A stretch of 64,000 bases of DNA from Octopus sinensis (Eukaryota), in contig NC_043001.1 in assembly GCF_006345805.1 (NCBI RefSeq), positions 88,908,001 to 88,972,000 of the forward strand. Direction: 5' to 3'. Of the stretch, positions 1-64,000 are shown piece after piece; within the stretch, counting starts at the first letter, position 1, and the number at the start of each line of letters is the position of its first letter. The notes below the pieces were generated by a model, which did no database searches, was not told the origin of the DNA, and was given only the letters and a program-made list of their open reading frames with translations. Position numbers and translations under genes: made by a program.

Positions 1-687
1 TATGCGGTGGTGGTGGTGGTGGTGGGTGGGGTTGCATATATTCAGAGTATGATTCTATGCCAAAATCATGTCAGCTGACTCACATACTAAACATTGAAGT
101 AAATTAAATTACTGAATTATTGAACAGCTCAACTAATGAACGATACTGCCATAGGTTTGAACTCACCTAAAACTTACTATTTTCCTACCACCTTCAGCGA
201 AGCATGTCAATCTTCTTGCCTTTGTCAATCCTACCTCATATTTTAGAGTAGAATGTCTTGTCTAAAGTTTGTAGCCAAATTGGCAGAGACAAATAGAAAA
301 AGAAATTGTCTATTTATTTCAGTTGTACAACTTATATATAATATCCCACTTAGTCTTGGTCAACCTTAGTTGTAAATCTTAGGTATAAACACCCATTCTA
401 TTTTAGTCAACTTCCACTGTAAACCTTAGACAAAACAACCCTAGCTGTAAGCCTTAAGTAAAGCACATTTTCTTATTTTAAGTTAACTTCAGCTACTCCA
501 CTTAGGTCCATTTCAGTTACATGCCTTAAACATGTCACCTCATGCTACTTATCCACACCACTCTAGTCTCCTTAGTCAATCTCTTGTATAACCCTGAGTC
601 AAGTGACATCATTTTATTTATATATCAGTCATCATTGCAAATATAAAGTGAGAGTTGTCACTAATGTGATGGCAATGTGTATGTGTA

Positions 688-1551
688 CAGGGTGACCCCC
701 CCAAAAATGGGTACTTTTGAAAAACCCAACAAAATAGGAAAAATCCAAATCCAACAAAAAAATTGATTGACAGATATCAAACAAATAAAATGGCAACTTA
801 TGAAATGTGTAGTGGCAACCATGTAGTACTGTACATTTGGCAGTACTGTGGTACAGTGAGCTCCATGCAGAAACAACCTTGTAATTTAATAATCATGGAT
901 CAGTAGAACAGACAACAGCATATTTTCACCATAAAAATGCTTTACAAAAACAACAATAGTTCGGAGGGTGCACAGCGTGAGTTCCAATGTCATCTTAATT
1001 TAGGGCATCATGGTCAGGTTCCCTCAAAACACGTGATAAAAAGGTGGATTAAAAACTTTGAAGAGACTGGATCAGTTTTGAAAAAGAAACCGACAGGACA
1101 ACCAAGAACTGTTCATACTCCATAGAATATTGAGACTCTACATGTCTTACAGAGCCCATGTTGTTCAGCTCATAAGCAAGCAGCTGCAGTAAGGTTGTCT
1201 TGAGAGAGTGTTTGCCGAATTTTCCATTTTGACTTAAAATTTCATCTATACAAGCTGCAGATCATACAAAAACTGAAGGAGAATGATCCCCAGTTGCAAT
1301 TAGATTTCTGTCAAAAAATTAGGGAAGACATAAATGAAAAGAACGAAGGCTATAGTAGAAGACACTTGCCCAAGGTGCCACGCAGTGGGAATGAACCTGG
1401 AACCATGTGGTTGGTAAGCAAGCTACTTACCACACAGCCACTCCTGCGTCTATAAAGGCAAGTTCTTTACTTTTGTCAATAAAGATTTGTTGTTGGATTT
1501 GAATTTTTCCTATTCTTGTTGGGTTTTTCAAAAGTTCTTGTTTTTTGGGAT

Positions 1552-1557
<6 letters not shown>
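688..1557 (+). mobile_element. Internally deleted Tc1/mariner DNA transposon with ~90-bp TIRs; short SINE fragment inserted at ~1345-1450
   Basis: TA followed by cagggtgacccccc...ttttgaaaaacccaac at 688 mirrors gttgggtttttcaaaag...gggatcaccc at ~1465-1557. ORF 937-1125 (PSKHVIKRWIKNFEETGSVLKKKPTGQPRT) is a typical Tc1/mariner N-terminal HTH. Confidence 0.85.
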
Positions 1558-1619
<62 letters not shown>

Positions 1620-1621
<2 letters not shown>

Positions 1622-1985
1622 TTTTTACTTGTTTCAGTCATTTGACTGCAGCCATGAAGGTATTTAGTTGAACAAATCGACCCCAGAATTTATTTTTCAA
1701 GCCTAGTACTTATTTTATCATTCTCTTTTGCTGAACTGCCAAGTTATGGGTACGTAAATACACCAGCACCAATTGTCAAGCAGTGATGGGGTGGACAAAC
1801 ACACACACACGCACATACACATATATATGACAGGCTTTTTGTAGTTTCCATCTACCAAATACACTCACAAGGCTTTGGTCTGCCCAAGGCTATAATAGGT
1901 GACATTAGTCTTAGGTGTCACTCTGTGAGACTGAACCTGGAACCATGTGGTTAGGAAACAAGTTTCTTACCACACAACCACACCT
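1620..1985 (-). mobile_element. tRNA-headed CORE-type SINE (octopus OR2-like; family A)
   Basis: Reverse complement of the family seen in full at 46650-47062. Confidence 0.8.
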
Positions 1986-2050
1986 GTGTCTATATATATA
2001 TATGTATATATATCTGTAAATGTAATATGTGACTATTATTTGGTAGCCAT

Positions 2051-2116
2051 GATAAAACTCCGAGTTTCAGATGTCAGGGGAGGGGGGGAATCCACACCGC
2101 CATCTCTTCAGTTATC
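2051..2116 (-). ncRNA. Type-I hammerhead ribozyme-like motif (left arm of palindrome)
   Basis: Minus strand reads gataa-CTGAAGA-gatg...catc-t-GAAA-ctc g gag-TT-ttatc; helix I gataa/ttatc is perfect; GUU triplet. Confidence 0.6.
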
Positions 2117-2152
2117 CGACCATCAGAATAAATGCATTTTTTCCGATGGCCA

Positions 2153-2213
2153 GATAACTGAAGAGATGGCGGCATGGATTTCCACCCCGACATCCGAAAC
2201 TCAGAGTTTTGTC
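2153..2213 (+). ncRNA. Type-I hammerhead ribozyme-like motif (right arm of palindrome)
   Basis: gataa(2153)-CTGAAGA(2158-2164)-gatg...catc-c-GAAA(2196-2199)-ctc a gag-TT(2207-2208)-ttgtc. Confidence 0.6.
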
Positions 2214-2657
2214 ATGGCTACTGAATAATAGTCACATATTACGTTTACAGATCAATTCCTCTATTTACATAATAACGATGTCTCTTTCATTCTTTTATTG
2301 TCTTACCATTTCTCTCAATATATATATATATGTAATGTTATGATGAGTGTGGGGGGGGGGTAGTTGGGAGTATCATATGGCTCTGTGTGAATGTGTGCAT
2401 GTGGTATTGAGTCCCTTTTTGTCTGTTTGTAAGTTGCAATGTGATCTTCATCAGAAGATTATACATTCTATATAATGCTGAAGTTTATCACAGAAAAATA
2501 CACTTCCATATAATTTATTCATATGTCAATTAATGCTGATTGGTGCAGTCATAGGGGAATATTGGAATACTTATTAGAAAAAAAACTGAGTCTGTTTGTT
2601 GGACAAAGTTGAGTTTAGCAACAAGATAATAAAGAATGAATTGGTGTCTCTGCAATA

Positions 2658-2880
2658 GTAGTAGGATATATAATAGACTTTCAATTCATGGTAGATGGAT
2701 ATACAATAGACTTTCAATTCATGGTAGCTGGATTTGCAATAGGCTTTCTATGTGTGGCAGCAGAGTGTATAATAGGCTTTCTGTTTGTGATAGTTGGGTT
2801 TACAATAGGCTTACTTAGGCATGGTCACTGGCTATACAATAGACTTCCTATGTTTGGCAGCGGAGTGTAATAAGTCTCTT
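2658..2880 (+). repeat. 33-bp minisatellite (~6.7 copies; ~3 more at ~3368-3465)
   Basis: Units such as gtagatggatatacaatagactttcaattcatg; 11-aa periodicity (xYNRLSxxG) in ORF 2636-2818. Confidence 0.85.
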
Positions 2881-2883
2881 ATA

Positions 2884-3098
2884 CAAGGTAGGTACTCAAA
2901 AGTTCCTGAGTTTGGGTAAAAGAAATACTGAAGGATCAGTTAATTTTGATTTTCTTCAACATATTCCCTTCAGATTCACACACATACTGCAGTGGTCCTT
3001 CAGTTTTTGTAAGCCCTCTAAAAGAACTTGGGAGGTTGGACCTCCAACCAAACCTTTCACAATATTCCAAAAGCCAGGAACTATACAGCACCCCTTGT
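2884..3098 (+). mobile_element. Mariner-type MITE (~215 bp)
   Basis: TIR-like ends (...aaaagttcctg / ccaggaacta..cagcacccc); a near-identical copy follows at 3146-3362. Confidence 0.75.
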
Positions 3099-3109
3099 GT
3101 ATGTGTGTG

Positions 3110-3145
<36 letters not shown>

Positions 3146-3146
<1 letters not shown>

Positions 3147-3362
3147 TAGGGTTGCTGAAAGGTTCCTGGCTTTGAGTAAAAGAAAATACAGGAGGATCAG
3201 TTAATTTTGATTTTATTCAACATATTCCCCTCTCAGATTCACACACTTATTACAGTGGTCCTTCAGTTTTTCTAAGATCTGTAAAAGAACTCAGGAGGTT
3301 GGGCCTCCAACCAGGCCTTTCATTATACTGTTAAAGCCAGGAACTACATAGCACCCCATCAT
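3146..3362 (+). mobile_element. Mariner-type MITE, second tandem copy
   Basis: gggttgctgaaaggttcctggcttt ... aaagccaggaactacatagcacccc, TA flanks. Confidence 0.8.
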
Positions 3363-3529
3363 ATATGATTGTTAGATGTATTATAGGATTCCTTTAAGTG
3401 GCTGGTTGGTGTATACTAGGCTTCTCATTTGTGGTGAGTGAGTGTATAATTGGCTTCATGTGTATATGTATATGTGTGTGTCTGTGTGTATGTAAAAACA
3501 CGTACATATAAATTATATTCATGTATACA

Positions 3530-4440
3530 TAGACATGTAGATTTTTACTGCCTCCAAGAAGTAAGGTGGAGAGGAGGTTCCGGTAGGTTCCTCACAGGCA
3601 AAGAACACAGGTACAAGATTTTCTGGGCAGGGAACACTGACGAGGTCGGGGGCATAGGTATACTTCTTGCGGAGAAATGGGTTAAGGTAATCAAGGTAGT
3701 CAGAGTATGCAATAGAATATTTAAGATTAGATTAGTGCTACGTCATGGGTTAGCAGCCATTATTTCGGCCTATGCCCCTGAGCTGGGGCCACCTGATGGA
3801 CAGAAAGACCAATTTTATGACACCCTCTTGCAGACTACCTTGTTGACGAATGACAGGGACCTTCTCTTTGTGGCTGGTGACTTCAATGGCCATGTTGGAC
3901 ACATGCAGAGGGCTTCCATGGCTCCATGGCATACATGGAGGCTATGGTTTTGGTTCCCACAGTGAGGAGGGAACCAGGCTGCTGGAGTTCTGCAATGCAA
4001 ATGATCTTATGGTTTGCAATACTAACATCAGGAAACCTGCTAGTCACCTACTGATCTGGTTGACACACTAGCCAAATTGATTACAACCTCACCAGAAAAA
4101 AGGAAAGATGGCTGCTTATATATGCCAAAACCTTCCCAGGCGAAGAATGTACCCCACAACATAGACTAGTAGTTAGCGACTTCAGGATCAGGGCTAAATG
4201 GATGCCCAGAAGACGACCAGCATGGAGAAGAAGGGTCTGAAAGCTTAAAGATCCTGTGAATGGACAAAGATTTAGAGATGTATTACTCAAAGCTTTTTAT
4301 GAAATATAGTGGGATATAGCATCACATGATGTGGAAGACAACTGGAGGTTTCTATGGAACAACCTGCTGAGAGCCACTAACCAGATCTGTGGATGATGCA
4401 AAGCCCTCTCTTGACCCAAGGTAATGTGGTGGTGGAACAT
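3530..4440 (+). mobile_element. RTE-clade LINE fragment, APE endonuclease region, frameshifted
   Basis: ORF 3450-3965 has CLQEVRWRG, ISAYAP and GDFNGHVG exonuclease-endonuclease-phosphatase motifs. Confidence 0.9.
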
Positions 4441-5032
4441 ATATATATGTATATATATATTTATATATGATAGACATGTTTGGTTAAGACATTTGATTCC
4501 CAAACACATGGTTTCTGGTTCAGTTTCACTGTGTGGCACCATGGACAGCCACTTTCTACAATAGCCCTGGACTAACCAAAGCTTTGTCAGTGGATTTCCT
4601 AGATGGAAACTGAAAGGAACCAATTGTGCTTGTGTTCTTCTCCTAACATCATGTGGTAGTTGTAAGTAAGCATCATCATCATACAAACAGTATTATTCAT
4701 TTATAGTCCTCCGGCCAAGAGGAAATATTACAGGAAGGGCATATGGCCATAGAAAATACGCTTCAACAATTTCCAACTAACCCTGCAACAGATACGTGGA
4801 CATTGAAACAATGATAGATAGATGGATATAAAATTAAATTAACACCACAAAAATACAATAGATAACAAAATAAAAATTATTGTATTTGGTTCACACTCAG
4901 AAATAAAATGTCATTAATATTTCAATTGTAAGACCTGCATCACCAAGATCGGAATGTGGTTATGATTTTATGATTGTAACCATTAGCGATGATGATACTG
5001 AGGGATTAATTATGTTTTTTTTTATTCTGCAG

Positions 5033-5093
5033 GGTTCTGGGGAGTTGGTATAGAGACTGCTGTGTTTCACCGTACAATTGCCATATATTTCAT
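5033..5093 (+). CDS. TMEM72: TMEM72-like membrane protein, first exon inside the window (upstream exon(s) not found)
   Basis: ttttttattctgcag|...|gtaagt; 61 nt, phase 1 to 2; encodes FWGVGIETAVFHRTIAIYF, resembling the GVGTET...LAFYL segment of vertebrate TMEM72 as I recall it. Confidence 0.85.
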
Positions 5094-5400
5094 GTAAGTA
5101 TTAATTACTAATTCTTTACTTTACGATTTACCCATAATTAAGGCTGTTTCTTTTAGTTCTTTGCTTCATCCCTATTTAAGGGTCATCTTTCAGTCTTTTG
5201 CTTTTACTCTTGTTTAAAAAATAAAAGGCAGTCCTTTATTTCCACTCCTACATTCATTTTAACATCTCTTTTTTCCATGCTGGCATGGGTTAGATGGGAA
5301 GTTATTTTCAGTAAGATTTTACAGCTAAATGCTCTTCCTGTCACTAACTCCAGCTTGTTTTTCAAGTAACAGATTTTCCTTTATTCCACGAGTTTTTTAA

Positions 5401-5619
5401 CCCTTTAGCATTTAAACTGGCCAGATCCGACTCAAATATTATACTTGTTTTATGATCAATCTGGCTACAGTCAACCTCTCACACTTACCCTATGATGTCA
5501 TACTAAAAATAAACAAGCACATCATCGAACTCTCAATGCAAAAGATAATGCATGATTAATTCAAAACAATGTGAATAAATAAGCATTACATTAGACAGAA
5601 TAATCTGAATGTGAAAAGG
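5401..5619 (+). mobile_element. piggyBac-type MITE (TTAA flanks, CCCTTTAGCATT ends); further copies at ~6285-6503, ~6597-6807, ~57558-57755
   Basis: ttaa|ccctttagcatt ... aatgtgaaaagg|ttaa; same body repeated in both orientations. Confidence 0.7.
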
Positions 5620-5814
5620 TTAAAGTGCATTACAACTGTAATAATGCCAACATTATTAATGTTTTGCTCAAGCAACAAACTTAGACTATCAGCATTCACA
5701 CACAATCATATGGTGGGCTTCTTGTGGCTTCTGTCAACCAGATTCACCCACAAGACACAGATTGATCCTGGGCCATAGTACAAGACATTTACCCAATGTG
5801 TCACACGGTGGAGG

Positions 5815-6135
5815 AGCACTCCGTCAGTTGTGACGACGAGGGTCCCTGCTGATATGATTAACGGAACAGCTTGCTCATGAAGTTAACGTGCAAGTGGCTG
5901 AGCACTCCACAAACACGTGTACCCTTAACGTAGTTCTCGGGGAGATTCAGCGTGACACAAAGTGTGACAAGGCTGGCCCTTTGAAATGCAGGTACTGCTC
6001 ATTTTTGCCAGCTGAGTGGACTGGAGCAACATGAAATAAAGTGCCTTGCTCAAGGAAACAATGTGCCACTGGGAATTGAACTCACGACCTTACGATCATG
6101 AGCCGAATGCTCCTAACCACTAAGCCATGCACCTT
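5815..6135 (-). mobile_element. tRNA-headed SINE (family C; Meta/Nin-DC class uncertain)
   Basis: Reverse complement has A/B-box-like head (ggcttagtggttagg...gagttcaattccc); + copy at 57765-58090. Confidence 0.75.
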
Positions 6136-7039
6136 CACAACACAGTGGAACTGAACCTGAAATCATGTGGTTTCAACCTGAACTTCTTAACCACACAGCC
6201 ATGCTCTTATAAGTTAAGATGTTTTTTTCACCCTCACCCCTATCTAAAAGCCAGGTACCAGTCTCTTGCTTTACTTGTTTTAAACCCTTTAGCATTCAGG
6301 TTACCCTGTCAAATATAATACTTATTTATTCATATTGCTTTGAATTAATCATGCATCATCTCATAACTCTAAAATTTCTGTGATGTGATTGTTTATTTTT
6401 AGAATGACACTGTAGGGTAGGTATGAGAGCCCAGATCTGGCCAGTTTGAACATAAAGCAGATAGAATATTTTGGCCGGATATGACCAGTTAAAATGCTAA
6501 AGGTTTGAAGGTGCTTCACTTGTATTTAAAATATTTTCTATAGGTCTTTTACTTGATCCCTTTTGCTAGTGGTGAGGAAACAGGAAGTTATGTTGACCCT
6601 TTGGTAGTCAGTTTAGTTTGTTAAATATAATGCTTATTTATTCACATTGTTTTGAATTAATCATGCATCATCTTGTAATTTTGAGATGAGATTGTTTACT
6701 TTTAGTATAAAATTGTAAGGTAGGTGTGAGAGGCTATATTTAGCCAGTTTGGACATAAAACAAATGGAATAGTTTGGCTGGATATGGTCAGTTTAAATGC
6801 CAAAGAGTTAAATATGTTAGTGTATTGCTCAGTCAATCAATCTATATGTATCTATCTCATACATGTAAGATACTGATTCTTTCAAATATCCATTAACATG
6901 TTGGACAGAAGAGAGTTTATCCTAGCTCTAGCTATGTCACATACAAGGTTTGGTTTCATCTTAGCATTGCAAGACAAGAAAACATTCATGAGTTATATAG
7001 TGCTCCCTCTGCTTGCATCTGCTTGGATTGTTCATTCCT

Positions 7040-7330
7040 TCTCGAGCCACGCCTCGCTCATAAGGGCCAGTTTCCCAGTTTCCTTGCCATATAGGTTCCC
7101 CACCTGGACGGGATGCCGGTCCGTTGCAGGTGAGCTGCAAGATTCAGGAGGAAAGAGTGAGAGAAAGTTGTGGCGAAAGAGTCAGCAGAATTTCGCCATT
7201 ACCTTCTGTCGGAACCGCATGGAGCTTAGGTGTTTCGCTCATAAACACACACATCGCCCGGTCTGAGATTCAAACCCGCGATCCCTTGACTGCAAGTCTG
7301 CTGCTCTCACCACTAGGCCATGTGCCTCCA
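7040..7330 (-). mobile_element. tRNA-headed SINE (family D)
   Basis: Related to copies at 18358-18665 (+) and 60380-60675 (-). Confidence 0.75.
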
Positions 7331-7990
7331 CCCAGTTGGGTTGTACCATCACATAAAACCCATTTACAACAAACCAAAGAGGAAGCCCTTAAGTAGTTGG
7401 CCAACCTTTAGAAATATCAGGATTTTGCTCATACACCTTGAAAGTAATAGTACATTGGATTATGTAGTCCTAGGTAGAGTGAGGACATAGAGCCTAGTGG
7501 ATAGAGTGTTGTACTCATGATCATGATTTCAGTTGCTAGACCAAGTGAGGCTTTAAGTTCATGAGCAAAAAACTTCATCTCATGTTGCTCTGCAATTACT
7601 TCGACACCTGATGCGTGGCACACTGTGCACCAATTCTGGCAATGTTGATTTGATGGAGGGAGTGAGCTGATGAACAGCATACACATTTGATCATTATAAA
7701 CAAATTATTTGTGCAGGCCATTCAGCAAAAAAGCTGAATGCTCATACATCATCTTTGACAGGTGAGTCCATCAGATACAGTATGCCTGAAAAAAAATGAC
7801 TGGACAGTAGTAATTGAAAACCTTTGATCATAAATCATCTCAATCAAAACTCACTTGTGACTAAACAACAGCCACCACAACCATCTGTTTACATTAAGGT
7901 AGACTGTATAGACTGTACCTTTACATGGTACCTGTTTACATGTATGTGGACTGTGCCTACTGCACCATACTTATTTATAGTGAAGTAAAA

Positions 7991-8029
<39 letters not shown>

Positions 8030-8534
8030 TTTATATTTTTGTCCTGCTATTATCATACCCTATCACTGTCTAACACCCTGTATTTTTCACACACACACAT
8101 CTGTACACACAAAGGTACATACTCTTTCCCATAACTGCAGACGCACACACTTTCTTACACTTCCATACACATACTCATTTGCTACAGAATCCCACACTCA
8201 GATACACACACACATACACACACATCTGTATCATTTTATTAGTGGTGTTGTAGGTGTGGCAGTCTGTCTACATGATCTGATTCTGGTTCTGCAAGTTATG
8301 TAGATTGTTTATATTTAATCCATTTGTAACGTTCACATGGGACTGCATGTAAAGGTGATAATAGTGTGGTGCAGGGTGGTTGTGGTGGCAGTGGTGGTAG
8401 TGGTGGTGGTGGTGGTGAAGTGTGTTAACCCTTCACTGTGTTAACCTTTCACTATATTAACCCCTTCACTGTGTTAATCCTTTAGTCCTTCGTGGTGTTA
8501 ACCTTTCACTGTTAACCCTTCATTATGTTAACTC

Positions 8535-8755
8535 CTGGCAGAAACGTTAGCATGCTGGGCGAAATGCGTAGCCGTATTTCATCTGCCATTACGTTCTGAG
8601 TTCAAATTCCACCGAGGTCGACTTTGCCTTTCATCCTTTTGGGGTCGATAAATTAAGCACCAGTTACGCACTGGGGTCGATGTAATCGACTTAATCTGTT
8701 TGTCTGTCCTTGTTTGTCCCCTCTGTGTTTAGCCCCTTGTGAGTAGTAAAAAAAT
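8535..8755 (+). mobile_element. SINE family B inserted in a 16-17-bp (gtgttaacccttcact) minisatellite spanning ~8420-8815
   Basis: ctggcagaaacgttagc...gagttcaaattcc...gtagtaaa; minisatellite units on both sides. Confidence 0.8.
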
Positions 8756-8840
8756 ATATGTTAACCTTCCACTATGTTAACTTTTCACTAAGCTAATCCT
8801 TCACTGTTTTAATCCATCTTTGTTATTCTTTCATCTACAG

Positions 8841-8912
8841 CATCACAGCACTCATCCTTCTTTTCCTCGAGATTGTATTTCTGATTGACATTTGGCTGTC
8901 TCTCTGCATCAG
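8841..8912 (+). CDS. TMEM72: TMEM72-like exon
   Basis: ttctttcatctacag|...|gtaagt; 72 nt, phase 2 to 2; (I)ITALILLFLEIVFLIDIWLSLCI(S), hydrophobic helix with conserved-type Glu. Confidence 0.88.
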
Positions 8913-10049
8913 GTAAGTGGTCATTGTCTCTGTCTCCCTACTGTCCAACTCACTCTCACACTCTACTCTGATTATCACAGTCTTCTGTGCTTACCATACT
9001 CCTAGTGTTACTATATTTCTCTCTATCACACATGTACACACATGCATACACACAACCATGGAGGCACACAGTAACAAATGTAACAGACTTAGGATCACAT
9101 AAGCATAACCATAAATGCATAAACACCACATACACACACACTCAGAAATATATATGCTCAGAAAGTACATTTTTTCATACTAATGTACACCAAATACCAT
9201 ACAGTACAGTACATCGCACACACACACACACACACACACATGCACACACTACACTACCCTGCATCACACACAGGTGGAAGGAGCCTCTACATGGTTGCTC
9301 AATCCTTAAGAAGTAACAGTCAAATCTCCCTTCTATCACACCCTATCATCTTTTAAAAAGCACATGCTAGATAGTTTAGTCCAAGGTAGGAATGTTATAG
9401 TTGGAGAGTGTCAAATATTTATGATCATAGATGGAAATGTCATTGCTGGAGTGCTTTTGATCATAAATTTGTTTAGTCAGGGCAAACCTGGAGCTGCACA
9501 GCAATAATACTACATTACAGTTCTCTATTTACTTGTATGATAACAAGATACTCCAAGCAACCTTAAAAAAGCAACACAAAATATCTAATAAACTACCTTT
9601 TTGGGTCACTGAGCGTATGTAGTATACTCGAACAACACTTACAGAACTTGAAATTTCGGACTGGAGCAACATTAGCTAAATTGTCTTGCCCAAGAACAAA
9701 ACACACAGCCCAATCTGGGAATCAAACTCACTACCTCATGATTGTTTGTGAGCCCAATGGTCTAACCACTGTACTCCAGTCTTATTTGAATCAATTAGAA
9801 ACTTTGGTTCCACAACACTTAAATAGCACCCATCTTGCCAGCAACATCATCATCTTAACTTCCATTTTTTTTTTTATATTTGAATTTTGTTAAGGCAAAT
9901 TTACATTGGTTGGATGCCTTTCTTCTTGCCAGCCTTCATCTGTTTCCAGGCAAGATAATAATATCCTGATCTCTGTCAAACAACAAATAGCCTAGGTATA
10001 GTTATGTGGTTGACTTCAAGCAAAGGTTGTAGACATGTCAAGCTAAGTA

Positions 10050-10335
10050 GAAGCATGGTTGCCCTTGCATACAGGCTCGTTCCTTGCAACCCTCTTCAGC
10101 TGAGCATATCTAATCTTGCGGGTATGAAGGTACTGGTGCCATGTAAAAAGCACCCGTACCGGTGCTGCATAAAAGCAGCCAGTACACTTTATAAAGTGAC
10201 TGGCATTAGGAAGAGCATCCAGCTGCAGAAGCCATACCTAAACAGACATGGAGCCTGAACAGCTTCAGCTTGTCAAACTGTCCAACCCATGCCAGCATGG
10301 AAAACAGACATTAAATGATGATGATGATGATGAAG
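10050..10335 (+). mobile_element. RTE-related 3' end / SINE-like tail ending in (GAT)n (family E)
   Basis: ccaacccatgccagcatggaaaacagacattaaatgatgatgatg. Confidence 0.7.
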
Positions 10336-12649
10336 GTGGCAAGTTGGTATGGGAAAAACAGCAATAGCAACACCACCACTACACTACATGGCACCATTCC
10401 ATATCATCAACATTCCACAGCACACTTTAACCAAAATACAACAGTTTAGTATAAATGCCTTTAGTCTTCAATACACCTGAGTAGAAGTATACCAGTTAGC
10501 AAAATTAATTCTGGCACGGTGAGTTAATAAAATTATAAGTATAAATAATATGACTACATAGTTAAGTATGCTTCTCAACCACATGGTTTCAGATTCAGTC
10601 ACATGGTGTGGTACTTTGGGGAAAGTATCTTCAACTTTAGCCCTGAGCTGACCAAAGCCTTGTAAGTGGATTTTGTAGATGGAATATGAAAGAAACCACT
10701 GTGTGTGTTTCCTTATCATGAGATTGCATGACAGTTGTAAGCAGGTGTCTCCATCATACAAGTGGTTTTGAACTTCCAGTCTTCTGTAAAATATGTCGGG
10801 TCTGGAGTAAATACTGCATGGGTCAGACAGAACTGAGGCTGATTTTCTATAACTGGATCCTCTCTTTATTGCCAACCCTCACCTGATTTTAAGTTAGTTA
10901 ATATTTATTCCATTGTCATTGTTCTGGTGATGACAATGATGATCAAATGAACAGACAGCTAAGTCAATTAGTGTTAACATTTAATACATGGACTATAACT
11001 AGAAATAAATATGTATAACCTTGGATGCCAACTATACAACCCAATCGACTTAATCCCTTTGTCTGTCCTTGTTTGTCCCCTCTATGTTTAGCCCCTTGTG
11101 GGCAATAAAGAAATAAAATAATTATCAGCACCAAAGAAAGTCTCTTGCAGTATTTAGTTATCCTTCTTTAAATTCAGAGTTCAATTGTCATCAGGGTTCT
11201 TTTGACATTTCATATTTCTGGGGTTGATAAAATAAGTGTGAGTCAAGAACTGAAGTTGTTTGAATAAACTATTTTATCTTCTTTGAAATTCTTTGGGTTT
11301 GTGCTTATGTAAGAAACCCTTATTTAATTCATTTAAAGCAGAAAATGACAAAAAAATGATCAGTCATTGATTGATTAATTTTGATTAATATTGTATTTCA
11401 TCATCATCATCATATCCACTTTTCCATGCTCACATGGGTCGGACAGAATTTTTGTTGAGGCAAATTTTCTATGGTCAGGTGCCCTTTTTATGACCGACCC
11501 TCACAAGTTTCCATGTAAGGCAATTTTTCTCCATAATCAGACATGTTTTCATGGAAGATTAGGAACAAAGAAGTCTGCTCGCATAACAGTGACATTTATT
11601 TACAACTATCAAACATTGTTTAGGCAAGAAGACAGTAACACACATGTATCTATATATATGACAGGCTTCTTTCAGTTTCATCTACCACATCCACTCATAA
11701 GATTTTAACTGGGCCTTTATTAGAAGACAGTAGCCTAAGCTGCCACACAGTGGGACTGTACTCAGAACTGTGTGGTTGAGAAGTAAACTTCTTACCACAC
11801 AGCCATGCTTGTACCTGTGGTATTGAAAACTGTCTTCATGAAAGTAAGCTATCTATCCTATCAAATCATTAAAAGATTATGTAGCACTGTTTTGTCATGT
11901 TCCTTTCCTTGATTAACTATTAAAATATCCTGCTTGGTATCTGAGGAAGGCCAATAAGTATTTTTCTCTTGTGAAATTTTACTTTTTTTTTATATTATTT
12001 CTATGTGGTGGGTGAAGTTTTGGTTAACAATGCATAAGACCAGAAAAATTTAAAAAAAAGTATTATGTTCAGTCACATATAGACACACAGCAACATTATA
12101 TCTTTAGACATTGGCTGCTGTATTACGTATAACAATTACTACTTTTAAAAACTGATTGCATGTGGAAAGAAAAATCTCTTTTGTTTTCATTAATTAGCTT
12201 TTGGGTCAATATTGGGTCAAATATTTCTAAAAGGAATGGGAAGTGAAGGTGTGGAGGTGTACATGGAATGGTAGGTAGAGTATATATACATGGAATGTCA
12301 CTCTACTTGTTTAATTATGCTTTTACTAACTTCTCGTTTTAATTACTTTTATTCAATAAAAGTAAATAAAATCATTCTATTTATGTGAGAAATACATGAA
12401 TATTGTGTACATTCTATTGTAATCAACAGTCAGGTGATTTTAGATCAGCATACTTTGAGACGTGTGTGTGTTAGATATTAAGACAAAAGTGTCATAAAGT
12501 GGAAGAAGTCATTGGAGAGTTAACAAACATCTTTGATAGAAATTTGCACAAGTGAATACAGAGTCCTTGATGACAGGACATTCATAATAGTAATAAATCA
12601 CAAGGGCCCGTGATGTTCTCGAAAAAAGTTGTTACATTTCTTGGTAAGG

Positions 12650-13020
12650 TGTAGGAGTGGCTGTGTGGCAAGTAGCTTGCTTACCAACCACGTGGTTCCG
12701 GGTTCACTCCCACTTTGTGACACCTTGGGCAAGTGTCTTCTACTATAGCCTTAGGTCAACCAAAGCCTTGTGAGTAGATTTGGTAGATGGAAACTGAAAG
12801 AAGCCAGTCGTATATATGTGTGTGTGTTTGTCCCCCCAACATCGCTTGACAACCGATGGTGGTGTGTTTACGTTCCCGTAACTTAGCGGTTCGGCAAAAG
12901 AGAACGATAGAATAAGTATTAGTCTTACAATGAATAAATCCTGGGGTCGATTTGCTCGACTAAAGGCGGTACTCCAGCATGGCCACAGTCGAATGACTGA
13001 AACAAGTATAAGAGTAAGAG
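12650..13020 (+). mobile_element. Full-length CORE-type SINE (family A)
   Basis: aggagtggctgtgtgg A-box, ggttcactccc B-box, gacaccttgggcaagtgtctt CORE-like segment. Confidence 0.85.
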
Positions 13021-14165
13021 TATATTAAAAAAAGCCATTTCCTCATTACTATTTTATATCCATTTTATTTTTCTTGCTGATGTGGCTGGATTGGTGTATT
13101 TGTAGCAACTAATATGTTCTTAAGATACAAAAAAGCATAGAAGTTTGTTTTTGTTTTGTATAATTAGATAAACTGTAACAAGTGCATTCATCACGAGAGC
13201 AATACAGTGACTAATAATATACGAACTTATAACAATATTGCCAGCGGTCCAATTCATGAACCTTACAACTGTTGCTTCTCATCACTACCGTTTTGCCTCG
13301 TATTTCTCCGTCAGAGAGAAGTCGCTAGTATATTTTCAGACAGAATTTCCAGAACGGTTTGGTATTTGTTTGGCGGTAGTAAAATATGGCAATGTATGGT
13401 ACAAAGATACTCTATAATCCTGCAAAAGCTTTGAACACAACATCTATGCATAGTGTGTTTAGAATAAAAAGGAGTCATGCATTTCGCTGGATTGTCATTA
13501 AAGTTTAATAGACAGTAGCAACAAACTGACTGGTTCAAGTAACACACAACATTTTAGCCTGCATTTTTCCTCCGGTCGACAATGGAAAAATATGATTAGA
13601 TTAGATACAGTATAAATCTATTAAAGTTGTAACGAGTACTCAAGTATTACTTTGGCAAGCCAGCCTGAAGACAGGGGCGGTAACTCTAAATGACAAGTAT
13701 ACAAGGGTAGACTACTTATTTGATTAAACAAGGAAATGGTCTCGCATGTGATATAAATTAAGTGGGAATAAGTGAGAAAAATTGCAACGTTCTTTTCCCT
13801 TCTCTTACGTCTTTTTAAAAAATTATCTAAGAAATTATTGTTTTTGTTGTACTCACTTTAGAGACGCTATAAACTTTGTAGGAAGTTAGTAATACAGTCG
13901 ATGACATTAACCACACTACGTTACTAGTACTTATCGAGCCAATAAGAGAACCTCAGCATGGTCACACGGCCTACTAGAAATAGTAACCAAATCTCACCCC
14001 ATTTCTTTCCATCCTAAAAATGGACACGCTGGATATGTGTGTATGGATGTATATATTAATATTTAGCAGAAGCAACAAAGTAACTCAAGGTCCGTGAGTT
14101 TCGTGCATTGCTTTTAGTGAGATTTTGTTGCCATTTTTCAACTTTTATATATTTGTCTCTTTCAG

Positions 14166-14299
14166 TGATGATTCCACATGTATGAAACTTTGGCAGTATG
14201 TTTTGTGGATTGACACATGGAAAAAAGGAATCTTTTACATTCTTCTTTGCTGGCCCAGTTTTTTACATTTACAAAATCCTTATCTTGGTATTTTAGCAG
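14166..14299 (+). CDS. TMEM72: TMEM72-like exon
   Basis: tttgtctctttcag|...|gtaagt; 134 nt, phase 2 to 1; DDSTCMKLWQYVLWIDTWKKGIFYILLCWPSFLHLQNPYLGILA(G), resembling [22 protein letters not shown] of TMEM72. Confidence 0.9.
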
Positions 14300-15195
14300 G
14301 TAAGTCTCTTTATTCTTACTGCAGTTTTTCTTTTATTCCTTCTACTTTAACTTTTGTTTTATCTACTGTTGAGTAACAGATATGTAGTTATGAGAATGAC
14401 AGTCTATACACTGTTTGATTGGGTGAGTAGGTAAGGGACAGACAAATGGAAGAAAGGATTAGTGTCAGGTGTTGGTAAGAAAAAGAGAGACAGAGAAACT
14501 AGAGTGATGTTGGTTGTGTAGAAGAGATCCACTGCTATTGTATATTATAAGGAAAGTATATGCTGAATACGGGAGAGGAAAGTAACATAAAAGAGAGAAA
14601 TAGATGAAGGTGATAAAGAATCCAAAGAGAGTCAGTAGAAGAAAGAATAAGTTTTGGAGTTAATGGAGGTTGGTGAGAGAGAGTTAAGAGAAGCTGTGGG
14701 GAGAGTAGAGTGAGAGAAATAAGGCAGAGAACAGAGGAGGGTTGGATGAATGCAATGAAAGCAGTGGTCGAAAGAGAGCCTGGATGGTACATAGGCATGG
14801 GAAGTGGGTATAAATGCAAGGAAAGCATCTTAGACAGGGATTCTGTGAAAATACTGTGAAGAGAGAGAAAAGTTGGCAGGTATCAGAGGTTGTGGGGAGA
14901 GATAAGAAACTAGAAGGTACCATAGAGGTGGGAAAGAGAGTGATATAAATTATTATTAAGTGGTGAGCTGGCAGAATCATTTAAGTTTTGGGGAAAATGC
15001 CTTGTGTTATTTCTTCCAGTTCTTAACGTTGCTTGAGTCAACTTTGCCTTTCATCCTTTTAGGGTCAATAAAATACAATAAAAAAATCAAGTGTCAGAAT
15101 CAATGGTATACACTTGCCCCACACCTTAAAATGACAAGCCTTGTGCCAAAATTTAAAACGTTATTTTTACATTTTTCTATTCTTTTCTTTGCTAG

Positions 15196-15298
15196 GTGTT
15201 ATGCTTCTTATATGTGCCATTTTATACATTACAAGAACATTTGAAACTTGGCCTGTACGAGAGTCTGAGAAAACTGAAGAGACTGACACATATGACAG
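15196..15298 (+). CDS. TMEM72: TMEM72-like exon
   Basis: ttcttttctttgctag|...|gtaaat; 103 nt, phase 1 to 2; VMLLICAILYITRTFETWPVRESEKTEETDTYD(R). Confidence 0.85.
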
Positions 15299-15399
15299 GT
15301 AAATTGGGGTTTTTATTTTTGTTTTATTTTTCCAATTCTCTTTGGAGATCAGTTAATTTTATAATACCTTTTGAGCATGGTTGTTGCCAGAACCACCTG

Positions 15400-15595
15400 A
15401 CTGGCCCACTTAATAATGGCATGAAAAAAGCACCCACTACACTCTTGGAGTGGTTGGTGTTAGGAAGGGCGTCAGGCTGTAGAAACTTTGCCAGATCAGA
15501 TTGAGCCTGGTGCAGCCTCTAGCTCACCAGTCCTCAGTCAAACCGTCCAACCCATGCCAGCATGGAAAGCAGACATTAAACGATGATGATGATGA
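15400..15595 (+). mobile_element. Family E (RTE 3'-tail) copy
   Basis: ttaggaagggcgtcaggctgtagaaac...catggaaagcagacattaaacgatgatgatg. Confidence 0.75.
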
Positions 15596-15659
15596 GCTCA
15601 GTCAATCCTGGTCCTCTCAGAATGTGTGGACCATGTGCCAACTTTACATACAGGAATCA

Positions 15660-15960
15660 TGTATGTAGCGGTTAGCGATTTCTTTATGCTTATTTATTAC
15701 CTCTGCTTTAGCGACAGCGGAAGTATTGTTTTCCGTTGTGTTTGTTTGTTTATTTATCCCTGGACAAGATATCTCAAGAACCGCTGGGTGGAATTGGATG
15801 AAACTTTCAGGGATGTTTGGCCTCATGACTGGCAGGAACTGATTAGATTTTGAGATCAATCTGGTACAAGGATTTTTGAGAGTGATTGGGTTCATTTTTA
15901 GTATTCTCATTTGTGAAAGCACTCAAATTTATTTCAGATATTCTCATTTTAAAAATCATC
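15660..15960. mobile_element. Non-autonomous Helitron/Helentron-like (HINE-like) fragment
   Basis: tgtttgtttgttt...gacaagatatctcaagaaccgctgggtggaattggatgaaactttcagg resembles this class; weak family assignment. Confidence 0.35.
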
Positions 15961-16373
15961 TCCTGCTATTGCTAGCTTTGATAGTGTAAGGTGATGGGAG
16001 ACTGGATCTGGCTGTTTTAAACATAAAACAAGTAGAATATTTGGGTGAGATACGGCTGGTTTAAATGCCAAAGGGTTAAAAGACTGCAAGGAAGTTTCCT
16101 GACTTCTTTTGTAGTTAAAACAATATAGAGAGGGTTAGGTTGGTTTTACTACCATTCTTCCTTGGTTCCTGATTATTCTTGATTTGTGTAATCTCTCTTT
16201 TAAAGACAGTATGGATTTTCTTTTGAAAGTGAGAGACAATACAATATAAAAATAACATCCAAAAGCAGGACCAACAAATAGCAATGAATCAGAAAAATTG
16301 TGACTTTTTGTTTCTGAAAATAAGTTTTACCAATTCTCATGCATTATCTCCCTTTCAAGTGTGACCTTATTTA

Positions 16374-16530
<157 letters not shown>

Positions 16531-17035
16531 CCATGGCCATTAAGCTAATGAGAATCCTTTATGCACTTACCTTATTCTGTTAAAACTAACAATCAAATTT
16601 TCTTTAGATTATTCTCTACCATCATCAAAAAAAAAGAAGGTGGTTTCTTATGTTTGTATTGCTACGTTTAATCCTTTAGTGATCAGATAACTCTATCAAA
16701 TGTAATGTTTATTTATTCATATTGTTTTGAATTAATCATGCAATATCTCATAGCTTTGATATTTCAATGACATGCTTGTTTATTTTTAAACTGACATCGA
16801 TATACATTGCCAAAGATAGGATTTTCATGGTGAATATGCCTTTGACCATAGTTCTTGGTTATGGCACATCTGAGTTTAAGAATAACAACACAACCACCAC
16901 CACTACCATCACTATCCCTCAACTGCCACTACCACTAGTACTCAACCTTGACAACACTGCTCTTTCTTTCTCTATCTATATATCTCTTTCGCTCTCACAA
17001 CAGTCACCTCATCCAGATTCTTTCTATTTCTACAG

Positions 17036-17141
17036 GTTTCCAGAAATCCATGATGTATTGGAAGACAATATCATTAACCCTCCTGGGCCCAACACCATCA
17101 TGTTGAACATAGCTGACCAGAATGAAATCATCCAAGTGTAG
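17036..17141 (+). CDS. TMEM72: TMEM72-like terminal coding exon
   Basis: ttctttctatttctacag|G TTT CCA...GTG TAG; phase 2 matches the previous exon; FPEIHDVLEDNIINPPGPNTIMLNIADQNEIIQV*. Confidence 0.78.
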
Positions 17142-17687
17142 CCACTCCACTCCTTACTTTGTCATGGAAGTGGTCCTAGGGTACAGATGGCTTCAGTCAG
17201 TCAATGATTGAAATTTAACCACAAATAATAGTGGTTGGTGTGCCGTGTCCACTTTTGTAATGGGAGAAACAGGGGACAGGCAACACAATATTTCTGTCTT
17301 TCATCGTAAATGTGTGTGTGTGTGTATGCTTGTGTATGTGTGTGCAGATCCATAGATATGTATATGTATAGAAAATATATATATATATATACACACATAC
17401 ACATATAGCTGCGTAAATAAATACATGTGTGTTTATATATATATATATAACATGTACATATGCACACATATATACACATGCATACACACACACACACACA
17501 CACATGTATATATACGCACACAACTATGTATGTGTATACGTGAATATGTATGTATTTATTTATTCATGTGTATATATGTATATACGCACATATATTTATG
17601 TATATATGTATACATGTATATTCATGTATATATGTGTGTGTGTATGTACACAGATACATATAGCTGGTTATATATATATCTTTCTCT

Positions 17688-17726
<39 letters not shown>

Positions 17727-17727
17727 G

Positions 17728-17774
<47 letters not shown>

Positions 17775-18157
17775 CCTCTCGTGATCTCTTTATTTCTCCT
17801 TTTTCTTCTGCCTTTCTCTCTTACTTTCATTTTCTCTTTTTTTCTTTCTAATTAGTTTGTTTTTCCTCTATACTTTATCAAATATCACACATTTATTTAA
17901 TTATTTATTTACCCGTTCATTTTTAGATGATGATGTAGTTGGTTATTACCATCAATATTGACTCCCTTTCCTATTTGATTGAAATTTGGTGTTTTGTGAG
18001 CTTAGTATATGAAAGCCTGAAATAACTATTCTTAACCTTTTGCATTCTTGATTATCATGTTATACAGTGTTCAAAATAATTCTACTTACTGTGTTAACTG
18101 TTATGTGTATGTGTGTATATATATATATAGTACAATTTTATTCACTGGTGTGGTAAG

Positions 18158-18217
18158 AGCCCTGATGAGCATTAAGATGTGTAAGCATCAAAATGTGAAA
18201 TCATCGATGATCTGGCT
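18158..18217 (+). ncRNA. Type-I hammerhead ribozyme, intact core
   Basis: agcc-CTGATGA(18162-68)-gcatt aa gatgt GTAA gcatc aa aatgt-GAAA(18197-200)-TCATCGATGA-TC(18211-12)-t ggct. Confidence 0.75.
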
Positions 18218-18357
18218 ATATGTAGCCTTCCTCCCTTGTCAGTCATTAAGATAGTGCTTTCTGTGGCTATTGACTTGTTTTGACTCTTATTTCTAGCAAT
18301 ACTGGTGCTGATTTGTGCCCTTTGTCACTTTGGTGACATATATATTTCTGCCTTTGC

Positions 18358-18665
18358 AGAGGCACAATGGCCTAGTGGTTAGGGCAGCAGACTCGCGGTC
18401 GGAGGATCGCAGTTTCGATTCCCAGACCGCGTTTATTGTGTGTGTTTATTGAGTGAAAACACCTAAAGCTCCACGAGGCTCTGGCAGGGGGTGGTGGCGA
18501 CCCCTGTTGTACTCTTTCGCCCCAACTTTCTCTCACTCCCTCTTTCTGTTTCCAGAGTAATGCTGCAATGCACTAGCATCCTGTCCAGCTAGGGGAAACA
18601 CATACGCCACAGAAACCGGGAAACCAGGCCCATGAGCCTAGCTAGGCTTGAAAAGGGCGCGTAAA
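18358..18665 (+). mobile_element. tRNA-headed SINE (family D)
   Basis: gaggcacaatggcctagtggttagggcagc...gtttcgattcccagac head. Confidence 0.8.
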
Positions 18666-18732
18666 TAAATAATATATTTCTGCCTTTATGTAATATATAT
18701 ATATGCATACACACACCCAGTGAATAAGATTA

Positions 18733-18766
<34 letters not shown>

Positions 18767-21197
18767 TCAGTTTGTCCAAATAAGTTACATAAGTTACAAA
18801 TAAAAGCATACTGAATATAAGTAATAGACCAGGTATATTTTTCATTATCATCAAACAGTATATTACTGATTACAGCATATGGTTGGTCAGAATGTTATTG
18901 TTGTTATTTGTGCCATATATTATCACTAAACAATATTCTTTGTAATGTAGATATTGCTTGAGAATACATACATACATATTTATAGTAGCAGGGAAGACCC
19001 ATCAACAACAGTGGGTAAAGAAGTATGCTTGAAGTATTTTAGAAACAAAATAGTAAAATGCTGACAAGGAAATATTTCACAGAAAATTCATCAGAACCAA
19101 TATCTTTGATAGTAATTAACCATTTTGTTGTCATGTTTTGGTTTTAATTATTTTTTAAAATAGGAATTTAGTTAAGTGGTTGTCATCATTAAAGCACTGG
19201 ATAAAATGCCTAGTGACATTTCATTAACTTCGTTACATTCTGAGGTCAAATTGCCTAGGTCAGCTTTGCTTTTCATCCTTTTAGGGTTGATAAAATAAGT
19301 ACCAGTTGGACAGTGGGGTCAATGTAATTGACTAATCCCCTGTCCATACAATAGCTGGAGCCGTGCCAAAATTTGAAACCATTATTAAGCTGTGTTTGAA
19401 AGATAAATTTTGATGGAAGGTTTTAATTTAGGTCACTTTTAAACAGAAAGTTTGTGTCCTAAAACAAGAGGTGGGTTTGTATCAAAAGAGTTAAAGTTAT
19501 ATAATGTCAGTTAATGTATTTTAAAATTCTTTGATTCCTTCTTTTAAAAAAAGATACCAAGAAAGTACTTTCTTCCTTGAATCCTTTTAGCTTGACACTT
19601 TTAAATTGTAACAATTCTTTCCTCTTGTACATACAATGTAATTTTTGTCCATGCCTAAATACTAGCTCTAACAACACATTAGCTAATGTCCTCCTAGATA
19701 CACTATGAAAAAAAAAGACAGAATGATTATTATTCAAGTGTCTTCTACTTTAGGCCTGCTCAGTTAGGGGTAGCATGGTGCTAAGCAACAACTAATGTTC
19801 CCTCTAACAAAGTTTTTTTCTCAAACTTCATTCAATGACTGCAATTGACTCTTTCAGTAATTTCAAATGTGAGACTTCTTTGAAATTGCTAGACTTTTCA
19901 GTTGAGTTGATCTAAAATACTTCTGAAAATTTGATTTTCTCCATTAGTACATCTGGTAGTGTCTGCTTCATCAATGAAATTGTTTTGTAGTACTTTCACA
20001 CCTTGTTTTCTTTCATTCCACAACACTCTTTTGAAACTAAGTTTCTTAAGACTTTATCAAATAAATGTACACACTTTGAATTTCATTGTGTTACATTCCT
20101 AATGTATAAGCCCTGTTAATCCCCATTAGTATAGTCAATTATATTTAACTCTTATACTATATTATTAGGGCCTATAATTAAATTTACATTTTGTGACATT
20201 TAAATATATATATGTGAGTTTGTATTTCACCAATTGTAAACAGACAGTATCATTTGCTTGCAATCCACTGCAAAATCACATCTGGGGTTGATGTAATAAA
20301 CTTATCCTCTCCCCTTAAAATTTCTAGCCTTGTGTTAAAATTTGAAATAATTGCTATTATTCAGACAACAAACTGGCAAAATTGTTAGCCCATAAGACAA
20401 AATGCTTAGCAGCATTACTTTCTGGCTTCATATTCTGAGTTCAGATGCTGCCAATGTTGACTTATTCTTCCATCCTTTCTGGGTTGATAAGACCATTGCA
20501 GTAATAAGACCATCATGTAATTAAGTAGCCCCTTTCCACCAAAATTTTAGACTTAGTGTCAATAATAGAAAGGATTATTATAATTAATATTATTATTTGG
20601 ATATTGGATAGTAGCAATAGCACAGTACCTGATTAAATGCATTGTAGCATTTAGTTACATTGTGTATAGAAATCCTGCTAGAATTGTTTGCCTTTTATCT
20701 ATCTGGACTCAATAAGACTCATTAAAATAAGTACCAATAATATTGAGAGAATCAAATCAGTCAATCCTAGTCCTTTCAGAATGTGTGGACCATGTGCCAA
20801 CTTTACATACGGAAATCATCGTTATTTATTATTTATATTTTTTTCTACTTCTCCAACATTTCATAAATATTTTCTTTTATAAAAATTGTTGTATATATAT
20901 TTTTTTTGGTTTTTTTTACCCTAAATTTCAATGCTTTCTTCATCATTTACACCAGTCTGTTTTACTGGAGTCATGATCCCTTTCCTGACTAACTATCCTT
21001 AACTAACATCATCTGCCTTACTCTTTTGAAAAGTTGTACCCAAACAAACTAGGCCTGTTTGTGATCCCTTACATTCTGTACCCTTTGTTATTTATTGGAA
21101 CCCTTACTGCCCACTTTCTGTCTCTTTCTCACCCTCTCTTTCCATATTGAAGATAAATAACAAAAATGAATTATTCTTTGTGTAATGTATTTATATA

Positions 21198-21248
<51 letters not shown>

Positions 21249-21529
21249 ATATATTAACATTATCTTAGATCTGTGTACTGTACATGTGTGTATGTATATG
21301 TATATACATATGTGTTATATATATATATGTATACACACACACACTACACACACATTTATGTTCATATATACATATTATGTATATTTATGTATTGTGTGTG
21401 TGTGTAATGTGTATGTATATGCACACATGCATATGCACATATATTATTTATATATATACATATGCATGTATAATGTGTGTGTGTGTATGTATATATATAT
21501 ATATATATGAATATGAGATTATGGCGCTC

Positions 21530-21860
21530 CCACATTCCTGAGCCAGCAACCCATATTGTCCCTGGATATGTTGCCCTGGCTTGTCTCTGGATCATGTCAG
21601 TAGGGTTGAGAAGATCTGTGAGGTACTGTGCAAGTCTTATTGGACCTAAAATTTTAGGTTGTGCAGTCACCAGCGAGGCAACTTTCTGATGCCCAGTCAA
21701 CAAGGAAGGTGCTGTGGTGAGCATGGAAACCGCTGGTATGAACACAGTGAAGAAAACCGCAGTGCAGTAACCTCATGCATGGGCATTGCTGGCATTTTGC
21801 ACAGGCAATGGTCAGTGATGGTCTTCCTCGGTCACAACTGAATAGCCATCATCATCATGT
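21530..21860 (+). mobile_element. Degenerate LINE 3' end (RTE-like) with (ATC)n tail
   Basis: GC-richer island; decayed DHVSR motif; ends aatagccatcatcatcatg. Confidence 0.45.
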
Positions 21861-21899
21861 ATTATGTATGTATGTGTATGTATATATACACACATTGAC

Positions 21900-22400
<501 letters not shown>

Positions 22401-22545
22401 TATGTAAGTATATAAAATAAAATTGCTCTCAAATGACTATGATCCTTACAGACAAATGTGTATCCAACAATTTAGTAGATCCCAACTTTAAAACTTCCGG
22501 GCCTCTTTCCTCTTCAGTACATTCAGAACATATATATATGTTCTG

Positions 22546-22596
<51 letters not shown>

Positions 22597-22611
22597 CTCT
22601 CTCTCTCTCTC

Positions 22612-22650
<39 letters not shown>

Positions 22651-23030
22651 AGCTGTATTCTCTCTGAAGAGGTTTATAAACACCTAAATCATTTTTCAGC
22701 AAATCTAGATATTTTCTGATACAAGGAGCATTCTGCTACTTAGTAAGTTACAGTGTATGCACATACACGCGCATGTGCATGCGTACACACAAACACACAC
22801 ATTGTTTTTGTTGATTTCTCTTTTATTGTTTTTTTATATATAAAAACAAAAATAGTAAAAAAAAACTATATGAACATAAATATGTATGTGTGGGTGGGTG
22901 CATGCTTACATGTGTAAAGATGTAATAGTGTGTGTGTGTATGTGAGCTGGTGTATATAATTTCTATGCACATATATACATATATTATAAATTTTTTACAT
23001 ACGCACACAAACATGTATGTGTGTATATAT

Positions 23031-23081
<51 letters not shown>

Positions 23082-23106
23082 CACACATGCACACACAAAC
23101 CTGCAA

Positions 23107-23161
<55 letters not shown>

Positions 23162-25069
23162 ATGGGCATTCACACTTTGATATATTTATATACATACACA
23201 CATTCTGACATATGTATGTGTATATATATTTGTGTTTCCCCTCCCCTTTTTTCCCATGTGCCTCTAACAGTTTATATTTACAAAGACACTGTATTTTTTA
23301 ACTATCTTTTACCAATCTGCCTCTACTGCAACTCTGCTCCATTTCTATTTTACCTCTACTGCATTTCTGCTCCATTTCTTGTATGTCTCTTCTGCATCTC
23401 TGCTCTATTTCCAGTATGTCTCTAAATTGTTTGTTTCAGCTTTGCTTCATTTTTACTTTATGTATTTACTGCCATGCTGCTCTGCTGTCCACTGCATCTT
23501 ATTTCCACATCTGCTCCTGTGTAGAAGCTGCAATTCCTTCATCAGTGTATCTCTCTATATATCTAATTTCTTTACTCTTTTGGCTGCTGTAGGGCTGCAG
23601 ATTTTCTGCTCTATTTCTATTCCATTTTCACTTCCATCTTACTCAGATACTCACACACATTCATAGATGCACATATTTACATACATACTTATACACACAC
23701 ACACATACACAAGCATGTGCATGGATCCCCTCATTTATGCATACAAGCATGCATACACACATTGGAGGATAATCTCTATTGTAATTATGAGATATTTATT
23801 TTATCATACAAATCTTATATCCTTAACAGAATCAGAAGCTAATTATCTTCTCAACTAAACACATCCCCACAATATATCCTATTGTCTTCTGAAACCTATT
23901 CAGCAAACCTAGTTGTATTGGTGGTTTCCCTAGCTGTACTGGTGATGTACCTAGTGGTAGTGATGATGTTCCTTGTTTTATCAGTGGTGTATTTAGCTGC
24001 AGCAATAACATACTTTTCTACACTATTGTGTAGTTCATGAACCTCTTGTTGTTCTACGCACTACTGCTAATGCACCTAACCTTGTTGGTTGTGTACTCTA
24101 TGTACATCATTCCACTGTAACTTCATATGTTTCAAAGCTTAATACTTCCTCCTTTAAGTTGAATTCACCAGCAATGGTTTCACTCTCCTCTTCTCCAGTC
24201 TAATTTACACATTTTAATTCTACTAAATGACTTATCTGTGGAAGAGAGCTGCAATCTTAACCACACTAAGTTTAAAAGTTGATCTAATCATATTTTAATT
24301 ATTCCTAACCCACCAGTCATTTCAACACTCAGCTCTGACTTACCCACTATCATTTCAACTACTACATCCTCCCTACTAACTAAGGTGAACTTTTTTTAGT
24401 TTCATACTTTTGATGTTGGTAAATGCAGGTTCTCAGCAGCCCACATCTCCTTTCAATTGTGGATTATGCACTCAAGTTGACACCTCCACTGAAGTGGAGA
24501 TTGGCTATCCACCATTGTTGATCTTACTGGAGAACATCTCTTCTCAGCTGTATGTACCCAGATTTGTTAAAATCACTAGATGACACCTCCACTCAGCTAT
24601 GTATTCAGTGTTGACTTCACTACAACACACCTTCACTCAAGTGGGTTACTTATGCTCAATCTCCTCACTAGATGATTCATCCTCTTCATTGAGTGTTATC
24701 CACATAAATGTCACCAGTCAGCCTTACCTCCACCAATTGCCCCATCTCATTCCATGAATTGTAAACCCTTTTCCGATTTCTTTTTTACCTCCAATTTGAT
24801 AAAGGTTGTCCACTTTCTCCCAGTATATACTATTGTGGCTTCTCTGCAGCCAAGATATTTCCATCGATCAAGAATCTCATCTCTTCTCTCTTTTTATCTG
24901 TCCTATACCACACTCTGACATAAATACACAACATATGTACACATTCACACACACACACACACACATACATATATGCTTGTATATATGTTTGTGTGTGTGT
25001 GCATGCATATATGTATGTATATATGTGTGTGTGTGTACATATATATACACATACAGACATGTATATGCA

Positions 25070-25105
<36 letters not shown>

Positions 25106-26023
25106 CACAGACGAGCATGCATACATACACACACACACACACACATGTATACATGTGTGTGTGTGTCTGTATTTCATAGCTGACATTTAATTACAGTGTT
25201 CCACAGACATATTAACTTTCTCTTCTCTTCCTCCAAGCCACCACAAAATCTCCACACTAATTCTTTAAATGAAGTTGAAAAAATTTTTTTAAATGAAAAC
25301 GAAAAAAACAAGCCTCTTTATTTTACATCGTATAAAAGGTTAAAATTTGGTTGTTAACTTTATTATTTTTACCAGTTTTTATTGTCTTTTCTCAGATTTT
25401 TTTTACCCCAATCTTTTTAGTTTTTGCCATCACGAAGACAATTTTCTGTTCAATTTTTAAACTTTTTTCCAATAAATAAATTAAAATAAATAAAAAATAA
25501 TAAAATATCTGAAATGCTGGTTGTTATTGTTTGTTTTATTATCTTTTTTTTTTGCATTTTAAGCATACTTATTGGGATACATAGGGTGCCATCATCATTG
25601 TTGCATCATTGTTTTAACATTAATTTTTCAATGCTTGTATGGGTCACATGAAATTGTTGCAGTACAGATGTCCTACAGCAGGATCCCTTTTCTGTCACCA
25701 ACCCTAATCTTTTTCTAAGCAAGGTAATATTTCCCCATGGTTGGACATGTTTTTGCAGAGAGTGACTCTCATTTACAACTATCACATGACATCAGGACTA
25801 GGCAACACACACACATACGTATATATAACAGTCTTCCTGCAGTTTACATCTAACATCCATTCATAAGGCTTAGGTTGCCCTGGGCTATAGTAGGAGACTC
25901 TTGCCCAAGGTATCATGCTGTGGGATTAAACCCAGAATTAATACTTCAATAATATTGTTTAATCCATGCTAGCATTGTAAAACAAACATAAAATGAACCA
26001 AAATGTATACATACAGTTAGATT

Positions 26024-26073
<50 letters not shown>

Positions 26074-26190
26074 ACCGACCAGGCTATCAGATGTTGCTAC
26101 ACATCACTGGTCACAATGCGCTTCGCATTGTTTTAACCTTCAAATGACCCCACCCCGCTGGCTAAGCGAGCAGGCCATATATATATATAT

Positions 26191-29100
26191 CAGGGGCGTG
26201 CACTCTCAGGTATGCAAAGTATGCGCTGCATGCCTTCTTTGTTTCAAAGAAAATCCTTCCAGTTGTTTTCGAAATATTTTGTCTCCCCTTCCCTTCTCAG
26301 TGACTCGTACTTCTGCTTTGAGAAGATCGCATGACACACACTCCCTCTCTGTCTGTATTAGTTTGTCCTTCCTTCCTCTCTCTCTCTTAGTGACTCAATA
26401 AATTCATTGTGGCGTGTCATGCTTTGAGAAGACCACATGACACCCTCTCTCTCTCTTTTTGTTAGTTTGTCCCTCCTTCCTCTCTCTCTTAGTGACTTGT
26501 TTAAAAGATATGGTAGGAGGAATGGTCATTCATAGTAGTTTGTACCCCTTCTCTCAGTGATTCGACAAATTCATTTTGGCATGTCATGCTTTGAGAAGAC
26601 CGCATGACACACCTTTCTGTCTATTTGTTAGTGTAGAATTGTTGCTAACCTGGTTCCACTTTTGACCCGTAAAATTTCTGACCAGAACAAGAGCAGTCCC
26701 ATAATTCTTGAGTTAGCCAGCTGAAATGTTGGAATAGCTTGGCGGTAAGTTTGAATTTTTTTTATCCAAAACATCCGTTTGCACTAATATATTTTTGGAG
26801 TGTTTTGAAAACAAAAATATAATCTATATTATATTTCTTATTTCAGAAATAGCTAATTAATCTTAAATTAATTTAACTAAGGGTATTTTTCCGTTTTGTT
26901 GAAATTGACTTACAATTTACGCCGGCGCTTCCACATGGGTTCTTATATAAGAGCAGCCTTTTCCAAAATGAGTGAAATGTGTGTTATAAACGATATTTTG
27001 AGAAATAGTTTTTCGAAAAGCGACTTCGATAGAAAATAATTATAAATGGTGGGAGACCAACACCGAATTTACCTAATTTGCGAAGCTACAACAAGAAATT
27101 CAGGAGACAATTTCAGAATTTCAGGTTAATTTGTATAAAAAGAAAAAATGGTTAACTGGAAGTGTTGCTCTTAATAAATTATTCTGTTGGCCGTGTTTAC
27201 TTTTTGGCTTAGATAAAAATGTTTGGAATGATAAAGGCTATGATGATTTAAATAATTTACATATGGCTATGCTAAAGCACGAGCATTCTCAAAGGCATAT
27301 AAAATGTTTGATAGATCTTAAAATATTCGGGAATGTTCGCATAGATTTACAATTAGATGCACGTAAAAATCAAAGCATACAACATCATAATGAGAAAGTT
27401 AGACGAAACAGATCCATTCTGCAACGATTGATCGATGTTATTTTTTTAGGCCTCCAGGATTTATCGTTTCGGGGTCATTTTGAATCTGAAGGCTCTAATA
27501 ATCGTGGAAATTATAAAGAACTCGTATATTTGATCAGTAAATATGACAAAAAAATGGAAAGTCATCTAGATACAGCTATATTCACCGGTCTGTCAAACAG
27601 AATTCAAAATGACTTGATCGAAGCAATTCATAAAGTTATGTTGAATGAGATGCAGAAGGAAATTGAGCAAACTAAGTTTGTTTCTATTCTTGTTGATGAG
27701 ACATCTGATGTCTCAGCATCTTCACAACTGTCAACAGTTTTACGTTATGTTACAGAAGACTGTGTGACGAAAGAACGATTTATCGGTTTTAGTGATGTCA
27801 GTGCAGATTGATCTGCAAATGCTTTATCTGAACATGTTTTTAAATGCATTGAGACGTTGGAATGTGGAAACAAATTGATTGCACAGACATATGATGGTGC
27901 CGCTACAATGGCAGGACAACTAAATGGGTTACAGGCAAAAGTAAGAAAGAAATATGAATGTGCGATCTTTATTCATTGTTGTGCCCTTATCCTAAATTTA
28001 GTTCTTTCACAATCATGCTCGGCTATGAAAAAATGCAAGATATTTTTTCTACGATAAACGGACTCGGTACATTTTTTACGAAATCATCGAAAAGGGCTAA
28101 TGCATTAGATAACATTGTTAAAAAAATATTTCTGAAAGCAACAGCAACTAGATGGAATTACTCCTCACGTCTTATTATTACCACAAAGGAAAATTATAAT
28201 TTCATAATCAGCCTTTTTGAACACATCATTGAAAATCCTGAAGCGTGGGATGATACCACCATAAATTCAGCAATTGAATTCTTACACACTTTAAAAGCTC
28301 CCAATTTCTTATTTTTTTAGAAGTATTCAGTGACATTTTTTCTTTTACTGATGTCTTATTTAACATACTCCAGAGTAAAAGTTATGACATAGTGTATTGT
28401 AAAGAGCAAATAGGTAAAACTAGAACTGTACTCGAAAACAAACTTGATAATTTTTCAATCTTTTATGATAGGTTAGGGGGAAAATATGGACTCGATGCAG
28501 GAATCGGAATTCAGAGATCCAAGAATATATCTATTGATCCCCAATGACATTATAGAATGCTTTATAACAAAATTATCAGTACAATAGTTGACCAAATAAA
28601 AGCACGAGTCATCCTTAGAAGAGTTTAAATTCATGGAACTTTTGAATTTCAACTAAGTTGATGAGTATTGCAAACAATTTCCTGTGGACTCTTTAGATTC
28701 TTTAAGAACAAATTATGGTAGATTTTTTTGATGTAATACGATTACAAAGTGAGCTCAATGTAATGTATTCAATGAAAGATTTTAAAAAACCTGGTGTAAG
28801 TCATTTAATGAGTTACATTAACAGCAGTGATCTTGTTGAAGCTATGCCAGAACTCTTCGATCTGTGCAAGTTGATTTTGACAATTCCGTCTACCACTGCT
28901 TCTGTACAGCGATCCTTTTCTGCATTAAGTAGAATTAAAACATACCAAAGAAAGAAGACTGTCTGGATTAGCACTAATGTCAATTGAAAAAGATTTATTA
29001 CAAGAATTGATGAAAAGAGAAGATTTCTATGAAAATGTGATAGATATATTTGCCCAGAAATATCGAAGAATTGAATTAATTTATAAATGAGGTAAATAAC

Positions 29101-30020
29101 ATTTTAAAACATAAAAAAAATTAATATATTAAAGAGCATATATTACAGGTTTTGCTTAGTGTTTGTTATAACGTAAGGTTTGACGTTCTTACATCAGTAT
29201 TGTTTCGCAGGAGAAATGTTTCGATTTCTTTGTCAAACCTAACCTACATAGATTTCCCTTTCTGTGCTGCTGGCTGTAGTCTATTTATGGCCGTAAATAA
29301 GTGTCTTGTTTCACTTTCAATAAGTGCCTTGTTTCAATCTCAGAGATGTTGACTTCTGCCACAACAGTTTTGGGAGGCTTTTTACAATGTTGAATTTTTG
29401 CTGTCTTTCATTGTGTGTGTATTCATGTATATGCGTGTATTTTCAACATGTGTGTGTGAGACGTAGTCTTTTAATGTACGGAGTTCAGTAAGTTTCAAAA
29501 CAGTCAATAATTTTCCTGGAATTGACAAGTAGCATGATAAAGCACCTGACTTGTCTCCGAGAGCGTAACGATCTAAAACCATGGCCATATAATGTAACTA
29601 AATGTGTTCTTTTAATTAAATCATTTCAAATTGATTCGGCTCAACCAATAGGTATAGGGGCTAATGCAGAATCGCACCTCTTTGAAAAACGAATTTTTGT
29701 GAAAAATTGTTTCAGATTCCTACCTTTAACAGAGATTCTGAATATGCAAAAATATTGACAGAATCCAATTTCATCTTTATTACATTTCACTTATGATTTT
29801 TAGACTTTTCTAAGGGAGAATGAGGATGGGAAAGTACTGACATTTCGAAGAGCAAAGAATAATACAAACAATACACTTATTTCAGGCTCATCTCTACACA
29901 GCCATTTTTTATTCCCTGTTTATTCTAGGTCATACGGGGCTGATTGCATATTCAGAATCTCTTATATGTAAATCGTAGGAATACGAAAATGTTTTACTGA
30001 AAAATTGCCGGGGTGGCAAT
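26191..30020 (+). mobile_element. hAT-superfamily DNA transposon, ~3.8 kb; right TIR not found
   Basis: Left end caggggcgtgcac after a (TA)n run; subterminal repeats at 26300-26620; transposase relic inside; 3' side abuts a family E insertion. Confidence 0.8.
26968..29090 (+). pseudogene. hAT transposase pseudogene (ZMYM1/DUF4371-like N-part, C-terminal dimerisation domain)
   Basis: FRGHFESEGSNNRGNYKEL, SILVDETSDVS, QTYDGAATMAG, FIHCCALILNL, TRWN, LILTIPSTTASVQRSFSAL across ORFs 27131-28987; in-frame TGA at 27809 and frameshifts. Confidence 0.92.
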
Positions 30021-30261
30021 GAAATATCATCATCATCATCGTTTAACGTCTGCTTTCCATGCTAGCATGGGTTGGACGATTTGACTGAAGACTGGCGAAC
30101 CAGATGGCTGCGCCAGGCTCCAATCTTGATCTGGCAGTTTCTACAGCTGGATGCCCTTCCTAACGCCGAACATATATATATATATATAGTTAATAAAAAA
30201 CATATCAGAAAGAAGCACACTCTAAAAAATAGAGCAGTAATTATTACAACCAACAAAATTT

Positions 30262-30310
30262 TAGAGTTACCCAAGGTTTCGCACCCACATGGACAGCTCA
30301 TCAGATTCTA
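30262..30310 (-). ncRNA. Type-I hammerhead ribozyme-like motif inside an inverted repeat (30243-30381)
   Basis: Minus strand reads tagaat-CTGATGA-gctgtcca tg tgggtgc-GAAA-ccttggg-TA-actcta. Confidence 0.6.
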
Positions 30311-31012
30311 TAGCTGTCCAAAAGGCTTTGGCTTTATGGGTGCGAAACCTTGGATAACTCTATATAAAATTTTGTTGTAATATGTATATATACATACATC
30401 ATCAGTTAATGTCTGTTTCCCATTCTGGCATGACTTTGACAGTTTGACAGGAGCTGTCCCACTGAAGGGTTGTTTAGGCTCCATGTCTATTTTGGCATGG
30501 CTTCTACAGCTGCCTTCCTAATACCAACCACTTTACAGAGTGTAGTGGGTGTTTTTTATGTAGCACCAGCACCTACATATATTGGTTTCAAATTTTGGCA
30601 TACGATCACCAATTTAAGGGGAAGGGTAACTCAATTACATTGACCCCTCAGTGTTCAACTAGTACTTATTTTATCGGATTTCATAGAATTTGAATTCAGA
30701 ACACAAAGACATGAAATGCTCCTAAGCATTTTGCCCAGTGTGCCAGCTAGTTACATATATATATATATAAATAATAAGGGTAGAAATTGATATTAATCAA
30801 TTAAAACCAGTGGCTTAACTTATTTAAAAAATCCGAAGATTAAAAATTGAGTTACAAAATTAAAAGGGAAAAAAACTAGAGTGGACACCTAATATGCTAA
30901 ACATAGACATCAAATCACCATTACCACAAATGCGTTCTCAAGAAAAACCTCAGCAAAACGCCGTTTTGCTGAGATATTAGGTGTCCACTTTAGTGGTCAT
31001 TCCTCTTAATTT

Positions 31013-31052
<40 letters not shown>

Positions 31053-31079
31053 AAAACTATAGGTTGCATACAAGTGGGT

Positions 31080-31215
31080 ATATATTTATAAAAAAAGAAG
31101 TTTGAAAGTGCCACTATATAAGATAAATTTTAATTTTCTTAGAAAATTTTGTAAGAAAATTAAAATTTATCTTATATAGTGGTGTTTTCAAACTTCTTTT
31201 TTATAAATATATATA
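31080..31215. repeat. ~135-bp near-perfect palindrome centred at 31146/31147
   Basis: Pair-by-pair check: one G.G mismatch, three adjacent G.T pairs, one 1-nt bulge. Confidence 0.95.
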
Positions 31216-32273
31216 TATAATCTGGCTTTAGACATGGCTGTGTGGTAAGAAGCTTGCTTCCCAGTCACATGGTACCTTGGACAAGTGTCTTCTACTATAG
31301 CCTTCAGCCGACCAAACCCTTGTGAGTCCATTGTATATGTTAATGTATGTATGTATTTATGTGTGTCTGTGTTTGTCCCCACCACCATTGCTTGACAACT
31401 GATGTTGGTTTGTTTACATCTCCATAAGTTAACAGTTCAGCAAAAGAGACAAATAGAATGAGTACTAGGCTGACAAAGAATAAGTCCTGGGATTGATTTC
31501 TTCAACTAAAACCCTTTAGGGTGGTGGTCCAGCATGGCTACAGTCAAATGACTAAGACAAGTAAAATAGAGATTTGTATTTTAAAAAATGGTGATAACAC
31601 TAAAAGGAAAGAGTTACGATTTCAACAGCTGGCTCCTCACAATTGGGTATTTGAATAACATGTTACACTTCAACTGAATGCATTTGCTGTATGCACACTG
31701 TAATCAGTCTGATGATTGGAAATGTGAAATTCGAATAACCAGATAAGAAGTACCAGCTGTTACAATCATACACATGTACATATTCATGTTGTGTATGTAT
31801 ATATGTGTGTGTGTGTGTGTGTATATAAAACAGCATTGATGGAGTCATAAACAGTGATAAAAGGAATATAACAACCAATTGATTGATTGGTTAAAATATT
31901 AGTCATGAAATTAGTATACTAGCAAGCTAGAAAAAAAAAAAAAAATGAAATGGATTGTTTTATTGGCACCTCCCCATAACTTAGCAGTAGTGGGGTGAAC
32001 TCATTTGACTAAAAATTCTTCAAGGCAATGCTCCAGTATGGCCATAGTCTATATACTGAAAAAAAAATAGGATATATATCTATATAAAAGGTAAGATATA
32101 GCTTTATAAAAAAGAGTTGATATACAGAGAGATAGAGGTGGGGGTGAGAGAGATAATTATTTCAATGTCCACTTTTCAATGTTCGCATGGTTCAAAGGAA
32201 CGGGCAGTACAAGTGAGTCACAAAGAATGTGATTGCAAAGCTAAATAACACAGCTAAGCTTATGTGTATGTAA

Positions 32274-32306
<33 letters not shown>

Positions 32307-32309
<3 letters not shown>

Positions 32310-32540
32310 GCGGCGAACTGGCAGAAACATTAGCACGCCGGGCAAAATGCGTAGCCATATTTCGTATGTCGTTACGTTCCGGGTTCAAATTCCGCCGTGG
32401 TCGACTTTGCCTTTCATCCTTTCAGGGTCGATAAATTAAGTACCAGTTACGCACTGGGGTCGATGTAATCGACTTAATCCTTTTGTCTGTCCTTGTTTGT
32501 CCCCTCTGTATTTAGCCCCTTGTGGGTAGTAAAGAAATAT
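32307..32540 (+). mobile_element. SINE family B, full length
   Basis: ggcggcgaactggcagaaac...gggttcaaattcc...gtagtaaagaaata. Confidence 0.85.
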
Positions 32541-33316
32541 ATATATATAGGGATGTATGTATAAAGGAATACAAAAAAAATGGGACAAGAATGCAAAACA
32601 TCCAGACAGCTAAATGATACAAAAAAGGGACAAGAAAAAACACGGATGGGTCATTCAAAGTTTTCTTTCCTCAGTTGAGTTCCAGATTATCTTTGCAATT
32701 TCGGCTGGTTATACTCAAGATTGCTCCAATCTGGCCAGCTCCAAGGAAAAAGTAAGCTAAGAGCACAAGATACCTTGGAAGTAAGTAGTGAATGTATATG
32801 AAAACAAGGATGGAAAAAAACGGAGAAATGTACACAAATACAAATGCAAATAACAGGACATAACAACAGATGTCTTTCGACTAAGGTTGAATTAAATTAA
32901 GCTGGCGTGTGTGGAAGTGAAGCCTTATGGCCAGGACATAGGAGATGACAGGCATGGTGAGGAATAAAGATATTGCATGGATAGTAGTTGAACCAAGAAA
33001 GAAAGGTCAAGCTTGGCCAAACACCAGTCATGTGGAGAGAGAGGAGAGAGACAGAAGAAATAGGGAGGGATGAGAAAAAAAGAAAAATGGCAGTGAAGTG
33101 AAAGAGGAGGGAAGATGAGAATGAAGAGAAAGCTAGGAAATGTGAGAGAGGGGAAACGAAAGAACAAAGTAAATGTGAAGGGGGCTGATAGAAAGAAAGA
33201 ATGAAAGAATAAGAGAGTCGTACAAAATTTAGATATATATATTATATATACTTACACACACATATATGCTTATACATACATATATATATGTAAGTGTGGT
33301 GTGTTTGTATATGTAG

Positions 33317-33358
<42 letters not shown>

Positions 33359-33649
33359 AAGGGCAATATTTCTCACCATTTGGTACAATGTGTTTTATTA
33401 TGGTAGTTTTGACTTTAAGAGTCCCTCCTAGCATGAGGCATTTATGTATAGTAATGCCCTTAATATAAATAAATATATTTAAGAGGAATAATTGATGGAT
33501 TTTTCCCTTATGAGGTTTTTCACGCTAACTACTTGATAAATTCTTATAAAGATTTTATCCTATTTTTCAATTATATATACATATGCATAAATGTGTGTGT
33601 ATATACAATCATATTTAACATATACATATACATGTACATTCATACATGG

Positions 33650-34290
33650 AAAGACATTCATTGTGAATACTGAGAAGTCTGAATGCATTAATTAGAACAG
33701 CCAGCTCAATTCATTGAGTGGTACACTTCTGAAGAAAGTCGAATGGTTCACTAATCTTAAGAGTGCTATTTCATCCACCAAAGATGTATCTAGCTGCATA
33801 ACAAAAGCATGGAATGCACAGGACAAATAAAGAATAATTTTGAAGTCTACACTGCCTGGACCCAATGAAAAGGAAATTCTTCAAAGCCATAATAAAATCA
33901 GTCGTTCTTTACAGTTGACCAACCTAGTCTCTGACTAAAAATATAGAAAGCTAGCTTGATGGAACCTATACACGTATGCTGCATGCTATCCTAAATTAAT
34001 CATGGAAGCAATATCCAACGAAAGAAAAGCTTTGTGAAAATATCCCCAACATGTCAAAAATTCTAGAACGGAAGACAAGATGCACTTGTTACTGTTATCA
34101 AAGCAAGGATGAATTAATGAATGAGCTCCAATGGATCCTGAGCCATAGAAATTCTCTTGTTGAGTGACTAAGAATGATGCACATTGATCAACTCTTTCAT
34201 CGTGTCAAGCTACAAATACAAGACTGCAAAATATCAGGGAAAACAGGAATGCATAGAGAGAAAGAGTGGTTTTGATCTGGGCAACCCAAC
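33650..34290 (+). mobile_element. RTE-clade LINE reverse-transcriptase C-terminal relic
   Basis: Decayed frames give VNTEKSE, CITKAWNA, FFKAIIKSVVLY, LDGTYTRMLHAILN. Confidence 0.8.
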
Positions 34291-35019
34291 CAAAATGATA
34301 GACAGACAGAAAGAAAGAAAGAAAGAAAGAAAGAAATTTATAACATTATGCCTTTCCTGAATTGTAAAGGATTAACTGAGATTATTCAGCCTGGCTTTAA
34401 AGTGGCATGGAGGGGGGAACTCTATTCCTCCAATGTATTTCTATGTATGTGACAAGGTCATGTCCATTTTTGAAACTAAGGAATAATACACATGAACGCA
34501 CACACGTATACAAATGCAAAAATAGAGATACTTGTATATACACATTTGTGTAAGTATATATTCATATGTATGTACAAGTATATATGTTTGTGTGTGTGTG
34601 AGTGTGTGTATACACATAGACATAAATATATGAGTGTATTTATATATGCGTGTGTAAAGATACATATATGGAAATCTATAACTGAACACCATGTGTTAAT
34701 AGATCAATATTGAGTGGGTGAAGTTTAGTATAGAGTTTAGTTTTTGTTATAACAAGATCAATTGTGAGGCTGTTGGCTGGAACAAAACCAAGTTGTAGTA
34801 TATGTGTTCTTGTTATTGTTGTTGTTTCAACATGGATTCAGGTATCAGTAAGGATATCCCTATTAAATCAAAATGTGGAACCTAGCCACTTTACCTGAGG
34901 ATTTTTGTTGTTCTTTTTATGAGGATGTTCAGGTTCCACATATAACATTCATTTCACTGGCAGATGGTGAAGATGTGTTGAGATGTACCCTCAACTAACA
35001 GGGAGGTGTATATATATAT

Positions 35020-35065
<46 letters not shown>

Positions 35066-35599
35066 AATATTCTATAATTATAAATATAATTATAATCAGG
35101 GGTCAGCTAATTGCTTCACCACACACAGAATTTAGAAATAGGGGCTAAATGCCTTTTCTACTACCATAAAGATCTCCCAAACAGGAAGCAGTAACACAGT
35201 TTTTATGTAGGTAAAAAGAAAAAATAACGAATCTACACTCAGATTAGCTACATATGCATTTCGAGATTAAAGTAAAGTTATATTTACTTACTTATTTCTC
35301 ATCTTTAGTGCAGCATTTCAAAATATAAATTTGAGAGTGTTAGGATTAAATATGTTCATGATCAAGCACCATCGCATAACTGATATTCAACCAACACTTC
35401 CAAAAATATACAGCTAAATGTGAACACATATTTATCCTCAATATCCACGTGTGTGTTACAAACAATCCTACAGAAGCTGCAGTTTTCAATCAGGGAGTAA
35501 ATTATAATTTTAATAATAATTAAAGGTAAATTTAATTAATTAAGTAATCAATTAATTAATTAATAATTAATAATTTTACCAAATAATCTGAGTCGTGTT

Positions 35600-35880
35600 C
35601 ATTCATTGCTTGCAAATTCCAAGTGTGGCCGCACCGTAGCCATATACAGCCTTAAATAGATAGCTGGAGGGCAGCTGACAAAGGTCTTGATGAGTGATGT
35701 CAAGACACCCTTGGCCATCTTTTTGACAATTTTAGAGACGTGCCATATCCAGTGCAAATTGCTGCTGATAGTAATGCCCAGGTCACATTCACAAGAAGAT
35801 TTCTTGATATTAGTGTTGTGGAGAGAGCATGTGGATGCTGGGTTTTTCCTCCCAAAGTGCTCAGTGGTACACTTGTCCAC
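35600..35880 (-). mobile_element. CR1-like LINE RT C-terminal fragment
   Basis: KCTTEHFGRKNP...CDLGITISSNLHW...LYMATVRPHLEFAS in ORF 35599-35973. Confidence 0.85.
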
Positions 35881-35943
35881 AGCTAATGTGTGTGTGTGTG
35901 TGTGTACACACATAAAATGTATGTATATATATATATACACACA

Positions 35944-36150
35944 CAGAAAAGTTCTTGGCTTTAAGGGTGTCACAAAAGGCCTGGTTGGAGGCTCAACCTT
36001 CCAAGTTCTTTTACAGGTCTTAGAAAAACTGAAGGACTCCTTACAATAAGAATGTGAATCTGAGAGGGGAATATATTGAATAAAATCATAATTAACTGAT
36101 CCTCTGGTATTTGCTTTTACTCAAAGCCAGGAGCTTTTCAGCACCCCTGC
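35944..36150 (-). mobile_element. Mariner-type MITE, third copy
   Basis: Reverse complement of 3146-3362. Confidence 0.8.
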
Positions 36151-37249
36151 ATTTGTATACACACACACACACACATACACACACACACACACACACATAC
36201 ATACATACATATATGATGTACTCATAAAACATAAACAGCACAACTTGAAGTATTACTAAATCTTCTATTTCTACCAATAACAACTCAAAAGTTAGATATA
36301 TTGTCATGTATATTTTTAATATTTCATTACCAGAATACAAATAAATACATTCCAAGAGAGAGGTATAAATTGACTCAGTCAACAAGGACAATGGGGTGTG
36401 GATTTGTCCAAAGGAGTTGCAGAACAGAACCATGTATTTTACATTTTCCAGATAAAAAGATGTAAGTAATTGTTTAAATAAATAATTTACAAAGGCAGAT
36501 TAATGTGGGTAATTTTATGTCACATTATGTTGGGTTAGATGTCATGAGAGATGAGGTCATCTATAATCAGAGGTAAGTAGTGGCCTTGTATAAATCACCT
36601 GATAGGTTTTGTTCTATGCATGTGTGTGTGTGTGCATATATATTTGTGTTTGTGTGCATGTTCACATGTAAGAGGATCTTTTCTGTTCGGATGCCACTTT
36701 TCGGTTTCTTCAGTTTTTGTTCCAATTGATTTCATATTCGGTGTTTTGTTGTACTTTTGCATGATAATCATTGACATGAAATAAAAATTAAATAGCTTTT
36801 AAAGTTTACAAATTTGGGATAATTTTAGCCAATTGAGAGCCACAGACATACAGGCACCTGCTTCCATACTAACAAGCCAAGCTGTTATCAAACTGCTTAC
36901 CCCTCTGCTGTGGTCCTGTGAATTTACATGGTCATTTTTCTTTATTAAATTCTTAAAATATGAGGTATGATGTGTTCGTGAGATGTGCAAAAGTAATAGT
37001 TAAATAGGCCTTAAATCATGCACCAAAAAAACTTTAAAAGTTCAACAGGTGTAGCCAAATAGAAAAGATCCAGTAAAAGTGCATACATGCATGCATTTAT
37101 TTATAATATACACATATATAGTTTACTAAAAGCAAACATTTATCCTGTGACTCAACCTTCAGGTCAACTCAATATTCAGGTACCTGAATATCACAATGAC
37201 ATGAAACTCTAGTGGCAAGATAAAATCTTCAATATACATATGCATACAT

Positions 37250-37286
<37 letters not shown>

Positions 37287-37356
37287 GTATTTGTGTGTGT
37301 GTGTGTATGCGTGTGTATATATATATATACACACACACACACATACATACACACAC

Positions 37357-37415
<59 letters not shown>

Positions 37416-37746
37416 ACACACACACATATATATGCACATCAAAATATACAGTGTTATAGATCCATTTCAGCCAATCATACCTATCAGTTTTGCACTGGGT
37501 ATTAAATAACCAGATATTTGATAAAAGGATAGTTAACTTACACCATGTGCTCTTCAGATATGGCAGGGTTCATATTTGAAGGACTAACTATCCTAATATC
37601 CAGTCATCTATTGACAAATATACAAGTGTGTATTTCTTCAGACTAACATGGATTTCGTCTACAGTATGTACTATAGCTAAAAGGAGAGCTGTTTCTTATG
37701 TGCACATGTGTGTGTGTGTGTGGTGTGTGTGTGTATATATATATAT

Positions 37747-38254
<508 letters not shown>

Positions 38255-38260
38255 ATATAG

Positions 38261-38475
38261 CATCCCAGAGAGACACATTTGGTCTTTGAAAGAAAGTGCC
38301 ACAGAGTAGAACATAAAGTGGAAGATCCTGGAGAAATGTAAACTGTACTTCAATAGCAGCAGGAAGTGCAGGTTATGCCTGGCTGAGAAGAGAGGGATTT
38401 TAAAGGGTACCCAGCACCTGGATATTTACCTGACTAGCAGAAATAAAGTGTTCAACTCTTGCCCACATCAAATGA
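38261..38475 (+). mobile_element. Penelope-like element, GIY-YIG endonuclease C-terminal relic
   Basis: Hand translation RHIWSLKESATE*NIKWKILEKCKLYFNSSRKCRLCLAEKRGIL...SRNKVFNSCPH fits the PLE pattern IW.LK...I.W.IL...C.LCL.EK...C.H. Confidence 0.8.
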
Positions 38476-39129
38476 AGTACATCTTATCATACCTGCGCAT
38501 CCCACCATGACTACAACCACCAGTCCACCAACCTCAGCTTTCCACCAATACTCTTGAGCATTGCAAAGAGCTTGGTGAGAGCATACACAAATGCACCCAT
38601 ATACATACATATACACACCAACGACCCACACACATACGTGCACACCCCAACAAGGCAGACACCTACCAAATAGACCATCTTCCACCCCACCCCACCCAAC
38701 ACATATCACTACACACATATTGTACCCCCACATATATAACCCCCCCCACACACACACACACACATATTGTACCCCTACACACCACACACTAACATAAAGC
38801 CCAATGACCTTAGCCAATACAGAAAGAAAACAGACTAATGAACACAATTATTATTATATTTACCTACACCCATGGAAAAAACTATACCTATGACACCAAT
38901 ACACATATCCCATTCCCATAGGAGCACTACACTAAATAACGCACACATTTTCCACAAACACTTCAAGATAACTCTGACCGGTTTTATAGTGAATCCAACC
39001 AAGGGACATAACTCCTAACCTAATCCCCTGCTCATTTTTATTTCACTATATTTTCACAGCAACTGCAAACCGAAAGTATCTATTCACTTCCACCAATAGA
39101 GAGCAGTTACCATATTCCTTTCCAAATGA

Positions 39130-39200
39130 ACTAACTCTGATGAGTGTAAAGTTATATAATCGGCTTGTATTCCTTATGCAAAACTGGTTTGTAAGATCAG
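39130..39200 (+). ncRNA. Degenerate hammerhead in the PLE terminal-repeat region
   Basis: CTGATGA(39137-43)-gtgtaaag...cttatgc-AAAA (GAAA mutated)-ctggtttg-TA-agatc. Confidence 0.45.
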
Positions 39201-39242
39201 CCATGATGGACATATAATATTGTACTTTCCAGATAACATACA

Positions 39243-39277
<35 letters not shown>

Positions 39278-39400
39278 GTGTGTGAAAACACACACATTTA
39301 TGTGTGCATATATGTACTGATATGTGTACAAATTTATATATAAATATATATCTGTGAGCATGTGAGTGTGCTGTGTATGTTCCAGCGTGTGTGAATGAAT

Positions 39401-39436
<36 letters not shown>

Positions 39437-40039
39437 AAGTAGCTGGTCAATTTAATGGTCTTAAGGTCAATAGTTCATTTTTTGTCAATGCCATGCCAAT
39501 TTATCCTTAACTCATATATGACTTTCACCTGATAGAGAATAAATTCAATATGGAGGTAAAAGTTTTAGAAGATAAAGCTTATTTTGGATTAGCGAGAGAC
39601 ACCAGAAAGTTCCAGAAAGTTTCAGAAATATCTCAAGATTTTAGAGGTTGAGTTCTAGTGGCAAATGATGCAGCTTGATCAGGTATATAGTGTCAAAGTC
39701 ACAAGTTGGTATTTGATACATTTGGCTATTTGAAGTACACCAGTTTGAAGTGAGAACCTAGCAGATTGTTCACATGCCAGCAAGAGATGTGGATGAAGGC
39801 TAAGCTGAATGAGACCTCAGCTGACTAGATAGGAAATGGTTAAAGCTCTTTAAATGATTTGTTCATTTTCTAAGAGAAATAATGGAGTTGTATTATATCT
39901 GTGGCCCATGTCATGATGTGTGTTGTAGTGTCATCTAAGAGAAGACAGAAGTAAAGAAAGAACAAAGAGAATAGAGATGAGGAGAAATAGTTGTGATAAG
40001 AAAGGCTTGATTTGCTGCAGAGCTGATGTAACAATGTTT

Positions 40040-41671
40040 TTACTGTGGGACTGCCGTGACAGTGTATTGGTTATTTTGTGTGTAACTAATGCAAGGTGTG
40101 TACTGAGGATAGGAAAGGGCTTGTCCTGTAGTTGAGGCATTAATTGCCCCTAGACCAAAAGTAGTGTTCCCAAGAGATGAAGTGCCTGGTATGAAAGTGT
40201 GGGGTAAAGCTGTGGTTTGTGGGTAGCCTGGGGGAAAGTTTGGTTGTGGTGTCATATATGGAGCAGATGAAGGTGCATTCGTTGAAGCTGAAACAGCTGG
40301 TGGAGAGAAGTAGAATGGAGCTTGTGGAAAGCTATGGGCTGACATTCTTGTTAAGTATCCAGGAACATTGGGGTTTGGCAAGCGCACACAACAGGCGCTA
40401 CTAGAAGAGCTGGTGGGGTTGGTATGAGACCCTGTGGCACTGGTAACAGTAGATGCATTTGCAGTAGATGCACTTGCTGTTGTACTACCTACTGGTGAAG
40501 TCGAACCATCCAGATTGCAGCCAGGATTGTACATATGCAGTGTATACATAGCTGGATGTGCTTGAGTAATGGGAGACAGCGATGTCATTAGCCCACTAGC
40601 GTTAGTCATTAAATCACTAGTGGTGCTTGTCACAGCAGCAGCAGGCCCTTTACTGGAAGTAGAATTAACTGTCAAACCAGATTTGTCTTTTTTCTCAACA
40701 AAGCCATTGGTTGAACAAACCCGAGGTTGGTCATAATTAAAGCCTGGCAAAAAGCAAGGTGTATCTGGACCAAACGTGTTTCCAGAAGTCATAAACTGTT
40801 CAGCAAGATCCATCTGCTGGCGAAGAATAATAGGCCGACCTTCACACCGAGCTTTTTCTGCATTGGTTTCTGCGAGCATTAGCTGAAATCTCAGGGGAAT
40901 GTCTTTGATCGGTTTAATCAATTTGTGACTGCCATACCAATAGAACTTACGCCTGTTTCGCTTCTCTTGTTCTTTTGGATCAAAAAGGGGTGTTTTTGTC
41001 TCTTCCATGTAATTTTCCCCAATATTGGCCAACTGTGCATCCATCAGTGATTTTGATTCACTCACTGTACTGCTATCATTTGGGTCTGGATTCAAGGATA
41101 AACTCTCACTGGAAGTAACATTATCATCATTGTCTTCACAGTTCAAATTGTCAGTTTTTGCAGCTGGAGTGACACTGCTACACATTGCAATGCCATGTCT
41201 ACTGTTACCATTTACACTGTATGAGGTCATTGATTGTTTCAACCTAACGCTGTCTTCGATCGTATCATTCACAGCTGTCACACATTCATCTGACGTAACT
41301 GCTGTCATCATCGTTTTTGTTGCTGCTGTTGTTAATGGTGTTGGTGCTGATGTTGGCGTTGGTGTTGGTGTTGTAGTTGTATTACTTGCCGTAATCTGCA
41401 TTTTGATTGTTTCCAAAGAGCTTTCATTCAACTTTGGTAGCAATGGCAATGGGTGGGTGTTGTTTCTAAGATAACTGTTATATGGTGACTTTGACAGAGC
41501 TGCAGTAGAGATGGTTGGAGTCTGGTATGGACTGACCCTGGGAAACACATTGCCAGCATTTACATACTTAACCTCTGTTGTTGTTATATTCGCACGGAAT
41601 ATGTTTTTGGGACCAACCCGTACAATTCGGGTGGTTTGCCGGTTGACTTGCTGTCCAGCTGGAACTTTCAT
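40040..41671 (-). CDS. 543-aa largely disordered Ser/Thr/Pro-rich protein of unknown family; single coding exon
   Basis: 1632-bp uninterrupted ORF in repeat-free sequence; acceptor ttcttattttcatttcag 22 nt upstream of ATG; ordered-looking core RRKFYWYGSHKLIKPIKDIPLRFQLMLAETNAEKARCEGRPII. Confidence 0.88.
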   Translation of the reverse strand: MKVPAGQQVNRQTTRIVRVGPKNIFRANITTTEVKYVNAGNVFPRVSPYQTPTISTAALSKSPYNSYLRNNTHPLPLLPKLNESSLETIKMQITASNTTTTPTPTPTSAPTPLTTAATKTMMTAVTSDECVTAVNDTIEDSVRLKQSMTSYSVNGNSRHGIAMCSSVTPAAKTDNLNCEDNDDNVTSSESLSLNPDPNDSSTVSESKSLMDAQLANIGENYMEETKTPLFDPKEQEKRNRRKFYWYGSHKLIKPIKDIPLRFQLMLAETNAEKARCEGRPIILRQQMDLAEQFMTSGNTFGPDTPCFLPGFNYDQPRVCSTNGFVEKKDKSGLTVNSTSSKGPAAAVTSTTSDLMTNASGLMTSLSPITQAHPAMYTLHMYNPGCNLDGSTSPVGSTTASASTANASTVTSATGSHTNPTSSSSSACCVRLPNPNVPGYLTRMSAHSFPQAPFYFSPPAVSASTNAPSSAPYMTPQPNFPPGYPQTTALPHTFIPGTSSLGNTTFGLGAINASTTGQALSYPQYTPCISYTQNNQYTVTAVPQ

Positions 41672-41693
41672 TCAAATTTCAATCTCAAACAGC

Positions 41694-41725
41694 CTGAAAT
41701 GAAAATAAGAAAAAAACAAAGTCTG
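41694..41725 (-). other. Splice acceptor / polypyrimidine tract of a 5'-UTR intron
   Basis: Minus strand ctttgtttttttcttattttcatttcag|GCTG; all three frames hit a stop within 26 nt, so the coding sequence must start at ATG 41671. Confidence 0.75.
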
Positions 41726-42491
41726 TTAACTGTGACTGTTCTTGGAAGAAACAAGACATTTAATTTAGTGATAGTCACTTGACTCTCAACAGCCCAGCCC
41801 CTGCTAGATATAAGTAACACAGAGTAGAACTGTCCCTTTTTGTAAGTAGTGGCAATAGTGTAAAATGGAAGAGTGCTGCATTAGGAAGTAGTAATCTTAC
41901 AGTGATATTTCTATGGGCTTCAGTCAATGCTAAAAGCATTCTATCTCTCACTGACACTCTGGAGGGAACTACAAAATGAATTATGTGACCAGATTAGTAA
42001 ACTAACTTCATTGGGGCCTAATTGCCTAGAGAAAAACATGCACTGCTTGAGGGAGCACATAACATTTTTTTTCACTTGCTGAGACTGGAGGAAGGAGCTG
42101 TGCCTGTGGATTTTGTAGATGTTTGTTTAAACTATTTCAGGAAAACACCTACAGGAAAGACATGAACAAGGAGAATATTCCAGAGGGACAATGTCCTAGG
42201 GAGGGAGAACTAAGGAAGTGGTGAGTGTAGTACCAGTAGGGTTTTATACAACAAAGATGACGAGATGGGGTGACTGGTGTAAAGTGTGCCTGAATGGAGA
42301 AGAAATTAGATCAGCCGACTACAAGAAACAGAGATTGTTTTAGAAGTCATACAAAAAGAAAAAACAGTGTTTTCAGAGACAGTAGGCCAGAGGCTTATGT
42401 GTGCCTGTTAATGAGTTAATGCTAATCCGAAGACTGACCCTTCTCTAGGAGCAATCCAGAAAGTTTGTGCATGAGAGCAGCATCAGTGTCC

Positions 42492-43186
42492 CATATGTAC
42501 GTGTATGTGCAGTATGTATGAAATTACACACGTACACATACAGATGAATATAAGTATATATACAGGGTTATTCAAAAAGAATGAACTGATTTCATTACAC
42601 AATATTTTAATAAGGAAAAGCAATAGAAAACTGCAGCTAAGTCACAAGTATTTACTTACAATCAACTTATATTTCCTGTCTTATAAGTATTCAATATGGC
42701 TACCACCTGCAGCATGGGCAACATCAATGCGATAAGAGAATTCCTCCCAGACACATATCAGCATATCATGATCCGCTGAGTTGATTACTGTTGTTATTCG
42801 ATGTTTAAGATCATCAAGGTTAGTGGGTAGTGGTGGAACATAAACACGATGATCTTTTGCATATTCCTACAAGAAAAAATCACAAACAGTGATGTCTGGG
42901 GATCTCACAGGCCAAGCAGATATGTGCCTGGGAAGAATTCTCTTATTGCATTGATTTTGCCCGTACTGCAGGTGGTGGCCACATGGAACACTTGTAAGAC
43001 AGGAAATAAAAGTTGATTATAAGTAAATACTTGTGACTTAGCTGCAGTTTTCTATTGCTTTTCCTTTTTAAAATATTGCGTAATGAAATCAGTTTATTCT
43101 TTTTGAATAATCCTGTATATATACTTATATTCATCTGTGTGTGTATGTATGTAATTTCACACATACTGCACATATGCATACATATG
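42492..43186. mobile_element. Fold-back structure made of two Tc1/mariner right ends plus duplicated flank
   Basis: Arms 42492-42763 and 42915-43186 are inverted copies; spacer encodes WPVRSPDITVCDFF on the minus strand. Confidence 0.85.
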
Positions 43187-43228
43187 TGAGGATATATGTA
43201 TGCATATATATATATATATATATATATA

Positions 43229-44155
43229 TCATCATCATCATCGTTTAACATCCGGTCTCCATGCTAGCATGGGTTGGACGGTTCGACCGGGGATCTGGGA
43301 AGCCAGAAGGCTGCACCAGGCTCCAGTCTTATCTGGCAATGTTTCTACAGCTGGATGCCCTTCCTAACGCCAACCACTCCGTGAGTGTAGTGGGTGCTTT
43401 TTACGTGCCACCTGCACAGGTGCCTGGCGAGGCTGGCAACGGCCACAGTCGGATTGGTGCATTTTATGTGCCACCGGCACGGAAGCCAGTCAAGGCGGCA
43501 CTGGCATTGGCCACAATTTGGAAGGTGCTTTTTACGTGCCACCGGCACGGAAGCCAGTTGAGGCGGCGCTGGCATCGGCCACGATTCGGATAGTGCTTTT
43601 TATGTACCACCAGTCCAGGGGTCCTGGCATCTGCCGGGTGCCAGTCATAGGATTGGTTCAATTTCGATTTCGATTTCGATTTCACTTGCCCCAACAGGTC
43701 TTTGCAAGCAAAGGGGGGTTTGGCATGGGTGCCTGTCGTCAGATGAGGTTCGATATCGACTTCGCTTGCCTCAACAGGTCTTTGTGTGTCCAAGGGAGGA
43801 AAGGCATGCATAAGTGGGCTGGACTCACTTGTCCTGCCTGGTCTTCTCACGCACAGCATATTTCCAAAGGTCTCGGTCACTGGTCATTTCCTCAGTGAGG
43901 CCTAAAGTTCGAAGGTCGTGCTTCACCACCTCATCCCAGGTTTTCTTGGGTCTACCTCTTCCACAGGTTCCCTCAACTGCTAGGGTGTGACACTTTTTCA
44001 CACAGCTGTCCTCATTCATTTGCAACACATGACCATATCAGCACAGTCATCTCTCTTGCACACCACATCTGATGCTTCTTAAATCCAACTTTTCTCTCAG
44101 GGCGCTTACACTCTGTCGTGTATGCACACTGACATTACACATCCACTTCATAAAC
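43229..44155 (-). mobile_element. RTE LINE 3' end (RT C-terminus, 3'UTR, (GAT)n tail); parent of family E tails
   Basis: ORF 43825-44028 VEGTCGRGRPKKTWDEVVKHDL...DRDLWK; UTR with ~60-bp tandem repeats. Confidence 0.9.
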
Positions 44156-44205
44156 ATCATCATCATCATCGATGATAATTATATATATCAACATCATGGT
44201 CAGCA

Positions 44206-44253
44206 TCGACCACTGATGCGGTCACAGGAGTGTGACGAAAGAACTCTGGCCGA
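44206..44253 (+). ncRNA. Compact type-I hammerhead-like motif
   Basis: tcgacca-CTGATG cg-gtcaca GGAG tgtgac-GAAA-gaac-TC-tggccga; helix I 6 of 7 pairs; core variant at A9. Confidence 0.55.
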
Positions 44254-44365
44254 AATAAGATTAAGATTAATGTAAAAAATAAATAACACTGAAGCAAAAT
44301 AACACCAAATATACAGTGCATGTGTTTTTATTGGCTAAACTGGCAAAATTACCATTCCAAAATAT

Positions 44366-44433
<68 letters not shown>

Positions 44434-44440
<7 letters not shown>

Positions 44441-44875
44441 CAAATAAGAAAATGGAGAAACAAATTCAGCACGTTCATCAATTTACGGATATTACAATGT
44501 TACATTATTTATTCATTTTACAAATGAGAACATCAAAAGCAAACAAAATATTATATAAATCAATAGGTAATATAATAATAATAATAATTATTATTATTAT
44601 TATTTGTTTATTATCTATTTGTATATATTAAATAATAAGTGCAGCATGTTTAGTATATCAATATTATTATTTTTCTTTTCAAGTTAATTATATCCTCTGA
44701 CGAGGCCTATGGTTCTTTTAACATATAAGTATAATTTTTATGCCTACAACCCTAATATACTGACATCTATGGGCGATGTAAGTTGGATTGACTTTTGACC
44801 CTAGGCTGAAACAGCTGTAAGAAGTAGTTTATGAATTTCAATAATTTATAATATGACTTTTAAAATTTGTATATC

Positions 44876-44925
<50 letters not shown>

Positions 44926-45061
44926 TGCCTATTGATTTATATAATATTTTGTTTGCTTTTGATGTTCTCATTTGTAAAATGAATAAATACTGTAACATTG
45001 TAATATCTGTAAGTTGATGAACATGCTGAATTTGTTTCTCCATTTTCTTATTTGTATTATA
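44434..45061. repeat. ~170-bp inverted arms around a ~270-bp spacer
   Basis: tacaaataagaaaatggagaaacaaattcagc... (44439) versus ...gctgaatttgtttctccattttcttatttgta (45056); ORF 44846-45043 mirrors the left arm. Confidence 0.9.
44692..44825 (+). ncRNA. Type-I hammerhead-like motif with 92-nt loop II
   Basis: CTGACGA(44697-703)-ggccta...taggct-GAAA(44808-11)-CAGCTG-TA-agaag; helix I weak. Confidence 0.55.
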
Positions 45062-45224
45062 AATTTACGGTAAAAATATTTTTTTTACCTTCACCCATTT
45101 AATACAATAAACGAATTAATTGCATTGCAATTAAAAACATTTGTGTACTAAGAATTTGATATCCCATAGTGGGTTACATTCATAACCCTTATCTTACTTT
45201 GTACTATATATATACATATCATTG

Positions 45225-45475
45225 TGGAGGCACATGGCTTAGTGGTTAGGGTGTCAGCATCATGAGTGTATGGTTAGGGTTTCAATTCCTGGACTGGGCA
45301 ACACATTGTATTCTTGAGCAAAACACTTCATTTCATGTTGCTCCAGTCCACTCAGCTGGCAAAAATGAGTAACACTACGATGGACTGGTGTCCCGTCCAA
45401 CTGGAGAATGCATACGCCATTGAAACCGGGAAACTGGGCCCATGAGCCTGGCTAAGCTTTAAAAGGGCGCATTTA
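45225..45475 (+). mobile_element. tRNA-headed SINE (family C/D hybrid-like)
   Basis: ggcacatggcttagtggttagg...gggtttcaattcctgg; family D-type 3' end. Confidence 0.7.
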
Positions 45476-45648
45476 TTTTTTTTTATACATATCATTATCA
45501 TCATCATCATTGAATGTCTGCTTTCCATGCTGGCACCAAACTTCAGTGTCTGTTTTGGTGTGCTTTCTACAGCTTGATGCCCTTCCTAATATCAACCACC
45601 CCACAGAGTGGATTGAGTGTATTTTACATGGCACCAGCATATGCATGT

Positions 45649-45688
<40 letters not shown>

Positions 45689-46129
45689 ATGCATGCATGC
45701 GTGTGTGTATTTTACAGGAAATAAAGTAGATTTTTAATGCAGGATAGCTGTGAAAACAGCCTAGAAAATTGGGCAAATATACCTAAAAGACAGAAAAAGT
45801 TGCCAGCAGGTTGTTACAGAGAACTGAACCTTGTACTTCTCAGATACCAGCTTCATTTCCATCTACCAAATCCACTGACAAGGCTTTTAGTTGACCCAAG
45901 GCTATAGTAGAAAACACTTGTCCAAGGTACCATGCAGCGGGACTGAACCCAGAACCATGTAGTTGGGAGGTTTCCATTGTAGGACTGCAGCCATAGTGGA
46001 GCACCACTTTCATTTATTTTCTATCACCTTTGTTGTCACTTTTATGGCTGGAAGTTGGCCTGTGGATTGAGTTGGTGGCAGCTGATCTCCTCTGAGTAAA
46101 TCCATGAATGGCTGACTAGTCCAATATTA

Positions 46130-46600
46130 TTGTTAGGAGTTTATCCAACGTTTGATGTTGTTGTTGTTTAATGTTTCAGCAGAGGTTCCTTTGATATTTC
46201 TGATTACTTTAGGCAGGCAGTTGAACAGTTGAGGACCTCTAAATATCAAACTCAATACAATAAAGTCTTTTTGCTTGTGATTTCTAATGTGGTATATTTG
46301 GAAGCTGACAGAATTGAACAATTCGTGCTTTAAAATTCTCTCGAATGCTGAAGTTTGGAACGGCATTCACTGAAGTAGAGATGCAATGTTTTCAAATATT
46401 CCCAGTATTTAAGGCTTTTAGCCAAAGATATTTTACTGGTGAACGTTCTTCATAACCCTTCACTTTCTTCTATGAGACCAAATAAGTTTGGAGACCAAAA
46501 CTCTGAGAGTAATCTAACTTGCTCAGAACACAAGGTTTTCCATAGTGTTTGCCCAACTACTGGTTCTCTTGTCAGAAACGTTTGTAGAATCCATCCTATA
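46130..46600 (-). mobile_element. CR1-like LINE 3' coding relic
   Basis: FRGPQLFNCLPKVIRNI in ORF 46133-46366. Confidence 0.7.
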
Positions 46601-46649
46601 TGGATATTAAATGATGATGAAGAGGAGGAGGAGGAAAAGGATATATATA

Positions 46650-47062
46650 CAGGCGTAGGAGTGGCTGTGTGGTAAGTAGCTTGCTTACCAACCACATGGT
46701 TCTGGGTTCAGTCCCACTGCGTGGTACCTTGGGCAAGTATCTTCTACTATAGCCTCGGGCCGACCAAAGCCTTGTGAGTGGATTTGGTAGACGGAAACTG
46801 AAAGAAGCCCGTCGTATACATGTGTGTATATATATATATGTATGTGCGTGTGAGTATATGTTTGTGTATCTGTGTTTGTCCCCCCATCATCACTTGACAA
46901 CCGATGCTAGTGTGTTTACGTCCCCGTAATTTAGTGGTTCGAGAAAAGAGACTGATAGAATAAGTACTAGGCTTGCAAAGTATAAGTCCTGGGGTCAATT
47001 TGCTCGACTAAAGGTGGTGCTCCAGCATGGCCACAGTCAAATGACTGAAACAAGTAAAAGAG
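46650..47062 (+). mobile_element. Full-length CORE-type SINE (family A)
   Basis: A/B boxes, CORE-like segment, internal (TG) tract, gaaacaagtaaaagagta tail. Confidence 0.88.
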
Positions 47063-47087
47063 TATATATATATATATATAGATATAG

Positions 47088-47119
<32 letters not shown>

Positions 47120-47219
47120 TCACTTCTGTTTTTAATGATTTAAATTCATCCTCTGAGAAGGATCTGGTTTCTAACAAAGATACAAAGTCTTTGGAATGCA
47201 GATGATGAAAATAATGTCA

Positions 47220-47815
47220 CATTTTAAACTTGAGAAAAGTTTTGCATAGTTTTACTGTTCCACTTAAAAATTTTATTTGTAATGTGTGAGTTGACTGGTT
47301 GTTGTTTTTTTTTTTCTGAAAATTCAAGCTTATCCAGACTGTCAGTTAGGCATTTACTCACAAAAACAAGTGCACCAATTATGATTATAAATGTAAACTT
47401 GTAACCTGGATATAGAAGCTGGAGGTTTCGAGGCAGTTGTCCATAATTATCTTCTTTCACTTTGATTTTCAAAGAGATATTCACATCAGCAGAAATCATT
47501 TGACCTCTGTGATGCTATATATTTTTCTTATCTCTCCCAAAACACATCCAGCTTGTTATGCTTACACTTGACAGATGTTTTGATGGGAATGTCCACCGAT
47601 ACTCCTTGTGTTAACGTTTATGTACATATAGGTGTAGGAGTGGCTGTGTGGTAAGTAGCTTGCTTACAAACCACATTGTTCTGGGTCCAGTCCTACTGCG
47701 TGGTACCTTGGGCAAGTGTCTTCCACTATAGCCTTGGGCCAACCAAAGCCTTATGAGTGGATTTGGTAGACGGAAACTGAAAGAAGCTCATCGTATATAT
47801 GTGTATATGTGTGTA

Positions 47816-47869
<54 letters not shown>

Positions 47870-49020
47870 TGTGTTTGTCCCCCCAACATCGCTTGACAAC
47901 CGATGCTGGTGTGTTTACGTCCCTGTAACTTAGCGGTTTGTCAAAAGAGATTAATAGAATTAGTACTAAGCTTACAAAGAATAAGTCCTGGGGTTGATTT
48001 GCTCATCTTAAAAAAAGGCTGTGCTCCAGCATGGCCACAGTCAAAATGACTGAAACAAGTAACAGAGTATCCAATAAAAGGGAGATTCTCTACATTTATT
48101 CCAGGACAGTCTTTATTTCCAAAAGGCATCATATTATGTTTTTGCAACAGTGTTGTGTTGCACATGAAGGTAGTAACTTGATGACATTTTTAGGCAGTTG
48201 CTAATCACATGCGTGATGTCTTCCACAGAAGTATGACATAATCGGCATTTTCAGTTGCATCTTGGAACACTAAGAGCTTCATTGTCGCTTTTGTTTATTC
48301 ATTGTCTTTTGTTTATTCATTGTCTTTTGTTTATTCATTGTCTTTTGTTTATTGGGTATTTAGTAGCACTCTCCTGCTCTTGGATGGCAAATGTATAACC
48401 TTTGAAGTGTGATGTGATGAAGCTGCCATGAGTCCAAGAGAAGCTTCACTTCATGTCAATATTACTGTCTTCTACAAGCCTTCATGAAACATACCCATGC
48501 ATGGTCTTTTCTTTTTGGTATGCTGAGCATTTCATATTCAGATCCTCTTTAGGGCATATTTGTCTGACTGTATGTCAGGTCATGAAGAAGAGAGTGCTTC
48601 CTGAGGAGTTCATTGCCGACAGATAAGATATTGTTCTTGTCACTTTTCAGCACTTAGTTAATGTATTTATTTTTCTGCTGTTGTTTATTAAGTGCTGTCA
48701 GAGAAAGACTATACAACATTTGAAGGCTGTCTGCACTAATCTCAAGCCTCCATCTCCTTAGTCTCTTCCTAAGTAGAGCCTGCTGATACCACTCTCCTAG
48801 GGGAGATTTCCAGTTGATGTCAGTATCTTGCAGGTTTTAATGTCTATGGAGTAGATTCCTTCCACAGACGAATCAAGAATCCCAAATTTTAGGATCAGCT
48901 CTGGTACTGCAAATGCATCAAGGGATATTGTCTTGTTGTAAGAAGAGAGTTCCAACTGCTATATTTTTCTAAGTCTGGTATAATATTCTCAGGTCACTAT
49001 CTTTACTCATAATACCTTCG
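47220..49020 (-). mobile_element. R4/Dong-type (REL-endonuclease) non-LTR relic, interrupted by a family A SINE at 47630-48065
   Basis: Minus strand KCRLCHTSVEDITHVISNC (CCHC knuckle) near 48200, and ISADVNISLKIKVKEDNYGQL...LQLLYPGYKF in ORF 47224-47499. Confidence 0.8.
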
Positions 49021-49139
49021 TATGCTATGTGTTCCTCAATGCCTATGTATATACATACATATGTATGTACGTATGTATGCATGTATGTATGTATGCATGC
49101 ATATACGTATGTATGCATGCATATACGTATGTATGTATG

Positions 49140-49540
49140 TATACTCTTTACTCTTTTACTTGTTTCAGTCATTTGACTGTGGCCATGCTGGAGCATCACC
49201 TTTAGTCAAGCAAATCGACCCCAGGACTTATTCTTTGTAAGCCTAGTACTTATTCTATTGGTCTCTTTTGCCGAACCGCTAAGCTACGGGGATGCAAACA
49301 TACCAGCATCGGTTGTCAAGTGATGTTGCGGGGACAAACACAGACACACAAACACACACACACATATATATACATACACATATATATGACAGGCTTCTTT
49401 CAGTTTCCGTCTACCAAATCCACTCACAAGGTTTTGGTCAGCCCGAGGCTATAGTAGAAGACACTTGCCCAAGGTGTCACACAGTGAGACTGAACCTGGA
49501 ACCATGTGGTTGGTAAGCAAGCTACCTACCACACAGCCAC
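49140..49540 (-). mobile_element. CORE-type SINE (family A)
   Basis: Reverse complement of 46650-47062. Confidence 0.88.
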
Positions 49541-49544
49541 GCAT

Positions 49545-49806
49545 GTATATATGTATATATGTATGTATGTATGTGTGTGTGTGTGTGTGTGTGTGTGCAT
49601 GTCTGTGTGTGTATGTCTGTGTGTCTGTATATGCAGATTGTCTGTGTGTACCTCGATGTATTTCAAACTCAGATTTTAAGCAGAATTTTTTTCAAATTTG
49701 TTATAATAATTTTATTGTAATTTATTTCATCTTGTGACATACATTCAAAAAAATCATTACTTATCGATCTAACAATATCCATTTATCTATCTTCTTTCTG
49801 CCTAAT

Positions 49807-49838
<32 letters not shown>

Positions 49839-50109
49839 TGTATGTATGTATGTATGTATGTATGTATGTATGTATGTATGTATGTGTGTGTGTGTGTGTG
49901 CATGTCTGTGTGTGTATGTCTGTGTGTCTGTATATGCAGATTGTCTGTGTGTACCTCGATGTATTTCAAACTCAGATTTTAAGCAGAATTTTTTTCAAAT
50001 TTGTTATAATAATTTTATTGTAATTTATTTCATCTTGTGACATACATTCAAAAAAATCATTACTTATCGATCTAACAATATCCATTTATCTATCTTCTTT
50101 CTGCCTAAT

Positions 50110-50141
<32 letters not shown>

Positions 50142-50190
50142 TGTATGTATGTATGTATGTATGTATGTATGTATGTATGTATGTATGTAT
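49545..50190. repeat. 303-bp tandem duplication bounded by (TATG)n/(TG)n
   Basis: Unique cores ~49595-49812 and ~49898-50115 read identical; ORFs ending at 49737 and 50040 have the same C-terminus. Confidence 0.95.
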
Positions 50191-50609
50191 GTGTGTGTGT
50201 GTGTGTGTGTGTGCGTGTGTGTGGATGTACACACACACTCACATATGCACACATGTACATATGTTCATAACACACAAATGTGTGGGCATATATATATATC
50301 ATCATCATCATCATTATCATCATCACTGTTTAACATGTTTTCCATGCTGGCAGGAGTTGGACTGTTTGGCATGGAGCTGGCCATCTGTGGAGCTATCCAG
50401 ACACCAGTGGTCTGTTGTGGCATAGTTTCTACTGCTGAATGCCTGCCTAACACCAACCACTTTACAGAGTGCGCTGGGTGTTTATTATGTGCCACCAGCA
50501 TGGGTGCACTTACACAACACTGGCGTGAGTGCATTTTATGCAGCTCTGGTACCTGCAAAGGACATGCTTGTATGTATACATACACACATACTTATATCCA
50601 TTCATGTGA

Positions 50610-51205
50610 AAGTTCATGGCTTAGTGGTTACATCGTCGGGCTTATAATCATGAGGTTCTGTGTTCAATTCCCAGACCAGGCAGGTGTTGTGTTCTTGAGC
50701 AAGACGCTTATTTCATGTTGATCCAGTTCACTCAGCTGTTGAAATGAGTTGCAACATCACTGGTGTCAGGCTGTGTTGGCCTTGCCCTTTCCCTTGAACA
50801 ACACTGGTGACCATGGAGAAGTGAGACTTGTATTTATGGGCAACTGCTGGTCTTCCACAGACAACCTATTTCTTTACTACCCACAAGGGGCTAAACACAG
50901 AGAAGACAAACAAGGACAGACAAACCGATTAAGTCGATTATATCGACCCCAGTGCGTAACTGGTACTTAATTTATTGACCCCCGAAAGGATGAAATACAA
51001 AGTTGACCTCAGCAGAATTTGAACTCAGAACATAACGGCAGACGAAATACTGCTAAGCATTTCACCCAGCGTACTAACAGTTCTGCCGGCTTGTTGCCTC
51101 GTCTTCCACAGATAACCTTGCCTGGACTTGTGCCTTGCCTTGGAGGGGAATCTCTTGGTGCAATCCCATGGTCATTCATAACTGAGGAGGGCTTTCTATC
51201 TTTTT
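50610..51205 (+). mobile_element. tRNA-headed SINE split by a family B SINE (50867-51100, minus strand)
   Basis: 17-bp target-site duplication gtcttccacagacaacc (50850-66) / gtcttccacagataacc (51101-17). Confidence 0.88.
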
Positions 51206-51864
51206 TTACACACACACACACACACACCCACACACACACACACACACACACACGCATACATATATTTATGTATGTATGTATGTATGTATTAAGTGGTAAA
51301 ATAACAATAACAGCAAAAAGATTTGACTATAATTAAACCATGTAGGTTGACCACTAATCAATGAGTGGTGGTGGTGGTGGTGGTGGTGGTAGTAACTTTG
51401 ATTTCTGTCACGTCAACAAGTAACATGTGTTGCCTTCGAAATAGCTGCTGCGTACTATTGCAGAGTAGGTCGATCTGATTTGTCTTTGAACACTGTCAGC
51501 CCAGTACTGGTCTACTTTGTAACCAGATACTCACTTGATTACTAAAATCATTTATTAGGAGACATGTGTATTCCAATGAATCATTCCCAGTGTTTTAATA
51601 CTTATTTTATGATGCTGCTTATTTCCCGGTAGCCTTCATGTAACCTTTTAAACTATCAGGGCACCAGTGAAAACATTACTATAGCCTCTGACATGGCTGT
51701 GTGATTAAGTCTACTTTGTAACCACTTGGTTTTGGGTTCAATCCTACAGCATGGCACCTTGAGTAAGTAAGTGTCTTCTACAACACATCCTTAGGTCCAA
51801 CCAGTGCCTTGTGAGTTTTTGTAAATGCAAACTGTGTGAAAGCTCATCACATATATATATATAT

Positions 51865-52330
51865 ATCATCATCATCATCATCATCATTTAACGTTCGCTT
51901 TCTATACTAGCATGGGTTGGACAATTTGACTGAGAACTGGCGAACCAGATGGCTGCACCAGGCTCCAATCTTGATCTGGCAGAGTTTCTACAGCTTGATG
52001 CCCTTCCTAAAACCAACCACTCCGAGAGTGTAGTGGGTGCTTTTACGTGTCACTGGCACGAGGGCCAGTCAGGCTGTACTGGCAACGGCCACGCTAAAAT
52101 GGTGTTTTTTATGTGCTACCTCCTCGGGAGCCAGTCCAGCGGCACTGGCAATGATCTTGCTCAAATGTTTTTTCACATGCCAGTAAGGTGACACTGGTAA
52201 CGATCATGCTCGAATGGTGCCTTTTACGTGCCACTGGCACGGAAGCCAGTTAGCTGCCCTGGCAACGTTCACGCTCAGATGGTAGCTGCCCTGGCAACGT
52301 TCATGCTCGGATGGTGCTCTTAGCGCTCCA
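51865..52330 (-). mobile_element. Family E (RTE 3' end) copy with internal tandem repeats
   Basis: catcatcatttaacgttcgctttctatactagcatgggttggac. Confidence 0.85.
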
Positions 52331-52534
52331 TTAGATATATATATATATATATGTGTGTGTGTATGTATATATATATATATAGATATATATGTATATGTAT
52401 ATATGTCATATATGTATTTTTACATTTGTCATCACTTCAGCAAATGAGCAAAAGTATGGTGGATTCACACACAGTTTACATTTACATATGTACATTTGTG
52501 TGTGTGCATGTATGTATGTATATACATATGTGTG

Positions 52535-53385
52535 ATGGGTAAATTGTCGCTATTTTATATTTTTAATTTCGTGCATGTGCATTGTTTGTTTTTGATTTTG
52601 TCAACCACACAGTATAGTAGGATTAGTCGGGCACTGCCTGTGGCAAAAACAGCGCTATGACGCAGTTCACTCTGCCAGAAATTTGGAAACATGCTGTACT
52701 GCTTGGCATTTGTGCTGGAAGCTCCAGTACAAACATTTCAGAGTGTTTGGGTGTAAATCTGAGGACTGTGCAATATGAGGACATATATTGAGTGTGATAA
52801 AAATCAAACATTCAATCAACATCATGGTGCTTGGAGTGATCACTAGTGATGGCGACGTTATGTCTCCATTCATCTTCCTACAAGGCCTCAGACTCAACAT
52901 AGAGGTCTACATCAAGTGCCTGGAGGAGGTAGTGCTGTCCTGGGTGAAAAGGGTGGCTTCTGGAAGACTCTAAGTCTGGCAACAAGACTCTGCACCATGC
53001 CACATAAACAAGAGTACCCAGTCATGGCTGACAGACAATTTCTGCGACCACATCACCCTTAACATTTGGCTACCTAGCTTCTCAGACTACAATCCCCTTG
53101 GTCATTATGTGTGGGGCACGGTTGAGCAAGGGACCAACAAAATCCTTGTAACACCAAAGATGAACTGAAGGCAAGGATTATGGCAGCATTCACAAATTTA
53201 AACAAAGCAACCATCCAGAAGAGTTGCAGGAGATTCTGAAATTGTTTGGAGGCCATGGTTGAAGCCAATGGCGATTATATTGAATAAATTTTCTCATTAG
53301 TATTTCAAGATATTTTAATGTAATTTTGGTATATGACTTTTATTTCACACTAAAAAACTGAAATTACTTTCTTGCCAACCCAATA
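52535..53385 (+). mobile_element. Internally deleted maT-like (DD37D) Tc1/mariner transposon
   Basis: IMVLGVITSDG; WQQDSAPCH...WLPSFSDYNPLG(D)YVWG with 37 residues between the second and third catalytic positions. Confidence 0.8.
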
Positions 53386-53439
53386 TGTGTGTGTGTGTGT
53401 GTGTGTGGTGTATATATGTGTGTGGTATGTATATATGCA

Positions 53440-54490
53440 TACACCAGATTGAGTCAGGCATTTTCCTAGGTTTCCACTGATGATCGTTAGCAACTTGTAT
53501 CACTTTGCTATATCATTAATTTGAAACAGCTTGTCCAATTATTACTAAATTGTTTATTCTTTATTTTACAGCTTTGATAGTGAGTGATGAAAAAAATTAC
53601 AATTAGGGCCATTTTACACTTCCTGTGGGAAAAAAAAGAACTGAGTGCAGAGCAGTGATTAGAGGAATTAATGATGGAGGAGCCCATATCATCATATGAA
53701 AAGATGAGCATATATGAGCAGAAGACTATGCATGGATATGTTAGTAGAAAGCTCCAAGATGATAGTAACATTGATTATCAAAGCAGTTTATCATGGACTA
53801 ATAGCTGGATTACTACCTTCCACTTTGAAAGGTATGCATTTGCAATCCAGGAACAGGAAATATCAACCAAGTACCTGATGCACAAAAGGGACAGAGATGC
53901 AGGAAAAGCAGTAAAATATGACAACTGATGCAGTCAAAGATATCACCCACATCATAAGCAGTTGTCCGAAAATGTCATCACAGTATTATCTACCAATGAG
54001 ATATGGTGCTGTAGCTAGGACACTCTATAATGAAATCCATTAGAAAGAACTCCAAGGACAAAGAAATAAGAACCCACAGTATGGTAGAATCCATAGCCAT
54101 TCATAATAAAAAGGAGTACTGGTGGAATGAAGACCTCAATGAAATGTAAGCACAACAGATCTGATATAATTATTTGGGATAGAGAAGAGAAACTGTGCAC
54201 AGTTGTGGAAATTATCTGCCCAGCAGATGTTAACATAAAGCTGAAGATCAGTGAAAAAGAGAACACCTATGCTAAACTATTGAGAAATCTGCAGTTACTC
54301 TATGCAGATTACAAGTTCAGGTTTATACCTGTAATTATTGGGGTCCCGGAATATGTAACACACTGCCTAAATACCAATCTTGGTTCTCAATACCAGAAAA
54401 GAGAAAGCTAATTCAAAGACTTCAGATCCCATCCATCAGTGGAACTGTAAAAATCTGTAAAACTTTCCAGAAGTTTATCAGTTAAATATA
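53440..54490 (+). mobile_element. R4/Dong-type non-LTR 3' region (REL endonuclease)
   Basis: FAIQEQEISTKY; KHNRSDIIIWDREEKLCTVVEIICPAD (PD..D-type motif, P mutated). Confidence 0.85.
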
Positions 54491-54714
54491 TATGAGCATG
54501 TCTAGATATGCAACTATATGCATGAGAATATATACAAAAAGCAAAATCTGCACACATACATGCATACAGACATACATACCCTATTGTTGATGTTGAAATT
54601 CCAAGGAAGGAGCCTTGAATCTAGGTTAGAAACTAGCTCTTTCTCTGTTGGCAAGAAATCTTGAAATAAACTGAACAATGACATACATACATACATATAT
54701 ACATACATACATAC

Positions 54715-55172
54715 ATACATTTTTATGGCTGCCCCTCGTCATTGAGTATGGCCATTGCACGAAGCTTAACTGTTACTAGTGCTGTGATCGAATGTGACTT
54801 TTTAGCCCAGCTAAAAATCTACAATGTCTTGAACAGAATTGGCAACTAAAACCTTTACCAGTAATGGCCGGCTGTAGTTGTAACTGGGCTTCATGTGCCT
54901 TTACATGTCGTTTAAGTCCTCCTGCCAAATTACACTCTCTTCCACATGACCAACAGATATGATTAGTATGGAGTGTCACACCACCACCAGTGGCCAGGTT
55001 GTCACTCATCTGTCTCGCTTTATGACTACGAAGATGACTCTTGAGTCCAGCTTTACTGAGGCAGGGTCTTGCATAGACATTGCATGTCAGCATCACAGGA
55101 AGACCCTTCCCATCTGGAAGTGTAACAGCAATGCCCTTCCTGACATCCCTCCTTACTTTCTCATGTGCAACT
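54715..55172 (-). mobile_element. 5'-truncated RTE-like LINE tail encoding three C2H2 zinc fingers
   Basis: ORF 54776-55096; frame stays open upstream to ~55170 (VAHEKVRRDVRKG...); short 3'UTR ending gggcagccataaaa then (TGTA)n. Confidence 0.75.
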
Positions 55173-55869
55173 CATGCATGCATACATGCATGCATACATA
55201 CATACATACATTGATACATACATACATTGATACATACATACATACATACATACATACATACATACATACATACATACATACATACATACTACATACATAC
55301 ATACATGGAATTAAAAGGGCTGGAGCTGGAAAATGAGATAAAGATTATAGAGAGATAAAGATGGCAAACAGAAGGGAGTTTATGTATATATATATAAATA
55401 TATGTATAAACATATATATGGAATATGACCTGGTGTATCAAAAATTTGGATACCAAATCATAAATGTTTAAGTGAAGTTAAGTCTTTGTGAATTTCTGAA
55501 CAACAAACATGTGTCTTCCACATGTAATTGTCTGACTCTCAGCACACAGTTGCAGACCAAATCACTTGCCTGGCAAGCACATCTCCAAAATACGTAACAT
55601 AACATAAGAGAGAGAAAGATAGAGATGTATGTGTGTAGCCATTATATATGTATAGATGTTCATATGTATTAAGTTGGAAAAAAAGTTTAGCTGTATTTTT
55701 GACATGATTATTTTGAGGGTACTTCTTCAAAACTTATGATAACATAAGTATTAACTTTTAAATTTTTTTGTGTTTTTCTTTCTTTGCAGATTACTTTATA
55801 TTATAGTGGTTAAATTCATATCTATTTTATAAACATGTGTCAAACAAGGTACATGACAACAACCAAGCC

Positions 55870-56646
55870 ACAATCATCAAGGATATGCTTGTTCAAACTG
55901 GCAAACAAATAAATCTTAATTTCCCAGACATAATAATCAAGGATCAGAGAGAAAAAAACACCTCATTTACTCATTTACTCTTACTTGTTTCAGTCATCTG
56001 ACTGCAGCCATACTTGAGCACTGCCTTTACAATGTCTATCAGTAAGCAGGGTACCTTGGAGCACCCTGCTTACTGATAGACATTGTAATCCCTTCTGACC
56101 AAAGTGTTGTCCAAAAGGAAGTGGAAAAGTACAAAGACCTCAAAATTGAAGTGTTCAAGATATGAAGCATGACGATGAAAACGATATCAGTAATGATGAG
56201 CAATGGGTATGATAAAAAAAACATATGAGCAAAAACATAGAAGCTATACCTGAACCCTCAACTCTACACCCTAATAGCCCTGCTAGGAACCGCCCACATT
56301 TTACACAAGACACTATCAATTCAACAATACAACCCAGATAAAACAATCCACAAACACAAAGCATACTTTATACAGTAAATATCCAATAGAATAAACAATC
56401 ACCATTGCATGTACTCTACAAGCCGGATACCCAACAGAAGAACACAACTCGCATTACATACAGAACATACAATACAACAAAAGACTGCAATCAAACCCCA
56501 CAACAAAACAAACTGATGCAATACAATACTAAGAAGTGTTTGCATTCCCCCAACAGCAAAAGGGAACACACAATACTGCAATACAGAGGTGTAGCAGGTG
56601 ATGCAGTAGAAATCTGCCTGAAACTATCAAATGTTGAATAATGATG

Positions 56647-56708
<62 letters not shown>

Positions 56709-56710
56709 TA
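55870..56710 (+). mobile_element. Second R4/Dong-type 3' end with (TAA)n tail, interrupted by a SINE fragment
   Basis: ccagacataataatc (PDIII), LIDIVIPSDQSVVQKEVEKYKDLKIEV, (AAT)n at 56640-56710. Confidence 0.65.
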
Positions 56711-57764
56711 CTCTTTCTAATTTTGCACCAGGCCAACAATTATGATGGGAGGTGGCAAGTTGATTACATTGACCCCAGTACTTAACTGGTATTATATTTT
56801 ATCAATCCTGATAGGACAAAATGCAAAGTTGAACCAGTAGGATTTGAACTCAGACTGTAAAAAGCCAAAATAATAATGCACTAATGATTCAGTTAATTTG
56901 CCATCTTAATGATAACAATAATAATGTGTTAATTGTTTATAGTGTTCCCTATGAGTTAGCTCACTCACCACTTTTCTCTTCTAATAAAAAAAATATTGAT
57001 TGACAGTACATTGATTATAATCTTTTACAACTCCACATTTATTACTGAAATAAGGAGCAAAGATAGAATGTGATGGTTGAAGGAGTGTATGGGTGATAGA
57101 CAGTTAGGTTCACATCTGTTGTTACTAACTATTGTATTTTTTTTAGGAAAACCTGGTTATACTTTAGACTGACCAGCTGTTTGTTCAGCTGTTGTCCACA
57201 TTGGATATTTGTCCTACCATATTTTCTATCTTTGTTCTCATTAGTTTTATTTCCCCAAAATGTCATGTTGTTTTAGCTGGTTGAGTGGTTGAATCATTGG
57301 GGTTCTGGACAATTGGACAACTAGATTGATAGACAATTGTTTGATGAAAGATAAGCCTGGGAAGCTGTTGGGTTAATGAAGTGCTTCATTAATGGATTAA
57401 TGGACTGAAAGATTGATATAGTGACAGCCTGATGGAATGATGGACTGATAGACTGATATGCTGGTGGGGTAATGGTCTGATGAAGTGAGAGACTGATGGA
57501 TTGAGAGACTGATGAATTGAGAGACTGGTGGATTGAGAGACTGATGGTGTGGTGGATTAACATTTTAGCATTTAAATTGACAATATTCGGCCCAAATATT
57601 TAACCTGCTTATGTTCAAACTAGCCAGATGTGGCCTTTTACACCAACCCTATAATATCATTTTAAAAATAAATAGTTACCTCATCAGAATCTCAAAGCTA
57701 CAAAATAATGCATGATTAATTCAAAACAAAGCAGATAAATAAGCATTGCTTTTGACAGAGTGAA

Positions 57765-58090
57765 GGTGCATGGCTTAGTGGTTAGGGTATTTGGTTAACA
57801 ATCGTAAGGTTATGGGTTCAATTCCCAGCAATGCACTGTTTCTTTGGGCAAGACACTTTATTTCACATTGCTCTGATCCATCACTCAGCTGACAAAAATG
57901 AGTTGTACCTGTATTTTAAAGGGCCAGCCTTGTCACACTCTGAGTCATGCTGAATCTCTCTGAGAACTATGTTAAGGGTACATGTGTCTATGGAGTGCTC
58001 AGCCACTTGCACATTAATTTCAAGGACAGGCTGCTCTGTTGATCAGATCAACTAGAACTCTTGTTGTCATAACTGACAGAGTGCCAGTAG
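57765..58090 (+). mobile_element. tRNA-headed SINE (family C)
   Basis: Same family as 5815-6135. Confidence 0.8.
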
Positions 58091-59015
58091 TATACTTTTG
58101 ATAGAATAATATGAATGCTAAAGGGTTAAAGCAATGGCAGTCTGGCAGACATACTGGTTTCAAATTTTGGAACAAGGTCAGCAAGCTTGTGGGAGGGAGT
58201 AAGTTCCTTAAATAAACTCCAGTGTTCAACTGGTACTTATTTTATCGACTCTGAAAGGATGAAAGGCAAAGTCAACCTTGATGGAATTTGAACTAAGCAT
58301 TTTTGTCCAGCACAGTGACTGCTAGATCAATGGCCAGATGTGTGATTGGTTATTTCTCTGTTACTAAAATAGACAACTCTTTCTTCTGTTGAGTCCACCA
58401 AAATCAAGGGATGCATTGTATCCTTGAGCAAGGTCCTTTATTTTTCACTACCCCTGTCCACTCAGCTGAAAATTAGAACCAGCAGCCGCAGCTGCTTAAG
58501 TTAACCATTTGAGGGACTGATATCCCTATCAAAGATAGGAATAGCAACTGCCCATCACCCTATTTTCCACAATAGAAAGGCCATTACGACAGCCTGAGTT
58601 GCCCAATTTGCCTCAACTTGTTTAGCCCCAGATTAGCCTTGATTTAGCAGACCTATAATCAAAAACATTCCAGTTGTGACAACCTCTCTTTTTCTAAGCA
58701 CACAGAATGACATCATCTAAAGTATTTTTTAAGACAATATGGCTTGACTTGTAGGATATTTGGCTGATGTTTTTAGAAGCTTCTTTGTTGGTTGAGGAAT
58801 ACAAGGGGGTACTGAAAATTCCTGCTGATCTTCCTTAAACAACCTTGCCTGGACTTGTACCTGGGTGAGGGTAACTTTCTAGGTGCAATCCTACAGTCAG
58901 TCATGACCGAAGGGGGTCTCAGCAAAATTTAGATTCAGATCAATATGGTACTTAATTTGAGGCACTAGAATTTAGTATGGTATTATCCATACAATTTCAA
59001 AATAAGGTGATTAAA

Positions 59016-59057
59016 ATCAAAATAAGCAACAAGGATATCCTTGTTGCTTATTTTGAT
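59016..59057. repeat. Perfect 42-bp palindrome with no spacer
   Basis: atcaaaataagcaacaaggat|atccttgttgcttattttgat. Confidence 0.97.
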
Positions 59058-59074
59058 ATATATATATATATAGA

Positions 59075-59106
<32 letters not shown>

Positions 59107-59742
59107 TAGATAGATAGCTTTATATACATATAGAAAAAGAGGGATGGGGAAGAAGTAAATAAATAGGCATGTCTATTTACTTCTTATGCACATATGTGTA
59201 TGCTTGTATATATAAATACATATACAAATATACACATACACATGTACATATTTGTTAGAACATTTATGAACCCAGCGAAGGAGATGAAAGAGATTATTGA
59301 CACACCCATATTGAGGTTGGGTGGTTCCTATTTAAAAGGGCAAACAGCTATAAATGCCTTTGTGTATGTGTGCGACATATGTTTTTCAGTGAATACCACG
59401 AACCATTCAGCAGTTGGGCCATTTACAGAAAAGATTAATTTCTTGTAGTGTCAATGTTAATATGGGGACCACTAGGCATAGTACACCCTGCAACCAAATC
59501 CTACATATGACACTGTACAGTCTGAAAAAGCGAATGAGATACATGTATCTAAGATAGTGAATAAAGTACCCCTTAAACAAAGGTAGGATTATCACAGCTT
59601 GAACATTATTGATTGGAATAAGTTTGTTCAATCTAAGATGAGCAACGCACTTGCTCACGGTGTCTAAACCCAAAATCAAATGGTTGGGAAGAACACTTTT
59701 TAACCATACAGCCACATCTGAATCTTTTCTTTTTAAATATAA

Positions 59743-59805
<63 letters not shown>

Positions 59806-59854
59806 ACTTATAAACAATGGGTATGAGTAAGTATTTCATTTATATCTTACATAT

Positions 59855-59915
59855 TTATCGCTGATGAGGAGAAAATTCTTATGAATTAGCTCTGAAATTG
59901 GGACCGATATGGTAA
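59855..59915 (+). ncRNA. Type-I hammerhead ribozyme-like motif, intact core
   Basis: ttatcg-CTGATGA(59861-67)-ggag aa aattc ttat gaatt ag ctct-GAAA(59894-97)-ttgg ga ccga-TA-tggtaa. Confidence 0.65.
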
Positions 59916-60142
59916 TAATGGAATTTTATAGAAATTTCTGTTGGCTTGTTTCGAGATGCGTGATTTATAGTGATAAATTATATGGTTATTGACAAATTGT
60001 CTATTTTCGGCATATTTGGCATTAGAAATTTTTTCTTTTGCCCTTCTTTATAAGTTGTTTATAAATTTAACCTTTAAAGGTATTTTTTAATATACTGGCA
60101 ATTGATAAAATTTATTTGCGAAAAAGTTTTATCCTATATTAG

Positions 60143-60174
<32 letters not shown>

Positions 60175-60271
60175 TACACACACACATTTGTGTGTGTGTA
60201 CACACAAATTCACCCACCTCCAACAATAAAATGTAGTCACCATATTTCATTCTATAATGGCGACCTCTAAC

Positions 60272-60327
60272 TAACACTCAGACGAACACTGTTGAACACC
60301 TAGTGTGAAAACAATTGGTAAGATTGG
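60272..60327 (+). ncRNA. Degenerate hammerhead-like motif
   Basis: CAGACGA (U4 mutated)-acact...agtgt-GAAA-acaattgg-TA-agatt. Confidence 0.4.
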
Positions 60328-60379
60328 CCATAAAGGATATATAATATTATGCACTTCGATTAATATATTGTTGTTGTTT

Positions 60380-60675
60380 GTTGCTTCTCGAGCCACGCCT
60401 GGCTCATAGGGCCAGTTTCCTGGTTTCCTTGGCATATAGGTTTCCCATCTGGATGGGACGCCAGTCCGTCATAGGTGAGCTGCAAGATGCAGGAGGAAAG
60501 TGTGAGAGAAAGTTGTGGTAAAAGAGTCAGCAGAAGTTCACCATTGCATTCTGCTGGAGCCACATGGAGCTTAGTTGTTTCGCTCATAAACACATACATC
60601 ATCCGGTCTTAGATTTGAACCCGTGATCCTTCGACTATGAGTCCGCTGCTCTAACCACTAGGCCATGTGCCTCCA
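60380..60675 (-). mobile_element. tRNA-headed SINE (family D)
   Basis: Close relative of 7040-7330. Confidence 0.8.
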
Positions 60676-61664
60676 CTCGATTAATATATACATATATATA
60701 TATAAATATATACATGTACATATATACATGTATAGTTTATAGGTCCAATATAAGTAGAATAAAAACAAGTACTCCATCCAGTGAGAGATAAATAGCAATT
60801 TTATGCATATGGCAAAAGAGCTTTTATGAAACTTTAATGATACTGCACAAAATAGACCATGTATCTCCAAGTAATCTTTCAGACTCCATTTATGTATTAG
60901 ATATATTTTAAAAAACAAAGATGCAGAGACATGAGAAAATAGGAAAAAAGTAACAAGAAAAATCCAAAGAAGGTAGATACAAAAAATGGAATGAGAAGAA
61001 AGAAATGAAAGCCAAAAACCAAGATCCCCATCCTCCCTGATTGCAGAAACTACATTAAATACAGCTCGTATAGAACAAAATAACAGAAAATATGTCAACG
61101 TCTGCAAGACAACAACTCAATCCTAAATGGGTGGTGTCCTCCAGTTCAACAAAAGAAAACCATAACAGCTTGAAAACTATTGATTGGTATAAGTTTGTTC
61201 GATCTAGGATCAGCTGGGGATGTACAAATTCTTGTAGAGTATACTAGAGCTGTTGTTTAACATTTAATTTCTGTCTTACAAATTCACTCATGAGGCTTTG
61301 GTCAGCACAGGGCAGACCAATGCAATGCACTCCTACATAGTTTCTGTCTACCCAAATTCATTCAAGGCATCAGCTGGTCTGGGATTATAGTAGAGATCAC
61401 TTGCCTAAGGTGCCATGCGGTGAGACTAGCCTGAAATTAAGTGGTTGGGAAGCAAATTTCTTAACTATACAGCTATGCCTGCACCTAGCCATGCCTGCAT
61501 CAATTTATATATTAATTTAATCAGTTTAAGCATCAGTCCATATAAAACTGATAAACCATGACTAACTGAGAAAGGTAAATAATAACCCCTTGCGTATTAG
61601 AAGAAATAAAAATATTAAGAAACATTAAGAAATAAAAATTAAAACATTAAGAAAGAAGGGAAAG

Positions 61665-62075
61665 GCAGCGATCTGGTAGAAACATTAGCACACCGGGCGA
61701 AATGCGTAGACATATTTCGTCTGCCGTTATGTTGTGAGTTCAAATTCTGCCGAGGTTGACTTTGCCTTTCATCCTTTCGGGGTCAATTAAATAAGTACCA
61801 GTTATGCATTGGGGTCGATATAATCGACTTAATCTGTTTGTCTGTCCTTGTTTGTCCTCTCTGTGTTTAGCCCCTTGTGGGTAGTAAAGAAATAGGTATT
61901 TCGTCTGCTGTTAATTTCTGAGTTCAAATTCCGCCAAGGTCGACTTTGCCTTTCATCCTTTCAGGGTCGATTAAATAAGTACCAGTTACACACTGGGGTC
62001 GATATAATCGACTTAATCCGTTTGTCTGTCTTTGTTTGTCCCCTCTATGTTTAGCCCCTTGTGGGAAATAAAGAA
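61665..62075 (+). mobile_element. Head-to-tail dimer of SINE family B (second unit 5'-truncated)
   Basis: tatttcgtctgc...agccccttgtggg..taaagaaata repeated twice. Confidence 0.85.
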
Positions 62076-63159
62076 ATAAGAAAGAAGGAGAAAGGTGGAG
62101 AGAAAATATAGTTAAATGTTTCTACTGTTAAATCTTTTTGTGGCCTCCATGAATTGGAAGACGTTAGGTTTCGATAGCTTTACATTATCAACAGGATTCT
62201 GGTTGCCTACCACCTTCTTAGCCCAACCATCTGTGACACACATATAACAAAGACAATAAATGTTTGAGGACTCAACAGAGGAGTTATTGTATAAGTCACA
62301 CAACTAGCTCAAACTGTTATAAGCATGCGTACACACACATGCATGCACATACACACACACACACAACACACACACACACACATCTTTTGTCTTTTATCTT
62401 TTAATTGTTTCAGTCATCAGATTGTAAACAAGCTGGGGCACCACCTTGAAGGGTTTAGACAAACAGATTAACCCTAGCATTTTTTTTTTTTTAACATCTG
62501 GTACTTATTCTATCGTTTTACATTTTTTTCTTGCTGAATCACTAAGTTACAGGGGCATAAACAAACCAACACCAGTTGTCAAGTAGTAGTGGAGAACAAA
62601 CACAGATACAGTATATATACACACACACATACACACACATTTACCTAGATTTGATCCCTGATGGGAAAATCTTCAGAAATCACATATACACCTTTGTCAG
62701 TAGTGAAAAATCAGATTTATAGCTATTTATATTCTGTAAATATTGTTTTCGAACTTTGATACAAGGCCAGCAAGTTCAGGGAAAGGTAAGTTGATTACAT
62801 CAACCCCAGTACTCAACTGGTACTTATTTTATCACTCCTAAAAGGATGAAAGGCAAAATTGACTTCCTAGGCATTTGAACTCAGAAAAAAACCTGTAAAT
62901 CTGTAAATCAGTAAAACACACACACATACACATATATATATCACCATATTTTCTTATATATTGGCTAACTCTAATGAGCATAAGGTTACATAATCAGATT
63001 GTTACCTAACACTCCATTGTCCTCCTTGCACGAAACCGATTGGTTGGTAAGATCAGTCATGATGGATATATAATACTGTACATTTTGTGCTTTAGCTTCA
63101 TTACTATGGCAGCAGTCCAGTTACTTACTGATCAGACCACACACACACACACAAATATA

Positions 63160-63505
63160 TCATCATCATCATCATCATTTAAAGTCCGTTTTCCATGGAA
63201 AGCCGGAAGGCTGCACCAGACTTCAGTCTGATCTGGCAATGTTTCTACAGCTTGATGCCCTTCCTAATGCCAACCACTCCGAGAGTATAGTGGGTGCTTT
63301 TTATGTGCCACCAGCACAGGGGTACAAAGAGGGCTGGCATCGACCACAATTGGATGGTGCTTTTTACATGCCACTGGCATCAGAGCCAGTCAAGGCCATG
63401 CTGGCATTGGCCACGTTCAGATGGTGCTTTTTACATGCCACCAGCACAGAAGCTAGTCAGGGCAAGTGGGCTGGCATCAACCATGTTCGGATGGTGCTTC
63501 TTATG
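63160..63505 (-). mobile_element. Family E (RTE 3' end) copy
   Basis: catcatcatttaaagtccgttttccatgg...gatgcccttcctaatgccaaccactcc. Confidence 0.8.
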
Positions 63506-64000
63506 TACCTCTTTTATTCTTTTATTTCTTTCAGTCTTTTGACTGTGGCCATGCTGGGGCACTGCCTTTATTCGAACAAATCAACTCTAGAACTTATTCT
63601 TTGTAAGCCTAGTACTTATTCTATCGATCTCTTTTGTTGAACATTGGTTGTCAAGCGATATATATATATATGCTGAATAAGTGCTATAGATAGACCATAG
63701 TTAAGGTCCAGGTTCAGTGGTTATGCGAATAAGGGGTTCAACGTTGGTCATATGTCAGCATGTGTATATAAAATATTTTTCGTAATGTGATAAAAAAAAA
63801 CATCTTTTGTTATCTTAACGTTTTTACCACAATATATATATATAACACCTCCAAGACATCCGACTCGGCAATGACACTTCGGTCTCGTGCCATTTCTGCT
63901 CTACCGGTCTTGTGCCGTTTCCGCTCTACCGGTCACTCTTTGCAACACCTGTCTGTGTTCGGATTGTCCTTGCACAGGGGCCATCTGGACTCCTGTCTTT

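What the first reader, a model, noticed from the sequence alone, without database searches (positions are those of the whole stretch)
18158..18217. Best-preserved hammerhead lies ~1 kb downstream of the TMEM72-like stop codon on the sense strand
Seen: intact CUGAUGA and GAAA; a two-part helix II (gcauu/aaugu, gaugu/gcauc) capped by a GUAA (GNRA) tetraloop; a perfect 10-nt palindrome UCAUCGAUGA as helix III; an AUC triplet at 18210-18212; helix I agcc/ggcu with a 1-nt offset. Helix III can close as a monomer (3 bp plus UCGA loop). Inference: if the 3'UTR reaches this far, the mRNA could be cut after 18212, removing the poly(A) tail. 3'UTR hammerheads are known regulators in some vertebrate genes.
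Basis: partly seen in the sequence, partly recalled or inferred. Interest (0 to 1): 0.7.

Follow-up and report, generated by a model that had tools for sequence, protein, structure and literature searches.

The report
Stray hammerhead motif beside octopus TMEM72
The sequence does contain a complete hammerhead-ribozyme-like motif about 1 kb downstream of the octopus TMEM72 stop codon. It looks like one of several scattered, transposon-style hammerhead relics in this region, predicted to cut poorly, and not a purpose-built switch for the gene.

Summary
Window 18158-18217 (+) carries CUGAUGA, GAAA, a two-part helix II with a GUAA loop, a palindromic helix III and C17 at 18212. It lies 1,017 nt after the TMEM72 stop codon (17139-17141) on the sense strand. 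The window is Octopus sinensis, and O. vulgaris has an identical motif.

It is not a chance match. Hammerhead-compatible three-helix arrangements occur 3 times in the window against about 0.017 expected, and none of 719 permuted-core controls reaches that count. The other motifs are at 2152-2214 (+), 59855-59915 (+) and, weaker, 30310-30255 (-). Each has a (TA)n tract 13-63 nt upstream.

The motif departs from canonical hammerheads:
- G10.1-U11.1 wobble instead of G-C.
- Helix I is only 4 bp and one nucleotide out of register.
- No loop-loop contacts.
- No Rfam hammerhead hit even at E<=10.
- A competing hairpin that buries the core is 8 kcal/mol more stable.

It sits in a roughly 270-bp unit bounded by terminal inverted repeats (TIRs) and (TA)n tracts, later split by a SINE. 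An AATAAA signal lies 275 nt after the stop codon, and Argonauta shows no conservation beyond the stop codon.

Best reading: a dispersed minimal type-I hammerhead relic of a mobile element, of the Penelope-like/retrozyme kind. 3'UTR regulation of TMEM72 is not excluded but has no support here.

The parts
17036..17141 (+). Last coding exon of TMEM72 (…FPEIHDVLEDNIINPPGPNTIMLNIADQNEIIQV, stop TAG at 17139-17141)
   Evidence: Sequence. Identical to the C-terminus of the Octopus TMEM72 proteins P0001 and P0003. An upstream exon hits Pfam TMEM72. The gene record in L008 ends at window position 17141.
17416..17421 (+). First canonical poly(A) signal (AATAAA) after the stop codon, upstream of the motif
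   Evidence: Pattern scan. The next signals are at 18664 and 18799.
18116..18129 (.). (TA)n tract directly upstream of the unit that holds the motif
18128..18152 (.). Left terminal inverted repeat (TAGTACAATTTTATTCACTGGTGTG)
   Evidence: Inverted repeat with 18713-18738. The non-microsatellite 20-mer matches at 18 of 20 positions.
18158..18161 (+). Helix I, 5' strand (AGCC)
   Evidence: Pairs with 18214-18217 only if U18213 (position 1.1) is bulged. Only 1 of the first 4 positions (C2.2-G1.2) pairs in register.
18162..18168 (+). Hammerhead core box C3-A9 (CUGAUGA)
18169..18196 (+). Helix II: 5 bp (G10.1-U11.1 wobble at the base), a 2x2 internal loop, 5 bp, and a GUAA tetraloop
   Evidence: The segment alone folds at -7.5 kcal/mol.
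18197..18200 (+). Core box G12 A13 A14 A15.1 (GAAA)
18200..18211 (+). Helix III: 12-nt perfect palindrome AUCAUCGAUGAU (4 bp plus a UCGA loop as a monomer, 12 bp between two molecules)
   Evidence: Monomer hairpin +0.4 kcal/mol, intermolecular duplex -15.5 kcal/mol.
18212..18212 (+). C17, with the predicted scissile bond 3' of this base
   Evidence: Follows from standard hammerhead numbering applied to the sequence. Cleavage was not tested.
18214..18217 (+). Helix I, 3' strand (GGCU)
18163..18206 (+). Competing extended hairpin in which the core UGAUGA pairs with UCAUCG (inactive fold)
   Evidence: Seen in the minimum-free-energy folds. In growing-transcript folds it forms as soon as 18206 is made.
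18356..18671 (+). tRNA-derived SINE inserted into the unit, flanked by a 16-bp target-site duplication (18340-18355 and 18672-18687)
   Evidence: Copies at 7037-7328 (-) and 60384-60673 (-), plus the exact 16-mer duplication. Sequence. Also present in O. vulgaris.
18713..18738 (.). Right terminal inverted repeat
18737..18763 (.). (TA)n tract directly downstream of the unit
2152..2214 (+). Second hammerhead-like motif: CUGAAGA, G10.1-C11.1, 3-bp helix III, 9-bp helix I. It lies in a 206-bp palindromic element (2030-2235) inside a TMEM72 intron, with a weaker mirror copy on the - strand at 2111-2056.
   Evidence: Weak full-length match to Rfam Hammerhead_1 (12.5 bits).
59855..59915 (+). Third hammerhead-like motif with the same helix II and helix III architecture as the finding (4 bp, 2x2 loop, 5 bp, tetraloop; helix III of 4 bp plus a tetraloop; G10.1-U11.1; H17 = A)
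30255..30310 (-). Weaker hammerhead-like motif (full core, G10.1-C11.1, bulged helix II, 3-bp helix III) in a self-complementary element at 30251-30377

Best explanation
The 60-nt stretch is a real hammerhead-type motif of the minimal type I kind, with helix I open. Its features are a short helix I, a long helix II, and a short palindromic helix III that would need two copies to form a stable 'double hammerhead'.

It is one of several dispersed hammerhead-like motifs of unrelated sequence in this part of the Octopus sinensis genome. Each lies in a short unit next to a (TA)n microsatellite. It is most likely a relic of a hammerhead-carrying mobile element, of the kind described for Penelope-like elements and their non-autonomous derivatives (retrozymes).

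The unit landed in, or was built next to, a (TA)n tract in the 3' flank of TMEM72 and was later split by a SINE. If it is transcribed, the RNA is expected to fold mainly into an extended hairpin that buries the catalytic core. Self-cleavage after C18212 would then be slow or absent for a single copy. Its position near TMEM72 is incidental.

Shown: the motif anatomy, the enrichment over chance, the TIR and (TA)n context, the thermodynamic competition, and identity in O. vulgaris.
Inferred: the mobile-element origin and the low activity.
For: Anatomy: read directly.

Enrichment over chance:
- CUGAUGA-N8-38-GAAA occurs 6 times in the window against 1.86 expected.
- The strict three-helix descriptor gives 2 hits against 0.007 in Markov simulations, and 0 hits in 719 permuted-core decoys.
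- The energy-based test gives 3 balanced hits at <= -8 kcal/mol against a decoy mean of 0.017, with 0 of 719 decoys reaching it.

Mobile-element context:
- 20-nt terminal inverted repeats (18 of 20 matching) and (TA)n tracts on both sides.
- The SINE with its 16-bp target-site duplication is nested inside the unit.
- All four motif-bearing units have a (TA)n tract 13-63 nt upstream, whereas only 12% of the window lies within 60 nt of such a tract.
- Two of the other motifs lie in palindromic elements, one of them with hammerhead-like motifs on opposite strands.

Match to the literature:
- PMC4209133 describes minimal hammerheads of metazoan Penelope-like elements (PLEs) with helix I of 4-5 bp, a larger helix II, palindromic 15.2-16.2 and loop 3, extreme sequence heterogeneity, mostly single dispersed copies, pairs on opposite strands, and low activity in vitro.
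- PMC8557442 reports PLE insertion bias for microsatellites, including (TA)n.

Predicted low activity:
- Hammerhead fold -11.9 versus minimum free energy -19.9 kcal/mol, competent fraction about 5e-6.
- Helix III hairpin +0.4 versus intermolecular duplex -15.5 kcal/mol, and the core is sequestered co-transcriptionally.
- No Rfam hammerhead hit.
Against: - No second copy of the roughly 270-bp unit was found in about 220 kb of cephalopod sequence, so no repeat family and no covariation could be shown.
- No PLE reverse transcriptase or GIY-YIG domain is present in the window.
- Terminal inverted repeats with TA flanks also fit a DNA-transposon MITE, which is not a known hammerhead carrier.
- The motif-bearing units share no primary sequence.
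- The octopus genome as a whole could not be searched with these tools.
- Nearest-neighbour energies ignore hammerhead tertiary contacts, so the inactivity is a prediction only.
Confidence: 0.6

Rival explanations
1. A functional cis-acting ribozyme in an extended TMEM72 3'UTR. Transcripts that read past the proximal poly(A) site are cut after C18212, lose their poly(A) tail and are degraded.
For: - Sense strand, complete catalytic core, 1,017 nt after the stop codon.
- No canonical AATAAA between 17421 and the motif, so read-through transcripts would contain it.
- Motif identical in O. vulgaris.
- A precedent exists for a 3'UTR hammerhead, in Clec2 (PMC6155905).
Against: - AATAAA at 17416 would end the UTR about 740 nt before the motif.
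- No UTR annotation or transcript data could be obtained.
- Predicted to be a poor monomeric ribozyme.
- TE-like context, with similar motifs elsewhere in the window that are unrelated to the UTR.
- No similarity beyond the stop codon in Argonauta.
- Identity with O. vulgaris is expected from the 98% background identity.
Confidence: 0.05
2. A chance match. An ordinary imperfect hairpin (18163-18206) next to a short palindrome happens to contain the two core boxes. There is no evolutionary link to hammerhead ribozymes.
For: - The most stable fold is a plain hairpin, not a hammerhead.
- Rfam models do not recognise it.
- G-U at 10.1-11.1 and an out-of-register helix I.
- At roughly 0.003-0.007 chance hits per 64 kb, a genome of a few Gb (my own figure, about 2.7 Gb) would hold tens to hundreds of chance hits.
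- The descriptor was partly shaped after seeing this motif.
Against: - Independent additional motifs in the same window raise the count far above every control. 0 of 719 permuted-core decoys reach it.
- Per instance, 3 of the 16 true core pairs evaluated across window+L008up+L009 (2 in the window, 1 in Argonauta L009) reach <= -12 kcal/mol, against about 0.6% of decoy pairs.
- Helix II contains a well-formed inner stem and tetraloop that the descriptor did not ask for, and the motif at 59861 repeats this architecture.
- All motif-bearing units sit next to (TA)n tracts.
Confidence: 0.12
3. The relevant feature is the TIR-bounded unit itself, a MITE-like DNA element with internal hairpins. The hammerhead-like arrangement is a by-product of its palindromic sequence, possibly giving a hairpin RNA if transcribed.
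For: - Inverted repeats of 20 nt and TA flanks.
- A 70-nt hairpin at -19.9 kcal/mol, z-score -2.6.
- Two other motifs lie in strongly palindromic short elements.
Against: - Palindromes are equally available to the permuted-core decoys, which give almost no hits.
- No other copy of the unit exists in 220 kb.
- The hairpin has large internal loops, and no miRNA family matches it.
Confidence: 0.15

Closest known systems
Minimal type I hammerheads of Penelope-like elements (Cervera & de la Peña 2014, PMC4209133)
   Same: Type I topology, helix I of only 4-5 bp with no defined loop 1, an enlarged helix II, and a palindromic helix III suited to acting as a dimer. Sequences are highly heterogeneous, mostly single dispersed copies, sometimes in pairs on opposite strands. 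Activity is low or absent for a single copy. PLEs prefer microsatellite targets, including (TA)n (PMC8557442).
   Different: The pair at 10.1-11.1 is G-U here, not the conserved G-C. There is no extra nucleotide between A9 and 10.1. Helix III is fuller (4 bp plus a tetraloop) than in most PLE minimal hammerheads. No PLE ORF or pseudo-LTR is visible in the window. The unit has terminal inverted repeats.
Type I hammerheads of metazoan non-LTR retrozymes (PMC7229834; bioRxiv 10.64898/2026.07.22.740005)
   Same: Type I hammerhead in a low-GC unit a few hundred bp long (about 270 bp here, against 170-400 nt). Some family members cleave well only as dimers because helix III is weak and palindromic.
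   Different: Retrozymes occur as tandem repeats, usually with conserved loop 1-loop 2 contacts. This motif is a single copy with no tandem partner, and no such contacts are visible.
Discontinuous hammerhead in the 3'UTR of mammalian Clec2 genes (Martick et al. 2008, as summarised in PMC6155905)
   Same: A hammerhead downstream of a stop codon on the sense strand, proposed to affect 3' end formation.
   Different: The Clec2 ribozyme is type III with a very long helix I insertion, and it is conserved among several mammals. The octopus motif is a compact type I motif in a TE-like unit, with no shown UTR membership and no conservation beyond sister species.
Double hammerheads of newt satellite 2 and ASBVd (Forster et al. 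1988, as cited in PMC4209133 and PMC7229834)
   Same: Helix III is too weak as a monomer (+0.4 kcal/mol) but palindromic, so two copies can form a long shared helix III (12 bp, -15.5 kcal/mol).
   Different: Those RNAs are made as tandem multimers, which brings two ribozymes together. Here only one copy exists at the locus.

Membership tests
Hammerhead ribozyme (structural class) | Conserved core nucleotides C3 U4 G5 A6 N7 G8 A9, G12 A13 A14, the A15.1-U16.1 pair, and H17 (not G) | tested here: met
   CUGAUGA at 18162-68, GAAA at 18197-200, A18200-U18211, C18212.
Hammerhead ribozyme (structural class) | Three helices I, II and III radiating from the core | tested here: inconclusive
   Helix II (10 bp) and helix III (4 bp) can form. 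Helix I has only 4 bp and needs U1.1 bulged. The hammerhead fold is 8 kcal/mol less stable than the minimum-free-energy hairpin.
Hammerhead ribozyme (structural class) | G10.1-C11.1 pair at the base of helix II, highly conserved in natural hammerheads (PMC4209133) | tested here: not met
   G18169 pairs with U18196 as a wobble. The motif at 59861 has the same wobble.
Hammerhead ribozyme (structural class) | Tertiary contacts between loop 1 and loop 2 that allow activity at physiological Mg2+ | tested here: not met
   Helix I is a 4-bp open stem with no loop 1, and helix II is 10 bp long, so its GUAA loop extends well past helix I. This is inferred from secondary structure only.
Hammerhead ribozyme (structural class) | Site-specific self-cleavage 3' of position 17 | not testable with these tools
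   Requires in vitro transcription and cleavage assays.
Rfam hammerhead families (RF00163, RF00008, RF02275-RF02277) | Covariance-model score at or above the gathering threshold | tested here: not met
   No hit at gathering over the whole window. No hammerhead hit at E<=10 on 2.5 kb or on 141 nt. For comparison, the motif at 2152-2214 scores 12.5 bits against RF00163, whose gathering score is 34.
PLE minimal hammerhead (PMC4209133) | Short helix I (4-5 bp), enlarged helix II, palindromic 15.2-16.2 and loop 3 | tested here: met
   Helix I 4 bp, helix II 5+5 bp, and a perfect 12-nt palindrome at 18200-18211.
PLE minimal hammerhead (PMC4209133) | Unpaired nucleotide between A9 and 10.1 | tested here: not met
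   G18169 directly follows A18168 and pairs with U18196.
PLE minimal hammerhead (PMC4209133) | Location in the pseudo-LTR of a Penelope-like element, or in a truncated copy | tested here: inconclusive
   No RT or GIY-YIG domain among 80 long ORF segments of the window. Truncated solo copies are the commonest state according to PMC4209133. Being next to a (TA)n tract fits the PLE target bias (PMC8557442).
PLE minimal hammerhead (PMC4209133) | Membership of a genome-wide consensus family with compensatory changes | not testable with these tools
   No searchable octopus genome was available. There is no second copy in 220 kb.
Non-LTR retrozyme (PMC7229834) | Tandem repeats of 170-400 bp, each with a type I hammerhead | tested here: not met
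   Single copy, no tandem or nearby repeat of the unit.
3'UTR regulatory hammerhead (Clec2 type) | The motif lies within the mature 3'UTR | not testable with these tools
   The gene records end at the stop codon. AATAAA lies at 17416, upstream of the motif.
3'UTR regulatory hammerhead (Clec2 type) | Conservation of the motif at orthologous loci of diverged species | tested here: inconclusive
   Identical in O. vulgaris, but the flank is 98% identical anyway. Absent or unalignable in Argonauta hians. O. bimaculoides DNA could not be retrieved.

The most novel reading that the evidence does not exclude
Octopus genomes may carry a large, undescribed population of short, (TA)n-associated elements with terminal inverted repeats or palindromic structure, each carrying a non-canonical type I hammerhead (G-U at 10.1-11.1, two-part helix II). 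A rough density of one per 20-60 kb would mean tens of thousands of copies. Some, such as this one in the TMEM72 3' flank or the one in its intron, could cleave host transcripts. That would make this the first invertebrate case of hammerhead-mediated mRNA 3'-end control.
Probability: 0.07. Interest if true: 0.65.

Novelty: new member of a known kind. Interest (0 to 1): 0.3.

Why it matters
Dispersed minimal hammerheads tied to retroelements are already known to be abundant in many animal genomes. Another one in an octopus is therefore not surprising in itself.

Two points have modest value. First, a full-text search found no paper describing hammerhead motifs in cephalopods. The local excess seen here, of sequence-unrelated motifs next to (TA)n tracts, suggests that a genome-wide survey would find a sizeable family. 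Second, if any of these motifs is transcribed within a host gene and cleaves, it would affect how octopus 3' ends and introns are interpreted.

For TMEM72 specifically, nothing found here points to regulation by this motif.

Tried and rejected
- **Rfam** at gathering threshold over the whole window, and at E<=10 on 2.5 kb and on 141 nt. No hammerhead hit for the finding. The hits nearby are low-complexity miRNA and snoRNA noise.
- **ARAGORN.** No tRNA genes. The SINE head is only tRNA-like.
- **Search for copies of the motif or its unit.** blastn and nhmmer against the window and three fetched loci found none beyond the orthologues.
- **ORF trick.** I searched the 68-aa ORF that overlaps the motif against the protein collection, hoping to fish out related octopus contigs. 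No candidates.
- **Metagenome scan** for CTGATGAGCATT-N10-20-AATGTGAAA. The six hits are unrelated GC-rich metagenome contigs (three of them one identical sequence), at about the number expected by chance for a 21-base pattern. Rejected.
- **O. bimaculoides orthologue.** The gene range exceeds 100 kb, so no DNA is returned, and isoform X2 is not on record. O. vulgaris isoform P0002 is not on record either.
- **Second TMEM72 protein search for more orthologues.** Only the same two clusters came back.
- **Homology between the units at 18132 and 59804.** Alignment score no better than shuffled sequence.
- **PLE proteins in the window.** The Pfam scan found only hAT and endonuclease/exonuclease/phosphatase (EEP) fragments and zinc-finger hits.
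- **A second, stricter descriptor** (helix II of at least 5 bp with one symmetric mismatch allowed) kept only the finding itself. This showed that hit counts depend on the descriptor, so I replaced it with the energy-based decoy test.
- **miRNA-precursor reading of the 70-nt hairpin.** Rejected for large internal loops, modest energy and no family match.
- **Supplement of PMC7229834.** No mention of octopus or cephalopods.
Full report
**What is there**

The sequence at 18158-18217 (+) reads AGCC-CUGAUGA-GCAUU-AA-GAUGU-GUAA-GCAUC-AA-AAUGU-GAAA-UCAUCGAUGA-UC-U-GGCU. In standard hammerhead numbering:
- C3-A9 is 18162-18168.
- Helix II is 18169-18196: 5 bp, a 2x2 internal loop, 5 bp, and a GUAA loop.
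- G12-A15.1 is 18197-18200.
- Helix III is 18200-18211: A-U, U-A, C-G, A-U closing a UCGA loop. The whole 12-mer AUCAUCGAUGAU is a perfect palindrome.
- C17 is 18212.
- Helix I forms only as AGCC (18158-61) with GGCU (18214-17), with U1.1 (18213) left unpaired.

The topology is type I, with helix I open.

**Genomic setting**

The window is Octopus sinensis chromosome CM016863.1. Locus L008 is 100% identical to it. TMEM72 lies on the + strand:
- One exon hits Pfam TMEM72.
- The last coding exon (17036-17141) ends ...NEIIQV-stop, exactly as in the Octopus TMEM72 proteins.

Between the stop codon and the motif lie an AATAAA at 17416 and about 500 nt of TG, TA and CT microsatellites. The next AATAAA signals are at 18664 and 18799. 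The gene records available end at the stop codon, so they say nothing about the UTR.

**Is it more than chance?**

Rfam does not call a hammerhead here, at gathering threshold or at E<=10 on a 141-nt slice. Three independent controls nevertheless argue against chance.

1. The two core boxes at hammerhead spacing occur 6 times in the window, against 1.86 in dinucleotide-preserving shuffles.
2. A strict descriptor was applied: perfect core, helix II of at least 4 bp, helix III of at least 4 bp, helix I of at least 4 bp with at most a 1-nt offset.
   - It finds two sites, 18162 and 59861.
   - First-order Markov simulations expect 0.007.
   - 719 decoys, in which the letters of the core boxes are permuted, give no hit on the real sequence.
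   - Allowing one core mismatch adds nothing.
3. Descriptor choice matters: a second descriptor kept only the finding itself. I therefore scored every core-box pair by the summed folding energy of its three helices and did the same for all 719 decoys.
   - In the window the true core gives three balanced hits at <= -8 kcal/mol, against a decoy mean of 0.017. No decoy reaches that count.
   - Per instance, 3 of the 16 true core pairs evaluated across the window, the upstream L008 sequence and Argonauta (two in the window, one in Argonauta) reach <= -12 kcal/mol, against about 0.6% of decoy pairs. The excess is therefore not explained by the core words simply being common.

**The other motifs**

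| Position | Features | Setting |
|---|---|---|
| 2152-2214 (+) | CUGAAGA, G10.1-C11.1, 9-bp helix I | 206-bp palindromic element in a TMEM72 intron, with a weaker mirror motif on the opposite strand |
| 59855-59915 (+) | G10.1-U11.1, H17 = A | About 340-bp unit between (TA)n tracts |
| 30310-30255 (-) | Weaker; full core, bulged helix II | Self-complementary element at 30251-30377 |

- The motif at 2152-2214 is the only one that Rfam Hammerhead_1 aligns end to end. It scores 12.5 bits, far below the gathering score of 34.
- The motif at 59855-59915 repeats the architecture of the finding without any sequence similarity. Both have a basal stem of 4-5 bp, a 2x2 internal loop, a 5-bp stem and a tetraloop in helix II. 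Both have 4 bp plus a tetraloop in helix III, and G-U at 10.1-11.1.
- All four motif-bearing units have a (TA)n tract 13-63 nt upstream, while only 12% of the window lies within 60 nt of such a tract.

**Immediate context of the finding**

The motif sits 6 nt inside the left arm of a pair of inverted repeats, 18128-18152 and 18713-18738. The 20-mer AGTACAATTTTATTCACTGG matches its partner at 18 of 20 positions. Both arms abut (TA)n tracts. A tRNA-derived SINE (18356-18671) with an exact 16-bp target-site duplication is nested inside. Without the SINE the unit is about 270 bp with 36% GC.

No other copy of this unit exists in the window, in 57 kb of further O. sinensis sequence, in the O. vulgaris orthologue or in 46 kb of Argonauta. 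No Penelope-like reverse transcriptase or GIY-YIG domain is present in the window.

**Would it cut?**

This part is inference from structure.
- The core is complete, but the 10.1-11.1 pair is G-U, whereas G-C is reported as highly conserved (PMC4209133).
- Helix I is four pairs and one nucleotide out of register, next to the scissile bond.
- There is no loop 1 to contact the helix II loop. Such contacts are what make natural hammerheads fast at cellular Mg2+ (PMC6155905).
- Helix III as a monomer hairpin is worth +0.4 kcal/mol.
- The core UGAUGA (18163-68) is complementary to UCAUCG (18201-06), the 5' half of helix III. The minimum-free-energy structure is therefore an extended hairpin at -19.9 kcal/mol, against -11.9 for the hammerhead fold, and the hammerhead-competent share of the ensemble is about 5e-6.
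- In growing-transcript folds the inactive hairpin appears as soon as 18206 is made, before the 3' strand of helix III exists.

The 12-nt palindrome would give a 12-bp intermolecular helix III (-15.5 kcal/mol), the 'double hammerhead' solution used by newt satellite, ASBVd and PLE ribozymes. That needs two copies, and the locus has one. Nearest-neighbour energies ignore tertiary structure, so only an assay can settle activity.

**Comparison with known systems**

The closest match is the minimal type I hammerhead of metazoan Penelope-like elements. These have helix I of 4-5 bp with no defined loop 1, a longer helix II and a palindromic helix III. Their sequences are extremely heterogeneous within a genome, and most occur as dispersed single copies thought to be truncated elements. 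Some occur as pairs on opposite strands 100-700 bp apart, and their activity in vitro is low (PMC4209133). PLEs also show an insertion bias for microsatellites, including (TA)n (PMC8557442).

Differences from that family:
- G-U instead of G-C at 10.1-11.1.
- No extra nucleotide between A9 and 10.1.
- A fuller helix III.
- Terminal inverted repeats on the unit.
- No PLE ORF nearby.

Non-LTR retrozymes share the unit size and low GC content but are tandem repeats (PMC7229834), which this is not. It differs in architecture and in the evidence behind it.

**Conservation**

O. vulgaris (L007) has the motif unchanged, with one substitution just outside it at 18221. The 3-kb flank is 98.1% identical overall, so about 0.4 changes are expected in 60 nt. 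This comparison cannot show constraint. In Argonauta hians, similarity ends at the stop codon and no counterpart of the unit is found. O. bimaculoides DNA could not be fetched.

**Verdict**

- The best-supported explanation, at about 0.6, is a relic or low-activity minimal hammerhead of mobile-element origin that lies in the TMEM72 3' flank by accident of insertion.
- Regulation of TMEM72 through 3'UTR cleavage is not excluded but has no positive support (about 0.05).
- Pure chance (about 0.12) and a MITE hairpin by-product (about 0.15) remain possible.
- Novelty is low: a new member of a known kind, in a lineage for which a full-text search found no report of such motifs.

Noticed in passing
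window 2016-2249 (motif at 2152-2214 +, mirror at 2111-2056 -): A palindromic element of about 206-230 bp (82% self-complementary) lies inside a TMEM72 intron. It carries a hammerhead-like motif on each strand, facing outward. The + strand copy has CUGAAGA, G10.1-C11.1 and a 9-bp helix I, and it is the only motif in the window that Rfam Hammerhead_1 aligns full-length (12.5 bits, E=2.3 on a 106-nt slice). It is also present in O. vulgaris.
   Followed up: partly
window 59804-60142 (motif at 59855-59915 +): A unit of about 340 bp between two (TA)n tracts holds a hammerhead-like motif. Its helix II and helix III architecture and its G10.1-U11.1 wobble copy those of the finding, yet there is no primary-sequence similarity.
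   Followed up: partly
window 30251-30377 (motif at 30310-30255 -): A self-complementary element (69% over 147 nt) carries a weaker hammerhead-like motif with a full core, G10.1-C11.1, a bulged U in helix II, a 3-bp helix III and a GUA cleavage triplet.
   Followed up: partly
window 18356-18671, 7037-7328 (-), 60384-60673 (-): A tRNA-derived SINE family with about 71-74% identity between copies. The copy at 18356 has an exact 16-bp target-site duplication (ATATATTTCTGCCTTT) and an AATAAA in its tail at 18664. ARAGORN calls no tRNA in it.
   Followed up: partly
window 27077-29000 (+): Remnant of a hAT-type DNA transposon: DUF4371 (E=3e-15) and a hAT dimerisation domain among the long ORF segments.
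   Followed up: no
window 3450-3962 (+): ORF fragment with an endonuclease/exonuclease/phosphatase domain, presumably the endonuclease of a non-LTR retrotransposon, inside a TMEM72 intron.
   Followed up: no
window 15196-15300 and 16939-17103 (+); protein P0002: The O. vulgaris annotation holds a second, 161-aa TMEM72 product whose C-terminus is read from alternative frames of the last two exons (…EHLKLGLYESLRKLKRLTHMTGFQKSMMYWKTISLTLLGPTPSC). It looks like an alternative splice form or an annotation artefact.
   Followed up: no
window 40043-41671 (-): A 543-aa uninterrupted ORF, rich in Ser, Thr, Pro and Ala, with no annotation obtained here. The zinc-finger Pfam hits (KIN17, SUZ12, C2H2) in the batch scan were not assigned to a particular ORF segment.
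   Followed up: no
L009 1339-1256 (-) (Argonauta hians): A core-box pair whose summed helix energy is -12.1 kcal/mol, almost all of it from helix I (-10.2). The fit is unbalanced and was not examined further.
   Followed up: no
window 16370-16530, 17290-17790, 21180-23240 and many others: Very dense (CT)n, (TG)n and (TA)n microsatellite arrays, with 60 (TA)n tracts of at least 10 nt in 64 kb. They generate spurious sub-threshold miRNA hits (mir-297, mir-466, mir-3149) in Rfam.
   Followed up: yes
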